Part shown: positions 1 through 64,000 of the stretch, piece by piece
Position numbering within the stretch: position 1 is the first letter of the stretch
How the letters are laid out: every line of letters starts with the position of its first letter
Source: Candidatus Tayloriibacteriota bacterium
Lineage (GTDB): Bacteria; Patescibacteriota; Minisyncoccia; Phycocordibacterales; UBA6065
Reading direction: 5' to 3'
Assembly: GCA_016215405.1 (NCBI GenBank)
Contig: JACRJQ010000002.1
Coordinates: 59,597 to 123,596, forward strand
DNA length: 64,000 bases
The notes under the pieces: generated by a model
Told to the model about the DNA's origin: nothing
Database searches by the model: none
Seen by the model: only the letters and a program-made list of their open reading frames with translations
Program-made: the position numbers and the translations under genes

Positions 1-649
1 TGTCGAATCCAGGCTTTATCCAACCGTTCCGAAAACCGAGGAATAAAAAGAAATCCAAGGCGGTCGCAGACGAGGGCGGCTCGGCCGTCGCAGGCAAACT
101 GATCTTTTGATTGTTTGCTACGAGAGCGCCGCCGTGCGGTATTCCAAGAGCCTTTTTCAGGCTAAATACAGAGATATCGCCATAAGAGCCCAAAGGCGTC
201 CCTTCGGGCGACCCGCCGCAGCAATGCGCGCAATCCTCTATGAAATAGATCTTTTCCTTCTTGCACAGCGCAGCGATCTCGCCGATGCGCTTCAGGGGAA
301 ATCCGAGATAGTGCGTCGCCAAGACAGCCGCAGTCGCTTCGGTCACAAGGACCTCGATCTCCTTTGGATCAACTTCCATCATGAAGTTGACTCTGTAAAA
401 ACGAGGTATGAAGCCGGCTTCTATCGCCGCTTGAATCTCCTCGCCGCATGAGTAGCTCGGGAGCAATATCTCCCTTTTCGGGGTAATCAAAGATATCGAT
501 TTCATTCCAAGATAAAGGGCGTTGCGGCCGTACATTGTGAACACTGTCCGATCATCACTTAAAGGCTCCCACAATCCTCTAATAAAGCGGATCGGGTCTG
601 CGGCTCCGAGCGACCCCTCGATATCGTAGTTTGAGCTAAATCTCTCCAT
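1..649 (-). CDS. DegT/DnrJ/EryC1/StrS-family PLP-dependent sugar aminotransferase, N-terminal ~216 aa (C-terminus runs past window start)
   Basis: Manual minus-strand translation from ATG at 649-647: MERFSSNYDIEGSLGAADPIRFIRGLWEPLSDDRTVFTMYGRNALYLGMKSISLITPKREILLPSYSCGEEIQAAIEAGFIPRFYRV...KEKIYFIEDCAHCCGGSPEGTPLGSYGDISVFSLKKALGIPHGGALVANN. The frame stays open to nt 1, so it is absent from the ORF track (no stop in window). The motif layout and the Lys-containing GDxxxFSxxK region fit the DegT family. Confidence 0.65.
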   Translation of the reverse strand, partial: MERFSSNYDIEGSLGAADPIRFIRGLWEPLSDDRTVFTMYGRNALYLGMKSISLITPKREILLPSYSCGEEIQAAIEAGFIPRFYRVNFMMEVDPKEIEVLVTEATAAVLATHYLGFPLKRIGEIAALCKKEKIYFIEDCAHCCGGSPEGTPLGSYGDISVFSLKKALGIPHGGALVANNQKISLPATAEPPSSATALDFFLFLGFRNGWIKPGFD

Positions 650-653
650 AAAA

Positions 654-2522
654 TCATATTTTAATATCGTAGGACTTTAGAAACCTGACTGGAAGAAACT
701 GCAGTTTGTGGGACCTGGTTCCCTCCTCGGGGCCCAATTCTCCATCGTTGATAAATTTTACCCCGTGTTTTTGGGCCTTTTCAATGCAGTGGATATAGGT
801 CGCATCTGAAACGCCTTTTGCTCCGCCCTTATCGGGGTCGTTGATCCCTTTTGTGGAGTAGAGCACTGCCCATCCAGGAAAATTCGGACAGAAGTGTAAA
901 ATGAAAGCGCTCACAGGCCTTCCCTCCATATAGCCAATTTCAGCGCAAATGTGGTCCGGAGCTTTGGCGAGCCGCGCGGTCTTCTGGTAGACGTATTTTT
1001 CCTTTTCAGCCTTATACTTTTTATACTTGCTTCCTTGCGTTGCTTGCCAGCGATCAAGGACAGAAAAGGCGTCGCCGAGGCTCTCTTCCGTAAGTCTTTT
1101 GAAAATCAGGCGCCCTTTCGCAAGGAGCCTATTCCTCGTGTTCCTCAGATTCGAAAAGTGCGCACCGGAAAGCTCCGCAAGCTTTGATGCATCATATATC
1201 GCCTCTTCTCTAGATCGCGGAACTATTCGCCAATCTTTGGCTAACGCGCTCTGATGCGATTTGACCCAATGCTCGCTGACGTTCTGTATTCTCACCTCGA
1301 TATCTGGATTCTCTCTTTTTAATAGGCGAACGGTTTCGATGAGATCGTCGGGCGCGCCGATGACCCTTGGCGTAAAAAGAATGAGATCCTTGACTCCTAT
1401 CCCGATAACCGCTTGCCACCGTTCCGTCGAGGCAAAAAATATCTCATAGTCAAAGGCGAGATATGCCATGATGTGGTAGGCATTATGCTCGAAAATCGGG
1501 TCAGGTTCCCCGACATACAGTCCATCGAGAACTGCCCGAGCTTCCTCGATCGAGACGGGTATCTCTCGCAGATTCGCGCCCTTGCTCCTTAAAGATTCTT
1601 TTATTCTTCCAGATCGATCCTTGGGATACATCACGGGTACAGAATGTTCTGGGTCGAGACGATAGATCAAGCCTCGTTCGTACATGCCCTCTGTCCAATA
1701 CAGTAATCCGTTTCTGTGGCGTTTCGAGAAGATCCGTGCGAGCTTCTGATATGAGCCGAAAATAACAGAGACTCTTGCGTCTATCTCTTTTTCTTTCCAC
1801 CCGAGGACGGTCTTATAGAATAACGAATCCCTCTTATACACCTGTTTGTAGACGGAATTGTCTTTGAAAGAAGGGTCCATAGCGACTCCGGATTCACCAA
1901 TTTCAGCAACGCACTCAGGCACAGAAGACAGCAGCTGGGCAACGACTGCTCCACGGCCTTTATTCTCGATCTCATCGCGAAAAGAGGCGTAGTTTTTTGC
2001 GAGGTCGTCTTTGTATCCTGTGTTCTTAAGATGCTGCAGGTTCTCTATCAAGAGGTCGCTGAAATACGCGATCCCAGTCGCGTCGATGCCCATCTCCCGC
2101 GCGGCCAGCACCATGTCTGTAAAAGCGGCCGCTGCTCTGTGGGTATGAGGGCCGATGCATGAATTGAATCCGTACTGCCCGGCGCCCGTCCTGTAAGACG
2201 GGCAAAATATCGCAAAAAAAATAAGTGGCTCACCGGTAAGAACCGAATGCGCCACTTTCTCTTGAATCTGCCTGCTCGATGCCCCATCCCTGAATTCGGC
2301 ATTGGTGGAGAGATTCATGAATGACCACCATCGTATAAGCACGGAGAGGACTTTGAGGTCGTCAGGTCCATACGCCGTCTTTTGGAACGTAACGGCCTTC
2401 CCGATCCCGCTCTGCCGCGCAAAGGTGACAAGAGAGCCGAGGTCTTTTGGAAAAACGCGAAGCTCGGGCGCGCATTCTTCCACGGCCTCCCTCCACGTCA
2501 TGATTTTCTCGGGTGATAGCAT
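654..2522 (-). CDS. large hypothetical protein (~620 aa); C-terminal region loosely reminiscent of FemAB/GNAT-like aminoacyl-transferase folds (weak)
   Basis: ORF track lists 654..2630, but its first 34 codons overlap the tRNA-Thr at 2527..2599. The start was trimmed to the in-frame ATG at 2522 (or 2501). The stop lies 5 nt from the start of the DegT-like gene, so the two are probably co-transcribed. Confidence 0.55.
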   Translation of the reverse strand: MLSPEKIMTWREAVEECAPELRVFPKDLGSLVTFARQSGIGKAVTFQKTAYGPDDLKVLSVLIRWWSFMNLSTNAEFRDGASSRQIQEKVAHSVLTGEPLIFFAIFCPSYRTGAGQYGFNSCIGPHTHRAAAAFTDMVLAAREMGIDATGIAYFSDLLIENLQHLKNTGYKDDLAKNYASFRDEIENKGRGAVVAQLLSSVPECVAEIGESGVAMDPSFKDNSVYKQVYKRDSLFYKTVLGWKEKEIDARVSVIFGSYQKLARIFSKRHRNGLLYWTEGMYERGLIYRLDPEHSVPVMYPKDRSGRIKESLRSKGANLREIPVSIEEARAVLDGLYVGEPDPIFEHNAYHIMAYLAFDYEIFFASTERWQAVIGIGVKDLILFTPRVIGAPDDLIETVRLLKRENPDIEVRIQNVSEHWVKSHQSALAKDWRIVPRSREEAIYDASKLAELSGAHFSNLRNTRNRLLAKGRLIFKRLTEESLGDAFSVLDRWQATQGSKYKKYKAEKEKYVYQKTARLAKAPDHICAEIGYMEGRPVSAFILHFCPNFPGWAVLYSTKGINDPDKGGAKGVSDATYIHCIEKAQKHGVKFINDGELGPEEGTRSHKLQFLPVRFLKSYDIKI

Positions 2523-2526
2523 AGTG

Positions 2527-2599
2527 AGCCCAGGGATGGACTTGAACCACCGGCCTCCCGCATACGATGCAGGCGCTCTCTCTGCTGAGCTACCTGGGC
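2527..2599 (-). tRNA. tRNA-Thr (anticodon CGT)
   Basis: Minus-strand sequence GCCCAGG-TA-GCTC-AGCAGAGA-GAGC-G-CCTGC-ATCGTAT-GCGGG-AGGCC-GGTGG-TTCAAGT-CCATC-CCTGGGC-T folds as a 73-nt cloverleaf. U33 precedes the anticodon CGU. No CCA is encoded. Confidence 0.8.
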
Positions 2600-2605
2600 A
2601 TTCCT

Positions 2606-3250
2606 TTAGACTAGCGCATTCACGACACATTGCAAGACATCTTCCGGTTTCTGTCCAGCATCAATGTCTGCTCTCGTCCTAGATGCGTCGCCAAGCGCGT
2701 CCAGCGTCTCTCTTAGCGATAGCGAGTGGTCGCGGTATCGCCTCTCGAGATTTTTGGGCTGATCGTCGTCCCGGACCTTCATCTCGCCTCCGCACGCAGG
2801 ACATCTACCGCCGACCGCTTCAGATGCCATAAACTGCGTAAGGCACTCGCCGCATATCCTTCTCAGAGATGCTCTGCGGAGGGCTTCTTTGAGGCCAAGG
2901 TCGAGAACGATGACCTTGTCAATTCGGATCGAAAGCGAATCGCAGAGCGTCAGAAATAGGCCAACTTCCCCTTTGTATTTCGGAAAGCCGTCAAGAATGA
3001 CGCCTTTTGCCGCCGTGTCGCGAAGGCTGCGTAGCCTCGACTCGACCACTCTCGCTATGAGCTCAGGAGGATATTCGACGACGGCGTCCAAACAAGCCTT
3101 CAGAAGAATTCCGTCAGCTGTGCCCTTCGATATTTCGGATCTCGTTATGTTGCCTACGGAAAGATAGGAATATCCAGTTCGCGCGGACAGCTCGAGCGCG
3201 GTCTTCGTCTTGCCGCTCGTTGGCGGGCCATACATGATCACACAGTTCAT
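2606..3250 (-). CDS. adk: adenylate kinase with zinc-binding lid
   Basis: 214 aa; P-loop GPPTSGKTK and a Cys4 lid (CGEC...CPACGG). Confidence 0.9.
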   Translation of the reverse strand: MNCVIMYGPPTSGKTKTALELSARTGYSYLSVGNITRSEISKGTADGILLKACLDAVVEYPPELIARVVESRLRSLRDTAAKGVILDGFPKYKGEVGLFLTLCDSLSIRIDKVIVLDLGLKEALRRASLRRICGECLTQFMASEAVGGRCPACGGEMKVRDDDQPKNLERRYRDHSLSLRETLDALGDASRTRADIDAGQKPEDVLQCVVNALV

Positions 3251-3366
3251 AAAGAAAAAAGCTTAAGGTTCACGTTCGTACTCCGCAGCAATATAACCAC
3301 ACAATCTGTAAATTGAACAGGTGCAGCGGCCTGGCGGAATGTCGGTGCTGCGGCAAGCGCAGACGC

Positions 3367-5061
3367 TTACTTTACTTCCGGGAGCTCTATATAGAACTGA
3401 CTTCCCTTTCCTTCGCCTTCGGATTCCGCCCAGATGCGGCCGCCATGAGCCTCCATGATCTGCTTCGCTATAAAGAGGCCGAGGCCGGTGCCGTGGATGT
3501 TCGCCTCGTTCGCGGAAGGCGCCCTCGAGAACTTCTGGAAGAGTTTCGGCATGACGTCTGGCCTGATGCCGACGCCCGTGTCTGCGATTTTAAGGCGTAC
3601 CGTTCCCTTCTTCGCGTCTTTCTCGAGAGAGACCGCAAGAGAACCTTCTTTCGTATATTTGACGGAGTTATCGATCGTGTTCATGACCACTTGCTTGAAC
3701 TTGTCGGGGTCTGCCTTGATCTTGTATGTCTGACCGTCGTCGATCGAGACGACGAACTTGAGGCCCTTCGCGTCGATATTAGGTTTCTGCTCGTTAACCA
3801 CCTCTTTGACCATGTCTTTGAAGTCGATCTCCCTGAGATCGTATTTCATCGTGCCGAGCTCAATGCGGGAGATGTTGAGATAGTCCTCGACGACATTCGC
3901 GAGCGTCTTTACCGACGTGAGTATCGTCTGCACGCCTTCTTTCACGCCTCCTTCTACCTTGCCATAGTCGCCCTCGAGTATGAGAGACGCGTTGCCCCTC
4001 ATCGCGGCGAGAGGGCTTCGAAGCTGATGCGTAGCGAACGATACGAATTCCGTCTTCTGTATATCGAGCTCCTTGAGCCTCGCGTTCGCCTTTTCGAGCT
4101 GCTCTTTCTGGGTCTGTATGAGCTCTCGGGCCTCGACCTCTCTCTTGACGCTCTTTACAAGAAGATATCCGAACCCGAGCGAGAGAGCGAGCGTGACTCC
4201 GTTAAGCACTCGGTTAATCGGATTTCTAATGAAGAAAAATTGCGAACCAATGAGTATCACAAGACCGACGACAAGGGCCTGTGCGGCGATAAGTTTTATA
4301 TTGAAAGCTTTATATCTTACGATTATATAGGTAAGAAATGCGATAAATATCGTCATTCCGAAGTATCCGTACTGCTCGATAGCGAAAGTATCAGGCTCTG
4401 CATCGAATAAATTGGCGATGCTCGCAATATAGGTCGCCACTGAGAAACATAAAAGGAAAAGAGAGATACCTACGGTAGAGAGGAGTATCTGCTTTTTCTT
4501 GGATTCCTCCTTCGCCCTCAAATACTCTCTCGCCCCGAATACAACGCACCAGGCGAAAATCATCCCAGCGAGGATGTAGCTCGCATTGATGATGAAGGGG
4601 TTTTCGACAGCGCTACAATTCGGAACATCGAAGCCTTCGAGTGTGAATGTGGTCGCCGACGCGAGCAAGATTGGAGTAAGTAGCAGCCCGAAGACGACCT
4701 TCCACGCAGCTGAGGCGTCCTTACCCTTTATGAAGGTATATAGAAAATAGAGACTCAGCGCGAAAATACTCGTGAAAAAGATGAACCAATAGGACCATAT
4801 GAACATGAGCACCCTGCTGTCTATCTGTGTCCACAGCAGGATATCGCCTATGCTCCAAAGGGAGAACATGATCGATATCGTGGCGATGACTTTGGCCGCG
4901 ATAGAACCCCTGTTGTGGTAAATAAGGAAAAAGCTCAACAGAAGCGAGACAATAATGGCAGTAAGATGCGAATAGTAGACAAGTACCGGCACCTCACCGG
5001 AAAAAAGGGCGAACTTCAGTGTGCTGTAGATGCTTAGCGAAAGTGCGTCTGCGCAATACAT
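3367..5061 (-). CDS. sensor histidine kinase with multi-pass N-terminal membrane domain
   Basis: About 8 predicted TM helices, a coiled coil, an H-box (FATHQLRSPLAAM) and a HATPase_c region (GTGLGLFIAKQIMEAHGG). The ORF track begins at 5130, but a strong hairpin+T-run terminator (5088-5120) sits inside that extension, so the start was placed at the ATG at 5061, preceded by TATAAT at 5068-5073 on the minus strand. Confidence 0.8.
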   Translation of the reverse strand: MYCADALSLSIYSTLKFALFSGEVPVLVYYSHLTAIIVSLLLSFFLIYHNRGSIAAKVIATISIMFSLWSIGDILLWTQIDSRVLMFIWSYWFIFFTSIFALSLYFLYTFIKGKDASAAWKVVFGLLLTPILLASATTFTLEGFDVPNCSAVENPFIINASYILAGMIFAWCVVFGAREYLRAKEESKKKQILLSTVGISLFLLCFSVATYIASIANLFDAEPDTFAIEQYGYFGMTIFIAFLTYIIVRYKAFNIKLIAAQALVVGLVILIGSQFFFIRNPINRVLNGVTLALSLGFGYLLVKSVKREVEARELIQTQKEQLEKANARLKELDIQKTEFVSFATHQLRSPLAAMRGNASLILEGDYGKVEGGVKEGVQTILTSVKTLANVVEDYLNISRIELGTMKYDLREIDFKDMVKEVVNEQKPNIDAKGLKFVVSIDDGQTYKIKADPDKFKQVVMNTIDNSVKYTKEGSLAVSLEKDAKKGTVRLKIADTGVGIRPDVMPKLFQKFSRAPSANEANIHGTGLGLFIAKQIMEAHGGRIWAESEGEGKGSQFYIELPEVK

Positions 5062-5087
5062 ATGGTCATTATACACATAAGACACGC

Positions 5088-5120
5088 AAAAAAAGCGCCG
5101 CCTGTGTGGACAGGCGGCGC
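5088..5120 (-). terminator. intrinsic terminator of upstream membrane-protein gene
   Basis: GCGCCGCCTGT-GTGGA-CAGGCGGCGC hairpin followed by TTTTTTT on the minus strand. Confidence 0.6.
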
Positions 5121-5130
5121 GAGGGAACAT

Positions 5131-5688
5131 TCAGATTCTTTCGGCGAGCCACTGTGCCCATTCCGTGTGCTTGAACGGCTGATAAATCAGCCAGTAGAGC
5201 GTGCTCCAGAAGAGCATACTCAGGAGCACAGACGGAACGGTTATCTTGATCGTTGTCTTCATCAGACCGTCCTCTTTTCTGCGAAGAAGCAGGGTCACAT
5301 AGTCCGGGTCGAGGTAGTAGATGCTACCGACCCAGAAGATGAGAAGCCGCCTCTTCGTGAACCAGCGGACGAATCTTGCCGTGAACTGATTGTGAGTCAG
5401 ATTCTCGTCAGAGAGCGCTCTCGCCTCCTCGATACCAGTGATGTCGACCCCATTTTTCAGGAAGAAATCGCTGATAAGGACGATTGCGATGCACACCATG
5501 ACGTAGAGCGGCGTGACAAAGACTATCGCTTTGAGCCATCCGAATTCCGGATCGCCCACGATGAACGCCAGCATTGGCACATCCGTAAAAATCCGAGTTG
5601 CCACCGTGATAATTCTCTCGGTGACAAAAAATTTCCCTGCTTTGCCGGTTCCCTTGGCAAAAACAAGGAGCTTATCTTTAAGTTGCAA
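5131..5688 (-). CDS. hypothetical integral membrane protein
   Basis: 185 aa with several hydrophobic helices; the stop directly abuts the terminator at 5088-5120. Confidence 0.55.
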   Translation of the reverse strand: MQLKDKLLVFAKGTGKAGKFFVTERIITVATRIFTDVPMLAFIVGDPEFGWLKAIVFVTPLYVMVCIAIVLISDFFLKNGVDITGIEEARALSDENLTHNQFTARFVRWFTKRRLLIFWVGSIYYLDPDYVTLLLRRKEDGLMKTTIKITVPSVLLSMLFWSTLYWLIYQPFKHTEWAQWLAERI

Positions 5689-5751
5689 GGATCAGTCCCC
5701 CGTATCTGAGTTGTTCTCGGGACACCGCGGAATGCGGCAGCCTCAAGTTTA

Positions 5752-5779
5752 ATTATAGCATAATTTGTAGTATTGTCAA
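5752..5779 (-). promoter_or_regulatory. sigma-70-like promoter (TTGACA-N16-TATAAT) for the membrane protein / HK genes
   Basis: Minus strand reads TTGACAatactacaaattatgcTATAAT. Confidence 0.45.
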
Positions 5780-5784
5780 ATACA

Positions 5785-5807
5785 AAAGCCGCTTATTCAG
5801 CGGCTTT
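5785..5807 (-). terminator. bidirectional hairpin terminator after the speH-speE fusion gene
   Basis: AAAGCCGCT-TATTC-AGCGGCTTT, 8 nt downstream of the stop at 5819; on the minus strand the stem is followed by TTTTGTATTTG. Confidence 0.6.
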
Positions 5808-5818
5808 ACGCAGCCATT

Positions 5819-6916
5819 CTAGGAACCCTCCTTCGTTGAGTAGAGAAAAGCGTTCTTTTCGCTGAAACTAGGAATCAATACGTCCCTCCTCTCTACGTTG
5901 CCGAACTCCTCTTCTGCGAGAGTCGTGAGGATCTTTGCCGAGTCGACATACTTTCTCACGACCTTAGACGCTCCTGCCTGCGCGCTGAACCAGCCGCCCT
6001 CCTTAAGAAGCGTTTTCGAGAGCGAAAAGATCTTGGAATAGAATTTCTTCATTTCCTTTTTCGTATCTCCCCTACCTATCGGGTTATCTGTAAGGTCACT
6101 TACGATGCCGTCGAATTTCTCTCCTCCACGCGCCAAGAGAGTCTCCATGTAGGAAACCGCATCGCCGATGTTGAGATTCACGTTCGGATGAGAGAATATC
6201 CTCTGTCCTAAGTGTTTCTTTGCATAATTTACGACCTCAGGATCAAGATCTACGACGGTTATCTTCGCACCAGGATTCATCTTTAACGCCGTCTCTGCCA
6301 CATATCCATCGCCTCCACCAAGCACGAGAATGTTCCTGTCCTTTGGTAGCATCTTGGCGAGGATCGCTCTGTCGTATGTCTCATGATCGAGGTCAGAAGT
6401 CTGCACGAGTCCGTCTATCACCATACATCGCCCGTACTTCGTGGTATCAACGATCTGAATGTGCTGAAAAGCTGAATGAATATCTGCGAGCTTTGCAACC
6501 ACCGGGATATTCTCATTCTTTCCTGTCGCGTATACCGGCGAAGTGAGGTAGTCCATGGTCACGTACCCCCTCTTTATCTTGTGCGTCTCTGATCGAGAGT
6601 GAGAGAGCGCCTTCTTGAGATAATCGACGGCCTTCTTCGTATCATCTCCGCGACTGCAGCTAAAGACATCGCAAGCGACGTAGTTGTATTCCGGCCAAGT
6701 ATGGAAAGACATATGCGACGTCGAGAGGAGGAGGAACCCTGTGATGCCTTGCGGCTCGAACTGATGATAGTAGCTGTGAAGCACCTCCATGTTCGCCTCC
6801 TTCGCGGCCTCGAGCAGCGACTTCTGCCAGAATTCGAGCGAATCGAGCTGGTGCGGATCGCAACCAAAGAAATCGACAGTGTAATGAGCTCCCTTTACTC
6901 GCTGCTTTTTCTTCAT
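5819..6916 (-). CDS. bifunctional S-adenosylmethionine decarboxylase (pyruvoyl, SpeH-type) / spermidine synthase fusion
   Basis: N-terminus YTVDFFGCD...LSTSHMSFHTWPE matches the AdoMetDC proenzyme processing region. The C-terminal half carries the aminopropyltransferase motifs VLVLGGGDGYVAETALK and VVDLDPEVV. Confidence 0.8.
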   Translation of the reverse strand: MKKKQRVKGAHYTVDFFGCDPHQLDSLEFWQKSLLEAAKEANMEVLHSYYHQFEPQGITGFLLLSTSHMSFHTWPEYNYVACDVFSCSRGDDTKKAVDYLKKALSHSRSETHKIKRGYVTMDYLTSPVYATGKNENIPVVAKLADIHSAFQHIQIVDTTKYGRCMVIDGLVQTSDLDHETYDRAILAKMLPKDRNILVLGGGDGYVAETALKMNPGAKITVVDLDPEVVNYAKKHLGQRIFSHPNVNLNIGDAVSYMETLLARGGEKFDGIVSDLTDNPIGRGDTKKEMKKFYSKIFSLSKTLLKEGGWFSAQAGASKVVRKYVDSAKILTTLAEEEFGNVERRDVLIPSFSEKNAFLYSTKEGS

Positions 6917-6923
6917 TTGAAAT

Positions 6924-7334
6924 CTATTTTAATTCCCCCGTTAGCTCGTCATCAGTCGTAGTCGCGGCCTCATTCATCGGCTGAGCCTCCACAGTGATGC
7001 ACACCTCTCCCTCTTCAAGGGACTCCTCGGAACATGAGGTCATATAGCAACCCTCTTCTTCCTGCGAGCATGTCAGCTCGTCACACTCCTCTAGCGGCCC
7101 ACACCTCGGCACATTGTAAGCCATCTTTTCTATTTTCTTGTACGGAGTCAGATCGCATTCCGGGTCAGATTCGCTGCAATCCATAGCGAAGCATGATTCA
7201 TTGAACAGGTCGCAGGAACTCGTACCGTAGATAGTAAAGTCGCGATCGACTATAAAGACTTTGTATTTCCAGACCGAGACACCTATCAATAACAGCACAA
7301 ATAGAGCCGTTATAATTTTGGACTTTATATCCAT
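6924..7334 (-). CDS. small cysteine-rich protein with N-terminal signal anchor (hypothetical)
   Basis: 136 aa; N-terminal hydrophobic helix, then 13 Cys and an acidic tail; lower GC than its surroundings. Confidence 0.45.
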   Translation of the reverse strand: MDIKSKIITALFVLLLIGVSVWKYKVFIVDRDFTIYGTSSCDLFNESCFAMDCSESDPECDLTPYKKIEKMAYNVPRCGPLEECDELTCSQEEEGCYMTSCSEESLEEGEVCITVEAQPMNEAATTTDDELTGELK

Positions 7335-7518
7335 ATTGATAGGGATTATAACCCATTTACATTAAGAGCGCGACGTGATGTGTAAAATCCGCACCACAGT
7401 CCTAAAGGGCCGCAAAAGGACATCACCCCTTTTAAATTGTCAAAAAAAGGGGGGGTAGCAAATCTCGATATAGCGCGCTTTTGTGCTCGATCGCTCGTCG
7501 GCCAGCATAAAAAGAAGG

Positions 7519-7548
7519 GTCGCCTGCGCGACCCTTCTGCGTTTTGTC
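7519..7548 (-). terminator. intrinsic terminator after the ABC transporter gene
   Basis: GAAGGGTCGC-CTGC-GCGACCCTTC; on the minus strand it is followed by TTTTTATGC. Confidence 0.55.
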
Positions 7549-7562
7549 CGATCCTACCCTTT

Positions 7563-9317
7563 TCAGCTCCTCGCCTCCCCTTGCGAGAGCATCTCGCTAA
7601 AGAACAGCGCTTCGTATTGCGGGACCTTGTTCATGAGGTCCCAGTGCTTGCCCACCGCTACGACCTTTCCATCCTTCACGAAGGCGACTTGGTCAGAGAG
7701 GAGCGCCGTCGTATACCGATGCGCGATAGCGAGCACCGTTATACCCCGCTCTTTGGCGATCTTGCGAATCGCTTCGAGGACCTTGGCCTCGTTCTCGTTG
7801 TCGAGCGCGCTCGTCGCCTCGTCGAGGACGAGAAGCTTCGGGTTCGACATGAGGGCACGCGCTATCGCGATCCTCTGACGCTCTCCCCCCGACACCCTGT
7901 CTATGGGCTCGCCGAGGCGATGGCTGTCGCAGAGGTCCCCGAGCCTGATATCCCGCAAGAGCCTCTCTTTCGCTTCGAACGGGACATCCTTTGCGTGACC
8001 GTTAAGCGCATAGTCGATGTTCTCTTCGATGGTCATACTAGAGAAGAACAGAGGCTTTTGCTCAACGAGTCCCACGAACCTCCAGAACGACCTCATGTCG
8101 AGCGTCCTCATGTCTCTGCCGCTTACGAGCACCCGTCCATCCCGAGGCCGGAACGCTCCGATCGCCATGTTGGCGATCGTCGTCTTTCCCGACCCTGACG
8201 GCCCCACGAGCGCCGTGATGCTCCCTGGAGACATCTCCAGGGACACGTTGTCGATCGCGGCCCTTCTCTGAAACGACGAGCCGAGATGCCGGTATGAGGC
8301 GCTTTCGATCTTCAGTCCCTCGAAGGAGTCGATTTTTATCGAGCTCTCCGGAGCCGTCTCGAGGGACGGCGTCTCGAAGAACTCGATGAGGGCCATGATG
8401 CGGGACCATTCTTCCATAAGCGACCTTTGCAGAGCGCCCATCGAGAACATGGAATCGAACGCGGCATACGACCACCCCATCACGACGATGAAGTAGCTCG
8501 GCTCGATCTCCCCCTTTGCCATGAGGCGAAGGGAGATGAAGAGCACGAGCGTCATGCAGGCGAAGCAGAACATGTCGCGCTGCACCAGGGTCCTGGTTAT
8601 ATGGCCGAGCCACAGCTCCTCGCCCTTCCTGGCGTACTTACCGTATTCCGACCTATAGTCGTCGACGGCCCGTTTGCCTTGATTGGTGAGGATGATGAGC
8701 CGCATATTCGCCGCCTTCTCCCAGAATTCTGCGCCGATGCGGTTCTCTTCCCTATCGTATTCCTTTACCCTCTCGAATATGTCCCAGTCTATCTTGATGC
8801 CCACCGCGATGAAGCAGAGGAGGCACAAGAGGACTATGGACGCCACGAGCCAGTGGATGAAGAAGAGGCCGACGGCGGTCACGAAGAGCAAGGAGGCGAT
8901 AGGCAAGATATCCGTGAATATCTTGCTTATCGTCCCTCTTACCGCGAGCTCGCCTTTCTCGATGACCTCCCTGCGCCTCTCGCTGCCTTCGGTCACCTGT
9001 TCGAGCGACAGTCCGCAGAGCTTCTTCAAAACGGCGACGTCGAGCCTCTCAAGGAGGCCGTAGCCGATCCTCTTGAAGTTCTCTTTGGTTTGGACGGACC
9101 TCAAGACGATCGCGAAGAGCGTCGCCGCCGTCGCCATCGCCGCGAGGGCGTAGTCGACCATGCCGGTCTTTGTGAACTCATCGGCGATCCGTCCGTAAAG
9201 ATACGGCGCGGCGATCACCATGAGGGGCATGAGAAGCGTCGCCGCCCCTAATACCAAGAATTGCGGTAGAAACGGCAGGCATATCCTGACGATCTTTCTG
9301 ACGGTGTGTGGCTTCAC
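7563..9317 (-). CDS. ABC transporter, fused permease/ATP-binding (exporter type)
   Basis: Six-TM N-terminal domain, Walker A GPSGSGKTT, signature LSGGERQRIAIARAL, Walker B LLVLDEATSALD. Confidence 0.9.
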   Translation of the reverse strand: MKPHTVRKIVRICLPFLPQFLVLGAATLLMPLMVIAAPYLYGRIADEFTKTGMVDYALAAMATAATLFAIVLRSVQTKENFKRIGYGLLERLDVAVLKKLCGLSLEQVTEGSERRREVIEKGELAVRGTISKIFTDILPIASLLFVTAVGLFFIHWLVASIVLLCLLCFIAVGIKIDWDIFERVKEYDREENRIGAEFWEKAANMRLIILTNQGKRAVDDYRSEYGKYARKGEELWLGHITRTLVQRDMFCFACMTLVLFISLRLMAKGEIEPSYFIVVMGWSYAAFDSMFSMGALQRSLMEEWSRIMALIEFFETPSLETAPESSIKIDSFEGLKIESASYRHLGSSFQRRAAIDNVSLEMSPGSITALVGPSGSGKTTIANMAIGAFRPRDGRVLVSGRDMRTLDMRSFWRFVGLVEQKPLFFSSMTIEENIDYALNGHAKDVPFEAKERLLRDIRLGDLCDSHRLGEPIDRVSGGERQRIAIARALMSNPKLLVLDEATSALDNENEAKVLEAIRKIAKERGITVLAIAHRYTTALLSDQVAFVKDGKVVAVGKHWDLMNKVPQYEALFFSEMLSQGEARS

Positions 9318-9361
9318 TCTGGTTCCTTTCGTTGTGCTGGTTGCTGAGCTGAAATGGATTC

Positions 9362-9390
9362 AAAGAACAAAACTGGCCGTGATCGGCCAG
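9362..9390 (-). terminator. intrinsic terminator after dnaJ
   Basis: CTGGCCG-TGAT-CGGCCAG hairpin; on the minus strand it is followed by TTTTGTTCTTTG. Confidence 0.5.
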
Positions 9391-9460
9391 GTCTTGTCGG
9401 AAATTTTTCAATTTCTAATTTCCAGAGGTACTACGCGGGAAAGATGGTCTTTGTTTCCCT

Positions 9461-10543
9461 CTACAACCCCTCTTTCCTGAGCTCCTCGATCTTCTTCCTC
9501 GCCTCCTTGGAGAGCTTGCGCGGCATATCGATATGGACGACGACGAGTATGTCGCCGCGATGAGACTTCGACGCTGGGACGCCTCTGCCTTTGACCCGCA
9601 GCACCTCGCCCTCGCTCGTGCCCTCGGGGATCTTGAGAGATATGTCTCCGTCGAGGGTTTTGAGCGCGTATTCGGTGCCGAGGAGAGCATCGGTGAGCTT
9701 TACCGAGACCTCAGTCACGAGGTTGTGCCCCTCCTTGCGCCAGATCGCGTGCTTTTTGACGTGCACCCTTATATAGAGGTCGCCCGCCTCTCCGCCCGAG
9801 ATCGCCTCGCCGGCGCCAGTAAGCCGCACCATCTCGCCTTGATCTATGCCCGGCGGGACCTTGACCTTTATCTCCTGATTTTTCTTGTGTATGCCCGAGC
9901 CGCGACAGACAGGACACTTCTCCTCAGGCTCTTTACCCGAGCCGCGACAGGTCGAGCAGGTACGGGTCGTCTGGAACGCGCCGAGGATCGAGCGCTTTAT
10001 CTCGGTCACCCTGCCCTGACCGTTGCAGGTCGAGCAGGTCTTCATCTTGGCACCCTTCTTCGCTCCCGAGCCGGAGCATTCCGAGCATGTCGAGGCTTTG
10101 TTGAGCGTGAGGGTCTTCTCGACGCCGAAGATCGATTCCTCGAATGTCAGGTCGATGTCAACCTGTATGTCAGAGCCGCGCGCCGGCCTGCGCGAGCGTC
10201 CGCCGCCGAAGATATCTCCGAACACGTCACCGAGGTCGAACTCAACGCCGCCTTGCCCGAAGCCTCCTTGCTGGAACCCAGAAAAGTCAAAGCCGCCGAA
10301 ATCGTTCGGATTGAATCCTGCTCCTCCCATGCCAGGGCCGGCAGAGCCGAATTGGTCGTACTGAGCGCGCTTCTTCTCGTCGCCGAGGACGGAGTACGCT
10401 TCGTTCGCCTCCTTAAATTTCGCGTCGTTGCCCCCTTGCTTGTCCGGATGATGCTCGTGGGCGAGCTTTCGGAACGCCTTCTTTATCTCGTCTTGCGACG
10501 CGCCTTTATCGACTCCGAGTATCTTGTAATAGTCTTTTCCCAT
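9461..10543 (-). CDS. dnaJ: chaperone DnaJ
   Basis: J-domain with HPD (YYKILGV...HEHHPDK), a G/F-rich region, and four CxxCxGxG zinc-finger repeats. Confidence 0.95.
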
Positions 10544-10545
10544 AC

Positions 10546-10573
10546 TTGACTTTTGCTATTATTATGCTATACT
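10546..10573 (+). promoter_or_regulatory. sigma-70-like promoter TTGACT-N16-TATACT
   Basis: cTTGACTtttgctattattatgcTATACT sits just upstream of the small plus-strand ORF. Confidence 0.4.
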
Positions 10574-10649
10574 ATACATAGGACTTTAACAAGGGATTGG
10601 CTCCAAAGGAAGCCGCGGTGTTCCCTAACAACTACACCTGACAATCAGC

Positions 10650-10868
10650 ATGAACCTTAAAAAACGTTTCGAATCCCTTAAAGGGAAGCTCGTCTCTGTC
10701 TCCTACGGTAAGGGGGACTACGTCGAGGCTCGCGTAAACGAGATCGGCGATGACCACGTCGTCATCGGCCGACGCATCGTGACGTTCACATCTATCGAAT
10801 CGGTTGTCGATATCTCTCCGGAGAATCAACCATCGTTCTGGACGTGGCTCCGACGCATGTTCGCGTAA
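10650..10868 (+). CDS. small hypothetical protein (72 aa), independently transcribed between dnaK and dnaJ
   Basis: Codon usage matches the host; it has its own promoter (10546-10573) and a strong nested terminator (10885-10946); the sequence suggests a small beta-rich fold. Confidence 0.45.
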   Translation: MNLKKRFESLKGKLVSVSYGKGDYVEARVNEIGDDHVVIGRRIVTFTSIESVVDISPENQPSFWTWLRRMFA

Positions 10869-10884
10869 GCGAGCACTCGACCAA

Positions 10885-10946
10885 GCAGACACCCTACTCT
10901 TCACGATCCTCCTGGATCATGAAGAGGCTGGCTGTCTGCTTTTTTC
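10885..10946 (+). terminator. long nested hairpin terminator
   Basis: GCAGACA...CTCTTCA-cGATCCtcctGGATCa-TGAAGAG...TGTCTGC followed by TTTTTT. Confidence 0.55.
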
Positions 10947-11041
10947 GTATCCAAGCTCTCTCTTTTACGTCTTTCCGGCCCGCGAGCCGGAATCCAAGAT
11001 CATTTGGTTCCCGGATCGAGTCTGGGAAGACAGAGAGGATA

Positions 11042-12928
11042 TTACTTCTTCTCCGTGTATTCCGCGTCTTTGACGTTGCCGTCCTTGCCGTCGTCCTTCT
11101 TTCCTTCTTCCTTAGGCGCTTCCTGTTGGGCCTTCATCATCGCCTCGCCTATCTTCTGCATAGACGACGAAAGGGCTTCGGAGGCCTTCTTTATAGCTTC
11201 GACGTCAGAGCCGTCTTTGACCTTCCTGAGGTCGGCGACCTTCGCCTCTACATCCGATTTCACATCGGCTGGAACCTTGTCGCCGGCGTCCTTAACCGAC
11301 TTCTCGGCAGTATAGATCATCTGCTCGGCGATATTCTTCGCCTCTGCCTCGGCGCGCTTCTTCTCGTCCTCGGCCGCGTTCATCTCTGCATCCTTCTTCA
11401 TGCGCTCGATGTCCTCTTTCGTGAGGCCAGACGAGCCTTGGATCTTTATCGACTGCTCTTTACCGGTCGACTTCTCCTTCGCCTTTACGTGGAGTATCCC
11501 GTTCGCGTCGATGTCGAAGGTGACCTCGACCTGCGGGACGCCGCGAGGGGCCGGCGGAATGCCGTCGAGGATGAACCTGCCGAGCGATTTGTTGTCGCGG
11601 GCCATCGCTCGATCGCCTTGGACGACATGGATCTCTACCGATGTCTGATTATCTGCCGCGGTCGAGAATATCTGGGACTTCGACGCAGGGATGGTCGTGT
11701 TCTTCTCGATGAGCTTGGTCGCGACGCCGCCCATGGTCTCGATGCCGAACGAGAGCGGGATGACGTCGAGGAGGAGCACGTCTTTGACATCGCCTTTGAG
11801 TACGCCGCCCTGGATGGCCGCGCCGATAGCGACGACCTCGTCAGGGTTAACGCCCATGTGAGGCTTCTTCTTAAAGAAGTCTTCTACGGCCTTCTGCATC
11901 GCGGGCATACGGGTCTGTCCGCCGACGAGGACGACCTCGTTGATGTCGCCCACCTTGAACGGAGAGGCCTCCATGGCGCGCCTGGTTATCTCCATAGCGC
12001 GATCGATGAACTCGCGAGTGAGCTCCTCGAGCTTGGCGCGAGTCATCTTCTTTACGAGGTGAAGCGGGCCGTCGGAGCCGACCGAGATGAACGGGATGTT
12101 TATCTCCGTCTCTACCGCTGTCGAAAGCTCGATCTTCGCCTTCTCGGCCGCATCGTCGAGGCGCTGCTTCGCGAGCGCGTCCTTCCTGAGGTCTACGCCA
12201 TTCTCCTTCTGGAATTCCTCGGCAAGCCAGTTGATGATCTTTTGGTCGATGTCCTTGCCGCCGAGATGGGCGTCGCCGTCCGTCGAACGGACCTCGACGA
12301 CCCCCTCGCCTACTTCGAGGACAGAGATGTCGAACGTTCCGCCTCCGAAGTCGAAGACGGCTATCTTTTCGTCCTTCTGTTTGTTAAAGCCGTACGCGAG
12401 AGCTGCCGCGGTCGGCTCGTTGATTATCCTTTTGACGTCGAGGCCGGCGATCTTGCCCGCATCCTTGGTGGCCTGTCGCTGCGAGTCGTTAAAGTACGCA
12501 GGCACGGTGATGACCGCCTCCGTGACAGGCTCTCCGAGGCGCGCCTCAGCGTCGGCCTTTATCTTGGCGAGTATCATGGCCGAGACCTCCTCCGGTCTGT
12601 ACCACTTATCTCCCATCTTTACCTCGACGCCGCCGTTCTCCGACTTCCTGGTCTCGAACGGAACGGCCTTCGCGTCTTTTTGAACCGAAGATTCTTCGAA
12701 ATTGTGGCCGATGAATCGCTTGATCTGGAATATGGTATTCCTCGGATTTGTTACCGACTGCCTCTTTGCGACGACGCCCACGACGCGCTCCTTCGTCTTT
12801 GTCTCTGCGACGATGGACGGAGTGGTGCGCATCCCTTCGGCGTTCTCGAGTATCTTCGGCTCGCCGCCTTCCATAACGGCGACGGCCGAGTTGGTGGTAC
12901 CGAGATCGATACCTATTATCTTTGACAT
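11042..12928 (-). CDS. dnaK: chaperone DnaK (Hsp70)
   Basis: 628 aa; [18 protein letters not shown] and other Hsp70 signatures. Confidence 0.97.
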
Positions 12929-12963
12929 GTAGTTAGAACGTTAGCTAAAGCTTGTAAAAGGCT

Positions 12964-13266
12964 TTAGGCGACGTTCGGGGCGCGAGCAGGTTGGCTTACG
13001 AGAAAGCACAGAGTAGATATGTAGGGCGCCACGTAGGCCAAAAATACGGCCTGGAGAGTCAAAAGAGGTTCGGCCCTGAATGCCTCTGGAAGGGCCAAAA
13101 CGGCCTCTTCGGGCGCTGTTCGAGCCTCTATCGGCCTCGTACCGAGGAACTTAACCTCGACGGCGCCCTCGATATTGATGAGCGCGAAGAACGCCAAAGC
13201 AGCCTCTCCGTTCCAGAGGGCGACCTTTCTAGTCGCTATGCGTATCTGAGGCTGCTTTATGAGCAT
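12964..13266 (-). CDS. hypothetical protein (100 aa) between grpE and dnaK
   Basis: The ORF exactly fills the 353-bp grpE-dnaK spacer; there is no similarity I can name, and it could be a spurious GC-rich ORF. Confidence 0.3.
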   Translation of the reverse strand: MLIKQPQIRIATRKVALWNGEAALAFFALINIEGAVEVKFLGTRPIEARTAPEEAVLALPEAFRAEPLLTLQAVFLAYVAPYISTLCFLVSQPARAPNVA

Positions 13267-13281
13267 ATCGGTAATACGATT

Positions 13282-13923
13282 CTACTTCGATTTTATTTCC
13301 GCGACAACCACCTTAGCGGGCTTTACGAGCTTTCCGCCGAGGGTATAGCCCTTCTCGACGACGGAAAGAACGACATGGTCCTTCGAGGCGTCTTCTACAG
13401 GCTCATATCTGACGGCTTCGTGGAGGTTCGGATCGAATTTCTTGCCCGTCGGATCGACCTCTGCGAGACCATTCTGCTCGAGCGTGCCCTTAAGCTGGCC
13501 GTAGATATATTCGACGCCGGCGCGCCAGTTCTTGTCAGCCTTCTCCCACGCCTCCTTGTTCGAGAACGCCATCTGGAAGCTCTGGAGCACGGGCAAGAGC
13601 TCTTCGATGAGGCCCTCGTTCGCGATCTTTCGATACTCGGAGATGGATTCCTCCCAGCGCTTTTTCGCGTTCGCGAAATCCGCCTTCATCCTCTGCCAGC
13701 CGTCGAGGTACTCTTGCTTTTCCTTTAATGCGACGTCGAGCCTCTCGCGCAGCCTCTTAAAGGCCTCCGGCGATAGGTCACGCGTCTCTTCGGTCCCGTC
13801 GGCGATGACGTCAGAGGCCTCTTCTGCTTCCGCTTTTATCTTCTTCTTGGGTTCGAATTCTGACGAGTCTATCGTCACATCGTCCTTGTTCTCCTCGTGT
13901 TTTCTAGTCATATCGGTTTTCAT
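13282..13923 (-). CDS. grpE: nucleotide exchange factor GrpE
   Basis: 213 aa; an acidic N-terminus, a long paired helix and a C-terminal beta domain, as in GrpE. Confidence 0.9.
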   Translation of the reverse strand: MKTDMTRKHEENKDDVTIDSSEFEPKKKIKAEAEEASDVIADGTEETRDLSPEAFKRLRERLDVALKEKQEYLDGWQRMKADFANAKKRWEESISEYRKIANEGLIEELLPVLQSFQMAFSNKEAWEKADKNWRAGVEYIYGQLKGTLEQNGLAEVDPTGKKFDPNLHEAVRYEPVEDASKDHVVLSVVEKGYTLGGKLVKPAKVVVAEIKSK

Positions 13924-13957
13924 ATCTTAGCACCCATAACGGCTTTAAACGTTTGAC

Positions 13958-13986
13958 ATTTTAAGAAAAGAAGGTTTTGGTGTCAA
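13958..13986 (-). promoter_or_regulatory. consensus sigma-70 promoter TTGACA-N17-TAAAAT upstream of grpE
   Basis: Minus strand reads ATTGACAccaaaaccttcttttctTAAAATgtc, about 35 nt before the grpE ATG; on the top strand the -35 is part of an inverted repeat TTGACA...TGTCAA. Confidence 0.5.
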
Positions 13987-14217
13987 TATTATTTAGTCCT
14001 TTCCTTTGTCGGGCACTTTCTGAGAAACTATCGCTTGCTCCAAGGTCTTCGACCACTTCCAACGCTCCGCTCTTTGGAAACTTCGGATTTTTCGCTTGGT
14101 CACAACTCTCACCTCGCCGTCGCTCGGTTCGGTCGCGACCCCGCCTCGCAATTGCTCGAAGCTCGCAATATAGCTCCGGCCGTCAAAACGATAAGCGCCC
14201 TGTTCGGGCGCTTTTGA

Positions 14218-14625
14218 TTATCGTTTTGACCACTGTGGCGACTTCCTTGCCTTCTTGAGACCGAACTTTCGGCGCTCCTTTGCTCGAGGGTCTCGCTTGA
14301 GCATCCCTGCCTTCTTGAGCTTCTTCCTGAGCTCCTTATCGTAGTCGAGGAGAGATCGGGAAATGCCGTGGCGGAGAGCCTCTGCCTGAGAATGGATGCC
14401 GCCTCCAGTAAGGATCGCGGTGACCTTGAACTTCTGGGCGAGCTTTGTCTCGGCGAATGGCGATTCGACGATAGTCTGCATCTCCTGGGTGACGAAATAC
14501 GAGGCGAGATCCTTCTCGTTTATCTCGAAGGACTGCTTTGCGGCAGGCGTGATGCGCACGCGAGCGATAGCGGTCTTGCGTCGGCCGACGGCTTCGAAGT
14601 ATCTGGTTTTCTCTACGGTAGTCAT
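14218..14625 (-). CDS. rpsI: 30S ribosomal protein S9
   Basis: GRRKTAIARVRI...PQWSKR. Confidence 0.95.
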   Translation of the reverse strand: MTTVEKTRYFEAVGRRKTAIARVRITPAAKQSFEINEKDLASYFVTQEMQTIVESPFAETKLAQKFKVTAILTGGGIHSQAEALRHGISRSLLDYDKELRKKLKKAGMLKRDPRAKERRKFGLKKARKSPQWSKR

Positions 14626-14635
14626 ATATTAAAGC

Positions 14636-14986
14636 TTATTCTGTTACGACCAAGTTCTTGAGCATCTTCGCCTGAAGCTTGTTCTTCGGGAGCATGCCCT
14701 TTACCGCGATCTTGAACGCCTCGCCATAGCCCTTCTTCTCGATCATGCGCTTGAGGGTCGTGTCGATGAGGCCGCCTGGATATCCGGTATAGCGTCTGTA
14801 TACCTTCTCGTCCTTCTTTTTTTCCGAGACGTCAGCTTTGGAAGCGTTTATGATGCGCACCTCGACGTCGGCGACGACGTTAGGCTGGTATGCAGGGGTG
14901 TTCTTGCCCATGAGGACCTTCGCCGCCTCAGTGGCGACTCGTCCTATCTTCTTTGCCTGCGCGTCTATGGTGTGGGTGGTTCTCAT
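14636..14986 (-). CDS. rplM: 50S ribosomal protein L13
   Basis: 116 aa with L13 signatures. Confidence 0.93.
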   Translation of the reverse strand: MRTTHTIDAQAKKIGRVATEAAKVLMGKNTPAYQPNVVADVEVRIINASKADVSEKKKDEKVYRRYTGYPGGLIDTTLKRMIEKKGYGEAFKIAVKGMLPKNKLQAKMLKNLVVTE

Positions 14987-14997
14987 GGCGATGATTC

Positions 14998-15351
14998 TTA
15001 TTTGACGAACTGGATATGAGCCATCTTGGCGCCATCGGACTTCCTGAGAGGAAGCTTTATGACGCGGGTATAGCCGCCCTTTCGGTCCTTGTGGAGGGGC
15101 GCGATGACCTCGACGAGCTTCTTTACCGCCTTAGCGTCGCCGATCTCCGAAGAGAGGATCCTGCGAGCCGCGAGAGTGCCCGACTTCGCCTTCGTCACCA
15201 TAGGCTCGACGAACATCCGAAGCTCTTTTGCCTTCGCTTCGGTGGTGGTGATGCCCTCGTGGAGGACAAGCGAGCGCACCAAAGATCGGACGAGCGCGCT
15301 GCGCTGGCCCTTCTCCCTGCCGAATACCCTGAATTTCTCGTGCTTTCTCAT
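14998..15351 (-). CDS. rplQ: 50S ribosomal protein L17
   Basis: 117 aa, lies immediately downstream of rpoA. Confidence 0.93.
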   Translation of the reverse strand: MRKHEKFRVFGREKGQRSALVRSLVRSLVLHEGITTTEAKAKELRMFVEPMVTKAKSGTLAARRILSSEIGDAKAVKKLVEVIAPLHKDRKGGYTRVIKLPLRKSDGAKMAHIQFVK

Positions 15352-15400
15352 TGTAGCGTTGGATGCCTAGATTAACTTTTTCGAAACGAAATGTAAAGAC

Positions 15401-16363
15401 TTACTTGAGCGTTATGCCGAATTCCGAGAGGGCCTTCTTTATCTCCTGGATGCCTTTCGGTCCGAGGCCCTCGATGTTCTCGATGTCCATCTCCTTCTTT
15501 CGGACGAGCCCGCCGACGGTTCGGATGTTCGCGTTCGCGAGAGCGTTAGTGGTCCTCTGGGACATGCCGAGGGTCTCGATCCTCGTCTTGAGGAACTCGG
15601 TGTCGAGCTCCTTCTTTGGAGCCGACGACGCCTCTGCGCGCACCTCTTCCTTAGCAGGGATGATCTCCTCTTCCTTGAATCCTACGATCGCCTTGAGCTG
15701 GTTGATCATGATAGAGATCGACCTCTCGAGGGCCTCGTGCGGGGTGACGGTGCCGTCGGTCTCTATAGAGATCTTGAGGCGGTTGAAGTCCGTCCTGTCG
15801 CCCACTCGCATGTTCTCTACCTCGTAATTCACTCGGCGGATAGGAGTGAACGTCGCGTCGAGAGAGATGGTGCCGATGTCGACGCGGTCCTTCTGGAGGA
15901 CATCCTTCGAAACGTATCCAAGGCCGCGAGCGACCGTGATCTCCATGTCGAGCTCTGCGTTCTTGTCGGTAAGGGAGGCGATATGGAGGTCCGAGTTGAG
16001 GATCTCGATCTGGCCCGGAGCCTTTATGTCGGCGGCGGTGATATCCTTTACGCCCTTTACCTTTACAGAAAGGACCTGAGGCTCGTCGGTCGACATCTTG
16101 ATCCTGAGGCGCTTGAGGTTAAGAAGGATCGTGATGACGTCCTCCTTTACGCCGGAGATGGTCGAGAACTCGTGCGACACGCCTGCGATCTTCACGTGGG
16201 TGACCGCAGTGCCGGGAAGCGACGAGAGGATGATGCGTCGGAGCGAGTTTCCGAGGGTGTGGCCGTAGCCCGGATAGAGGCCATCTATCTCGTATACGCC
16301 TGAAGAATCCTTCTCGAGGACGATCTTCGGCTTGGACGGGAGTACTACGTTGATATCGCTCAT
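15401..16363 (-). CDS. rpoA: DNA-directed RNA polymerase subunit alpha
   Basis: 320 aa with an N-terminal dimerisation domain and a C-terminal HhH domain. Confidence 0.95.
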   Translation of the reverse strand: MSDINVVLPSKPKIVLEKDSSGVYEIDGLYPGYGHTLGNSLRRIILSSLPGTAVTHVKIAGVSHEFSTISGVKEDVITILLNLKRLRIKMSTDEPQVLSVKVKGVKDITAADIKAPGQIEILNSDLHIASLTDKNAELDMEITVARGLGYVSKDVLQKDRVDIGTISLDATFTPIRRVNYEVENMRVGDRTDFNRLKISIETDGTVTPHEALERSISIMINQLKAIVGFKEEEIIPAKEEVRAEASSAPKKELDTEFLKTRIETLGMSQRTTNALANANIRTVGGLVRKKEMDIENIEGLGPKGIQEIKKALSEFGITLK

Positions 16364-16410
16364 GTTTTTTATCTTAAAATTCTTAACCCTCTTAAACCCC
16401 TAATAATCGA

Positions 16411-17016
16411 TTATCGGCTGTAGAACTCGATCACCTGGCCAAGATTGAAAAGATGCTCTGTAGGATTATGCTTCGGCATGCCCTGGACCCCTGCGACCTT
16501 CTTGTCCGCGTCGTAGGAGAGCCACGAAGGAAGCGCGACTTTCTTCGCCTTCTCGTCGAACTCCTTGAAGAGAGGCTTCTTCTGGCTCGCGTTGCGGACG
16601 GTTATCTTGTCGCCCATAGATACGGTGAGAGAAGGAACGTTCGTCCTCTTTCCGTTCACGAGGATATGGCCGTGGGACACCATCTGTCGAGCGGCCTGGC
16701 GGGTCGGAGCCCAGCCGAGGCGGTACACGACGTTGTCGAGCCTCGTTTCGAGCCTCTCGAAGAGGGCCTGGACGGTGTTCACGCCCTTCTTCTCTACGGA
16801 TTCCTTTACGTACTTCTTGAACTGCCTCTCGAGGATGCCGTAGGTGTATCGGACCTTCTGCTTCTCGAGCACGGCCAAGGCGTAGTCGCCTTTAGGGCGA
16901 TAGGATCCCTTGACTCCCTTTCGCTCCTGCCTGAGGGCGAACTTCTGGGTCTGAGTCTTCTCGAAGATGTTCGCGCCGAGGCGGCGGGCTATCTTATATT
17001 TTGGTCCGATTTTCAT
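16411..17016 (-). CDS. rpsD: 30S ribosomal protein S4
   Basis: 201 aa with S4 signatures. Confidence 0.95.
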   Translation of the reverse strand: MKIGPKYKIARRLGANIFEKTQTQKFALRQERKGVKGSYRPKGDYALAVLEKQKVRYTYGILERQFKKYVKESVEKKGVNTVQALFERLETRLDNVVYRLGWAPTRQAARQMVSHGHILVNGKRTNVPSLTVSMGDKITVRNASQKKPLFKEFDEKAKKVALPSWLSYDADKKVAGVQGMPKHNPTEHLFNLGQVIEFYSR

Positions 17017-17040
17017 GATAAAAGAATGATATTAAATGCC

Positions 17041-17472
17041 TTATACGCGTCGAGGCTTCTTCGCTCGAGGGCCGTTGAACGGCACCGGAGTGACGTCCTT
17101 GACGGAAGAAAGGCTGATGCCCTTCGTGATGAAGCTCCTTACCGCTGACTCGCGGCCCGAACCCACTCCCTTGATGACGGCCGCTACCTCCTTTACCCCC
17201 ATAAGCTTCGCCTTTTCCGCGAGAACCTCGCCGACCTTGGCAGCTGCGAAAGGAGTCCCCTTTTTCGCGCCCTTGAAGCCGAGAGCGCCTGCGGATGAAG
17301 CCGCGAGAGCGTTCCCCTTCGTATCGGTAAGGAGGCACATGGTGTTGTTGTACGTCGACTGTACGTAGAGGATGCCTGCGTCGACCTTCCTCTTTGGCGC
17401 CTTCGCTACGGCCTCCTTCTTGGGAGCGTCCGCGACTTTCTTATCCTCTACTTTCTTCTTTGCTTCTGCCAT
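17041..17472 (-). CDS. rpsK: 30S ribosomal protein S11
   Basis: 143 aa; the highly conserved S11 core is present. Confidence 0.95.
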   Translation of the reverse strand: MAEAKKKVEDKKVADAPKKEAVAKAPKRKVDAGILYVQSTYNNTMCLLTDTKGNALAASSAGALGFKGAKKGTPFAAAKVGEVLAEKAKLMGVKEVAAVIKGVGSGRESAVRSFITKGISLSSVKDVTPVPFNGPRAKKPRRV

Positions 17473-17498
17473 GTGAATGTGGGGTTTCTGTTAAGTGA

Positions 17499-17879
17499 TT
17501 ATTTCTTGTCGGCAACCTTTCGTCCGGTGCCCATGGTCTTTCGGACGTTTCCTCGGCGAGTTCGAGAGTTGGTCTTCGTCCTCTGGCCGTTCACGGGAAG
17601 GCTTCGGGCATGGCGCACACCGCGATATGCCTTTATGTCTTTGAGGCGCTTCACGTTAGAAGCGACCTCTCGCTTGAGGTCTCCTTCGATCTTGAGGCCT
17701 TCCATCGCCTTCTTGATAGCGTTCTCCTCGTCCGCGGTGACCTCTTTCGCCTTCTTATTGAAATCTACCTTCGCCTCGGCGAGAAGCGCCTTTGCGCGGG
17801 ATCGTCCGATACCATAGAGAGCCGTGAGGGCGATCTCTATGCGCTTTTCGTCTGGAAGGGTGATACCGAGGATTCGCAT
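17499..17879 (-). CDS. rpsM: 30S ribosomal protein S13
   Basis: MRILGITLPDEKRIEIALTALYGIG; the ORF-track start at 17909 adds 10 non-conserved residues and was trimmed. Confidence 0.9.
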   Translation of the reverse strand: MRILGITLPDEKRIEIALTALYGIGRSRAKALLAEAKVDFNKKAKEVTADEENAIKKAMEGLKIEGDLKREVASNVKRLKDIKAYRGVRHARSLPVNGQRTKTNSRTRRGNVRKTMGTGRKVADKK

Positions 17880-17980
17880 GATGAAGGGTTGGTTAAAAAT
17901 GAAAAACAAAACACGAAGGGTTTCGTGTAAGAGTCGTGGATTGCTACTCTAGCATACGTCTAATAATAAGTAAAGCCGAA

Positions 17981-18097
17981 TTAGCCCTGCCTTTGCTTAT
18001 GGCGGGGATTGCCCTTGCAGACGATATACACATAGCCCTTCCTTCGGACCACGATGCACTTCGCGCACTTCTTCTTTACGGATGACTTTACTCTCAT
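17981..18097 (-). CDS. rpmJ: 50S ribosomal protein L36
   Basis: Manual translation gives [38 protein letters not shown] (38 aa) with the C-x2-C...C...H zinc ribbon; it is below the ORF-track size cut-off. Confidence 0.85.
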
Positions 18098-18184
18098 TGT
18101 ATTAAGGCTCTAAGCGTTAGGCCCTAGGCGCTTTGCTCATTTCCCTCTCAAAGCCGAGCGCCTAAGGACTATCTTGCTAATCTT

Positions 18185-18397
18185 CTACATTCTCTGGATG
18201 ATCCTCGCCTTGCCCCCGTAGGGCTCAGGCTCGAGGCGTACCTTGTCGCCGACGAGGACTCGGATGCGATTCATCCTCATCTTCCCTGCGAGGTACGATA
18301 GTATCTCGGTGCCATCCTCGAGCTTTACCCTAAAGAACGTGTTGGGCAATGCTTCCGTGACGACGCCGAGAACGCTAATTTTATTTTGATCTGCCAT
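18185..18397 (-). CDS. infA: translation initiation factor IF-1
   Basis: 70 aa with an S1-like fold (GVVTEALPNTFFRVKLEDG). Confidence 0.9.
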   Translation of the reverse strand: MADQNKISVLGVVTEALPNTFFRVKLEDGTEILSYLAGKMRMNRIRVLVGDKVRLEPEPYGGKARIIQRM

Positions 18398-18435
18398 TAG
18401 AACGAGGAAGTCAGTATAAACCGAAGAAGGAGCGA

Positions 18436-18463
18436 AGTCAAACAGGCTCCGAGCGGAGCCTGT
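18436..18463 (-). terminator. hairpin between the 465-aa gene and infA
   Basis: ACAGGCTCC-GAGC-GGAGCCTGT with flanking A- and T-runs. Confidence 0.35.
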
Positions 18464-18469
18464 TTTTCC

Positions 18470-19867
18470 CTATTCGGATCTCTCGATGCTTATCCTGTCC
18501 ACCGATTCCGGGAAGGAGCGCGACCAGAACGGCCTTATGGATATGTCGGCCTTCTCTATCATAGGGAAACCCTGGAGAGCCGCCGGGATATCGGAGCGGG
18601 AAAGTCCTGCGAGAGCGGCCTTAAGCGACGCCTCTTCATAGAGCCACTCGAACTTAGCGTCGCCCGATAGGCTGAAAGAGACGGAATCGGACGAGCCGGG
18701 GTCGAACTCTCCTTTGGGCGCGAAGGCCAGGGCTTCCAGCTCTTTTACCATGATCGGCTCTCCCTCGTATCCCTGGACCCTCGCCTGCGCGAGAGCCTTG
18801 CTTATCTCTCCTTTATCGAAGAGCGCGAACGAGAGTGTGCCTTCCTTTTTGATGAGCACCTCGTTTCCTGAAGCCTCCTCGGGAAGCGTGACGAACGATA
18901 TCGAATAGGCCTTATCGAAGAAGATCTTGTCGGCAGGGACCTCGGAAGCGGCCTTCTTGAGGAGATTCGCCGATACCTCTGCCTCGATGACGCTCTCAGC
19001 CTTCTTGCGGTCCGCCTCGGAGACGATCTTCCGAGTCCCTACGAACCCGCCCGCGAGAGGGGTCTTCGACCTCGCGTAGAAAGAGGAATAGCGCGGATCG
19101 CCTTTGAATCCAGGGATAGTGAAATCCTTGAGCCCGACGTTGTATTTCTCTCCCGCCTCGTCTGCGACGACGGTCGCCTCGACGCTTCCCGGAGTCGTGC
19201 CTTTCTTTCCTGGGACCGTGACTGAATCAGAGATCCTAAAGATGAGCCCTTCGGTCGTCTCGAAGCGGGTGTTCTTTATGAGGCGCTGCGCCGAGGCGTT
19301 GTAGTCGTTATAGATGATGATGGTTCCGGTAGCTTTCTTGCTGACAGCCTCCTCTCCCGTCGCCTTTACGGGAAGCGAGCCTATCTCCTTGAGAGATACG
19401 GATTCGTATGCGAGGCCCGCACCCGATTTTCGCGCGGTAAGGTCGCCAGAGACGCTCGCGGACACGACTCGCGGCGTAAGGGATAGGACGGCGCTGTGGA
19501 AGAGGTTCGAAACGAAGACCGCGAGGATTAGGACCGCCAAGACGCCGAGGGCGATAAGGCCAGCCTTTATCTGTTTCTTTCGCTTGCTCCGCGACGTTCG
19601 GGAGACCTCGAATTCCTCCCTCACGCTTTTGAGGGTCTCGACGCGGGGATCCGCCTCTTCGACGGGCTCAGGCTCCCTTCTGGCCCGGCTGAGGTCCGGG
19701 AGCGGCGAAGATATCCTGACAGGCACGTCGATCTTCTCCTCGGGCTCCTCCTTTACGACGAGATGCTCCTTCTTCGGGAGCGTTCGCTGCCTGCTCTCGG
19801 GCACGGGGACCTTCCTTATGGAGCGGGATCCCTTGGGCACAATGTCTTGCATCGGGTTTCGTGGCAT
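18470..19867 (-). CDS. hypothetical membrane-anchored protein (single TM, large extracytoplasmic domain)
   Basis: 465 aa; a charged N-terminus, a TM helix around residues 100-120, then a long domain with no recognisable motifs. Confidence 0.55.
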   Translation of the reverse strand: MPRNPMQDIVPKGSRSIRKVPVPESRQRTLPKKEHLVVKEEPEEKIDVPVRISSPLPDLSRARREPEPVEEADPRVETLKSVREEFEVSRTSRSKRKKQIKAGLIALGVLAVLILAVFVSNLFHSAVLSLTPRVVSASVSGDLTARKSGAGLAYESVSLKEIGSLPVKATGEEAVSKKATGTIIIYNDYNASAQRLIKNTRFETTEGLIFRISDSVTVPGKKGTTPGSVEATVVADEAGEKYNVGLKDFTIPGFKGDPRYSSFYARSKTPLAGGFVGTRKIVSEADRKKAESVIEAEVSANLLKKAASEVPADKIFFDKAYSISFVTLPEEASGNEVLIKKEGTLSFALFDKGEISKALAQARVQGYEGEPIMVKELEALAFAPKGEFDPGSSDSVSFSLSGDAKFEWLYEEASLKAALAGLSRSDIPAALQGFPMIEKADISIRPFWSRSFPESVDRISIERSE

Positions 19868-19917
19868 ATGTTTCTAAGATTATAGCGCGCAGAGGCGGAG
19901 TAAACAAATTCGCTCCC

Positions 19918-21138
19918 TTATTCCGACGAATAGAGCTTGCCGGCGAAAGCGGATAGGAGCGCGAGGAAGGGATCCTTATCCGAATGCTTGCCGAAAGCGA
20001 CGACCGGTTTGAGCTTGTCGTGATTAAGGAGCGTAACGGAGAGCGGGACATCGATGACTCCGAACTCGGCGACCTTCTCGTCTTTAAGGGCCTTCATGAA
20101 GAACGGAACGAAATCGTTATATATGACGGCGAAGAGCTTCGTGGGCACGGAAGTCCGAGTCGATACGCCCTGCAAGACGTAATGGAACGCGTCCATCCAT
20201 TCTTTACGCGCCTCTGCCATGATAGGAGCGAGCCTTTCGAGGACGTCCGGCGTGGCTTGATTCTCTTCCGCAAGGCGGATAAGCGACGCCGCCTCTTCAG
20301 GGCTCGCCCCGAGGGCCTTCGAGACCTTCCTCACCACGAAATGCCTTCCGAAAGGAAAGCTCGCCGTCTCGAGCATGAGGCCGTCTTTGACGACGGAGAT
20401 CTCCGAGAGCTCGCCTCCGATATCGAGGAATATGAAATCTTTCTCGCCCTTAAACGCGGAACGGACGGTCGAGAACGCGGCGAGCGGCAGAGAGAACGAC
20501 TGGACCGATTTAGGATGGTACGCCATGTAGGCAGCCTCAGAGACCTTCTCCACGACCGCCTTCGGCACGAAGCTCATAAAGATCGAGATCTCTGCCTTTT
20601 CCGCGCGCTTCCCATACGGCTCGGCGATCTCGTAGCCGTTGAGCTTTATCTGCACGACCCTCTCTTCGATGGTGTCGAGCGCGTTCGCGAGCCCGGGCGA
20701 GCCCTCGGCCATCTCGCGCTCGAATATCTTCTCTTGTTCGCGAAGGACCCTCTCCGCCATCTCTTTGGTGAAGACGAACCCTTCCTTCTTCTCGATGGTC
20801 GCGATCTTCGTCTGCGTGACAGACCACGGCGAAGCGAAAGCGCAAAAGACCCTTTTGACAGAAAGGCTGCCGAACTCGGTGAATTTGAGATGAGCGAGGC
20901 CTTCCTTGGCGAGCCTTAGGTTCGTCCTTTTTACGGCCTCGACCATGTCGGCGAGGAATCTCTGGGCATCGAGCTCGTCGCGGTAAGGCAGAGGCTCTCT
21001 GAGAGCGAAGACGACATGAGGGATCTCTCCCCGCTTGAGCCTCACGAGGCCGGCGCCCACGGACGAGGAGCCGATATGGAATACCACGCCGAGCTCTGAT
21101 TTAGGCGAGAAAAGAGACATGCGCATATTGTAGCGCAC
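19918..21138 (-). CDS. actin/Hsp70-fold ATPase (FtsA/PilM-like or Ppx/GppA-like)
   Basis: N-terminal phosphate-1 motif VVFHIGSSSVGAGLV and phosphate-2 FIFLDIGGELSEISVV; the exact start (21138, 21123 or 21117) is uncertain. Confidence 0.55.
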   Translation of the reverse strand: MRYNMRMSLFSPKSELGVVFHIGSSSVGAGLVRLKRGEIPHVVFALREPLPYRDELDAQRFLADMVEAVKRTNLRLAKEGLAHLKFTEFGSLSVKRVFCAFASPWSVTQTKIATIEKKEGFVFTKEMAERVLREQEKIFEREMAEGSPGLANALDTIEERVVQIKLNGYEIAEPYGKRAEKAEISIFMSFVPKAVVEKVSEAAYMAYHPKSVQSFSLPLAAFSTVRSAFKGEKDFIFLDIGGELSEISVVKDGLMLETASFPFGRHFVVRKVSKALGASPEEAASLIRLAEENQATPDVLERLAPIMAEARKEWMDAFHYVLQGVSTRTSVPTKLFAVIYNDFVPFFMKALKDEKVAEFGVIDVPLSVTLLNHDKLKPVVAFGKHSDKDPFLALLSAFAGKLYSSE

Positions 21139-21164
21139 TAATCGAGAGAGAAATTCACAGCGAG

Positions 21165-23015
21165 CTACGAGAGCACCGCCTTTATGCGCCTCACTCCCGC
21201 AGAGACGGCCTCTTCCTTTTGGATCTTGAAGCTTCCGAGAGCGCTGGTGTTCTCCACGTGCGGGCCGCCGCAGAACTCCTTCGAATAGGCGGAGTCGATA
21301 GAGTCGCCGATGTAATAGACGGAAACGACGTCGCCGTACTTATCGCCAAAGAAGTGGTAGGCGCCGGTCTTTAGGGCCTCGTCTTTCGGGAGCTCTACGC
21401 GATGGACCGGGAGGGCGGCTTTGATCTTGGCGTTCACTATGTCCTCTACCCTCTTTTTCTCTTCATCGGTCATCTTTGCGCCGTGGGTGAAGTCGAAGCG
21501 AAGCCTCTCGGGCGTTATATTCGATCCTTTCTGCGATACATGGTCTCCGAGGACTTCATGGAGCGCCTTGTGGAGGAGGTGGGTGGCGGTGTGGTATTTG
21601 AGCGACATCTCCGATGTGTCGCCGAGTCCGCCTTTGAACTTCGCCTCCGCGCCGGCGCGCGAGAGGTCCTGGTGCTTTTTGAATTCTTCGTCAAATTGAG
21701 TTTTCAATTCGCCAATTTTTTCACTTGAGAGAACAAAAGGTGTCTGCACCCTTTCACTTTGAATAATTTCAATCGCTAATTCAAATGGAAACCCATATGT
21801 TGTAAATAGATCTAGGAAAAAACGCCCGTCTAATTTAATCTTCTTTTCGGGTCCTGCGTCTCCGAAAGATGTAAGACTAGGGAAAGTCTTTTTGAGTTCC
21901 TTGAGCCCTTGATCTAAGGTTGCCTTAAACCTCACTTCTTCTTTTCGAAGAACAGTCTTTACTGTTTCTCCATTAAGATTCGGATAATGCGTTTGATAAG
22001 CGTTAACGTACTTCTCCACAATTTCAAGCCCAATATCAGCAGGAAGCATTAAATGTCCCATCTTAAATACAGCTCTTCGGAGAATTCGCCTCAAGACGTA
22101 ACCTTGATCTTTATTTGAGGGAACAACTCCATCTGATATAAGAAAGGTAGCGGTTCTAAGATGATCTGCAACTATTCGAGCTGACCTTTCATCATAATTC
22201 TTTGAATTCTTCCTAATTAAATCAATTATAGGAAGAAATACATCCGTTTCAAAAACATTCGTCTTTTTTTGTAAGACTGTGGCGAGACGTTCAAGGCCTG
22301 CGCCGGTATCGACGTTCCTCTTGGCGAGCTTCGACACGATCTTGCCGTCTTTTTTCTCGAATTCCATGAAGACGTCGTTCCAGATCTCGATGACCCTGCC
22401 CTCATCGTCCGCCTTATCGTATTCGGCCGGAGTCATATCGCCGAGACCGCTTTTGGTGATGTCATAGAACATCTCCGAGCACGGCCCGGTCGGACCTGTC
22501 CACGCGTCCTTACCCTTTACTGCCGGCCACCAGTTAGCGGAAGCATCTTTAAAATAGATTCTATTTTCGGGCACTCCTGCCGACACCCAGGCTTTTTTCG
22601 CCTCTTCGTCTCGAGGCGCATTCTCGTCGCCGGCGAACACAGTGACGTAGAGCCTTTTCGGGTCGAGCCCGAATCCTTCAGTCTTCGACGTCAAAAGCTC
22701 GTAGCTCCATTTGATCGCCTCCTCTTTGAAGTAGCTGCCGAGCGACCAGTTGCCGAGCATCTCGAAGAACGTCAGGTGCCGGTTGTCTCCGATATCGTCG
22801 ATGTCGCCGGTTCGGACGCATTTTTGGACGTCGGCGAGCCTGTCGCCCTGAGGATGCGGACGGCCCATGAGGTACGGGACCAAGGGCTGCATGCCCGCCG
22901 TGTTAAAGAGAACCGTTGGATCGTTCTCGGGCACGAGAGGAGCCGAAGGGATGATGGCGTGTCCCCTCTTTTCGAAAAATGCGAGGAACCTCCTGCGTAC
23001 TTCTGCGGATGTCAT
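21165..23015 (-). CDS. alaS: alanine--tRNA ligase, truncated form (catalytic + tRNA-binding + editing domains, no C-Ala domain)
   Basis: 616 aa; N-terminal FEKRGHAIIPSAPLVPENDPTVLFNTAGM; editing-domain HxxxH (HTATHLLHKALHEV) and CGGPHV motifs near the C-terminus. Confidence 0.9.
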   Translation of the reverse strand: MTSAEVRRRFLAFFEKRGHAIIPSAPLVPENDPTVLFNTAGMQPLVPYLMGRPHPQGDRLADVQKCVRTGDIDDIGDNRHLTFFEMLGNWSLGSYFKEEAIKWSYELLTSKTEGFGLDPKRLYVTVFAGDENAPRDEEAKKAWVSAGVPENRIYFKDASANWWPAVKGKDAWTGPTGPCSEMFYDITKSGLGDMTPAEYDKADDEGRVIEIWNDVFMEFEKKDGKIVSKLAKRNVDTGAGLERLATVLQKKTNVFETDVFLPIIDLIRKNSKNYDERSARIVADHLRTATFLISDGVVPSNKDQGYVLRRILRRAVFKMGHLMLPADIGLEIVEKYVNAYQTHYPNLNGETVKTVLRKEEVRFKATLDQGLKELKKTFPSLTSFGDAGPEKKIKLDGRFFLDLFTTYGFPFELAIEIIQSERVQTPFVLSSEKIGELKTQFDEEFKKHQDLSRAGAEAKFKGGLGDTSEMSLKYHTATHLLHKALHEVLGDHVSQKGSNITPERLRFDFTHGAKMTDEEKKRVEDIVNAKIKAALPVHRVELPKDEALKTGAYHFFGDKYGDVVSVYYIGDSIDSAYSKEFCGGPHVENTSALGSFKIQKEEAVSAGVRRIKAVLS

Positions 23016-23026
23016 AGATGCTTAAT

Positions 23027-24784
23027 CTACCTGTTTTTCGTCAGCTTTTCCAGCCTCTCTATATCCTTCTCTATAGACCGCAGCCCTTTCTTCCAGAAAT
23101 CCGGCTTCGTGACGTCTATGCCGATGGATTTGAATATATTCTCCGGCGAATCCGTCCCCCCCGCGGAAAGGAATCGGTTTATCTTGCCGAGGAAGCCCTT
23201 GTCCTTCTTGTACTCGGCGTAGAGCGCCTTCGATATGAGCTGTCCGAACGCGTAGGAGTAGACATAGAAGAATCGGCGGATATGGCTCCACTGGACGAAG
23301 AAGTTCCCGTCGATGTCCTTCATTCGGACCGCGGGCCCGAGGTATGCGGACATGTGCTCGTTCATGAGGGATCGGATCTCGTCTTTGGATATCTCCCCCT
23401 TCTCTCGTATCGCCCTATGGAGATCGGCCTCGAAGTTGAAGCAGGCGATCTGGCGGAAGATCGTCTGTATGTCGTCGTTTATCCTCTTGTGCAGGGCGAC
23501 GACCTTCTCCTCGTCGGAGAGGGTCTCGAACACCGATTCGAACACGAACGACTCGAAAAGGGTGGACGCGACCTCGGCCGTAGAGGTCGAATAGTGCTGA
23601 TACAGGGGCATAAGGGGCTTCGACATCTCCGTATGTATCGCGTGGCCCATCTCGTGAGCGAAGGTCATAACCTGATCGAACGCCTTCGTGTAGTTGAGGA
23701 GGACATAGGTAGGCATGCCGATATTTCCTGAGCAGTAGGCGCCCCCCGTCTTTCCCACCCTTGGATACACGTCTATCTGGCCCTTCTCGAGATAGCCGTC
23801 GAGGATCGAAAGGTATCGTTCGTCGACCGAGCCGAAGACCCGCCTGAGGGTCGCGACCGCCTCTTCGAAAGGCACTTCTCGCAGGTTCTCTCCGATGCCC
23901 ACCGCCCTGTCGGAATACTCGAGCGACGGAAGCTTGAGGAGCTTCGCTTTGAGCTCGTAGAACCTATGGCTTATGCCGAAACTGTCGGTCACGGCGTCGA
24001 CGAGCGCGAGCACGCTCTTCCTGTCGTTCTGATAGCCGAGTATGGTCTGGTCGTACGGCTCCTTGAACCCCCGCAGCTCGTCCCCTATCTTCTTGTCGCC
24101 TACGATGGCGTTGATCTCGCTCTCCGCGACCTCGCTTATGGATTCGAGCGCTTTCATGCACTTCTCGTGGAGCTCTCGGCGCTCCTTGAGGGGCGAGTCG
24201 TGGACCTTCGAGAGCGCTTCGAAGATCGGGAGCTTCTTGTCTCCGAGATCTATCGTGAGCCTGTTGAGGAGCTTCTCGGTGCCCACGACCCACTGCTCGT
24301 ATGCAGGGATCCTCTTGAGACCCAGGATCTTCTCTTCGGGCTCGGAGAGGTCGTGCTTCGCGCGCTCGAAGACGTTCTTGAGGAAATACCTGAAGGGAGC
24401 GAGCCTCTTGCTCTTGAGGAGCTTCTTTTGCGCTGCGGCGGGGATCTTCGCCAGAGCGAGCTCGAAGAATACGGTCCGGTTATCGTTCTTCTGGAGCCTT
24501 TCGAGTATCTGTGTCCTTTTCGCGCGCGCGACGGAGTCGCTCGCATCGAGGTCCTGGATGAAGCTGAAATACATATACCCTTTTGCCGGCGCAGGGTCGT
24601 TAAAGAGAGACTCATAATCGCGAAGCGCCTCGACGAGCTTCGTCTCGCTTTTGAGATAGCCGCGGTCAGTGCGATATTTCTTTTCGAACGCCGCATAGGC
24701 GCGCTCGACGGCCTTCATGTCTTTCTCGATCTGAGGGTCGTCATGGCTCTTATAGAGCAAACCGAGATTCCAAGTCGTTTTCAT
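23027..24784 (-). CDS. pepF: oligoendopeptidase F (M3B metallopeptidase)
   Basis: 585 aa with the zinc-binding HEMGH motif. Confidence 0.88.
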   Translation of the reverse strand: MKTTWNLGLLYKSHDDPQIEKDMKAVERAYAAFEKKYRTDRGYLKSETKLVEALRDYESLFNDPAPAKGYMYFSFIQDLDASDSVARAKRTQILERLQKNDNRTVFFELALAKIPAAAQKKLLKSKRLAPFRYFLKNVFERAKHDLSEPEEKILGLKRIPAYEQWVVGTEKLLNRLTIDLGDKKLPIFEALSKVHDSPLKERRELHEKCMKALESISEVAESEINAIVGDKKIGDELRGFKEPYDQTILGYQNDRKSVLALVDAVTDSFGISHRFYELKAKLLKLPSLEYSDRAVGIGENLREVPFEEAVATLRRVFGSVDERYLSILDGYLEKGQIDVYPRVGKTGGAYCSGNIGMPTYVLLNYTKAFDQVMTFAHEMGHAIHTEMSKPLMPLYQHYSTSTAEVASTLFESFVFESVFETLSDEEKVVALHKRINDDIQTIFRQIACFNFEADLHRAIREKGEISKDEIRSLMNEHMSAYLGPAVRMKDIDGNFFVQWSHIRRFFYVYSYAFGQLISKALYAEYKKDKGFLGKINRFLSAGGTDSPENIFKSIGIDVTKPDFWKKGLRSIEKDIERLEKLTKNR

Positions 24785-25381
24785 CTAGATGTATTTCTTT
24801 AATATCTGAAAATCTTCCTTCATCTGCCCTTTCATCCCTCCATTATAGAGGGCGACGGCAGGATGGTAGAGGGCGACCACCGTCACGTCGCCGTAGGGAG
24901 CAGAACCCTTGAATTCCTTCCCGTGTATCTTGGAGACGATCTGAAGCTCAGAGGCGAGCCCATACCTCTCGAATACGTATCTCATCGAATGCCTGCCGAG
25001 GGTAGCGATGACGCGTGGCTTCATGACGGCGATCTGTCGGTCGAGGAACGGCCCATAGAGCTCGATCTCGGCCTGCTCGGGATCCCTATTTCCCGGCGGC
25101 CTGTCTTTGACGAGATTCGTCACGTACACCGACTTGCGATCCATTCCGATAGAAGCGAGGAGCTCGTCGAGGACCCTTCCCGCCCTGCCGCAAAAAGGCT
25201 TGCCCGTCTTCGCCTCTGTCTCTCCCGGAGCCTCTCCTACGAACATGACGCTCGCTTCGTGATCCCCGTCGCCAATCACGGGAACATAGCCGTTCTCGGT
25301 CCTGTAGGCGTATAGGGGCGATAGGGCGAGAGCGGTCACCTCTTCCTTTATTTTCGCAAGCTCTTCGGCATTCGAAACCAT
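24785..25381 (-). CDS. uracil-DNA glycosylase, family 4
   Basis: GEAPGETEAKTGKPFCGRAGRVL motif; the stop directly abuts the pepF start. Confidence 0.85.
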   Translation of the reverse strand: MVSNAEELAKIKEEVTALALSPLYAYRTENGYVPVIGDGDHEASVMFVGEAPGETEAKTGKPFCGRAGRVLDELLASIGMDRKSVYVTNLVKDRPPGNRDPEQAEIELYGPFLDRQIAVMKPRVIATLGRHSMRYVFERYGLASELQIVSKIHGKEFKGSAPYGDVTVVALYHPAVALYNGGMKGQMKEDFQILKKYI

Positions 25382-25403
25382 ACCTGAGAGTATATAGCAA
25401 AAC

Positions 25404-25691
25404 TCACCCGCAAGGGTGAGTCTGGTCGAAGCATTGCTTCCCGCCGTTCATCACGAAATGGTCGAAGGCCTCGTTGTCCGTGGCCGACCTTCCGAGATGA
25501 AGCGAAGCGTAGTAGCGATTTATATCGCCGAGCGCCATTGCGAGCTGCTCGAGAAGCCTGTTGCGGGCGCGGAGATTGCGTATCTCCTGCATGAGCGCTT
25601 CTTCGGTGGCGAGAGGTTTGGGGCTCTCGAAGGGGACGATCTGAGCCGTCCCCGATCCTAAAGGTGGGTCTTGAAGAGCTGTCGAGGTCAT
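25404..25691 (-). CDS. hypothetical small coiled-coil protein
   Basis: The ORF-track 25404..25874 overlaps the MGMT gene in another frame; it was trimmed to the internal ATG at 25691, so the start is very uncertain. Confidence 0.3.
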   Translation of the reverse strand: MTSTALQDPPLGSGTAQIVPFESPKPLATEEALMQEIRNLRARNRLLEQLAMALGDINRYYASLHLGRSATDNEAFDHFVMNGGKQCFDQTHPCG

Positions 25692-25756
25692 GGGGTAAAG
25701 GTGGTTTACCCTATTCTCCTCCTCTGCCTCTTCGCGCGCCAGCGAGTTATGCACAC

Positions 25757-26053
25757 TTACGAGATCGCACCCTCCTTTCGCAAGAGCGCTTCTTTTGCCT
25801 TCGAGCCTTCTTTGCCTCCGCGGACCCCGTTGTATCCGCCGATCTTTCCGTCGGACCTCACCACGCGATGGCACGGTACGGACAGGTCCGAATTATTCGC
25901 CATGATCATGCCAACGGCGCGCGCGCCGCCCAAAGACCCCGCGCGCAGGGCGACCTCCGCATAGGAAAGCGTCTTTCCTTTCGGGATATCCCTCACGACC
26001 TGTAGCACCCGCTCCTTAAAAGAGCTTATCCGTCTTGTGGTTAGGTTCTTCAT
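25757..26053 (-). CDS. ogt: methylated-DNA--protein-cysteine methyltransferase, DNA-binding/active-site domain only
   Basis: 98 aa containing the PCHRVV active-site motif and a helix-turn-helix; it overlaps the stop of the upstream nuclease gene by 38 nt. Confidence 0.8.
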   Translation of the reverse strand: MKNLTTRRISSFKERVLQVVRDIPKGKTLSYAEVALRAGSLGGARAVGMIMANNSDLSVPCHRVVRSDGKIGGYNGVRGGKEGSKAKEALLRKEGAIS

Positions 26054-26915
26054 CTTTCTTAGTACGCTTCGGTTTAGGCTTCTCTTTCTTTTCAGCTCCT
26101 GTATCCCCCTCTTCGAGATCCTTCACGGACCTCTTCGAGAACTTCGACTCCACCTGTATGGCGAGCTTCCTGAAATTGCAGTAATCGCACGTCGGATCTG
26201 CCTTAGGGAGCTCGTCTTTGTCGAGGCACGCCTTCGCCCTTACGATAGCGGCGTCGACCCATGAGTCGTTTCCCTTGTACGGAATGAGGGTCACCTCGAA
26301 TTCGAGCTTGGCGTCGAAGGCCTTGCGGTCGCGGAGGCCGTTCGCATACACGAAATAGCCGGTGTCGGAGACCGTAAAGCCCTTCCGCCTCAAAAGCCAC
26401 TGATAGACCTCCATCTGCCTCTTGTAGCCGTCTTGCCACTCGGCGTCGAGATTCACCTTCTCGTCTTTCGACGTCGATTTGTAATCCACGACGATAAGCT
26501 CGCCCGCAGGATTGACCCAGACGTCGTCCACGGCGCCGCTGATGAGAAGACCGGTCTCCTTGTGGACGCACTGTATGCCTTCGAAGTTCTCGCGCCAGGT
26601 GTTCATCTCGGAATGAGCGAACGGGATCGCGTCTACTCCGTAGGTCTGCATAAGTGGATGGGCGGTCTTGGCCGCGCGATGCGCGTCGAACTCCTTCTTG
26701 AGGAGGTGGTCGACGGCTGAGTTGAGGTTGAAAGGAAACCCGCGAGGCCGCGCCACGCCGAGCTTGTTATCGAGGTAGAAGCACCTCTCGCATTCCATAA
26801 AGAGATCGAGCTTCGATCGGGAGAGCTTCCATTTCTTTCCAGGATAGTTCCAATCGGCAGAACGGATCGGTTTCGGCATGAAGTTGTTCATAGCTCTGGT
26901 TTCGCTTAGGCGCAA
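26016..26915 (-). CDS. Cas4-like / RecB-family PD-(D/E)xK exonuclease with Cys cluster (DUF83-like)
   Basis: VVDYKST...(E)..K nuclease motif, an N-terminal CxxC (ECERCFY) and a C-terminal C-x12-C-x2-C (CLDKDELPKADPTCDYC), the arrangement of the Cas4 Fe-S ligands. Confidence 0.7.
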   Translation of the reverse strand: MRLSETRAMNNFMPKPIRSADWNYPGKKWKLSRSKLDLFMECERCFYLDNKLGVARPRGFPFNLNSAVDHLLKKEFDAHRAAKTAHPLMQTYGVDAIPFAHSEMNTWRENFEGIQCVHKETGLLISGAVDDVWVNPAGELIVVDYKSTSKDEKVNLDAEWQDGYKRQMEVYQWLLRRKGFTVSDTGYFVYANGLRDRKAFDAKLEFEVTLIPYKGNDSWVDAAIVRAKACLDKDELPKADPTCDYCNFRKLAIQVESKFSKRSVKDLEEGDTGAEKKEKPKPKRTKKDEEPNHKTDKLF

Positions 26916-27739
26916 AGGTGGTCGATCTCGGCTAATACCTGTTTTATCTTGTTCGAAGGGATGCCGTAGCTTTCGAGTGAGTCTCTCCTATTGGCGACCT
27001 GCTTGCAGAGGACGAGCCCTGCGTCGAGAAGCGTCCTCTTCTCTGTATGGGTGAGGGTCGTAAGCGAGGTGAGCGGATGGAGGCCGGTATCGGAGACGAG
27101 GTCCTCGAGGCTTCCCTTTCGGGGATAGTTCCAGCCAACAAGCGAGAGCCCCTGGCACGAGGCGTAGCGGATGGCCGTATCGGTGAATTTGGTGTTGGTG
27201 AAGAGCTGGAAGAGCGTGATCTTGCGCTTCTTTCCGCCGTATTCGAACGTCTGCGTCTTGAGGTCGTCGTAGCGCGCCTTCACATAGAGAGCGACCTTGA
27301 GGTCGGATTTGAGGCCCGGCTCGTTATGGAACTTGGCTTCGACCATGACGAGCTCGGAGCCTTTCCACGCGACCACGTCGACCTCGTGCTCGACGCATCC
27401 GCCCTGCACTATCTGGCCGGTGAGCGCCTCGTAGCCGTGAGCCTTGAATATCTCCGCTATGAATTTCTCGAACGGAAAGCCGTTAGGACCCAAGTCCGCG
27501 ATAGCGCGCTTCATTGAATAGCGCGCGGCGACCGGCTGGGCCGAGTGCCTGAGAAAGGAGAAGGCGTGGCGATATATCTCCGTCGTCGTCATGCCGGATA
27601 CAAGTTCCCTCTCTATGTGACGCAGTATGTCTTCGGCCTGCTCTTTCGCGGCTCCGGCCTTTCTCAGCGAATTGACGAGCTTTTGGGGATCGAACGCTTC
27701 CTGCTCTCCGGTCGATTTGGTGACGAAAATAGGCGACAT
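26906..27739 (-). CDS. ATP-cone domain fused to Mrr-type (PD-(D/E)xK) restriction endonuclease catalytic domain
   Basis: N-terminal ~85 aa ATP-cone (VTKSTGEQEAFDPQKLVNSLRKAG...VAARY), then an Mrr_cat-like region (FEKFIAEIFKAHGYE...VDVVAWKGSELVMVEAKFH...GLSLV). The Arg-rich 67-aa extension in the ORF track was removed because a terminator hairpin lies inside it. It overlaps the Cas4-like gene by 10 nt. Confidence 0.72.
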   Translation of the reverse strand: MSPIFVTKSTGEQEAFDPQKLVNSLRKAGAAKEQAEDILRHIERELVSGMTTTEIYRHAFSFLRHSAQPVAARYSMKRAIADLGPNGFPFEKFIAEIFKAHGYEALTGQIVQGGCVEHEVDVVAWKGSELVMVEAKFHNEPGLKSDLKVALYVKARYDDLKTQTFEYGGKKRKITLFQLFTNTKFTDTAIRYASCQGLSLVGWNYPRKGSLEDLVSDTGLHPLTSLTTLTHTEKRTLLDAGLVLCKQVANRRDSLESYGIPSNKIKQVLAEIDHLCA

Positions 27740-27760
27740 GCGGATAGTATAGCAAAGAAA

Positions 27761-27800
27761 AGCGGCGGTCCGAATCAGGACCGCCGCCCGCGTTTTTTTT
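27761..27800. terminator. bidirectional hairpin terminator between mnmA and the ATP-cone gene
   Basis: GCGGCGGTCC-GAATCA-GGACCGCCGC, flanked by T8 on the top strand and TTTTCTTTG on the minus strand. Confidence 0.6.
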
Positions 27801-27813
27801 AGGTCTCGGATCC

Positions 27814-27948
27814 TTATCGCGAGATCGGCGCCGAGGCCATCTTCACGAATGTCGCAGCGGTCGCTCCCAAAGCGACGAGAAGCGAGACGCCCGCAGAGAC
27901 GGCGTCGCCGAGCCCGACCGCGCGATAGAGCGTCGCGCACGTAAGCAT
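27814..27948 (-). CDS. possible 44-aa two-helix hydrophobic peptide
   Basis: Manual translation gives MLTCATLYRAVGLGDAVSAGVSLLVALGATAATFVKMASAPISR; it lies between the mnmA stop and the terminator, with a TATAAT-like box upstream; it may be spurious. Confidence 0.2.
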   Translation of the reverse strand: MLTCATLYRAVGLGDAVSAGVSLLVALGATAATFVKMASAPISR

Positions 27949-28000
27949 GTAGCTTACGACGAAGACGAGGAGCAGCACCACATAGGGTTTCACCTCTAAA

Positions 28001-29095
28001 TTATACCACTATTCCGCCTCCAAGACAAGTCTCTCCGTCGTAGACGACGAGCGACTGCCCGGAAGCGGCCATGATCGGCCTGTCGAACTTGAACACGGCT
28101 TCGCCTTCGCCTGTGACCTGAACGCGGCAAGGCACAAGCTCGCCGAGGTGGCGTATGCGAGCGAGGAGCGCTGTCGATCCGTTAGGATCTCCCGATATCC
28201 AGTTGCAGGAAGAGACGCGATAAGCCGTCTTCTCCGTTGAGAGTGCGCCGTCGGAAGACCTATGGGACACGACCACCTCGTTTCTCGAAAGGTTCCTCGA
28301 TACCACATAGTAGGGACGGCCGTCCGCAGTCTTGTTCGCGACCGTGAATCCGTGCCGCTCCCCTACGGTCAAAAACGCGGCGCCGTCATGCTCTCCTATG
28401 ACCGTCCCCTCCTCGTCGAGCACCTTGCCCTTTTTCAGCTCTATGTAATGGGAGAGGAATTCCTTGATGTCGACTTTCCCTATGAAGCAGAGGCCCTGGC
28501 TGTCTCTCTTCTCTGCGACCGGAAGGCGAAATCTCGCGGCGAGCCCCCTCGTCTCGCTCTTCGCCATGCCGCCCACCGGAAAAAGAATCCTGACGAGCTC
28601 TCGCTGTGAGAGCGTCCAAAGGAAGTAGGATTGGTCTTTCGACCTATCGGCGCCCATCCCCAACTCTACCGAGGCGAAACCTCGGTAATCGTTACCGAGG
28701 TTTCGCCTCGGTAAGACCTGCGCGTAATGCCCTGTCGCGATATAGTCGGCGCCACGAGCCATCGCCCAATCGAAGAAGCCGCCGAACTTGACGTACCGGT
28801 TGCACATGACGTCGGGGTTCGGCGTCCGTCCGGCCTTGTATTCTGAGACCATGTAATCGACGACCTCTTTCTTGTATTCCTTCTCCAGGTCTAGTGTGAG
28901 GAACGGTATGCCGAGGTGCACGCAGACGCGCATGGCGTCGAGCCTGTCCTCTCTCCACGTGCACTCCATCCAATCGGGCTGCCAGACCCTTATAAAGACT
29001 CCAGTCACATCGAAGCCTTGCTCTTTGAGAAGAGCAGCAGAGACGGAGGAATCGACTCCCCCCGACATGCCGACATAGACTTTCTTTCCGTTCAT
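28001..29095 (-). CDS. mnmA: tRNA-specific 2-thiouridylase MnmA
   Basis: PP-loop SGGVDSS and catalytic Cys residues. Confidence 0.9.
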   Translation of the reverse strand: MNGKKVYVGMSGGVDSSVSAALLKEQGFDVTGVFIRVWQPDWMECTWREDRLDAMRVCVHLGIPFLTLDLEKEYKKEVVDYMVSEYKAGRTPNPDVMCNRYVKFGGFFDWAMARGADYIATGHYAQVLPRRNLGNDYRGFASVELGMGADRSKDQSYFLWTLSQRELVRILFPVGGMAKSETRGLAARFRLPVAEKRDSQGLCFIGKVDIKEFLSHYIELKKGKVLDEEGTVIGEHDGAAFLTVGERHGFTVANKTADGRPYYVVSRNLSRNEVVVSHRSSDGALSTEKTAYRVSSCNWISGDPNGSTALLARIRHLGELVPCRVQVTGEGEAVFKFDRPIMAASGQSLVVYDGETCLGGGIVV

Positions 29096-29121
29096 GGAGC
29101 TAACCTATCAGAGGCGGTGCC

Positions 29122-30150
29122 TTATCTCAAATACCTATTCTTGTTGACGAGGTGCCCGTCATGGGTCTCAGCATAATGCATCTCGCCCTTGTCGTCCGAA
29201 AGATAGAAGTAGTAAGGAGTCTTTAAGGGGTGGATGGTCGCCTTTATGGATGCGAGGCCGGGATTCGAGATCGGGGTCGGCGGGAGGCCTTTGTAGACAT
29301 ATGTGTTATACGGCGAATCTATCTTGAGGTCGTCGAGAGTGAGGAGCGCGCTGTTCCCCTTCCCGTTCACGAAGGAGAACGCCGCATCGACTTGCAAAGG
29401 CATCCCCTCGTCGAGCCGTTTCCAAAGGATCCCTGCGATGATCTGGCGAGACAGGTCGGTGCGAGCCTCCTCCTCTATGATCGAAGCCATCTTTATAACG
29501 TCGCTTCGCGATTTTCCGAAGGCCGCTATCTCCGGCGCGAGGGCCTCTATGCGCCGGTCGAAATTCTCGAGCATCGCAAGGACGACTTCCTGCGCCCGAA
29601 CGTTGGGCAAGAAGAGATATGTATCAGGGAAAAGATACCCTTCCTTCGGGCCGGCGAGCCTTCGGAATTCGAGAGGGTCGAACCTCGTGAACGAGCCGGA
29701 CTTCTCGAAGAGGGCCGCTATCTCGGCCGAGGACGTGCCCTCAGGTATGGTGATACGCACCCCTTCGAGGCCGTACGAACCGTGGGAGAATCTCCAGGCG
29801 AGGGCGATCGCGCTCTCTTTCCTTTCGAGAAGGTAGTCTCCCGCGACGAGACCGCGCGAACCGCCGAAAAGGACGACGAGAGACTTGAATATGAAGGGAG
29901 AGCGCACTGCGTCCGTAAGCGCTAGCCTCTTTGCCATGCCCGAGAGCGTCTCTCCATCTTCGACTGTCACGAGCTCGCCCTTTGGAAACCCTGAAGGGGC
30001 CGAGAACAGGAGGGATACGAGAGCGATGAATACGATCGTCGTCGCGATAGCCGGAATGAAAATCGCCTTTTTGAAAGGGCGAGAGGGCTTTTGGTCCTGG
30101 TTCACGGACGAATACTCAGGCTGGGATATGTAACGTAAAGGACCAGACAT
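29122..30150 (-). CDS. mltG: endolytic murein transglycosylase MltG (YceG-like)
   Basis: An N-terminal TM helix followed by a YceG domain. Confidence 0.8.
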   Translation of the reverse strand: MSGPLRYISQPEYSSVNQDQKPSRPFKKAIFIPAIATTIVFIALVSLLFSAPSGFPKGELVTVEDGETLSGMAKRLALTDAVRSPFIFKSLVVLFGGSRGLVAGDYLLERKESAIALAWRFSHGSYGLEGVRITIPEGTSSAEIAALFEKSGSFTRFDPLEFRRLAGPKEGYLFPDTYLFLPNVRAQEVVLAMLENFDRRIEALAPEIAAFGKSRSDVIKMASIIEEEARTDLSRQIIAGILWKRLDEGMPLQVDAAFSFVNGKGNSALLTLDDLKIDSPYNTYVYKGLPPTPISNPGLASIKATIHPLKTPYYFYLSDDKGEMHYAETHDGHLVNKNRYLR

Positions 30151-30153
30151 ATC

Positions 30154-31407
30154 CTATGTAGGGAGATTGAACGGAGCGTCCGCGCGCTTCGACGGGATAC
30201 GCTTGAGGCCCGGGGTCTTTACGGCGCTGCCTGGGAAATGATAGAGCGTCGCAAGCTCTTCCGTGTTGAGTATCATGATAGGCCTACGCGGTATGTCAGT
30301 GAAAGTGTACGGCGGATGGAAATACGATCGGGCTCGATAGTATTCGAAGAGCTTCGACTTCCAGTACGCAAGCTTTTTGCCGCTCTTGTCCTGCCACGGA
30401 TACTCGAATTCCGCCGCGGCGGGTGCGATGCTGTTGAAATTGTTCGCTCCGAACGGACGAAACGAGCCCTTTATGATACCCACCGAGAAGCCGCCACGGC
30501 CCTTTGGGATCACGTTTATACCGCGGATGCCGACGTCGAGGCCGTATTTTCCGATAGACCTCTCGATGACCTCGATAGACTCCTTCTGCCCGGGCGTGAG
30601 CCTCTCCATATGGAACGTCTCGGTGCCGTCCTCTTTCTTCTCCATGACGCCTTTCGCGATCTTCTTTATCTCTGCCTTCGCCGCCTCGACCCACGGATCC
30701 TCCTGCCTCTTGTTGAAGTGGTTCTTCTCCGCCGTATGGGCGCGAGCGATGAACTGGAACCAGATCTGATCCTCTTTCTTCACCGAACCCATTACCTCGA
30801 TAAGCGACGCCAAAGGATCGACCTTGAGCTCTTCGTCCGGATCGTCGGAGAGGCCGTAGTCGACATAAGTCTTTATCGGATACGGGTCGGGCTTTATGAA
30901 CCTGTATTCCGCCGCGTAGATATCGTACTTGTCCATGTTCTTCGCGACCTTCTCTGTATAGTCCTCGACCTCGTGTATGGCGACGTCAGGATACGAGCCG
31001 TAGATGTTCGCCATGAGGAAGTTCTTTTGGCTCTCGAAGCACCAGATGAAGAATCTGATCTCGCCGTCTATGGAGCAAAGCTCGAGGGAGCACCACGGGC
31101 GAGCCTTGCCGTCCCAATAGCGCTCGATCGGGGTTCCCTCACCACCCGTCTGAATAAGGGCGTTCAAGACGAGCTCCATGGCGGCCGGCGACTTAAAGGT
31201 CTCTGCGGGGAGCTTTACCTCGAGGACGGCCTTCTTTTGCCTCATGATCCAATCGGTGCGGGTATACCTCACCCAAACGGTCCAAGCGTATTCGAGTATC
31301 ACGATAGGCACCCAGATGACCGCGGTGTAGACGATCCAACGAAAGGTCTCTGGCAAGACTACGTTGAGGGTGAAAGCGGAGAAGCCTGTGAGGAGATTGG
31401 AAAGCAT
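30154..31407 (-). CDS. hypothetical membrane protein
   Basis: The ORF-track start at 31674 would overlap the upstream gene and its terminator; it was trimmed to the ATG at 31407. Two N-terminal TM helices precede a large domain with no recognisable motifs. Confidence 0.5.
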   Translation of the reverse strand: MLSNLLTGFSAFTLNVVLPETFRWIVYTAVIWVPIVILEYAWTVWVRYTRTDWIMRQKKAVLEVKLPAETFKSPAAMELVLNALIQTGGEGTPIERYWDGKARPWCSLELCSIDGEIRFFIWCFESQKNFLMANIYGSYPDVAIHEVEDYTEKVAKNMDKYDIYAAEYRFIKPDPYPIKTYVDYGLSDDPDEELKVDPLASLIEVMGSVKKEDQIWFQFIARAHTAEKNHFNKRQEDPWVEAAKAEIKKIAKGVMEKKEDGTETFHMERLTPGQKESIEVIERSIGKYGLDVGIRGINVIPKGRGGFSVGIIKGSFRPFGANNFNSIAPAAAEFEYPWQDKSGKKLAYWKSKLFEYYRARSYFHPPYTFTDIPRRPIMILNTEELATLYHFPGSAVKTPGLKRIPSKRADAPFNLPT

Positions 31408-31450
31408 AATACCCGCTAATGATACAAGATAGGCCGCTCTCCCGCAAAGC

Positions 31451-31476
31451 AAAAGCCGCGCTTTCGCGCGGCTTTT
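31451..31476. terminator. bidirectional hairpin terminator
   Basis: AAAAGCCGCGC-TTTC-GCGCGGCTTTT. Confidence 0.6.
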
Positions 31477-31478
31477 CG

Positions 31479-32510
31479 CTAGGACGCCATCGAGTACTTC
31501 CCTTCTTTGTCTTTCTTGAAATATTTCGGATTCTGGAGATTTACGAGTATGGTGTTCTCCTTTACGTATCGCTCCTTGAGCACCTTGTCTATCACTTCCT
31601 TCTTTGTGAGAGGGCCGTGCTTCTCGAGGACCTTCTTTATGACGTCTTTGACGACTCCCGACATATAACCCCATTCGGAGAGTGCGTAGAGCCCGCGGCC
31701 GACCAGGACGAATCGAGGGTCCTTTATGAGCTCGTTATGAGTCGTCGCGACGTGAGCCTTCTTGTTGAACATCTTCTCGATCTGCTTTGCGACTTCGCGG
31801 AAATGTATAGGCGAGCCGTGCTTTCGGATGACGAGGAACGCGTAATCGCGCATGCCCTTCGCCTTTATGTTCGGAGAGTGGGAGACGCCCCATTCGCCGA
31901 GAGGGTTCTTGCCTACCTTCTTCGAGAGCGAGAGCCATCGCTTCAATATCTCGTCGTTGCGGTACTGGTCGTTGAGGCCTTCGATGTGGTTGAGGAAAGT
32001 ATCGATCATCTCCGACTCCGGGATGATATCGTCGTCCTTGAGGTTCTTGTAGAGCTTCTTGAGGGCATCCTCTACCTTCTTGGAGGTGCCTTCGTCTACA
32101 TGCCAGCGATGCTTGAAATGATCGTCTTCTTTCTGCCACTTGAACGTCCTTCCGAGAACGAGGAGGAAGTAGACGTGATTCTGTATCGACAGGTCTTTCG
32201 AGACCGAGTCGAGGAGGTCCTCTTCGGCGAGGACGCCTCCCATGGATTTCATCATCTCCTCAAGCTCCTTGAAAGCGTGGATCTGCGACTCGTATTCCTT
32301 CGATTTCTGTATGTTCGCTATGGCGTAGTTCTCGATCTGGCGGACGCGCTCACGGGTTATACCGTAGGTCTTGCCGATAGCCTCGAGGGTCATCTTCTCA
32401 GGATCCTTTCCGAGGCCGTAACGCTTGGTTATCACTTCCTGCGCGCGCTCAGGGAGGCTTTTGAGGAGGGCCTTTACGACCTGTTTAGGCTTGATCGTGA
32501 GATTCGTCAT
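31479..32510 (-). CDS. sigma-70 region-4 HTH domain protein with C-terminal HARE-HTH-like domain
   Basis: N-terminus LPERAQEVITKRYGLGKDPEKMTLEAIGKTYGITRERVRQIENYAI is a region-4 HTH with no regions 1-3. The C-terminus HGSPIHFREVAKQIEKMF...VLVGRGLYALSEWG resembles a HARE-HTH. Confidence 0.6.
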   Translation of the reverse strand: MTNLTIKPKQVVKALLKSLPERAQEVITKRYGLGKDPEKMTLEAIGKTYGITRERVRQIENYAIANIQKSKEYESQIHAFKELEEMMKSMGGVLAEEDLLDSVSKDLSIQNHVYFLLVLGRTFKWQKEDDHFKHRWHVDEGTSKKVEDALKKLYKNLKDDDIIPESEMIDTFLNHIEGLNDQYRNDEILKRWLSLSKKVGKNPLGEWGVSHSPNIKAKGMRDYAFLVIRKHGSPIHFREVAKQIEKMFNKKAHVATTHNELIKDPRFVLVGRGLYALSEWGYMSGVVKDVIKKVLEKHGPLTKKEVIDKVLKERYVKENTILVNLQNPKYFKKDKEGKYSMAS

Positions 32511-32726
32511 AATAATGCGTGCGCGTTCCTTAAATTAATAATTACCTTTTATCATTCGTTTGATACTAAGTCAAGTCTATCGTGGTGTCAAGACCCCTGT
32601 CAAGAGCTCCGCAAGGAGCTCTCCGCCGAGCGCGGATATTTTTCTGCTGAAAAATTCCTCGTGCTCGCGCCGCCACGCTCCCAAGGCTCGGACGAACCCC
32701 TCCTTGCTACGCGACGGTAAAGCCAA

Positions 32727-35594
32727 CTACCCCCTGACGACGATGGAGACCAGTTTTCCTGGGACGACGATGACTTTTTCCGGTTTCTTGTCCCCTATCC
32801 ATTTTTTCACCTCGTCGAGGGACATCGCCGTCCTTTCTAGATCCCCCTTCTCGGCGTTTCTATCCGCCGCGAAGCTCGCACGGACCTTGCCGTTCACCTG
32901 CACCACGATGGTCGCGCCCCCCTCGGTCAATTTTGATTCATCTGCCACGGGCCACTGGGCCATATGGATGGAATCTTCGTTCCCCAGGGAATGCCATAGG
33001 TCTTCCGTCACGTGAGGTGCAAATGGAGCGAGAAGTTTAAGAAAAACTTCATAAGTCGCACGTGTTACAGCGGCCTCTTTTTCAAGTGCATTCGAGAGGA
33101 TCATGAGCGATGATACTGCAGTATTGAATCCCATGGACTCTATATCTCCGGTTACTTTTCCGATTGTCTTATGAAGCAAAGATTCGAGTTCTTTATTCGG
33201 TCTTAACTCTCCGCTGCTCATGACCGCCCGCGCATCAACAACTTTGTTTGATAATGCATAGATTCGCTCAATAAACCTGCGAGGGCCTATGAGGCTCTTC
33301 GTGTCCCACGATATCGCCTGGTCGAATGGTCCCATGAACATCTCATAGACGCGCAGGGTATCGGCGCCGTAATTGGTCACGAGCTCATCGGGATTTATGA
33401 CGTTGCCCTTCGATTTGGACATCTTCTCCCCTCCCTCGGCGAGGATCATGCCGTGAGACGTCCTCTTTTTATAAGGCTCGCTCGTAGGGACGATTCCGAT
33501 GTCGAAGAGGAACTTGTGCCAGAAGCGAGAGTAAAGGAGATGCAGCGTCGTGTGCTCCATACCCCCGTTGTACCAGTCGACGGGCGACCACAGAGCGAGC
33601 CTCTCTTTGCTCGCGAGCTCTTTGTTATTCTTAGGATCGGCGTAGCGCAGGTAATACCACGAAGAGCCCGCCCAATTAGGCATCGTATCGGTCTCCCTCT
33701 CTGCTTCGCCCTTGCATTTCGGGCACTTCGTCTCGACCCACGACCTTATCTCGGCCAAAGGAGACTCTCCGGTATCAGTAGGCTCGTACCTCTCCACCTT
33801 CGGCAAAGCGACAGGAAGTTCCTTCTCGGGCACAGGGACCCATCCGCACTTTCCGCATTTGACCATCGGTATAGGCTCGCCCCAGTATCTCTGGCGAGAG
33901 AACACCCAGTCGCGCAGCTTGAACTTCTTCACCCAAGCGCCGCCGACCTCCTCGGCGATCTCCCTCTTCGCTTCTTCGGAATCCATGCCGGAGAACTTTC
34001 CGGAATCGGCGAGGATGCCGTGGTCGGTATAGATATAGTCGTCACTGTCGAGGATGTTGAGGATGAAGCTGCCCTCATAGACGGTAAAGAAATCCTTGAG
34101 CTCTCCCCTCTCCTTCCACACGATCTCGTGGATCGCGGCCTCTTTGTCGTCGACTTCCTGCCTCTCTTCGTTCACAAGGTCGAAGAAGACGAATCTGAAA
34201 TGGGCGTGCCGGTTCTGCTTCTTCACCCGATGATAGAAGAAGGTGTTTATCGCGACCGAGGAGGTGCGGACGTGCTTTAAGTTCTTGTAGCCCGTCTCCT
34301 CGAGCATCTCTCGCTTCGCTGCCTCTACGATGTCCTCGCCTTTCTCGATCCCGCCGGTAAAGAGGCCGTGCATCTTGAAGCTTTTCCAGCTGTTGCAAAG
34401 ATACTTCCCATCCTTAGGATTTCTGACCACTATCGCGACCGCGTCCCGATACTCGAAGGGCATATCGGCCCTAGGGGCGCCTTCGCCGCTTATTCCGACG
34501 AATTTCGGCTCGACGACGTGCTTTACGGGAAGCCCGTACTTCTTCGCGAACGCGAAGTCGCGCTCGTCGTGAGCGGGCACGGCCATGACCGCCCCCGTGC
34601 CATATTCGCTCAAGACGTAATCGGCAACGAACACCGGCACCTCTTCGCCGTTCGCCGGATTTATCGCGAAGATCCCGTCGAGCTTAACTCCGGTCTTCTC
34701 TTTCTTGGCGTCGGTGCGCTCTATCTCGTCTTTTTTCTTTGCAGAAGCGATATATTTTTCGACTTCGGCCCTATTTTTGAAAGAGAGCTTTGAGACGAGG
34801 CCGTGCTCGGGCGCGAGGACGACGTACGTGACGCCGAAGAGCGTGTCGGGACGGGTCGTGAAGGCCCTTATCTTCTCGCTCGAGCCCTTGATCGCAAACT
34901 CGAGCTCAGCACCCTCGCTCCTGCCTATCCAATTGCGCTGCTGTATCTTTATCCTCTCGAGATAATCGACCGAATCGAGGTCGTCATAGAGCTTGTCGGC
35001 GTATTTCGTGATGGCGAGCATCCACTGCTCCTTCTCTCGCTCTTCTACCGCCGTTCCGCAGCGCTCGCAGCGGCCGTCGACGACCTCCTCGTTCGCGAGA
35101 CCGATCTTGTCTTTTGGACACCAATTGATCGCGATCTTCGCCTTGTAGGCGAGGCCTTTCTCGTACATCTTGAGGAATATCCACTGTGTCCAGCGGAAAT
35201 ATTCCGGGTCGGTCGTGTTTACCTCGCGCGACCAATCGAACGAGAGTCCGAGAGATTTGAGCTGTCTGCGGAAATTGTCCGTGTTCTCCTTGGTCACGTC
35301 CTCAGGTTGCCTGCCCGTCTTTATGGCGTAGTTCTCCGTAGGCAAGCCGAAAGCGTCCCAGCCGATGGGATAGAGGACGTTCTCGCCCTGCATACGGCGC
35401 TTTCGGGCGACGATGTCCATCGCCGTATAGCTCCTGATGTGGCCGGTATGAAGCCCTGCGCCCGAAGGGAACGGAAATTCGACCAAGGGATAGAACCTCT
35501 TCTTATCGCTCTTGTCGTCTGCCGCGTAGATGCCAGACTTCTCCCATTCTTTCTGCCACTTCTTCTCTAGCTTAGAGTGGTCGTACTTTTTCAT
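32727..35594 (-). CDS. leuS: leucine--tRNA ligase with inserted NUDIX hydrolase domain
   Basis: 955 aa; HTGH (HIGH) at aa 49-52, TTRPDT editing motif at 246-251, GTGAVMAVPAHDERDFAFAKKYGL at 333-356, RQRYWGEPIP at 567, KMSKS at 724. Residues ~365-525 form a complete NUDIX fold with box GGIEKGEDIVEAAKREMLEETGY. Confidence 0.9.
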   Translation of the reverse strand: MKKYDHSKLEKKWQKEWEKSGIYAADDKSDKKRFYPLVEFPFPSGAGLHTGHIRSYTAMDIVARKRRMQGENVLYPIGWDAFGLPTENYAIKTGRQPEDVTKENTDNFRRQLKSLGLSFDWSREVNTTDPEYFRWTQWIFLKMYEKGLAYKAKIAINWCPKDKIGLANEEVVDGRCERCGTAVEEREKEQWMLAITKYADKLYDDLDSVDYLERIKIQQRNWIGRSEGAELEFAIKGSSEKIRAFTTRPDTLFGVTYVVLAPEHGLVSKLSFKNRAEVEKYIASAKKKDEIERTDAKKEKTGVKLDGIFAINPANGEEVPVFVADYVLSEYGTGAVMAVPAHDERDFAFAKKYGLPVKHVVEPKFVGISGEGAPRADMPFEYRDAVAIVVRNPKDGKYLCNSWKSFKMHGLFTGGIEKGEDIVEAAKREMLEETGYKNLKHVRTSSVAINTFFYHRVKKQNRHAHFRFVFFDLVNEERQEVDDKEAAIHEIVWKERGELKDFFTVYEGSFILNILDSDDYIYTDHGILADSGKFSGMDSEEAKREIAEEVGGAWVKKFKLRDWVFSRQRYWGEPIPMVKCGKCGWVPVPEKELPVALPKVERYEPTDTGESPLAEIRSWVETKCPKCKGEAERETDTMPNWAGSSWYYLRYADPKNNKELASKERLALWSPVDWYNGGMEHTTLHLLYSRFWHKFLFDIGIVPTSEPYKKRTSHGMILAEGGEKMSKSKGNVINPDELVTNYGADTLRVYEMFMGPFDQAISWDTKSLIGPRRFIERIYALSNKVVDARAVMSSGELRPNKELESLLHKTIGKVTGDIESMGFNTAVSSLMILSNALEKEAAVTRATYEVFLKLLAPFAPHVTEDLWHSLGNEDSIHMAQWPVADESKLTEGGATIVVQVNGKVRASFAADRNAEKGDLERTAMSLDEVKKWIGDKKPEKVIVVPGKLVSIVVRG

Positions 35595-35600
35595 CTCTCG

Positions 35601-36590
35601 TTAGTAGCCGCGCACGGTCACGCCTTTTTCGCGGACAGGATAGAGGTCTTGGTCGATATCCCGGTCGAAGCAGTGCTCTCCCGCGCCGTGCTTCCAGTTC
35701 TCGCCGTCAGGCATCATATAGGAGCGGGTCACGTCTCGAGGCTGGCTTTCGCGATCCTGCGAAGCGAGGCTGAAATCGGCGCAGACCTGGAAAGACAGGT
35801 CGCTTAGCGCTTTGTAGCCGTAGACCTCTCCCGTCTCAGGGTCCCGAGGGATCGAATAGCCGGAAATAGGGTCCACGAGGTCGTCGATCGAAGCAGGAAG
35901 GGTTCCCTTCTGCTGCCAGTAGTTTATGATCTGCCACTGCATCGATGAGAGGTCGTTTATGCGCCTCTCGTCGAAACGCTCCGCGCGAGCCTTCATCGGA
36001 GAGCCGAGGAGGGCGAACCCGAGGACGAGAGAGAGGAGGACCGCGCCGCTCGCTATCGAAACGAGAAGCTTTGACCTCGCCGGCATATCCGGTGCGAAGC
36101 TCTTCTTGAGGTCATAGAGGTAGTACCAAAAGACCGCTCCCGCGACGAGGATGACGGCAAGGACTTTGAGGACGAACCTGACCGTTATCTCTCCTCCGAG
36201 GAACGTATTGACGAGGACGATGAGGTCGACCGCGACCGCGACGCACGTCACGAAAAGCGTGAGATACGTGAGCCACTTCCTCACAGCGACGTCCTTTTTC
36301 TCCGGATTCGCCCGGAGATACTTGTTAAGATGGGTCGCTATGATGAGGTAGAGCGGGAAGACGATTATGAGGGACGCGATAGCGAGGCGCAGGCCGCCGG
36401 AATACGGATCGGACCCGTAATAGTAATAGTTATTGAGGCTGTCAGGAAAGGCCTTGTTCACGACGGCGAATAGGAGGCTGATGAGCGATATCGCGGAGAC
36501 GTAAAGGGTCGCGAATCCCGCGAGATAGAAGAAGAAATCCTTCGCCGTAGTCTTTGGTTGCATAGCTGGTTCGTTAGCTTGTAAGCCCAC
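35601..36590 (-). CDS. hypothetical polytopic membrane protein with C-terminal soluble domain
   Basis: 329 aa, about 5 TM helices. Confidence 0.55.
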   Translation of the reverse strand: MGLQANEPAMQPKTTAKDFFFYLAGFATLYVSAISLISLLFAVVNKAFPDSLNNYYYYGSDPYSGGLRLAIASLIIVFPLYLIIATHLNKYLRANPEKKDVAVRKWLTYLTLFVTCVAVAVDLIVLVNTFLGGEITVRFVLKVLAVILVAGAVFWYYLYDLKKSFAPDMPARSKLLVSIASGAVLLSLVLGFALLGSPMKARAERFDERRINDLSSMQWQIINYWQQKGTLPASIDDLVDPISGYSIPRDPETGEVYGYKALSDLSFQVCADFSLASQDRESQPRDVTRSYMMPDGENWKHGAGEHCFDRDIDQDLYPVREKGVTVRGY

Positions 36591-36676
36591 TCATAATACT
36601 CGATACGGCCGCAGTTTCAAAGATAGTACGCAAAAGCCCGCCAAAGGCGGGCTTTTGAAGGCCGCAGGGCCTTACA

Positions 36677-36904
36677 CTACATCGCAGGAGCCTCCGCCTT
36701 CGTCTCGCAATGCTTGCACTCCTTTCGGTGAGTGAAGATGAGAACCAGGCCGGAAAGACCTACGAGGACGTATACGAGCCTCTCGAGCCACGCCATCGAG
36801 CCGAGGAGCATCTCTACGACATTCCATCCTCCTGCGCCTACGAGACCCCAGTTAAGGGCGCCGACGACCGCGAGGATGAAAGCTATCACGTGAAGTGCCT
36901 TCAT
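36677..36904 (-). CDS. DUF378-family small membrane protein
   Basis: ALNWGLVG...ERLVYVLVGLSGL is typical of DUF378. Confidence 0.65.
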   Translation of the reverse strand: MKALHVIAFILAVVGALNWGLVGAGGWNVVEMLLGSMAWLERLVYVLVGLSGLVLIFTHRKECKHCETKAEAPAM

Positions 36905-37029
36905 TTTTCAAAAATATTATCTTTATAAAACCGCTGCGACTTTTACCCATGAATTATAGCAACGTGGCAAGTTTTTGCCGTCGATGGTTATGCACAGCCG
37001 ACCTTTCGATCCACGACCCTGGCTCTGGG

Positions 37030-37075
37030 ATGAGCGACTAAAAACAGTATCATATATGATACTGTTTTTAGTCGC
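37030..37075. repeat. perfect palindrome, copy 1 (gagcgac-TAAAAACAGTATCATATATGATACTGTTTTTA-gtcgctc)
   Basis: The 32-bp core 37037-37068 is identical to the copies at 45360-45391 and 57552-57583; it lies 45 bp downstream of the ychF stop. Confidence 0.9.
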
Positions 37076-37116
37076 TCCAGCGACGCGCCCCTCTAATCAA
37101 AACCCGGGAGAGGAGA

Positions 37117-38214
37117 TTAGATCATGAATTCCATCACGTCTCCGTCTTTGACTATGTATTCCTTGCCTTCGGTGCGCACCCACCCTTTCTCTCGAGCCGC
37201 TCCGTACGAGCCCGCTTCGAGGAGCTTGTCCCACTCGATCACCTGAGCCCGGACGAACTTGTCCTTGAAGTCCGTATGGATAGCGGTGCCTGCGAGAGGC
37301 GCCGTCCAGCCCCTCTGTATCGTCCAGCCTCGGGTCTCTTTTTCGCCCGTCGTAAAGTATGTGATGAGCCCTAACATCTCGTAGCTTTTCCGTATGAGGG
37401 CGTCTATGCCGCTCTTGTCCGCTCCGAGGCCGGCGCGCATCTCGACCTTCTCCTCTTCACTCATCTCTTTAAGCTCGTTCTCGATACCCGCGTCTACCAC
37501 CACATAGGTGGAGCCGGTCTCCTTGAAGAACGCGAGGAGCTTCTGATACCTCTCGTCGTTCGTCTCGTCGAGGTTTCGGCCTCCGGATTTCTTATTGAGG
37601 ACGTAGAGGATCTTCTTCGAGGTCAGGAGGTGGATGTTATGGAGGAGAGGCGCCTCGTATTCGTCGGGCGTAACGGAAGAAGCGAGCTTTCCCGCCTCGA
37701 GGGCCGCCTGCAGCCTCTCGAGGAGGCCCATCTCTATAATGGCCTCCTTCTTGCCCGCCTTCACCTCCTTGCCGAGGTTCTGCGCCCGCTTCGTCACGGT
37801 CTGGAGGTCTGCCATGATGAGCTCGAGGTTTATCACCTCTATATCGCCCATAGGATCTATCTTGTTCGACACGTGGATGATGTCGGGATCCTCGAATATC
37901 CTGACTACCTCCGCTATAGCGTCGGTCTCGCGGATGTTCGTGAGGAACTTGTTGCCGAGGCCTTCTCCTGCGGATGCGCCCTTGACGAGCCCGGCGATAT
38001 CGACGAACTCGACGGCCGCAGAGACTGTCTTTTGCGTCTTGGAGAACTCGGCGAGCTTATAGAGCCTCTCGTCAGGCACGGCGACCACGCCCACGGACGG
38101 ATCTATGGTCGCGAACGGATAGTTAGCGATGAGAACGCCTTTTTTCGTGAGAGCCGAGAAAAGCGTCGATTTGCCGACGTTCGGGAGTCCGACGATGCCT
38201 ATAGAGAGGGCCAT
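37117..38214 (-). CDS. ychF: ribosome-binding ATPase YchF
   Basis: GIVGLPNVGKSTLF P-loop and a TGS domain. Confidence 0.9.
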   Translation of the reverse strand: MALSIGIVGLPNVGKSTLFSALTKKGVLIANYPFATIDPSVGVVAVPDERLYKLAEFSKTQKTVSAAVEFVDIAGLVKGASAGEGLGNKFLTNIRETDAIAEVVRIFEDPDIIHVSNKIDPMGDIEVINLELIMADLQTVTKRAQNLGKEVKAGKKEAIIEMGLLERLQAALEAGKLASSVTPDEYEAPLLHNIHLLTSKKILYVLNKKSGGRNLDETNDERYQKLLAFFKETGSTYVVVDAGIENELKEMSEEEKVEMRAGLGADKSGIDALIRKSYEMLGLITYFTTGEKETRGWTIQRGWTAPLAGTAIHTDFKDKFVRAQVIEWDKLLEAGSYGAAREKGWVRTEGKEYIVKDGDVMEFMI

Positions 38215-38335
38215 TCGGTGTTGGATTTAGTGATAGACGGTAATACTAGCTCAGAAGGCCCCCTTTTTCAATTTTCTCCATCGATGCTATTGACTTTTCA
38301 GTATTTTATTATATTATTAATACTGAAATACCACC

Positions 38336-38782
38336 ATGAATACCGTTCCCACCGTCCTCATCCTCGAAAACAGTCCTCCTTGGGCAGAACTTTTCTCAAA
38401 AGTCATGCCCGAGGGCGTATCATCCGTCGTCGCGAGCCAAGCCGCGGCTTCGTCCGGAAAGTTCCGGTTCTTCAAGCACTCCCCCGTCCCCGAGGGAAAG
38501 CCCGAAGAAGTCGAAGTCGACATCGCGAAAATCGACGTCGTCATCATGAGCTACAAGACGTCGATCGCCGCGCCGAAAAGCGCCATCGACCTCATCGTCC
38601 ACTGGCGCCGAGCCGGCTTTGAAAAGCCGATCTTCATCGTCACGAGCCGCGGCGAAGAATGCATCGCCGAGCTCATGAAGAACGGAGTCTACAGCTCGAA
38701 CACCCCCGTGTTCAGCCGAGACTTCGACATGGCCACGGTCATGACCGCGGCGGTGACCCACGCCCTCAGCAAGAAGGACTGA
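38336..38782 (+). CDS. degenerate (pseudo-)receiver domain protein
   Basis: CheY-like alpha/beta pattern, but the acidic pair is EN and the phospho-acceptor position reads IMS (D replaced by S). Confidence 0.5.
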   Translation: MNTVPTVLILENSPPWAELFSKVMPEGVSSVVASQAAASSGKFRFFKHSPVPEGKPEEVEVDIAKIDVVIMSYKTSIAAPKSAIDLIVHWRRAGFEKPIFIVTSRGEECIAELMKNGVYSSNTPVFSRDFDMATVMTAAVTHALSKKD

Positions 38783-38804
38783 GAAATCACGCGAAAACGC
38801 GCAC

Positions 38805-38835
38805 GGCCCGCTTCTCTCGAAGCGGGCCGTTTTTT
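38805..38835 (+). terminator. intrinsic terminator
   Basis: GGCCCGCTTC-TCTC-GAAGCGGGCC followed by TTTTTT. Confidence 0.65.
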
Positions 38836-39418
38836 ATCTTCCCTTCCTGCCGAGCCTCTCGATTTTGGCGAGGAGCCTCTGCGCGCGCTCTGGAGGGATA
38901 TTCCTCATCCCCGAGAACCAAGTCTTCCTCACGGGAGCGAAGCCGGAGAATCTCAAGACGCCGCGAACCCAGCTGTTGATGTTTCCTCCGAAGAGCACCC
39001 AGAGCAAAAAAGGATGCGAGTCCGACGTCACGATGACGCGAGCCGAACGGCCCTTGAGCCTGCGGATCCAGCCGGGAATGGGGCCCTTTCTGAAATTAAA
39101 CGCAAACCCGGGCATCCACACGCGGTCGACGAGGCCCTTCATGAGAGCCGGCGTGTCCGACCACCATATCGGGAATACCGAGACGAAATGCTCGCACCAC
39201 TTCACGTCCTCCTGGAATTTTACGAGGTCAGGCTCGTATGGTTGTATGACCTTGTAGCCTCTGTGGAGGATGGGATCGAACTTCATGTCGGATATGCGGG
39301 TCAGGCGCACCTCGTGACCGGCGCTCTCCGCGCCTTTCCTGTAAGCATCCGCGAGAGAGCTCGAGAGCGAATCGCTATCGGGATTGCCGACGAATATGAA
39401 TATCTTCTTGCTCTTCAT
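38834..39418 (-). CDS. flavodoxin-like fold NAD(P)H-dependent oxidoreductase (KefF/MdaB/NQO1-like)
   Basis: 194 aa, KIFIFVGNPDSDSLSSSLADAY. Confidence 0.7.
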   Translation of the reverse strand: MKSKKIFIFVGNPDSDSLSSSLADAYRKGAESAGHEVRLTRISDMKFDPILHRGYKVIQPYEPDLVKFQEDVKWCEHFVSVFPIWWSDTPALMKGLVDRVWMPGFAFNFRKGPIPGWIRRLKGRSARVIVTSDSHPFLLWVLFGGNINSWVRGVLRFSGFAPVRKTWFSGMRNIPPERAQRLLAKIERLGRKGR

Positions 39419-39419
39419 G

Positions 39420-39650
39420 CTATTTGCCCTGCATAAGCCTTGCGAGCTCTTCGCGATGCTTCGTCATTATCTCCATGGTCACCTGCTGCTGGTCCTTGCC
39501 CGATTTAAGCCCCTCTTGGAGCTCTTTCGCGAGGTTCTCGAAGAACGCCGGATTGCGCTCGACGAGGTCGAGGAGCGCCTCCTGCTCATTTTCCGGGACA
39601 TCTTTGAGCTGAGACTTCATGGCCTGCTTCATCAAAAATCTTTTGAGCAT
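39420..39650 (-). CDS. small hypothetical helical protein
   Basis: 76 aa; its stop lies 2 nt from the start of the downstream gene. Confidence 0.4.
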   Translation of the reverse strand: MLKRFLMKQAMKSQLKDVPENEQEALLDLVERNPAFFENLAKELQEGLKSGKDQQQVTMEIMTKHREELARLMQGK

Positions 39651-39674
39651 TTCTTTGTTGTCTTAACGGTGGAG

Positions 39675-40961
39675 CTACTTTATCAAAAAAGGCTTTCGGT
39701 CGCTATAGACCTCCAAAGGGACCCTGTCCCAGCAGGCGACGACATGATCCGCGTAGCCCCAGAGAGCCTCGATCTCTTCGGGACCGACGAACTCTCTCTC
39801 CGACCCATAGAGCGCGGCGAGGATGATGTTGCCGTAAGCGTCGTAGGATCGAGGGACTTCGAACACCTCCTTTGAGCCGTCTCGATTCTCTATCACTATC
39901 TCTTGCTTCGGCTGTATAGAGAACCTCATCCTCTTCGGAAGGCCAGAGATATCCTTGAAGCATATCTCCGCGAACGCCTCCGCGACCTGCATCTTCTTGC
40001 CGGATTCGAGGACAAGAGGTACGCTCTTAAGCTTCCCCGACCTCAAGGAGGTCTCGACATGAAAAGAGGTTTCCGTCTGCGAACCGACCCTCACCCCTCT
40101 CTCGGCCTCATAGCCCTCATACTGCCCCCGCCGCGAGAGGTCGCAGGTGTTCGCGGGAGGGACGAGCCTTTTTATGAAGTCCGCGCGTGCCTCCTGCCAA
40201 GAGCCGGCCGTAGAAAGGTCCGCCCCGAGGGCGGCGAGCGTCTCGAGCATGTGGTTCTGGCCCACGTCCCTAAAGGCGCCGACTCCTTCATACGACGCCC
40301 CCCTGCCGTCTATGCCCTTGGTCTCGAAGAGCCGCACTCGGATCGAGGAAACAGCCTCCGACGACACGAGGTCGCTCATATGAGTCGCTCTCTCGTGGAG
40401 ATCCATGATGGCTCGGACAGTATCTTTGCCTAGATAATGGTCCACTCGCAGTATCTGGTCCGGATCGAGCTTGGAGGCGAGGAGCCTGTCGAGGGCGCAG
40501 GCGCTCTTTTGGTCGGTCCCGAACGGCTTCTCTATCATGATCTTCCCTCTCTTGCCCCGTTCGAGGACGCGCGACCTTACGAGGTCCTTGAACGCCGGCG
40601 AGTAGAGATCGGGAGCCAGAGAGAAATACACCAAAAGCTCAGCGCTCGGGTCTTCGGCGAGCATGCGGTCGAGCCGCGCCTTAAGCTCCTTATAGCCCAC
40701 TCCCGCAGCGATATCCACCTTCGAATAGGAGATCGCCGCTGCGAACGACGGTTCGGCCGGGCGGCCCCTTTGTCCCTCGAAAAAAGACAAAAAGCCCGCG
40801 TCGTCCCACTCTCGCCTCGAGACGGCGACGACCTTCGACGAGGCCCCGATCTCGCCAGCCGAGACCAAGGACTCTATAGCAGGCAATATCTTCTTCGCCG
40901 CGAGGTCTCCCGTCGCGCCGAATAGCACGAATATCATGTCTTTCTTCGAAACGCCTTTCAT
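39675..40961 (-). CDS. zwf: glucose-6-phosphate 1-dehydrogenase
   Basis: FGATGDLAAKKILPA, EKPFG and RVDHYLGK motifs. Confidence 0.85.
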   Translation of the reverse strand: MKGVSKKDMIFVLFGATGDLAAKKILPAIESLVSAGEIGASSKVVAVSRREWDDAGFLSFFEGQRGRPAEPSFAAAISYSKVDIAAGVGYKELKARLDRMLAEDPSAELLVYFSLAPDLYSPAFKDLVRSRVLERGKRGKIMIEKPFGTDQKSACALDRLLASKLDPDQILRVDHYLGKDTVRAIMDLHERATHMSDLVSSEAVSSIRVRLFETKGIDGRGASYEGVGAFRDVGQNHMLETLAALGADLSTAGSWQEARADFIKRLVPPANTCDLSRRGQYEGYEAERGVRVGSQTETSFHVETSLRSGKLKSVPLVLESGKKMQVAEAFAEICFKDISGLPKRMRFSIQPKQEIVIENRDGSKEVFEVPRSYDAYGNIILAALYGSEREFVGPEEIEALWGYADHVVACWDRVPLEVYSDRKPFLIK

Positions 40962-40987
40962 GATGCTCCAGTATAAACGAAACCGAA

Positions 40988-41013
40988 CTAAAAGCCCCGC
41001 GCGGACGCGGGGC
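40988..41013 (-). terminator. intrinsic terminator after the secreted-protein gene
   Basis: GCCCCGCG-CGGA-CGCGGGGC; on the minus strand it is followed by TTTTAGTTCGGTTTCG. Confidence 0.55.
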
Positions 41014-41037
41014 TCGGATAGAAGGACAGGCGGGCCG

Positions 41038-41496
41038 TCAGAAGCTTAAGGTCTTCATCACGACCATCCGTATCGGCAAGATGAACATCTTGTCGAAAAC
41101 GACGAAGGGGTCGTTCGGGAGCTGACGCGGGCTGTAGGTATACGACACCTTCGACCTCAGGCGGATCGAGCTGTCGTCGTCGTGGCGCAGATAGAGCCCT
41201 TTGGTCAGAAAGTCCGGAGAATCGAAGTTGCCCTCGATAGACCGGATGCCTTTGGAGAGGAAGTCTTGCGGCTCGCTCTCCTTCGCTTTGGCGAGATGGA
41301 GCTCGAGGCTCCGTATCGCAGTAGAGAGCTCCAGATCGGCTCTCTTCACGAACGTTCCGCCAGGGATCTGCTCTGAGCCGTAGCGGAACCGGGGATCCGA
41401 CCTGAGGGCATCGCGCCATCCGGACGACTGTCCGAAGGCCGAGGAACCGGCGAGCGTGAACAAAGCGCACGCGAGCGCTGCATGGAGAGCATTCAT
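41038..41496 (-). CDS. small secreted hypothetical protein
   Basis: The start was chosen at MNALHAALACALFTLAGSSAFGQ (a signal peptide); the longer track ORFs are N-terminal extensions or alternate frames. Confidence 0.45.
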   Translation of the reverse strand: MNALHAALACALFTLAGSSAFGQSSGWRDALRSDPRFRYGSEQIPGGTFVKRADLELSTAIRSLELHLAKAKESEPQDFLSKGIRSIEGNFDSPDFLTKGLYLRHDDDSSIRLRSKVSYTYSPRQLPNDPFVVFDKMFILPIRMVVMKTLSF

Positions 41497-41606
41497 GGGG
41501 TGAAAAGGGGTTTGGGATAAGTATAGGCGCGGACCACAGGAAGTCCATGGAGTTATGCACAAATCAAAATGCCCGCGCGGAAGGTCGCGGGCATTCGTTT
41601 CCTGGC

Positions 41607-41912
41607 TCAGGCGAAGCGCGGAGGGTCCGCACAGTCGTAGGGAGAGCGAACGAGCGGCAACTCACGCCCGTCGCGCCGTTGGAACGAGGGGTGAATAACC
41701 GGAAGCTTTTGGAGGGCTTCCGTCGGCAGCCTCGCGCTTTCGAGCGAGGCTAAGTCGATCCTCGCTAAGGTGCGAGTATCGCTCGGTATGGCTGCTTTCG
41801 AGCCAGGAAAATGGTCTTGCGAGGATGTTTGCCTCGCAGACGGATTCTGATTTGAGGAAAGGACGAGGGACGCGGTGAGAAGCGCCCCAGACAAGAGGAG
41901 CTTCTTTAGCAT
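41607..41912 (-). CDS. small secreted hypothetical protein
   Basis: Signal peptide MLKKLLLSGALLTASLVLSS. Confidence 0.4.
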   Translation of the reverse strand: MLKKLLLSGALLTASLVLSSNQNPSARQTSSQDHFPGSKAAIPSDTRTLARIDLASLESARLPTEALQKLPVIHPSFQRRDGRELPLVRSPYDCADPPRFA

Positions 41913-41988
41913 GCGTGAAAGGGGTTTCTGGAGCCGGTCTTGAGTCTAGGCGATGACATCCGTCTTGTAAAGCGCTCCTTGTGGAGAC

Positions 41989-43248
41989 CTACCTCGCTTC
42001 GCCCAAATACGGCACAGAAAGGCGTTTCGACGATCCCCTCGGCATAAAAAGAGCTTTCTTCTCCCTTCTCCTCTCGCGATGGAGGGAGCGGGAGCTCGAA
42101 GCCATATGGACGAGGCTCTTCCCGTACTTCTTGTTGATCCTATCGACCGCTTCGAGCACCTTGCCTCCCTTCTCCGCCGCCCGCGCTCCCCCGAAGAGAT
42201 CCTCCTGAACGGCCTCTTCCGGGACCAGGCCGCAGAGGATCGCTCCCGTCGCGCGATAGAGGCGGCCCCGTTCGAATATCTCGTCGAAAGCTTTTTTCGC
42301 CTCCCTTACGATCTGGAACGAGCCGTTCGAGGGCAGAGAGAGCTTTCGCGAAGCGTTCGCATACGAGAGATCCTTGGTCTTGAGATAGACGGAGACGTCC
42401 TTGGCATAGAGGCCGAGCTCGCGGGCCCTCCGGCACGCGCCCTCGAGGTTCTTCGACAGCTCGGAAAATACGTACGAAGAATCGTCGCTCGCCGGAAAGA
42501 ACGTCCTTGTCTTCATGATAGACCTTTGAGGCTCGCTCCCCGTCGCGACTGGATGGACCGACACCCCGTTAAGCTCGAGATGCATCTCTTCTAGAGGCTT
42601 CGAGAAGCTCTCGCTCACCCATGCCGCAGGCTTTGAAGCGAGGTCGAGGGCCGTCGTTATCCCCTTCTTTCGCAGAGATATCGCCGTCGCAGAACCTATG
42701 CCCCAGACCTTATCTACGGGAGTCTTGCCAAGCAAAGAGGTCACATCTTCAGGACATACGATCGTGAGGCCGTCCGGCTTCTTCGATTTAGAAGCCATCT
42801 TCGCGAGGGATTTCGTCGAGGCGAGGCCGAGCGACACGGATATCCCAAGCTCTTTCCCGATCTCGCCCTTTAGGCGCGAGAGCACGGGCAAGGGATCCTT
42901 CTTAAATCCCGGCACGTCCGTGAAATCGGCGAAGCACTCGTCGATGGAATACTCCTCGACGACGTCGGTGTAGCGCCTCACGATATCCATCATCCGCTTC
43001 GAGAACACGGCATACGATTCATAGTCTGAGTCCACCACCGCGACCTGCGGGAACTGTCGGCGTATCTGGAATATGGGCATGGCGCGAGTGATGCCGAGCG
43101 CTTTCGCCTCGTAGGACATCGCCGAGGCGATGCCGCGCTCCTGGCCCGTTACGACCGGACGCCCGCGAAGCCTCGGGTCCTTCGCCGCCTCCACGGAGAC
43201 GAAGAACGCGTCGCCGTCGAGATGCATGATGTATCTTCGTCCCTTCAT
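41989..43248 (-). CDS. dinB: DNA polymerase IV (Y-family translesion polymerase)
   Basis: MHLDGDAFFVSVE and the catalytic SIDECFAD motif. Confidence 0.85.
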   Translation of the reverse strand: MKGRRYIMHLDGDAFFVSVEAAKDPRLRGRPVVTGQERGIASAMSYEAKALGITRAMPIFQIRRQFPQVAVVDSDYESYAVFSKRMMDIVRRYTDVVEEYSIDECFADFTDVPGFKKDPLPVLSRLKGEIGKELGISVSLGLASTKSLAKMASKSKKPDGLTIVCPEDVTSLLGKTPVDKVWGIGSATAISLRKKGITTALDLASKPAAWVSESFSKPLEEMHLELNGVSVHPVATGSEPQRSIMKTRTFFPASDDSSYVFSELSKNLEGACRRARELGLYAKDVSVYLKTKDLSYANASRKLSLPSNGSFQIVREAKKAFDEIFERGRLYRATGAILCGLVPEEAVQEDLFGGARAAEKGGKVLEAVDRINKKYGKSLVHMASSSRSLHRERRREKKALFMPRGSSKRLSVPYLGEAR

Positions 43249-43541
43249 GTATATTTGCGTATGACTGCGATCACTACCGCCTCGACTTTCGCGCCCTGCT
43301 TTGAGAGAGAGTCGAAACGGACCATCTTAAACTCTCCGTCGTCTACGGCGATCACTATATCCATCTCCTTCGGCGTCTTTGACCTATCGACGATGACGAG
43401 GTCGCCTTCGAGTATCCCGGCATCGCGCATCGAATCGGTCGCGGCGCGAAGCATAAAGGAAGCCTCCTTGTTCTCAACAAGATAATCGTCTAGAGACATG
43501 GTATCGAGAGCGCCGTCTTCGTCGTGTGTGCGAAAACCCAT
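43245..43541 (-). CDS. UmuD/LexA-like S24 peptidase domain protein
   Basis: 98 aa with the Ser (AATDSMRDAGI) / Lys (FKMVRF) dyad; there is a 4-nt ATGA overlap with dinB. Confidence 0.72.
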   Translation of the reverse strand: MGFRTHDEDGALDTMSLDDYLVENKEASFMLRAATDSMRDAGILEGDLVIVDRSKTPKEMDIVIAVDDGEFKMVRFDSLSKQGAKVEAVVIAVIRKYT

Positions 43542-43597
43542 GCGTGAAGTATAAGTGAACCAGAGTTCACTTACAAGGATGGGCTCGCTGCTCAGGG

Positions 43598-43668
43598 TGG
43601 ACCTAGGGGGAATCGAACCCCCGCCTCGTCAATGCGAATGACGCGTCGTACCACTAGACTATAGGCCC
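43598..43668 (-). tRNA. tRNA-Ala (anticodon CGC)
   Basis: Cloverleaf with acceptor GGGCCUA/UAGGUCC containing a G3:U70 pair; anticodon loop UUCGCAU. Confidence 0.75.
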
Positions 43669-43689
43669 GTTAAGGGACAGTATCCCTTG

Positions 43690-43763
43690 TGCGCCCTGGA
43701 AGATTCGGACTTCCGGCCTCTCGCGTGTGAAGCGAGCGCTCTGACCGACTGAGCTAAGGACGC
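43690..43763 (-). tRNA. tRNA-Val (anticodon CAC)
   Basis: Acceptor GCGUCCU/AGGGCGC; anticodon loop UUCACAC. Confidence 0.75.
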
Positions 43764-43769
43764 TCTAAG

Positions 43770-43840
43770 TGGACCTACCGGGAATCGAACCCGGCACTCA
43801 TCCATGCCATGGATGCGTATTACCGATATACTATAGGCCC
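43770..43840 (-). tRNA. tRNA-Ala (anticodon GGC)
   Basis: The acceptor again has G3:U70; anticodon loop AUGGCAU. Confidence 0.75.
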
Positions 43841-43912
43841 TCGCGGGATATATCTTACTACAAAGTTTGATAATTTGAAGCTTTTAAGCTATATTATCGC
43901 AGTCAGAAAAGC

Positions 43913-43985
43913 GGGCCCTTAGCTCATCTGGTAGAGCACCTCATTTGCAATGAGGGGGTGGCAGGTTCGAGTCCTGTAGGGTCCA
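43913..43985 (+). tRNA. tRNA-Ala (anticodon TGC)
   Basis: GGGCCCU acceptor with G3:U70; anticodon loop UUUGCAA; T-loop TTCGAGT. Confidence 0.8.
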
Positions 43986-43993
43986 CAAAACAA

Positions 43994-44016
43994 GTCCGCC
44001 TCTCGGCGGACTTTTT
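43994..44016 (+). terminator. intrinsic terminator after tRNA-Ala(TGC)
   Basis: GTCCGCC-TCTC-GGCGGAC followed by TTTTT. Confidence 0.6.
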
Positions 44017-44026
44017 GATGGACCCT

Positions 44027-44049
44027 AAAAAAAGCGCCGGGGCGCTTTT
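44027..44049. terminator. bidirectional hairpin terminator
   Basis: AAAAAAA-GCGCC-GGGG-GGCGC-TTTT. Confidence 0.5.
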
Positions 44050-44165
44050 GTCAGGACTCGAACGGCGGAGCGGGACCCAGATTAGCAAATCTGGGAGCGA
44101 GCCGGTGCCTAGACAAATCTGAGCGACGGCGAGGATTTAGTCGAGGGAGAGATCCTCATAGCCCC

Positions 44166-44651
44166 CTACTCGCATGCGACTTCGTTCGCCTCGAGGTTCG
44201 CTGTGACTATCCTGGCCGCACCGCCCGAATCTATGCACCACATAAGGGGCGCTCCCGAGGAGGTGCCCTTAAGAGGCGTCTCTGCGGCATAATTCGAGCC
44301 GTTTTCGTGGCATGTCACGATATCGAACGCCCCTGCGGTCGAGAGGGATATGTTGAGAGGCTGCGTCGTCGTGCCCCACGCCTCCTGAGCCTTGAGGAGA
44401 TTATATTCAAGGGTCTTCCCGCCGTTAGGCGAGGGTATCGATCCGCAGACGCCGGCATAGGAATTCCCGTTGTCTCCGTAATAGAGCTCGGCCGCCGTGC
44501 GTGCGTCATGCATATTGGACTTTATGAGGGCGTCCGTCCCCTTCTGCTTGCTCGAAGCTATGTTGCCGAGGACGATCGAAGATATGATGCCTATGATCGC
44601 GATCGATATGAGGAGCTCGACAAGGGTAAATCCTTTCCTAGAGTAGGTCAT
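44166..44651 (-). CDS. type IV pilin / pseudopilin (prepilin with class III signal)
   Basis: The ORF-track 44166..45188 extends antisense into the cupin gene; it was trimmed to MTYSRKG|FTLVELLISIAIIGIISS (a prepilin peptidase site). A C-terminal Cys pair (WCIDSGG...VACE) is present. Confidence 0.75.
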   Translation of the reverse strand: MTYSRKGFTLVELLISIAIIGIISSIVLGNIASSKQKGTDALIKSNMHDARTAAELYYGDNGNSYAGVCGSIPSPNGGKTLEYNLLKAQEAWGTTTQPLNISLSTAGAFDIVTCHENGSNYAAETPLKGTSSGAPLMWCIDSGGAARIVTANLEANEVACE

Positions 44652-44741
44652 TTCACAATCGTACCAGCTCTCTCGATATTCGCGAAAGCCGTTATCCCCG
44701 CAGCCACGCGACCGGAACGCGGAAAATGCTAGAATACAGCC

Positions 44742-45311
44742 ATGATAAAGCCATTCGCAGAGAGAGCGCACGACAAGATGCGGGAGGTCCTCATGGATCC
44801 CGACGCCCAAGGCCCCGAGACCCACTACTACATGATCCGAGGCGGCAAAGACAAAAGGAACATAACCGTCTGGGAGCCCGGCACTGTCGCCGGAGAGTAC
44901 ATAAAATCCTACGGCCACTATCATGTAGGCAAGCTCGACGAGACGTATACGATACTCGCAGGCGAAGGATACGTCCTCATGCAGACGAGGAAGGCCGGAA
45001 GCGACGGGTCCCCTATCGACGACGAGATCGACTCTTTCAAGGCGGTAAAGGTAAAGGCCGGAGACTCTGTATTCATCCCGTCGGGGGCGGGGCATCTCGC
45101 CGTAAATACCGGAAACACCTGGCTCGTCACCTCGGACGACAGTCCTGTCGATTTCGGAGAGAAAAACGCGGCGTCCCTGCCCGGACATGCCGATTACGAG
45201 CCTTTCAAGAGGCTCCGCGGAGCGGCATATTACGTCATCGACAGAGATGGCAAACCGGAGTTCGTAAAGAACCCTCAGTATAGGAACATCCCTCCCGTAG
45301 AGCTCTCTTAG
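44742..45311 (+). CDS. cupin-type glucose-6-phosphate isomerase (archaeal-type cPGI)
   Basis: 189 aa; TVWEPG...GHYHV...GE...GAGHLAVNTG matches the metal-binding cupin PGI of Thermococcales; an extended -10 (TGcTAGAAT) lies 11 nt before the ATG. Confidence 0.65.
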   Translation: MIKPFAERAHDKMREVLMDPDAQGPETHYYMIRGGKDKRNITVWEPGTVAGEYIKSYGHYHVGKLDETYTILAGEGYVLMQTRKAGSDGSPIDDEIDSFKAVKVKAGDSVFIPSGAGHLAVNTGNTWLVTSDDSPVDFGEKNAASLPGHADYEPFKRLRGAAYYVIDRDGKPEFVKNPQYRNIPPVELS

Positions 45312-45355
45312 AGATCTCTAAGAACCTGAAATAAATTCAGAACGACCTTTTTCTG

Positions 45356-45395
45356 CAGCTAAAAACAGTATCATATATGATACTGTTTTTAGCTG
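45356..45395. repeat. perfect palindrome, copy 2 (cagc-TAAAAACAGTATCATATATGATACTGTTTTTA-gctg)
   Basis: The core 45360-45391 is identical to copy 1; it lies between the convergent cPGI and GH57 genes. Confidence 0.9.
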
Positions 45396-45444
45396 TTTCT
45401 GAACGGACCTTGCGTCGAACCTTATCTGGAACCGCACAGAGCGA

Positions 45445-46833
45445 TTAGAACATCAGGTCTGAACCCGGCTTTACGTGCCCTGTATCGTTCCTTTCCATCT
45501 CCTCTTCGAGCTCCCGTATCCTGTCTTTTATCATCGAAGCGCGGTGGTATTCCTGAGACTCGGCCGCTAGAGTCATCTGCTCGCGGAGATTCTTGATCAT
45601 ATCCTCGAACTCTTCCTTGGTGACGAAGAGCTTTTCCTTCTCTTCGAGGCGCTCTCGTACCTCTTCGTTCTCTTGGCGCGAGAGCTCGTCTACGACGCCG
45701 GTGCGCTGCCATTCAAATCCCGTATAGAGGATGTCCTTATAGAGGTCGTCCGCCCTCTTGAGCTCCTCGGGCTTCGCGGTCCTCGATTCATGGATCGTCT
45801 TTTTCAGGTCGAAAGCCCCCCTCTCTATCATCTCGAGGCTCCACCACGGCCGCGCGGAGGCCCACCAATACTGGTCGGAATGGAGCGAGTAGTCGAGCGT
45901 CTCGCGGGACTTCTGCGTCTCATCGCGGCGAACCACGTCGATCGCGAGGTTCGTAAGCTCCCATTGCGCGACCTGCACCTTGTTCTTCGGATTCTTCCAG
46001 CGCAAGAACGGCTCGCCTATCGAGAAATCGCGAGGGACGGAGGCCCACGTCGAAGGGCGCGGGTCTATCTTCTCTACCGGAAGCCCGAGCTCGAGCACGT
46101 CGCCTAGCGAGAGCGACTCGATCTTGGTATCGGAAAGGAGGTCGAAGAGGAGCTTCTCGAGGCCCGGCCTGTGGTGACCGAATGTCTCGCCGTCCATGCC
46201 TGTGACCGTGTACTCGTTCTTGCCGAACCGCGGCTCGAGGAAGCGCATGATGGCAGGCAGGGTCGAGAGCTGCGAGGCGGAGAGTATCTTGAAGGAGAAA
46301 TTCCTCTCGCGGAAGAATACATAAAAGCCTTCGACCCCTTCGATCTCATAGACCTTCTCTCTCGAAGGGTGGCCTTCGCCGGGAAAAGCGAGCTCGTCGA
46401 TGATGATCCACTTATACCCCATCTTCTTCGCGACCTGGACCACCTTTTTCGAATAGGCCATCTCAGGCGAGAAGAATCCCCCTTTCTTCCATTTGGTGCC
46501 GAAATATCGATTGAGCCCTTCTTCGTTGAGACGTATCTGCCTCTCGATCTCCTCTTCCGGGAGCAATGGCAGGAACGCATGGTATTTCGCGCTTCCGGTG
46601 ATCTCAACCCCTCCCGATTCGATGAGAGCGCGGATGTTGTCGATAACGTCGGTCGCTCCGTTCTGCTCGAGGAGCTCGCAGAGGACGCTGTTTATGTTAA
46701 GCGTGACCCGAGCGCGAGGGATTCCTCGCAGGCCGGAGAAGAGCTTTCGGTAGCATTCGTCGGCGATACGCCTCACCCAGATCGGCTTTTGAGTCGGTGG
46801 CTGATATACGTGGAGGAAATTGGCCCATCTCAT
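45445..46833 (-). CDS. glycoside hydrolase family 57 protein (alpha-glucan branching/amylase-like)
   Basis: Catalytic-region motif TGMDGETFGHHRPG; N-terminus FLHVYQP. Confidence 0.65.
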   Translation of the reverse strand: MRWANFLHVYQPPTQKPIWVRRIADECYRKLFSGLRGIPRARVTLNINSVLCELLEQNGATDVIDNIRALIESGGVEITGSAKYHAFLPLLPEEEIERQIRLNEEGLNRYFGTKWKKGGFFSPEMAYSKKVVQVAKKMGYKWIIIDELAFPGEGHPSREKVYEIEGVEGFYVFFRERNFSFKILSASQLSTLPAIMRFLEPRFGKNEYTVTGMDGETFGHHRPGLEKLLFDLLSDTKIESLSLGDVLELGLPVEKIDPRPSTWASVPRDFSIGEPFLRWKNPKNKVQVAQWELTNLAIDVVRRDETQKSRETLDYSLHSDQYWWASARPWWSLEMIERGAFDLKKTIHESRTAKPEELKRADDLYKDILYTGFEWQRTGVVDELSRQENEEVRERLEEKEKLFVTKEEFEDMIKNLREQMTLAAESQEYHRASMIKDRIRELEEEMERNDTGHVKPGSDLMF

Positions 46834-46864
46834 ATCGTTTTATGTGGTTACGGGATAATACGCC

Positions 46865-48385
46865 TTACTCCTCCTTTTTGAGCTCGCGCTCGCGGAGCTT
46901 TGCGGCTCTGTCGAACACCTCGAGATACCTCACCGCCGATTTCTCCCAAGAGAAGTCCTCCGACATCCCTCTCTTTATGAGCTTGTTCCATTCCTTTTTA
47001 TTCCTGAAATTCTCGAAGGCGCGGATAAGGGCGATCATGACCGACGAAGAATCGAACTTGTCGAACACGAATCCGGTGCCCGCGCCTTTGTCTGGATCGT
47101 AGTCTTTGACGCTGTCGGCGAGGCCTCCGGTCCTCCTCACGACAGGGACCGCGCCCATCCTCATGGCTTCCATCTGGACGAGCCCGCACGGTTCGAACTG
47201 AGAAGGCACCAGAGCGACGTCCGCTCCGGCGAATACGACATGCGGCAAGACTGCGTCGAACGAGAGGTGCGCGGCGACGCGGCCTGGGTATTTGGTCTCC
47301 AATCCGTGGAAGAAGCCCATAAGGTCAGCGTCTCCGGAACCTACGACGACGAGCTGCATCGGAAGCTCTTGCATGAGGATATCCGCGATCGGATAGAGGA
47401 GCTCGAACCCTTTCTGCTTTGAAAGCCTGGAAACGATCCCTACGACGAACGCGTTCCTGTTACGCTCAAGCCCGAAGCGCTCCTGGAGCACCGTCTTGTT
47501 CCTGGCCCTATCGCCAAGACTCTCCTTGTCGTACTTGTACGAGATGTAAGGGTCTTTCTTCGGATCCCACATCGAGTAATCGATGCCGTTTAGGATACCG
47601 ACGAGCGCGTTACGCCTCTCGCGCAAAAGGCCGTCCAGGAGCTCGCCGTAATCTGCGGTGAGGATCTCCTTCGCATAGTTCGGCGATACCGTCGTCACCA
47701 TATCGGCGTGCATGATACCGCGGCGCATGCAGTTTATCTTGGTGAGGCGAGGATTCTCGAACGCGGGCACGGGAGAATGTCCGTCGTCATAATCCATCTC
47801 TTGGACGAAGCGATGGTCGAACATCCCCTGATAGTAGAGGTTGTGGATCGCGAAGACCGTCGCGATACCATTCACCTGAGGATTCTTCTTGTACTCGATC
47901 CGAAGGTAGTTAAGGACGAGGGCCGCCTGCCAATCGCACGCAACGATGACGTCCGGCTTCCATTCCTTGTGAGCCCGTATGAACTCGATCACGCCGCGGG
48001 CGAGGAGCGCCCAGCGGATAGCGTCGTCGGCGTATCCGTACACGTTCGACCTCTTCTCGTAATATTCCTGGTTCTCGAGGAAATAGGTCGTGACCGGATC
48101 GCCTGCTTTCTTAGGAGTGAATCTCTTCACGTTGCAGACGAGATGGGTCTCGCCCGACTCGTTCCCCGTAGGCACGCTCACGCCCTTCTGAACGAGGTCG
48201 AGCTTCCATTTCTCCTCTATGGAGAGGTATTTTGGTATCATCACCCTGGCGTCGCATCCCTTCTCCCGAAGCGCTCGAGACAGGGAATCCATGACCGAAC
48301 CCAAGCCTCCCACCCTGGCGAACGGAGCCGCCTCCGCGCCGACGAACAACACCCGCGAACCGCCGTTGAATTTAAAAAGCTTCAT
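46865..48385 (-). CDS. glgA: glycogen synthase (ADP-glucose type, GT5)
   Basis: RVLFVGAEAAPFARVGGLGSV. Confidence 0.85.
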   Translation of the reverse strand: MKLFKFNGGSRVLFVGAEAAPFARVGGLGSVMDSLSRALREKGCDARVMIPKYLSIEEKWKLDLVQKGVSVPTGNESGETHLVCNVKRFTPKKAGDPVTTYFLENQEYYEKRSNVYGYADDAIRWALLARGVIEFIRAHKEWKPDVIVACDWQAALVLNYLRIEYKKNPQVNGIATVFAIHNLYYQGMFDHRFVQEMDYDDGHSPVPAFENPRLTKINCMRRGIMHADMVTTVSPNYAKEILTADYGELLDGLLRERRNALVGILNGIDYSMWDPKKDPYISYKYDKESLGDRARNKTVLQERFGLERNRNAFVVGIVSRLSKQKGFELLYPIADILMQELPMQLVVVGSGDADLMGFFHGLETKYPGRVAAHLSFDAVLPHVVFAGADVALVPSQFEPCGLVQMEAMRMGAVPVVRRTGGLADSVKDYDPDKGAGTGFVFDKFDSSSVMIALIRAFENFRNKKEWNKLIKRGMSEDFSWEKSAVRYLEVFDRAAKLRERELKKEE

Positions 48386-48430
48386 GAGTTCCTATTATAC
48401 AACACCCTACTCAGGGAGCCTGGAAAAGGG

Positions 48431-50740
48431 CTATGGCCTATAGAGCCTCTTTCTGTATCCGTCGAGCATTGTAGCCGCAGTATAGCCGTTTTCTACGACT
48501 TTGATGCTTTTGCGCATCATACGGACCCACTTTTCAGGGATGCCTTCTACCTTCCTCTCGTAATACGCGGGAAGGGCCTCGTTTTCGAGCGAATCGTAGA
48601 TGGACCGCGAGACATCGTCGTTAGAGAGGGTCCATCCAAAGCCCTTCCAATCGACCTCCCCCACCCAGCCATCGGGAACGCTCATCTGCAGAGCGCCGTT
48701 AAGCCCGGCTTTCATGCCGCTCGTACCGCACGCCTCGACTCCGAGGAGGGGGGTGTTGAGCCATATGTCGGCGCCTTGAACGAGCTTCTTCGAGAGCTCG
48801 ACCGAATAGCCGGGGATATACGCGACCTTGCCTTTAAAAGCCGGATCAGAGGCGATCGCCCGCACCTTTTCCTCGATCGCCTTGCTCTCCGGGGACTCCG
48901 CGTAGACCTTTCCCGAGATGACGATCTGAAGAGGGCGGAGAGGGTCGTTAAGGAGCTTCAAGAGCCTTTGCGGGTCGTCGAAGAGCGCGAAGGGCCTCTT
49001 GTAAGGGACGAATCTCCTCGCCCAGACCAAGGTGCAAGCCTTCGGATCGAGAGAGGCCCCCGCCTTCGCGGCCTCGGCGACAAGTTCCTTCCTCAAAGAA
49101 GACTTCGCCGTCCACACGTCGACATCCGAGAGGTCCTTTGCGCGGAAACCAGGCGCCTGCCATCGACCCTGATGCACTCCGTTCGTTATGGGCATGAGCC
49201 TGCTCGAAGGGAATTTCTCCTTCTCGAACCTCGCGTGGAGCGCCGAGACGGCGCTCGCCTTGCCAGAGAGAGAAAGGAGGAACTTTGTCGCCGTGAACAT
49301 GCTCTGATCGGCGTCGTAGGCTCCAAGGAACATGAGAAGGTCCTTGCCTATGCCGAACTCCTGGCAGTATCCTCCCACGTACCGCCAGATGTCCTCTATC
49401 GAAGCGAGGGCTCCAGCGGGCAGGATCGTGTGCTTAGTCGCGACCACCCTATTGCGAACCGCCTCGAGAGCGGCGGCCTTCGATCCTTTCCCGGCCGGCG
49501 TACCCTCCGCGAGGAGCGCCAGAGCGGCGAACGCCATATTGCCTTCGTTTATATGATACGTCTTCGGCTCGATGCCGAGGGCCTTAAGGAGCCTATATCC
49601 GCCGATCCCTATGAGGATCTGCTGCCGCAAGCGCCTGTCGAAGTCCCTGTCATAGAGGTTACCGCGCGCCCGGTCCCTCGGGTCGTTCTCTTCTACGTCT
49701 GGATCGACGAGGTACAAGAGAGCGGAACCGAACCTCTTCTCCCACGCGCGCACAGAGACCTTCCTTCCCTCTATAGGGACCTCTACCGAAGCAGGCGAAC
49801 CTGAAGCAAGGGACGCCGCCTTAAAGCCGAGAGTCGACGGGTCCATCCCGTCATACGCCATTCCCAAAGCGACGAAGGAGGCGCCTTCTTCTCCTGCCTC
49901 GAAGAGAAGGTCGGCGGCCAAGACTCCGAGGCCCCCCGCATACATGCGGCCGTCGCCCCCGAGAGCGTATTCCGCGCAGAAGTAAGCGACCTCGAACTCT
50001 CGCTTGCTCCCTGAAGCGCCTTTTATGAGCCCCTCGATTATCTTTTCCGTGGCTTTTGGCCCGGAAGTCGAAACCGTCGCGACGCCTGTAGTCTTTACGC
50101 ACTCGTCATTTCCGCCGCCGTCGAGGGCATCGCCGACGAATACGGCGTCCGAAGGAGATATTTTCAAATATTCCAAGAGCTTGTTGACTCCGTAGGCCTT
50201 GTCGATTCCTTCTTCGGTGAAATCGATCGATGTCGATCCGCCTATCGACATAGAGACCCCGGGGAGGAGGGTCTTTAGATGGTCGACGAGAGCCCTCCTC
50301 TTCTCGCGGGTCGGGTCGAACGCGTACTTCTCTTCGAGCGGCGCGTCCTTGCCCAAAGCGGCATAGGTCATGAGGGTGCCCCTATCTTCGATATGCCTGC
50401 CAAGGTCTAGAGGCGACGCGCCGATCGCTTTCGCGAGCCTTTCAAGGATAGCGCGCCTCTTCTCGTCGCCAAGCTTTCGGGAATATACCCTCCTCCAGGC
50501 GCCGTCCTCGTAGACCCTGAGCTCCGCGCCTCCCGTAGGCAGGCAATACAGATTGCCCTTCTTCGAATGCGAGAGGCTCGAGACGACCTGATGATCGAAA
50601 CCCTCCATGGACTCGCCGGAGACGATCGCTACAGGCATCAGGTCGACGAGCTCGGACAAAAGAGCCGCCGCTCTCGGGGATATGCGGGAGCGGCTCTCAG
50701 TGAGCGTATTGTCTATATCGAATATGGCTATCTTTGGCAT
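48431..50740 (-). CDS. HAD-IIB phosphatase domain fused to alpha-glucan phosphorylase (GT35)
   Basis: N-terminal ~230 aa with HAD motif I IFDIDNTLT and motif IV GDALDGGGND, then EYALGGDGRMYAGGLGVLAAD and a phosphorylase core. Confidence 0.78.
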   Translation of the reverse strand: MPKIAIFDIDNTLTESRSRISPRAAALLSELVDLMPVAIVSGESMEGFDHQVVSSLSHSKKGNLYCLPTGGAELRVYEDGAWRRVYSRKLGDEKRRAILERLAKAIGASPLDLGRHIEDRGTLMTYAALGKDAPLEEKYAFDPTREKRRALVDHLKTLLPGVSMSIGGSTSIDFTEEGIDKAYGVNKLLEYLKISPSDAVFVGDALDGGGNDECVKTTGVATVSTSGPKATEKIIEGLIKGASGSKREFEVAYFCAEYALGGDGRMYAGGLGVLAADLLFEAGEEGASFVALGMAYDGMDPSTLGFKAASLASGSPASVEVPIEGRKVSVRAWEKRFGSALLYLVDPDVEENDPRDRARGNLYDRDFDRRLRQQILIGIGGYRLLKALGIEPKTYHINEGNMAFAALALLAEGTPAGKGSKAAALEAVRNRVVATKHTILPAGALASIEDIWRYVGGYCQEFGIGKDLLMFLGAYDADQSMFTATKFLLSLSGKASAVSALHARFEKEKFPSSRLMPITNGVHQGRWQAPGFRAKDLSDVDVWTAKSSLRKELVAEAAKAGASLDPKACTLVWARRFVPYKRPFALFDDPQRLLKLLNDPLRPLQIVISGKVYAESPESKAIEEKVRAIASDPAFKGKVAYIPGYSVELSKKLVQGADIWLNTPLLGVEACGTSGMKAGLNGALQMSVPDGWVGEVDWKGFGWTLSNDDVSRSIYDSLENEALPAYYERKVEGIPEKWVRMMRKSIKVVENGYTAATMLDGYRKRLYRP

Positions 50741-50749
50741 GGATGCTCG

Positions 50750-51100
50750 TTACCCCTCGTGCCCGAAAAGACCGTCTATCTTCGCCGCCAGTATGAAATC
50801 GTTCTCGGAAAGGCCTCCGATCGCATGGGTCGATAGGTCGAACCGCACCTTATTATACGAGATATGGATGTCAGGATGATGGCCTTCGGCTTGAGCCAAA
50901 GACGCCACCTTCGAAACGAACCCCATCGCCTCCTCGAAATCCGCGAATCGAAAGCCGCGCGATATCGTCTTGCCGTCCTCTGCCATCCGCCACTGCGGCG
51001 TCTGGACGAGCAGGGCTGCGGCCGCCTCCCGCGCGAGAGAAGGCACGCCGCCTTCGCAGGCGACGCATTTCTTATCCTTAAGGTCGATTATCTTTCCCAT
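50750..51100 (-). CDS. pterin-4a-carbinolamine dehydratase
   Basis: 116 aa with the EGHHPD motif. Confidence 0.8.
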   Translation of the reverse strand: MGKIIDLKDKKCVACEGGVPSLAREAAAALLVQTPQWRMAEDGKTISRGFRFADFEEAMGFVSKVASLAQAEGHHPDIHISYNKVRFDLSTHAIGGLSENDFILAAKIDGLFGHEG

Positions 51101-51128
51101 AGTACTTATACGAGCGAGAGGCTCCCGT

Positions 51129-52130
51129 TCATCTCTTCTTCAAGGAGAGCGAGATCACGTGATCGAGGAATTCGGGCAACGACGAGCCGACGGCCCTTAG
51201 CGATTTAGGAAGGAGGGATTCCGGCGTGAGTCCCGGCAACGAGTTCACCTCGAGGAAGAATACACCCCTCTTCGGATGGATCATGAAGTCGGAACGGGAA
51301 TAGTGGCGCAGGCCGAGCTCTTTGTGGACCGCCTTAGCAGCCTCTTCGATCTCGCACTTGACCTTCTCGTCGAAATTGCCCGGACAGACCTCTTCGCTCT
51401 TGCCGCTGTATTTGGCTATGTAGTCGAAGAAGGGCGAGAGCTTGCGCGGGATGATCTCGATCGAAGGCAGCGCGTAATGAGCCTCGCCGCGGAACCCGTC
51501 GAGCACCCCGCAGGTGGCTTCGCGACCTTCGATGAGCTCTTCGATAATGACCGTATCCGAATGCTCGAGGGCCTTCTCGAGAGCGAATTCCAGGTCGAAG
51601 AAATTGCGCACTATATTGACCCCCAGGGACGATCCGGCGGAATTCGGCTTTACGATCGAAGGATGCGGTATCTCGCGGAATATGGCGTGAGCGCCTCTCG
51701 CAAGGATGTCTTCGCGAGAGAATGCTTTGTGCGCGGCGAGCCTCACCTTCCCCTTGAGGCCTTTGAGTGCCGTCTTCGCGTGATGCTTGTTCATGGCGAT
51801 GGCCGCAGCGAAGGCCTTCGAGCCGGTGAACGGGATCCCCAGATGCTCGAGGATCCTCTGCACCTTACCGTCTTCGCCGAATTGGCCGTGGAGCGCGACA
51901 AAAGCGACGTCGGCGTGCTTGAGGGCGTCGGCAGGCGACTTTTCGATCCCGTGCACGTGCCATATCCCCTCTTTCGATATGAATACGTCGATGCCCTGAT
52001 ATTTCTCTGGGAGGCTCTTGAGCACGGTATCGCCCGACTGGAGCGAGACCTCGTACTCCGACGAAGGGCCGCCTCGCAGAACCGCGACCCGGGTCTTGTG
52101 AGCGAATGACATGGGCCCATTATAACTCAA
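51129..52130 (-). CDS. ddl: D-alanine--D-alanine ligase
   Basis: ATP-grasp fold; RVAVLRGGPSSEYEVSLQSG. Confidence 0.9.
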   Translation of the reverse strand: MSYNGPMSFAHKTRVAVLRGGPSSEYEVSLQSGDTVLKSLPEKYQGIDVFISKEGIWHVHGIEKSPADALKHADVAFVALHGQFGEDGKVQRILEHLGIPFTGSKAFAAAIAMNKHHAKTALKGLKGKVRLAAHKAFSREDILARGAHAIFREIPHPSIVKPNSAGSSLGVNIVRNFFDLEFALEKALEHSDTVIIEELIEGREATCGVLDGFRGEAHYALPSIEIIPRKLSPFFDYIAKYSGKSEEVCPGNFDEKVKCEIEEAAKAVHKELGLRHYSRSDFMIHPKRGVFFLEVNSLPGLTPESLLPKSLRAVGSSLPEFLDHVISLSLKKR

Positions 52131-52169
52131 AAATCCGCGGCGGCGTTATCCGTATGCTAGACTTGAGCC

Positions 52170-52367
52170 ATGAGACTCAAGGCGGAATATTTCGACTGGC
52201 TCGGCCTCCTGTCGTTTCCCTTTATCCTCGGCTGCGGCGCCTATATCCTCTACGCAGGAGCGCTCTCGACCTGGGCGGCGTGGCTCCTCGTCGCGATCGG
52301 CGCGGGCGGCGTGCTCGTAGACGGCTTCATCGTCTACAGCTATTTCATAAAGAAAGGCAAAAGCTAG
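52170..52367 (+). CDS. possible small two-TM membrane protein
   Basis: 65 aa hydrophobic ORF in the ddl/uvrC divergent spacer; it overlaps the uvrC stop by 4 nt on the opposite strand. Confidence 0.3.
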   Translation: MRLKAEYFDWLGLLSFPFILGCGAYILYAGALSTWAAWLLVAIGAGGVLVDGFIVYSYFIKKGKS

Positions 52368-53617
52368 AGCCGTCCCTTTCTCCGATCCCTCATCCTTCGC
52401 AGCTTCCTGTGGTATGCGAGCGCGAACCGATGCGCCTCCGCGTTCGCGAGAAGGATCGCCTTTTTGTGCTCCGCTACGATCGCTTCGTCGCCCGCTATTC
52501 CCTTCGGCCTGTGCTTCTCGTCTTTGACCACAGCGACGACAGGGATAGCCAGCCCTCCTTCTCTGAGGACTTTCTCTGCGAGATTGCGCTGCCCCTCGCC
52601 ACCGTCTATGACCATGAGGTCGGGACGCCTCCATTCTTTATGCTTGAGGCGGCGCTCCAGTATCTCGCGAAGAGACGCCACGTCGTTATTGCCTATCTCC
52701 GGCGAGAGCTTGAATTTGCGGTACTCCCCCTTGGCGGCTTCGCCGTCGCAGACGACCGTCATGACGCCCGCAGACTCCTTGCCCGACATGTGGGCGGTAT
52801 CATACGCCTCTACGCGAAAGGCTTCGGCGCGCGGCTCTTCTTCCGTACGGCTGAAGCCGTCTACGTCCTCCTTTATGAGAGCGATATCCTGGATATGGTC
52901 GAGGGCGAAAAGCTTCCTCTTCGCCTCCGCCGCCTTCTCGAACTCGCGCTTCTTCGCGTATGAGTCCATCTCCGCTTCGAGGACCTTGCAAAGCTTCTTC
53001 TTTTTTCCTTCAAAGAAGAGGATTATGCGGTCGACGTTCTTCTTGTACTCCGCGACCGCCTCATCGGACGCAGTGTCAGGCGCGAGCCCGATCTGCCTAT
53101 AGAACGTGGCGGTGTATTTCGAAGACGAGTGCCTGTCGATATAGGGGAACATCCTCCTTATTATCTTGAGGGCTTCCCTCAGGGCCGAGCCTGACGTAAA
53201 AGGGCCAAACACCTTGCGCACCCTGAGAAGCTTCTTCTGCCTCTCTACATCGAGCGTCCTGCCGCGGATGGTAAGGATGCGAGGGAACCTCTCGCGGGTA
53301 ACGACCACATAATTCCAGCTCTTGTCGTCCTTTTCCTTCACGTTGTAGTCGGGCCAATGCCTCTTTATGAGATTGGCTTCTGCTATGAGCGCTTCGAGTA
53401 TGGAATCGGTCTCTTGCCACTCTATGGCGTCAGACTTGTAGACCATATCGACCATGCGGGGCCCTCTGGTCGATATCAGGTCCGCCGAAAAATAGCTCCG
53501 TACGCGGTCATAGAGAGACGTGGCTTTGCCTATATAGAGGATCTTCCCTTTCTCTTTCCAGAAATATACGCCTGGCGTATCGGGAAGACCGAGCTTTTCG
53601 AACTCTTGGATAGTCAC
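52364..53617 (-). CDS. uvrC: excinuclease ABC subunit C, short form (GIY-YIG + UvrBC-interaction + RNase H-like endonuclease, no HhH tail)
   Basis: GVYFWKEKGKILYIGKATSLYDRV GIY-YIG motif and a C-terminal MVIDGGEGQ endonuclease motif; 417 aa. Confidence 0.85.
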   Translation of the reverse strand: MTIQEFEKLGLPDTPGVYFWKEKGKILYIGKATSLYDRVRSYFSADLISTRGPRMVDMVYKSDAIEWQETDSILEALIAEANLIKRHWPDYNVKEKDDKSWNYVVVTRERFPRILTIRGRTLDVERQKKLLRVRKVFGPFTSGSALREALKIIRRMFPYIDRHSSSKYTATFYRQIGLAPDTASDEAVAEYKKNVDRIILFFEGKKKKLCKVLEAEMDSYAKKREFEKAAEAKRKLFALDHIQDIALIKEDVDGFSRTEEEPRAEAFRVEAYDTAHMSGKESAGVMTVVCDGEAAKGEYRKFKLSPEIGNNDVASLREILERRLKHKEWRRPDLMVIDGGEGQRNLAEKVLREGGLAIPVVAVVKDEKHRPKGIAGDEAIVAEHKKAILLANAEAHRFALAYHRKLRRMRDRRKGRL

Positions 53618-53714
53618 AGGGGATATATTGTACTTTCCCTAGCTTGGTGTAAAGTAAATCCGAAACCCGGCTCTCTCGCAGATCCGGACAACAAAAACCA
53701 AAGATCCAGCACAG

Positions 53715-54062
53715 ATGAACAACGTCACCTATCCCGGTTATGTCCTGTTGTCAGACGGCGGCAAGCTTACCTTCAAGGCAGCGAGCCACAAGATGGCGGT
53801 CGCGGCGGCGCAGAAAGTCCTCAACCTGCGCACCATGACCATGAAGGCGTTTCGCAAAGCGAAAGCCATCGCCATCTACTTCGGCATCCAGGCGCGCCAG
53901 ATCTTCCCCTTCCGCCAGCAGCGCTCGAAAGACGCGCATGCCGACCGGATGCGGAATCGCCAACGGCTGCCCGTGATCGACCACAAGGACGGCATCGACG
54001 TCGGCCGACGGCGGCATTATGTCGCGCCGCAACGCTTCACGGCGATGCTCGCGGCAGCCTAA
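53715..54062 (+). CDS. hypothetical protein (codon usage atypical for the window)
   Basis: 115 aa; uses CGC/CGG/ATC where host genes use AGG/AGA/ATA. Confidence 0.25.
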   Translation: MNNVTYPGYVLLSDGGKLTFKAASHKMAVAAAQKVLNLRTMTMKAFRKAKAIAIYFGIQARQIFPFRQQRSKDAHADRMRNRQRLPVIDHKDGIDVGRRRHYVAPQRFTAMLAAA

Positions 54063-54130
54063 CGTCAGCTCATCTCATCCTTTCGAAGCCCCAGCGTACG
54101 CTGGGGCTTTCAAATCGCCCGAAGATATGG

Positions 54131-54159
54131 CTTGATATATGATATAAAACGTGCTATAA
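54131..54159 (+). promoter_or_regulatory. consensus sigma-70 promoter TTGATA-N17-TATAAT
   Basis: cTTGATAtatgatataaaacgtgcTATAATcatg. Confidence 0.5.
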
Positions 54160-54165
54160 TCATGA

Positions 54166-54345
54166 TTGAATGAAAGTTCGACGAAGGACAGTCATAAGAC
54201 ATGCTTCGACTCTCCTTCCCCGCATCAGACCCGCGGGTAAGAAGATTCTAAGCATGCGTTCCGTGAAAAAGCCGAGAGGCCTTTCCGCGGGATCGTGAGA
54301 ACGGACGGGCCGCGCTTCGCGCGGCCCGTCCTTGCCCTTTATATT
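54166..54345 (+). ncRNA. candidate small RNA (promoter-to-terminator unit, ~175 nt)
   Basis: Starts just after the -10 at 54154-54159 and ends at a 13-bp GC hairpin (54303-54331) plus T-rich tail; an internal SacII-site stem (CCGCGG...CCGCGG) is present; it contains only a 42-codon, very basic ORF. Confidence 0.35.
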
Positions 54346-54408
54346 CTCTTTATCTGCTTCCGATAAGATAGAGACGAGCTTTCACAACCCTTAAACCCGC
54401 TCTTTAAC

Positions 54409-54669
54409 ATGGTCTATCCTGACTCTGGCATGGAATACATGGAGAGGAAGCCTCTCCTTTTGCGCACTGTCGCTTGGTTCTCGACGGGAGCCGTCCTGTT
54501 CGCAGGCGGCCTCGCTTCGCTCTGCGAGGGATGGTTCGGAAACGAAACTTCCCTCGCGTCGCTTCTCGCAGGCATCCTCACCGGCCTGGTGGGCGCATAT
54601 TACCTGAACCGCTACAGCCAGCGGAAATTCCAAGACGGAGGAGGCCGCATCAGGCGCAAGAAGCGCTGA
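54409..54669 (+). CDS. small two-TM membrane protein (hypothetical)
   Basis: 86 aa, followed by the terminator at 54690-54720. Confidence 0.4.
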   Translation: MVYPDSGMEYMERKPLLLRTVAWFSTGAVLFAGGLASLCEGWFGNETSLASLLAGILTGLVGAYYLNRYSQRKFQDGGGRIRRKKR

Positions 54670-54689
54670 CCCCGGCCCCCCCCGGATCG

Positions 54690-54720
54690 AAGCGAGCTTT
54701 CGAAAGGACGCTCGCTTTTT
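54690..54720 (+). terminator. intrinsic terminator
   Basis: AGCGAGC-TTTCGAAAGGAC-GCTCGCT followed by TTTTTT; convergent with the uvrA stop. Confidence 0.6.
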
Positions 54721-54727
54721 TATTGGC

Positions 54728-57346
54728 CTAGCCCTTCTTCAAGATCTTCTTGAGGTACTTTCCCGTATGGCTCTTCTCGTTCCTGGCGACGTCTTCCGGC
54801 GTCCCTTTCGCGACTATCTGTCCGCCTCCCTCCCCGCCTTCAGGACCCATGTCGATCACGTAATCGGCGCACTTGATGAGGTCGAGGTTGTGCTCGATCA
54901 CGATCACAGTGTTGCCGTGGTCTACGAGCTTTTGGAGTATCTCTATGAGCTTTCTCACATCTTCGTAGTGAAGGCCGACCGTAGGCTCGTCGAGGAGATA
55001 GACGGTGCGGTGGGTGTCGGGCCTGTAAAGCTCCGAAGATATCTTTACTCGCTGAGCCTCGCCTCCCGAAAGGGTCGTCGCCGACTGCCCGAGCTCGAGA
55101 TATCCGAGACCCACATCAGAGAGAGTCCTCATTCGGTCGTATATCGCCGGAATGTCTTCGAAGAACCTGAGGCTCTCTTCGACCGTCATCTGGAGCACCT
55201 CGTAGACGTTCTTTCCTTTGTACTCGATCTCGAGGGTCTCCTTTTGGAACCTCTTCCCCTGGCAGACCTCGCAGGGCACGTAGACCGTAGGGAGAAAATG
55301 CATCTCGACGGCTATCTCTCCGTTTCCTTGGCATGCCTCGCAACGGCCGCCTTTGACGTTGAAGGAGAATCGGTTCGACTTCCAGCCTCGAGCTCGGGCC
55401 TCTGTAGTCTCCGCGAAGAGGTCGCGCACGAACGTCCAGGCGCCGGTATAAGTCATCGGATTGGATCGCGGCGTCCTGCCTATGGGCGATTGGTCTATGA
55501 GTATGGTGCGAGAGACGTATTCGGTCCCGGTGAAAGACGCGGCGTTGAAGACCTCGTTCGTCCTGTGCCTCTTCTCGAGCCTGCCCTGGAGGTTCTTATG
55601 GATTATCTCGTAGAGGAACGAGGACTTTCCCGACCCCGAGACGCCCGTCACGCAGACGAGCTTGGCGAGAGGGATATCGGCATTGAGGTTCTTTATATTG
55701 AAGATATTGCCTCCGCGTACGGATAACTTTCCCTTGTCGTGGTTTCGGCGGGCGTCGGGAAGGTCGACCTTCATCTCGCCTCGCAGGTACGCGAGCGTAA
55801 GCGATTCCGACTTATTGTCTTTGGCCGTGAGCAAAGGCTCGAGATAGTCAGCGACGACGACGTTGCCGCCATGGATGCCCGCGCCTGGCCCGATATCGAC
55901 GATGTAGTCGGACGCGAAGATGGTGTCCTCGTCATGCTCGACCACGAGGATGGTGTTGCCGAGGTCGCGGAGGTTTAGAAGCGTCTTTATGAGACGGTCG
56001 TTATCGCGCTGATGCAGGCCGATGGTCGGCTCGTCGAGGACATAGAGCGCTCCGACGAGTCCCGATCCCAGCTGGGACGCGAGCCTGATGCGCTGGGCCT
56101 CGCCTCCGGAGAGCGTATGGGCGCGGCGGTCGAGCGTGAGGTAGTCGATCCCTACGTCGAGCATGAACTTGAGGCGAGACTCTATCTCGCGCAAGACCAC
56201 TTTCGCTATGCTCTTCTCCTTTTCGGAGAGCTCGATGTCGGCGAAATATCCGAAAGCGTCCGATATAGACATCCTTACCACGTCTACGATCGACCTCCCT
56301 CCGATAAGGACGTGAAGCGCCTCCTCGCGCAGCCTCGCCCCTTTGCATGCGTCGCAGGGCTCGTCGCCGAAGATGTATTTGGTCCCAAGGCCGTTACAGG
56401 TCGGACAAGCGCCGTAGGGCGAGTTGAACGAGAAGAGGCGCGGTTCGACCTCTGGATACGCGTATCCGTCGTACGGACACATGAATTTTACCGACATGAG
56501 GCGCTCGCCCTTAGGCTCGTCTATCTTGATGAGCCCTCCCGACTCGTGTATGGAGCGTTCGACCGCCTCGGAGAGCCTCTCGCGCACGCCCTTCGGATCG
56601 TTCTTGAATTCGCTTATGTAGAACTCGTCGACGAGGAGGTCGATGTCGTGCTTCTTGTTCTTGTCGAGCTCGATCCTCTCACGGAGCTTCTTTACCTGGC
56701 CGTCGACCTTCACGGTCTCGTAGCCTTTGCCGAGATAGTCGTAGAGCATCTGGTAGTATTCCCCCTTTCGCCCGACCACGAGCGGCGCGAATATTCGGAC
56801 CTTATCCTTGTCGACAGGGACCCCCATGACCTTCACCCCTTTATCGCCGGCTCTGTCCGCCTTGGCATGGGTAACGCTCTCGATTATGGTCTCGAGTATC
56901 TCTTCGTTAGAGAGCCTCTTTATCTCGCGGTCGCAGATGAGGCAGTGCGGCCTCCCGACGCGGGCGAAGAGAACTCGGAGATAGTCGTATATCTCGGTGA
57001 TAGTGGCGACCGTCGAGCGCGGATTGTTCGAGCGGGATTTCTGGTCTATGGATATGGCCGGAGAAAGCCCCGCTATCTCGTCGACGTCGGGCTTTTGCAT
57101 CTGGCGAAGGAACTGTCGAGCATACGAGGAGAGCGATTCGACGTAGCGGCGCTGCCCTTCGGCGAAGATGGTATCGAAGGCGAGAGACGACTTTCCCGAC
57201 CCAGAAAGGCCTGTGAACACGACCATCTTGTTGCGAGGCATCTCGACCGTTATGTTCTTGAGGTTGTGGGTGCGCGCTCCCTTTACGACGAGCTTGTCGG
57301 CTCCCGGATTAAAGTCGGCTTTCGAGGTCTTTTTGGCGGCAGACAT
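54728..57346 (-). CDS. uvrA: excinuclease ABC subunit A
   Basis: 872 aa with two ABC ATPase modules (GLSGSGKSS, GVSGSGKSS) and zinc-finger CxxC pairs. Confidence 0.92.
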   Translation of the reverse strand: MSAAKKTSKADFNPGADKLVVKGARTHNLKNITVEMPRNKMVVFTGLSGSGKSSLAFDTIFAEGQRRYVESLSSYARQFLRQMQKPDVDEIAGLSPAISIDQKSRSNNPRSTVATITEIYDYLRVLFARVGRPHCLICDREIKRLSNEEILETIIESVTHAKADRAGDKGVKVMGVPVDKDKVRIFAPLVVGRKGEYYQMLYDYLGKGYETVKVDGQVKKLRERIELDKNKKHDIDLLVDEFYISEFKNDPKGVRERLSEAVERSIHESGGLIKIDEPKGERLMSVKFMCPYDGYAYPEVEPRLFSFNSPYGACPTCNGLGTKYIFGDEPCDACKGARLREEALHVLIGGRSIVDVVRMSISDAFGYFADIELSEKEKSIAKVVLREIESRLKFMLDVGIDYLTLDRRAHTLSGGEAQRIRLASQLGSGLVGALYVLDEPTIGLHQRDNDRLIKTLLNLRDLGNTILVVEHDEDTIFASDYIVDIGPGAGIHGGNVVVADYLEPLLTAKDNKSESLTLAYLRGEMKVDLPDARRNHDKGKLSVRGGNIFNIKNLNADIPLAKLVCVTGVSGSGKSSFLYEIIHKNLQGRLEKRHRTNEVFNAASFTGTEYVSRTILIDQSPIGRTPRSNPMTYTGAWTFVRDLFAETTEARARGWKSNRFSFNVKGGRCEACQGNGEIAVEMHFLPTVYVPCEVCQGKRFQKETLEIEYKGKNVYEVLQMTVEESLRFFEDIPAIYDRMRTLSDVGLGYLELGQSATTLSGGEAQRVKISSELYRPDTHRTVYLLDEPTVGLHYEDVRKLIEILQKLVDHGNTVIVIEHNLDLIKCADYVIDMGPEGGEGGGQIVAKGTPEDVARNEKSHTGKYLKKILKKG

Positions 57347-57465
57347 GGCAGATATATAGGTTTCTCCCCCAGGATGGGTACCTGGGGTTAGTACGGAGAG
57401 TCTAGCAGATTAAGGTCTCGATTTCCATACTGCTCGCCGTTCTAGACCCCAAACAAAGATTCAGA

Positions 57466-57537
57466 CACTTTCTCTCCCCACTCCCTCTTCCACCACCCCA
57501 CCACCCCCTTTTTCCTCTCACTTTCTCTTCTCCTCCC
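57466..57537. repeat. ~70-bp polypyrimidine (top) / polypurine (minus) low-complexity tract upstream of uvrA
   Basis: TCTCTCCCCACTCCCTCTTCCACCACCCCACCACCCCCTTTTTCCTCTCACTTTCTCTTCTCCTCCC. Confidence 0.8.
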
Positions 57538-57549
57538 AAAAAGATCCGC

Positions 57550-57585
57550 GCTAAAAACAGTATCATATATGATACTGTTTTTAGC
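57550..57585. repeat. perfect palindrome, copy 3 (gc-TAAAAACAGTATCATATATGATACTGTTTTTA-gc)
   Basis: The core 57552-57583 is identical to copies 1 and 2; it lies 40 bp downstream of the esterase gene and upstream of uvrA. Confidence 0.9.
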
Positions 57586-57623
57586 CCTCTATTCGACGAC
57601 CCCCCAGGCGGATCAGGTTCAAG

Positions 57624-58241
57624 CTAGACGAGCGATTTGATGTCGCGGACAAGCTCGGGGAAATGCTCCTGCCTGAAATGTCCTCCCTCTTTGAATATGA
57701 CAAGCTTTGCCTTAGGAAGCAGCTTCGCATATCTTCTCGCGTGAGAAAGCGGAACCACCTTATCATCCTCGCTTTGATAGATAGATACCTTAGGAACTTG
57801 ATTTTCGAGCCTTCGAAGAGATTTCGGTAGGACCCAACCTGAAATCGCATCGGCCCCCTTATCTTTTTGAGAAAAATAAGGCGCGACAAGATAAAGAGCC
57901 CTCGCGCGCACGGGCAATGCGTTCTCGCTAAGATAACGAGCGAGAAATATGCCTCCAAGGGAATGCCCCACGAGCGTAACGCCGTCTTCAGCGAACTTTA
58001 ACGCCTTATCGAACCACACTTTCCATTCCTCATACCTCGCATGGATCGCCAGCGGCATTTTGGGAGCGAGCACTTCAAATCCTTCTCCGAGATCGGACTG
58101 AAGATTATCCTTCCATCTCTTCGTACCGACAGGTAGAAGATCCTCTTTTTCGATGCCTTCCTTTTTGAGAGCCGCGAAAAATTTTTGCCGCGACTCATAA
58201 AAGTCGCCGCCGTGTATGACGATGAGCTGGCGCTTCTTCAT
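57624..58241 (-). CDS. alpha/beta-fold serine hydrolase (RBBP9/YdeN-like esterase)
   Basis: 205 aa with the nucleophile elbow VGHSLGG. Confidence 0.7.
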   Translation of the reverse strand: MKKRQLIVIHGGDFYESRQKFFAALKKEGIEKEDLLPVGTKRWKDNLQSDLGEGFEVLAPKMPLAIHARYEEWKVWFDKALKFAEDGVTLVGHSLGGIFLARYLSENALPVRARALYLVAPYFSQKDKGADAISGWVLPKSLRRLENQVPKVSIYQSEDDKVVPLSHARRYAKLLPKAKLVIFKEGGHFRQEHFPELVRDIKSLV

Positions 58242-58242
58242 C

Positions 58243-58632
58243 TTACTTAGCCGCTATCTTCTCTATCTCAGGGACGATCTCGTCGAGGCCGACCGCAGCC
58301 TTTACGATGAACTTCGCGGCTCCGAGCTCCTTGGCTCTCTGTATCTCTTTCTCCTGGCCCAAGTTCGAGAGCACGAGGACAGGGATGTGCCTGGTCTCTG
58401 CGTTCTCCTTGAGCCTCTTCAATATCTCGAGCCCGTCGAGATTCGGCATGAGGAGGTCGAGTATGACGATGTCGGGCTTCTCCGCCTTCACGGCGTCGAC
58501 CGCCTTTGCCCCATCGGTGACCTGCACGAGCTTGGCGCCCGTCTCGCTCATGCGCTTCTCGATAAGCGATACGAGGAATTTATCGTCCTCGACCCAGACT
58601 ATCTTGGCTCCGTTCAGATTGTTCTCTTTCAT
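58243..58632 (-). CDS. single-domain response regulator (CheY-like receiver)
   Basis: VEDD acidic pocket, phospho-acceptor D in IVILDLLMP, conserved S (VLSN) and K (FIVKA). Confidence 0.8.
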   Translation of the reverse strand: MKENNLNGAKIVWVEDDKFLVSLIEKRMSETGAKLVQVTDGAKAVDAVKAEKPDIVILDLLMPNLDGLEILKRLKENAETRHIPVLVLSNLGQEKEIQRAKELGAAKFIVKAAVGLDEIVPEIEKIAAK

Positions 58633-58647
58633 GGCGTTAAGTATAAC

Positions 58648-60729
58648 CTATTCCGAATCCCGTTTTTTCCCCGACAGCCTCTTCGACTTGTCGACCTTCG
58701 GCTTTACCGGCTCAAGGCCCGCGAGCTTGTCATAGAGGGCTGAGATCTCGTCTCGCAGTATTGCGGCGGTCTCGAAGTCGAGCACCTTTACGGCCTCGTT
58801 CATCGCAGCCTCCTTCTTCTGTATGACCGCCTTAGGATCTTTCGCGAATTCGACCTCGTCTATGCGCAGCTCCTCCGCCACGGCCTTCTTGTGCTCCGTC
58901 TGAAGCTGGTCGGTGATGTCTTTGATAGCCTTCATGATCGTCTTCGGCGTGATGCCGTGCTTCTCGTTGTGCGCCTCCTGTATCGCGCGGCGACGGTTCG
59001 TCTCTTTGACCGCGCGCTCTACGGATCCAGTCATGACGTCGGCATATATGAGGACCCGGCCCTCGACGTTTCGCGCGGCGCGACCGATGATCTGGATAAG
59101 AGACGTCTCTGAGCGCAAAAAACCCTCCTTGTCGGCGTCGAGGATGCCGATGAGCGCGACCTCGGGCAGGTCGAGGCCTTCTCGCAATAGGTTTACTCCC
59201 ACGAGCACGTCGAACTTCCCGCGGCGGAATTCCGTGAGTATGTTTATGCGGTCGATCGTCTTTATGTCGCTGTGGAGATATTCGGACTTGATCTTCCTCT
59301 CTTTGAGGTAATCGACGAGATCCTCGGCCATCTTCTTCGTGAGAGTCGTGAGGATGACGCGGAAGCCCGCTTTGATGGTCTTCTCCGCCTCCGCGATGGA
59401 GTCGGCGATCTGGCCCTTGAAAGCGCCCTTCTCGGTGACGGGGCGTATCTCGACTACCGGATCGAGGAGGCCTGTCGGACGGATGACCTGCTCGACGACC
59501 TGGGTGCTATTCTCCTTCTCGAAAGCGCCCGGCGTCGCCGATGTGTAGATGGCCTGACCGACCCTCTCTTCGAACTCTTCGAATCGCAACGGCCTATTAT
59601 CCTGCGCCGAAGGGAGCCTGAATCCGTGCTCCACCAAGGTCTTTTTGCGCGATTGGTCGCCCGCGAACATGCCTCCGAGCTGGGGTATCGTGACGTGCGA
59701 TTCGTCTATCACCGTAAGAAAATCAGGAGAGCCGTCAGGCTTTCGCGGGAAATACGAGAGGAGCGTGTCAGGCGGCTCTCCCGGAAGCTTTCCCGAAAAA
59801 TGCCTCGAATAGTTCTCGATTCCCGAGCAATATCCGACCTCTCGGATCATGGCGAGGTCGTAATTCGTGCGGCGCTTTAGGCGCTCCGCTTCGAGAAGCT
59901 TACCTTCGGCTTGGAGCTCTTTGAGCCTTGCCTCGAGCTCGGCCTTTATGGTCTTAAATGCCCTCTCCGCTTCCTCTTTTTCGGTGATGAAGTGCTTGGC
60001 CGGGAAAAGGAAAAAAGCGTCGAGCTCCTTTTGTAGCGCGCGGGTGACCGGATCGATCTGATCGATGCGGCCTATGGAATCGCCTTCGAACGATATCCTG
60101 TAGACGACCTTGTCGTTCACCGGCATCACTTCGATCATGTTCCCCACCGCTCGAAGCGTCCCCGGCTCGAGATCGGCGTTCGTCCTCTCGAAATGGATCC
60201 CTATCATGCGGCGGATCATCTCCGCCCTGTCGGCCTTCATCCCCTTTTTCACTTTGAGATTCACCTTCTCGTAGTTCTCCGGTGAGCCGAGACCGTAGAT
60301 ACAAGAGACGGAGGCGACGATTATCACGTCCTTGCGCGTGAGGAGCGCCTGAGTCGAGGCGTGTCGCAGCCTCTCTATCTCCTCGTTTATCATCGACTCT
60401 TTCTCGATATAGGTGTCGGTCACCGGCATATAGGCTTCCGGCTGATAGTAGTCGTAATACGATACGAAATAATGGACGGCGTTCTCCGGAAAGAACTCCC
60501 TGTACTCCTGCGCGAGCTGGGCGGCCAAGGTCTTGTTGTGGGCGATGACGAGGGTAGGCTTTCCTATCTGAGCGATGACGTTCGCGGCGGTGAACGTCTT
60601 TCCCGAGCCCGTCACGCCCAAGAGGGTCTGATGGCGCGCGCCCGACCTAAGCCCCTTTACGAGAGACTCTATCGCTTTGGGCTGGTCGCCCGCTGGCCGA
60701 AACTGCGTATTTATCTTGAACGCTTGCAT
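58648..60729 (-). CDS. uvrB: excinuclease ABC subunit B
   Basis: Helicase motifs GVTGSGKTFT and DESH, and a C-terminal UVR domain. Confidence 0.92.
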   Translation of the reverse strand: MQAFKINTQFRPAGDQPKAIESLVKGLRSGARHQTLLGVTGSGKTFTAANVIAQIGKPTLVIAHNKTLAAQLAQEYREFFPENAVHYFVSYYDYYQPEAYMPVTDTYIEKESMINEEIERLRHASTQALLTRKDVIIVASVSCIYGLGSPENYEKVNLKVKKGMKADRAEMIRRMIGIHFERTNADLEPGTLRAVGNMIEVMPVNDKVVYRISFEGDSIGRIDQIDPVTRALQKELDAFFLFPAKHFITEKEEAERAFKTIKAELEARLKELQAEGKLLEAERLKRRTNYDLAMIREVGYCSGIENYSRHFSGKLPGEPPDTLLSYFPRKPDGSPDFLTVIDESHVTIPQLGGMFAGDQSRKKTLVEHGFRLPSAQDNRPLRFEEFEERVGQAIYTSATPGAFEKENSTQVVEQVIRPTGLLDPVVEIRPVTEKGAFKGQIADSIAEAEKTIKAGFRVILTTLTKKMAEDLVDYLKERKIKSEYLHSDIKTIDRINILTEFRRGKFDVLVGVNLLREGLDLPEVALIGILDADKEGFLRSETSLIQIIGRAARNVEGRVLIYADVMTGSVERAVKETNRRRAIQEAHNEKHGITPKTIMKAIKDITDQLQTEHKKAVAEELRIDEVEFAKDPKAVIQKKEAAMNEAVKVLDFETAAILRDEISALYDKLAGLEPVKPKVDKSKRLSGKKRDSE

Positions 60730-60833
60730 GTGAGGATACTACGAGACATCCACTATATCGCGGCCTCATCAAATACAAAAGCCCGGCCACAGCCCTGTCC
60801 CACAGGCCCTATTTTCCATATTTACACACATCT

Positions 60834-60862
60834 TTGACTAAGTATCAAATATGTGCTATTAT
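60834..60862 (+). promoter_or_regulatory. sigma-70-like promoter TTGACT-N17-TATTAT
   Basis: It lies upstream of the plus-strand ORF at 60923. Confidence 0.45.
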
Positions 60863-60922
60863 TAAATAGATTCCCTCGGATTTTCTTGAACCTTAAACCC
60901 CAACCACCATTCCCCTACTCTT

Positions 60923-61930
60923 ATGAGCCCTGTCAGAAAAACCGCCCCGACCGGCGCTACGGTCGAAATCACGCGAGGCATGCCTGAACAGCACGTCGCT
61001 CGCTTTCTCGAAAAGATGCTCGACCATCTCAAGCTCACGGGGAGCTTCCAGCTCCACGTGCAGCAAAAGATCAAGGGCAGCGAACACCACCGCGGCGCGG
61101 AATGCGAAGGTATCGTCCAATACAACGCAGTCCGCCTAAAGGTCCAGACCAGCGACAACGGTTCCCGCTACCTCTGCTACCTCCGTTCGGAGGAGATGAA
61201 GCCGCGAGACCTAAGCAGCCGGATCATGAGCATCCTCCCTGGAGGCTGCTTCGATGAGAGCATGCTCAAGCCCAAGGAACGCCCCGCGGACGCCGCCGAC
61301 GCGCAAGCGCCGGCAGCAGAAGCGGCGCCGAGCGCTCCGAAAGAGAAGGTGTCTCTCTCGGGCGTCGCGGACGACCCAATCCAAGTCGCGATGTTCCTGA
61401 TCTCGATCAGGCTCAAGCACGGCATGGATTCGTTCGACACGAAGTCCTTCATGGGCATCGCGCGCGAATACGCCCCGACGGCCAACAAGGCGACGACGAG
61501 CCAGCTGTTGCGGCGGATCGTCGCGAACGGCTACCTCTCGACGGAAGGCGACGGCCTGAAAAAGCGCTATCGCTTCTCGCCCGAAGGCGTGCGTCTCCTC
61601 GCGGAACATGACAAGTTCGTAGCGGAGAGCGCCCGGACGGCTCTCAACGTCACGGACACGAACGCTCTCTCAGAGCAGTTCGTGGCGCTCGAGGCCCGGG
61701 CCCGCCAGCATGCAGAGGCGGCCCAGCGGCTGGTGGACCTCAACTCCGAGATCGGAAGCGAGACCTGTCGCATCGAGGAGATCGAGCGCCAGCTCGAAGC
61801 GGCGAAGGCCCGCCGCGAGGATCTGCGAAAGCAGGCTTCCGCGGAGCAAAAGATCATCGAAGACCCGGCCCTCACGGCGGCGCTCGCGAACTATCAGGCG
61901 GTCCAAAAGATCCTGAAGTCCACGAGCTGA
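60923..61930 (+). CDS. hypothetical protein with Ala/Pro-rich linker and C-terminal coiled coil
   Basis: 335 aa; GC-richer codon usage than neighbouring genes; it has its own promoter and the terminator at 61951-61987. Confidence 0.5.
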   Translation: MSPVRKTAPTGATVEITRGMPEQHVARFLEKMLDHLKLTGSFQLHVQQKIKGSEHHRGAECEGIVQYNAVRLKVQTSDNGSRYLCYLRSEEMKPRDLSSRIMSILPGGCFDESMLKPKERPADAADAQAPAAEAAPSAPKEKVSLSGVADDPIQVAMFLISIRLKHGMDSFDTKSFMGIAREYAPTANKATTSQLLRRIVANGYLSTEGDGLKKRYRFSPEGVRLLAEHDKFVAESARTALNVTDTNALSEQFVALEARARQHAEAAQRLVDLNSEIGSETCRIEEIERQLEAAKARREDLRKQASAEQKIIEDPALTAALANYQAVQKILKSTS

Positions 61931-61950
61931 CCGAAGACGAGCCGGCTGCA

Positions 61951-61987
61951 AGCCCGCGACCACTACACGTAGTCGCGGGCTTTTTTA
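61951..61987 (+). terminator. intrinsic terminator
   Basis: AGCCCGCGAC-(11-nt loop)-GTCGCGGGCT followed by TTTTTT. Confidence 0.65.
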
Positions 61988-61990
61988 TCC

Positions 61991-62021
61991 AAAACAAAAC
62001 AGGCGCGAGGGGTCGCGCCTG
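61991..62021 (-). terminator. intrinsic terminator for the convergent minus-strand gene
   Basis: CAGGCGCGA-GGGG-TCGCGCCTG; on the minus strand it is followed by TTTTGTTTTGG. Confidence 0.6.
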
Positions 62022-62052
62022 TCGTAAATTCGTTTCAGGGTTTCCGAGATGA

Positions 62053-62550
62053 TCAGGACGGCCAGGGGGCGGGCATGGGCGGAAGGCACATGACCGTCTG
62101 GTCTTTGCGGTGCCGCGGCGCCTCAGTCCTGGCGCTCTGCGGCGGCCGATATCCCCGGGAGAGAAGGCGCGGAGCTTCGACGTCGGAGTCTTTCTCGCGC
62201 GCCGCCTTCTGGAGCATCTGCTTTGCCTTCTTCCAAGAGACGTCTTCGGGCTTGCGGCCGCCGAAGAATTCGAAGACGGCCCGCTTGATCCCGGCCCAAG
62301 AGCGCCGCTCCTTGTGCCGGCGCGACTCGCTCTTGGCGAAATCCTCCAAAAGAAGGAGGATGTCCTCCGTCTTCGAGAATCGGACTTCCGTGCGGACGGT
62401 CTGGCCTTCGACTTCTGCCCAAAAGGCTTGGCCGTGCGCGAAACCTTCGGTCGGAACATGGAAGCCATGCTCCGCGCACCAGATCTTGACGTCGGCGATG
62501 CCTTTGCGTTTCGGATTCTTCCTGCGATATACGGCGATAACTGTGTCCAT
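62053..62550 (-). CDS. hypothetical protein
   Basis: 165 aa; the stop lies immediately upstream of the minus-strand terminator; several overlapping alternate-frame ORFs exist in this GC-rich stretch. Confidence 0.4.
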   Translation of the reverse strand: MDTVIAVYRRKNPKRKGIADVKIWCAEHGFHVPTEGFAHGQAFWAEVEGQTVRTEVRFSKTEDILLLLEDFAKSESRRHKERRSWAGIKRAVFEFFGGRKPEDVSWKKAKQMLQKAAREKDSDVEAPRLLSRGYRPPQSARTEAPRHRKDQTVMCLPPMPAPWPS

Positions 62551-62664
62551 GAGGTAATGATGTTCGTTGTTGGTTTTGAAGCCGAACTCTCGCTCGAGAG
62601 CTCGCCAAGAGGCCCTTACAGGCTCCTAGGCGAGCCCTCGAGGCTTGAAGAAGCATCGAGGGGG

Positions 62665-62907
62665 TCAGTCATTCGCATTTCGGGCGCTTCCGGAGCGGAA
62701 CACTCGGTCGAGAAGATTCACGGGGGTCGGGATGCCGGCGAGCGTGTTCGCGACGACGACTCCGTCCCCTCTCTTCCAGACTTGCCTTCCCCAGACTACA
62801 GGGTAAGCGGCTCTCAACTGCCTTACGGCGCCGAGGGTGCGGGATACTGGCCTTTTTGACTCAGGATTCATGGTTACCTCCTTTCCTGAACGTGCATGTG
62901 CGGACAA
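62665..62907 (-). CDS. hypothetical small protein
   Basis: 80 aa; weak support. Confidence 0.2.
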   Translation of the reverse strand: MSAHARSGKEVTMNPESKRPVSRTLGAVRQLRAAYPVVWGRQVWKRGDGVVVANTLAGIPTPVNLLDRVFRSGSARNAND

Positions 62908-63121
62908 AGAACGAACCGAGCCCTCGTTCGAGGGCTCGGTTCTGATTTCGTGGGGATAGTTTTGAGATTATCGCACAAAGTCACAACTGAGGCCTCGAAC
63001 TCGCGTCCTAAGGACCTTCGTAATGTGATTAAACTTTGCGCAATAATTCTTCATTGCCCCATAACGATACGCCAGAAAGGGGTTTCCCGCAAGGGCCGGC
63101 TGTTGATATCTGCGCGAAAGA

Positions 63122-63155
63122 AAAAGGCCCCGAGCGTTCTCAGGGCCCTCGAATC
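63122..63155 (-). terminator. intrinsic terminator
   Basis: Imperfect GGCCCCGAG/CTCAGGGCC hairpin; on the minus strand it is followed by TTTTTCTTTCG, just after the stop of the 63169..63459 gene. Confidence 0.45.
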
Positions 63156-63168
63156 GGCGCTACCGATC

Positions 63169-63459
63169 TCAAAAGCTGGCGATCCCTCTCGATTCGAGGA
63201 CCCGCCTGTAGGGCCCGAGGTCGAGCCCTATCGGGTGCCACACCTGGTATACGCCGTTGTAGACGAGAGTCACATCTTGGCCGTTCTGACCTATGACGTA
63301 TCCGTATTGGCCAGCGACGGGATTCTCGTATGGTTTAGCGTATGTTCTGTCCTTGAACACCGTCTTCTGCGAGAGCTCTCCTCCGAATAAGATCCATTGA
63401 TTCATCATCTCGGTCCCCTTTTTGGTTGTTTCTATGCTGGGATTTCTGCTCGCGGGCAT
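63169..63459 (-). CDS. hypothetical small protein
   Basis: 96 aa (or 79 aa from MMNQWILFGG at 63408), followed by the terminator. Confidence 0.4.
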   Translation of the reverse strand: MPASRNPSIETTKKGTEMMNQWILFGGELSQKTVFKDRTYAKPYENPVAGQYGYVIGQNGQDVTLVYNGVYQVWHPIGLDLGPYRRVLESRGIASF

Positions 63460-64000
63460 ATGCCTGCGAACCCTTGTACTACGAGCCCTGCCGTCCTCCT
63501 TGTTGCCTTAAGCAACAAAAAGCCCGGAAGCGCGCGTAGACGCGCCCCCGGGCTGACCAAAAACATGGAATGAAAGGTCTACGAGACCCTACCTGATTTA
63601 GACCTTTAAGATCCCCGCCAGAAATTGGGACCTCGGCTTGAAGCGGTCAGTTAGACTTCGCGCGCGAGCGCTCCGTCAAGTAGACCAGCATTTGGCCGGA
63701 CGAACTATCGGTTAGACGCAGCTGCTATTGCCTCTGCGAATCTCCGACAACCGGACTGTCTCGTGGTGACCCGACCCGCGCTTTACCGGCGCGGGCGGAT
63801 AGGGCCAATGCCTTGCAGCAAGGGCAACCTGATCATTCCACTTCCATTTCCATGTTTTTTCATGTCGTTTCTTTGTTTTTTGTTGCGGACATGCGCCGAA
63901 GCGCATGCCAAATTGGTGATAAACAAAAGAAACAAGAACGGCCTCGATCAATTCTAATCCCTTAAACCGATTTGTAAAGATATGAAAGGGCCGTGCTCGG

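Follow-up and report, generated by a model that had tools for sequence, protein, structure and literature searches.

A sigma-70-type promoter and a GC-rich hairpin between uvrC and uvrA of a Candidatus Taylorbacteria genome: a possible lineage-specific leader of a small membrane-protein gene

The spacer between uvrC and uvrA in a MAG of the Paceibacterota (CPR; Candidatus Taylorbacteria) contains a short unit that extends from a promoter to a GC-rich hairpin. The locus was analysed within a stretch of 64,000 nt, referred to here as the window, and the best relatives of its uvrC all belong to Paceibacterota or Patescibacteria MAGs. The following genes and features make up the locus.

52364-53617, minus strand: uvrC
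53715-54062, plus strand: gene for a 115-aa protein, between uvrC and the candidate unit, with its own terminator
54081-54114, plus strand: terminator hairpin of the 115-aa gene, the 5' boundary of the candidate unit
54132-54345, plus strand: candidate unit
54409-54669, plus strand: 86-aa ORF encoding two hydrophobic helices and a basic tail (NCBI form: 79 aa, start at 54430, HZA81_00590)
54689-54726, probably both strands: canonical terminator between the 86-aa gene and uvrA, a 9-bp stem followed by TTTTTTATT
54728-57346, minus strand: uvrA

The two small flanking genes are HZA81_00585 and HZA81_00590, between which the NCBI annotation is empty. A preliminary description had placed a candidate small RNA (sRNA) in the uvrC-uvrA spacer beside a small membrane-protein gene, and this location is correct, with the 115-aa gene additionally situated between uvrC and the candidate. 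The 115-aa protein represents a fast-evolving family (56-36% identity) whose genes keep a divergent orientation to uvrC in several relatives. Homologues were retrieved by tblastn from the related loci L004, L082, L083, L084 and L085, on the minus strand in locus orientation at 3586-3909 of L004, about 1108-1410 of L082, about 2600-2905 of L083 and 2609-2920 of L085. The motifs AVAIYFG, IFPF and GRRRH are kept in the family, and hints of a winged-helix or repressor fold were weak and sub-threshold. Protein searches with the three small proteins of the locus (115, 42 and 86 aa) returned the MAG's own entries only. As to a phage or defence context, PHROG and PADLOC gave zero matches, and inspection of the flanks for repeats as an insertion signature yielded short chance-level repeats only.

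Within and directly downstream of the candidate unit, the following elements were recognized.

54132-54160, plus strand: sigma-70-type promoter (-35 box TTGATA at 54132-54137, 17-nt spacer, TG at 54153-54154, -10 box TATAAT at 54155-54160)
54167-54168, plus strand: predicted transcription start, 7-8 nt past the -10 box, as placed by the usual sigma-70 spacing
54170-54298, plus strand: 42-codon ORF (MKVRRRTVIRHASTLLPRIRPAGKKILSMRSVKKPRGLSAGS), stop codon at 54296-54298
54200-54256, plus strand: hairpin H1, with imperfect 24-nt arms (83% complementary), a 9-nt loop and regular 1x1 mismatches
54257-54295, plus strand: hairpin H2, with the apex GCC-GAGA-GGC at 54271-54280
54303-54345, plus strand: GC hairpin with tail (stem-loop 54303-54331, tail TTGCCCTTTATATT), a candidate leaky terminator or attenuator
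54347-54374, plus strand: A/U-rich hairpin of 9 bp, downstream of the tail
54375-54384, plus strand: CGAGCTTTCA, predicted to pair with 54171-54180 (TGAAAGTTCG, overlapping the ATG) in a 10-bp helix
54385-54408, plus strand: G-poor linker, predicted to be unpaired, ahead of the 86-aa start

The candidate promoter agrees with the consensus at 11 of 12 positions, carries the TG extension in addition and is overlapped by a tandem TGATATA TGATATA at 54133-54146. The near-perfect sigma-70 promoter reported earlier at 54131-54159 is indeed present, although its coordinates were one base too low. Sites with at most one mismatch and 17-nt spacing occur twice in the 64 kb, compared with 0.06 expected from shuffles, and the second of them is located upstream of a real gene; the candidate promoter is clearly beyond chance. 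It has the -35 hexamer and the extended -10 element (TGC) in common with a tRNA promoter at 43867-43895 on the plus strand, which reads TTGATA-N17-TATATT with TGC before the -10 box and precedes the tRNA gene at 43913 by 17 nt. Another site in the window, at 5752-5779 on the minus strand, is a perfect 12/12 promoter (TTGACA-N16-TATAAT, with TGC before the -10 box) located past a terminator and leading into a structured leader of ~64 nt down to 5688, with CCGCATTCCGCGG, followed by a 185-aa ORF starting with TTG.

Transcription from the predicted start would leave a leader of 2-3 nt ahead of the ATG at 54170. An SD-like motif was found at 4 of 42 genes in this genome, first-in-operon genes mostly lacking a Shine-Dalgarno sequence, and a -10-like box is located 5-11 nt before the start codon in 12 of the 42 versus 4 at control offsets. 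Starts of the leaderless type are exemplified on the minus strand by 53618-53660, 57347-57370, 48386-48410 and 7335-7360. At uvrC, the arrangement TTTACA-N17-CAATAT-N7-GTG/ATG is kept in six of eight aligned loci, this window included. Leaderless mRNAs thus seem common in this genome, as judged from promoter-to-start distances. A literature search for leaderless translation or sRNAs in CPR returned nothing directly relevant.

The ORF of 42 codons, noted before as extremely basic, was confirmed at 54170-54298 with the sequence then quoted, and its product has 13 basic and 0 acidic residues. Its ATG lies 9 nt past the -10 box, the geometry seen at leaderless genes here, so that the start stands in the initiation context used by this genome, and its stop codon lies 4 nt ahead of the GC hairpin stem (54303). 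Dinucleotide shuffling yields an ORF that extends from promoter to hairpin in 2.7% of cases, a share that rises to 7.5% when GTG and TTG starts are allowed. The codon usage tells against an ordinary gene: the codon score of the ORF is -0.07 versus +0.42 +/- 0.23 for real 42-codon gene windows, of which just 3.5% score as low, the synonymous-only score is -0.07 versus +0.20 for genes, GC3 is 0.52 versus 0.71, and minor codons account for 6 of 8 Arg and both Thr residues. No coding signal was detected in any frame of the candidate region; the neighbouring small genes give in-frame signals of +0.31 and +0.37, negative out of frame. As a control, rpmJ of the same genome (38 aa, equally basic) scores +0.31, which indicates that basic composition is not the cause of the codon deficit.

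No homologue of the 42-aa product was found among 5.8 billion clusters or 1.84 billion representatives, and no family match was obtained in Pfam, NCBIfam, PHROG or PADLOC; tblastn against all related loci retrieved only the identical contig L001. The product resembles bL34 and bL36 in length (~40 aa) and in being very basic, and its C-terminal GKKIL..R..KK.R.LSA recalls, by eye, the bL34 pattern GRKVL.RRR.KGRK.LS. The N-terminal bL34 signature, however, is absent, the codon usage is unlike that of the genome's rpmJ, and Pfam and NCBIfam gave no match even at E <= 10, so an identity with bL34 was rejected; the absence of the ORF from relatives also excludes a ribosomal protein. The suggestion of a tiny basic peptide is favoured by the start geometry and disfavoured by the codon usage and the missing homologues. 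The ORF looks translatable, yet unlike a protein under ordinary selection, and its rare-codon, non-adapted usage is tolerable for a regulatory upstream ORF and not for a normal gene.

The GC hairpin consists of fully complementary arms (100%) at 54303-54315 and 54319-54331, forming 13 bp around a TTC loop, and is the stable G+C-rich stem-loop of an intrinsic (Rho-independent) terminator. A U-run directly after the stem, taken as at least 5 T in 8, is lacking in the tail TTGCCCTT..., where just two T follow the stem (UU GCCC UUUAUAUU), and the hairpin does not appear in the terminator scan list. Terminators of this genome mostly carry 3-6 contiguous U past the stem, and the one downstream of 14218-14625 likewise has just UU in this position. 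Of the 13-bp GC hairpin with T-rich tail described initially, the perfect stem stands and the tail is weaker than implied, with only the two T directly after the stem; the T-rich tail is found on the plus strand only.

As for the body of the unit, the GAGA-loop hairpin noted earlier is present as the apex of H2. The paired CCGCGG segments exist as copies at 54231-54236 and 54285-54290, but in the predicted fold each is part of its own hairpin, with no mutual pairing. With the GC hairpin included, the fold reaches z = -5.5; the body by itself gives -3.6. A z of -3.6 or lower is attained by 3.8% of 135-nt windows (474 windows of the same DNA), and the opposite strand of the candidate is just as well folded (z = -3.8), so that the body structure is notable but neither exceptional nor strand-specific. 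Structure alone is not strong evidence for an RNA gene, and the hairpins may be DNA-level features, as the genome holds other long palindromes.

Among these, a 30-bp perfect palindrome, AAAAACAGTATCATATATGATACTGTTTTT, has three exact copies at 37040-37069, 45361-45390 and 57553-57582, each intergenic and downstream of a gene; zero copies are expected by chance, and it is absent from the 161 loci fetched. It could serve as a repeated bidirectional terminator or a protein-binding site. A perfect palindrome with 22-bp arms (TACCGAGGCGAAACCTCGGTAA / TTACCGAGGTTTCGCCTCGGTA) is located at 28667-28713, inside a 364-aa ORF (28001-29095) and within the most structured 135-nt window sampled (z = -7.3). 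Windows at about 62911-63045, 63451-63585, 38611-38745 and 36991-37125 have fold z values of -5 to -6.5 on both strands, and short perfect palindromes are found at 62913-62942 and 63450-63469.

Conservation was assessed in 160 loci around uvrC relatives, 80 from genomes and 80 from metagenomes. The gene order uvrA-uvrC-ddl is widely kept in them, with uvrA ~90% identical in the nearest relatives. The candidate DNA was absent from all 160 in BLAST and nhmmer searches, although the uvrA, uvrC and ddl flanks are conserved, and tblastn found neither the 42-codon ORF nor the 86-aa gene there. With a covariance model derived from this one sequence and the fold predicted for it, zero matches were obtained in 99 loci (L002-L100), the window being searched as well, and codon-wobble and exact pattern scans of metagenome and viral contigs came back empty. 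The sole other carrier is the Logan contig L001, which is 100% identical over 3132 nt and hence offers no variation. The preliminary description had fixed beforehand that a region not conserved between conserved flanks would speak against the sRNA; exactly this was found, and a conserved sRNA is refuted. Rfam 15, which covers 6S RNA, SRP RNA, riboswitches and known sRNAs, was applied to the whole window at gathering thresholds and detected only five tRNAs elsewhere, and the best models within 53950-54750 (E <= 10) reached 11-18 bits compared with thresholds of 39-111 bits (E = 0.5-9).

The candidate and the 86-aa gene are jointly present here and jointly absent from all relatives, and thus form a lineage-specific block, gained or lost as one. 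The uvrA-uvrC spacer itself, compared across L002-L008 and L082-L085, is shortest in L008 (about 10 nt) and longest in L002 (about 2.2 kb) and is a local hot spot for accessory DNA, the cargo differing per genome and often comprising small two-helix membrane proteins. Its commonest residents are homologues of the 115-aa gene, and the spacer of L004 holds that homologue and one terminator only. L085 has a good promoter followed by a first ORF and then, as second cistron, an ORF for a small two-helix membrane protein; this arrangement has no sequence similarity to the window. A pseudogene remnant of the 122-aa first cistron of L085 was rejected as the origin of the candidate region, as the two are not similar. 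A C-terminal 'GRI' had suggested one common family for the two-helix ORFs of L002, L085 and the window, an idea dropped when BLASTP came back empty.

An unrelated element of ~125 nt was observed in L083, a groundwater relative, where it takes the place that the candidate has in the window, at 2385-2510 on the minus strand between the terminator of the 115-aa homologue and the uvrA stop. It has a 33-bp near-perfect closing stem around two hairpins with the loops GAGA and AGAA, a fold z of -10.8 and no Rfam match. The gene layout of L084 is as in L083.

The 86-aa gene carries a coding signal of +0.37 in frame versus -0.23 and -0.30 out of frame, and its protein finds only itself in 5.8 billion proteins. 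Its best own promoter match, 9 of 12 positions, is at chance level, and the gene is a probable downstream cistron of the candidate unit. The order of the elements is that of a leader-peptide attenuator, with the stop codon at 54296-54298, the stem from 54303 and the next gene at 54409. The pairing of 54171-54180 with 54375-54384 is predicted to close the whole 54171-54384 domain in read-through transcripts, and the fold of 54166-54460 has a z of -6.8. For this closing helix, five of six sequence contexts give a pair probability of 0.75-1.0, the exception being 54168-54560 with about 0.05; the duplex energy of the helix is -13.4 kcal/mol, a value reached by 1-5% of shuffles. The helix, which was noticed post hoc, is of modest significance and disappears in one folding context. 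No antiterminator pairing able to compete with the 13-bp GC stem was seen, the only overlaps with the terminator arm found by eye being of 5 bp (CCGCG/CGCGG), and a U-rich pause tract before the GC hairpin is absent.

The preferred interpretation is that the candidate constitutes a lineage-specific structured leader of ~240 nt belonging to the 86-aa membrane gene, to which a tentative probability of about 0.35 is assigned. Of the trans- or cis-acting sRNA proposed originally, a separate promoter-to-hairpin unit with neither an ordinary gene nor a known RNA family remains at the level of sequence, and the cis-acting option fits best in view of the weak tail, the helix extending beyond the hairpin and a downstream gene without a good promoter. 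The promoter at 54132-54160 would head a unit running into the 86-aa gene. Transcription from about 54167-54168, 2-3 nt before the AUG, would produce what in this genome amounts to a near-leaderless message, so that ribosomes would probably translate the 42-codon ORF. Poorly adapted as it is, this ORF resembles an upstream ORF or a leader peptide more than a conserved protein. The GC hairpin with its weak U-tail may act as a leaky terminator: termination there would release a short RNA of about 170-175 nt, as the preliminary description predicted, and read-through would give a message of ~560 nt for the 86-aa protein, ending at the terminator at 54689-54726. Given the 4-nt spacing, a ribosome finishing the upstream ORF would probably cover the 5' arm of the hairpin, so that tight coupling of translation and transcription would favour read-through. 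In the read-through RNA, the 5' end including the AUG would pair with 54375-54384, closing the leader into a compact domain.

Several points weigh against a leader of the 86-aa gene. Comparative support from related loci is absent, the body structure ranks in the top 4% of the background and is equalled by the opposite strand, and the GC hairpin could terminate efficiently even with such a tail, in line with the UU-only terminator mentioned above. Alternatively, a weak box of the leaderless type (TATCCT), situated 9 nt ahead of the ATG at 54430, could drive the 86-aa gene. The fully specified version, in which a leaderless leader peptide gates the GC terminator by ribosome occlusion and so controls the small membrane protein, the terminated ~170-nt RNA persists, and the 5'-3' helix shuts the upstream ORF in read-through RNA, is quite unlikely as a complete scheme.

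An independent non-coding, trans-acting sRNA of ~170 nt, extending from the strong promoter to the GC hairpin, is possible though somewhat unlikely. It would account for a promoter of the type found at the tRNA gene of the window (TTGATA, 17-nt spacer, TGC before the -10 box), for codon usage that is non-genic in every frame, whereas rpmJ is readily recognized, for the stable hairpins at z = -5.5, and for the empty annotation between HZA81_00585 and HZA81_00590. It is at odds with the failure to find the candidate in any of the related loci (160 by BLAST and nhmmer, 99 by covariance model) or in Rfam, and with the poor U-tail. Target duplexes predicted against 54 gene starts in the 64-kb window were no better than those of shuffled RNA, 66% of which performed equally. 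Such an sRNA would also leave both the spanning ORF (2.7% of shuffles) and the helix beyond the hairpin (1-5%) as coincidences, and in this genome a transcript with AUG at its 5' end would probably be read by ribosomes.

A stand-alone gene for the 42-aa, very basic protein, expressed from a (near-)leaderless mRNA with its own terminator, is unlikely. The ATG 9 nt past the -10 box, as at leaderless genes here, an ORF filling the unit as exactly as in only 2.7% of shuffles, and the 13 basic residues with no acidic one are what such a gene would show. Against this stand the absence of homologues from the 1.84 billion representatives and 5.8 billion clusters and of matches in the four family collections searched (Pfam, NCBIfam, PHROG and PADLOC), the codon score of -0.07 with low GC3 and minor Arg and Thr codons where rpmJ scores +0.31, and a stop codon only 4 nt from the terminator stem, nearer than at the neighbouring genes.

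Non-functional filler, that is, a variable spacer that recently gained palindromic DNA and a promoter-like A/T-rich stretch, is very unlikely: the hot-spot character of the spacer (about 10 nt to about 2.2 kb, with cargo differing per genome), the other long palindromes of the genome, the two-stranded structure within the top 4% of background and the lack of conservation would all fit, but chance would supply just 0.06 promoters of the 11/12 type with a TG extension per 64 kb, the one present sits exactly where needed, between the upstream terminator and an otherwise promoterless gene, and the T-rich tail is confined to the plus strand. A type I toxin-antitoxin system was rejected, as extended complementarity to the 86-aa gene is lacking, Ldr_toxin (E = 0.16) misses the cut-off and PADLOC is empty.

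Taken as a leader of the 86-aa gene, the unit recalls translation-coupled attenuators such as the E. coli pyrBI leader, with its leader ORF of 44 codons, and rph-pyrE. In both cases the stop of a short upstream ORF (~40 codons) coincides with or closely precedes a GC-rich terminator hairpin ahead of the regulated gene, and a ribosome that follows RNA polymerase closely would mask this hairpin, resulting in read-through. Unlike pyrBI and rph-pyrE, the candidate has no U-rich pause tract, would start leaderless instead of SD-led and shows no sequence homology to them. Listeria SreA and SreB are riboswitch-derived sRNAs, short RNAs arising from premature termination in 5' leaders. They share with the candidate the succession of promoter, structured leader and terminator upstream of a gene, as well as a terminated product of sRNA size, whereas a known aptamer match, a competing antiterminator fold and conservation are all missing from the candidate. 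Dual-function sRNAs that carry a small ORF include SgrS/SgrT, RNAIII/hld and SR1/SR1P. The candidate is comparable to them as a structured transcript of roughly 170-230 nt with an ORF of roughly 26-43 codons, but differs in that its ORF fills the whole transcript and in the lack of an evident pairing target or homologues.

The element is best classed as a lineage-specific leader or short transcript, an orphan of one population and outside all known families. Its general importance is probably small, as it is confined to one population, lies beside an orphan gene and is not checkable by comparison. To our knowledge, regulatory RNAs, leaders and small proteins are almost unexplored in the Patescibacteria (CPR), as these are mostly uncultured. 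If transcribed as proposed, the unit would illustrate how a gene is controlled where gene starts are mostly leaderless, and it would show translation to be the likely default for 'sRNA-like' units of such genomes.
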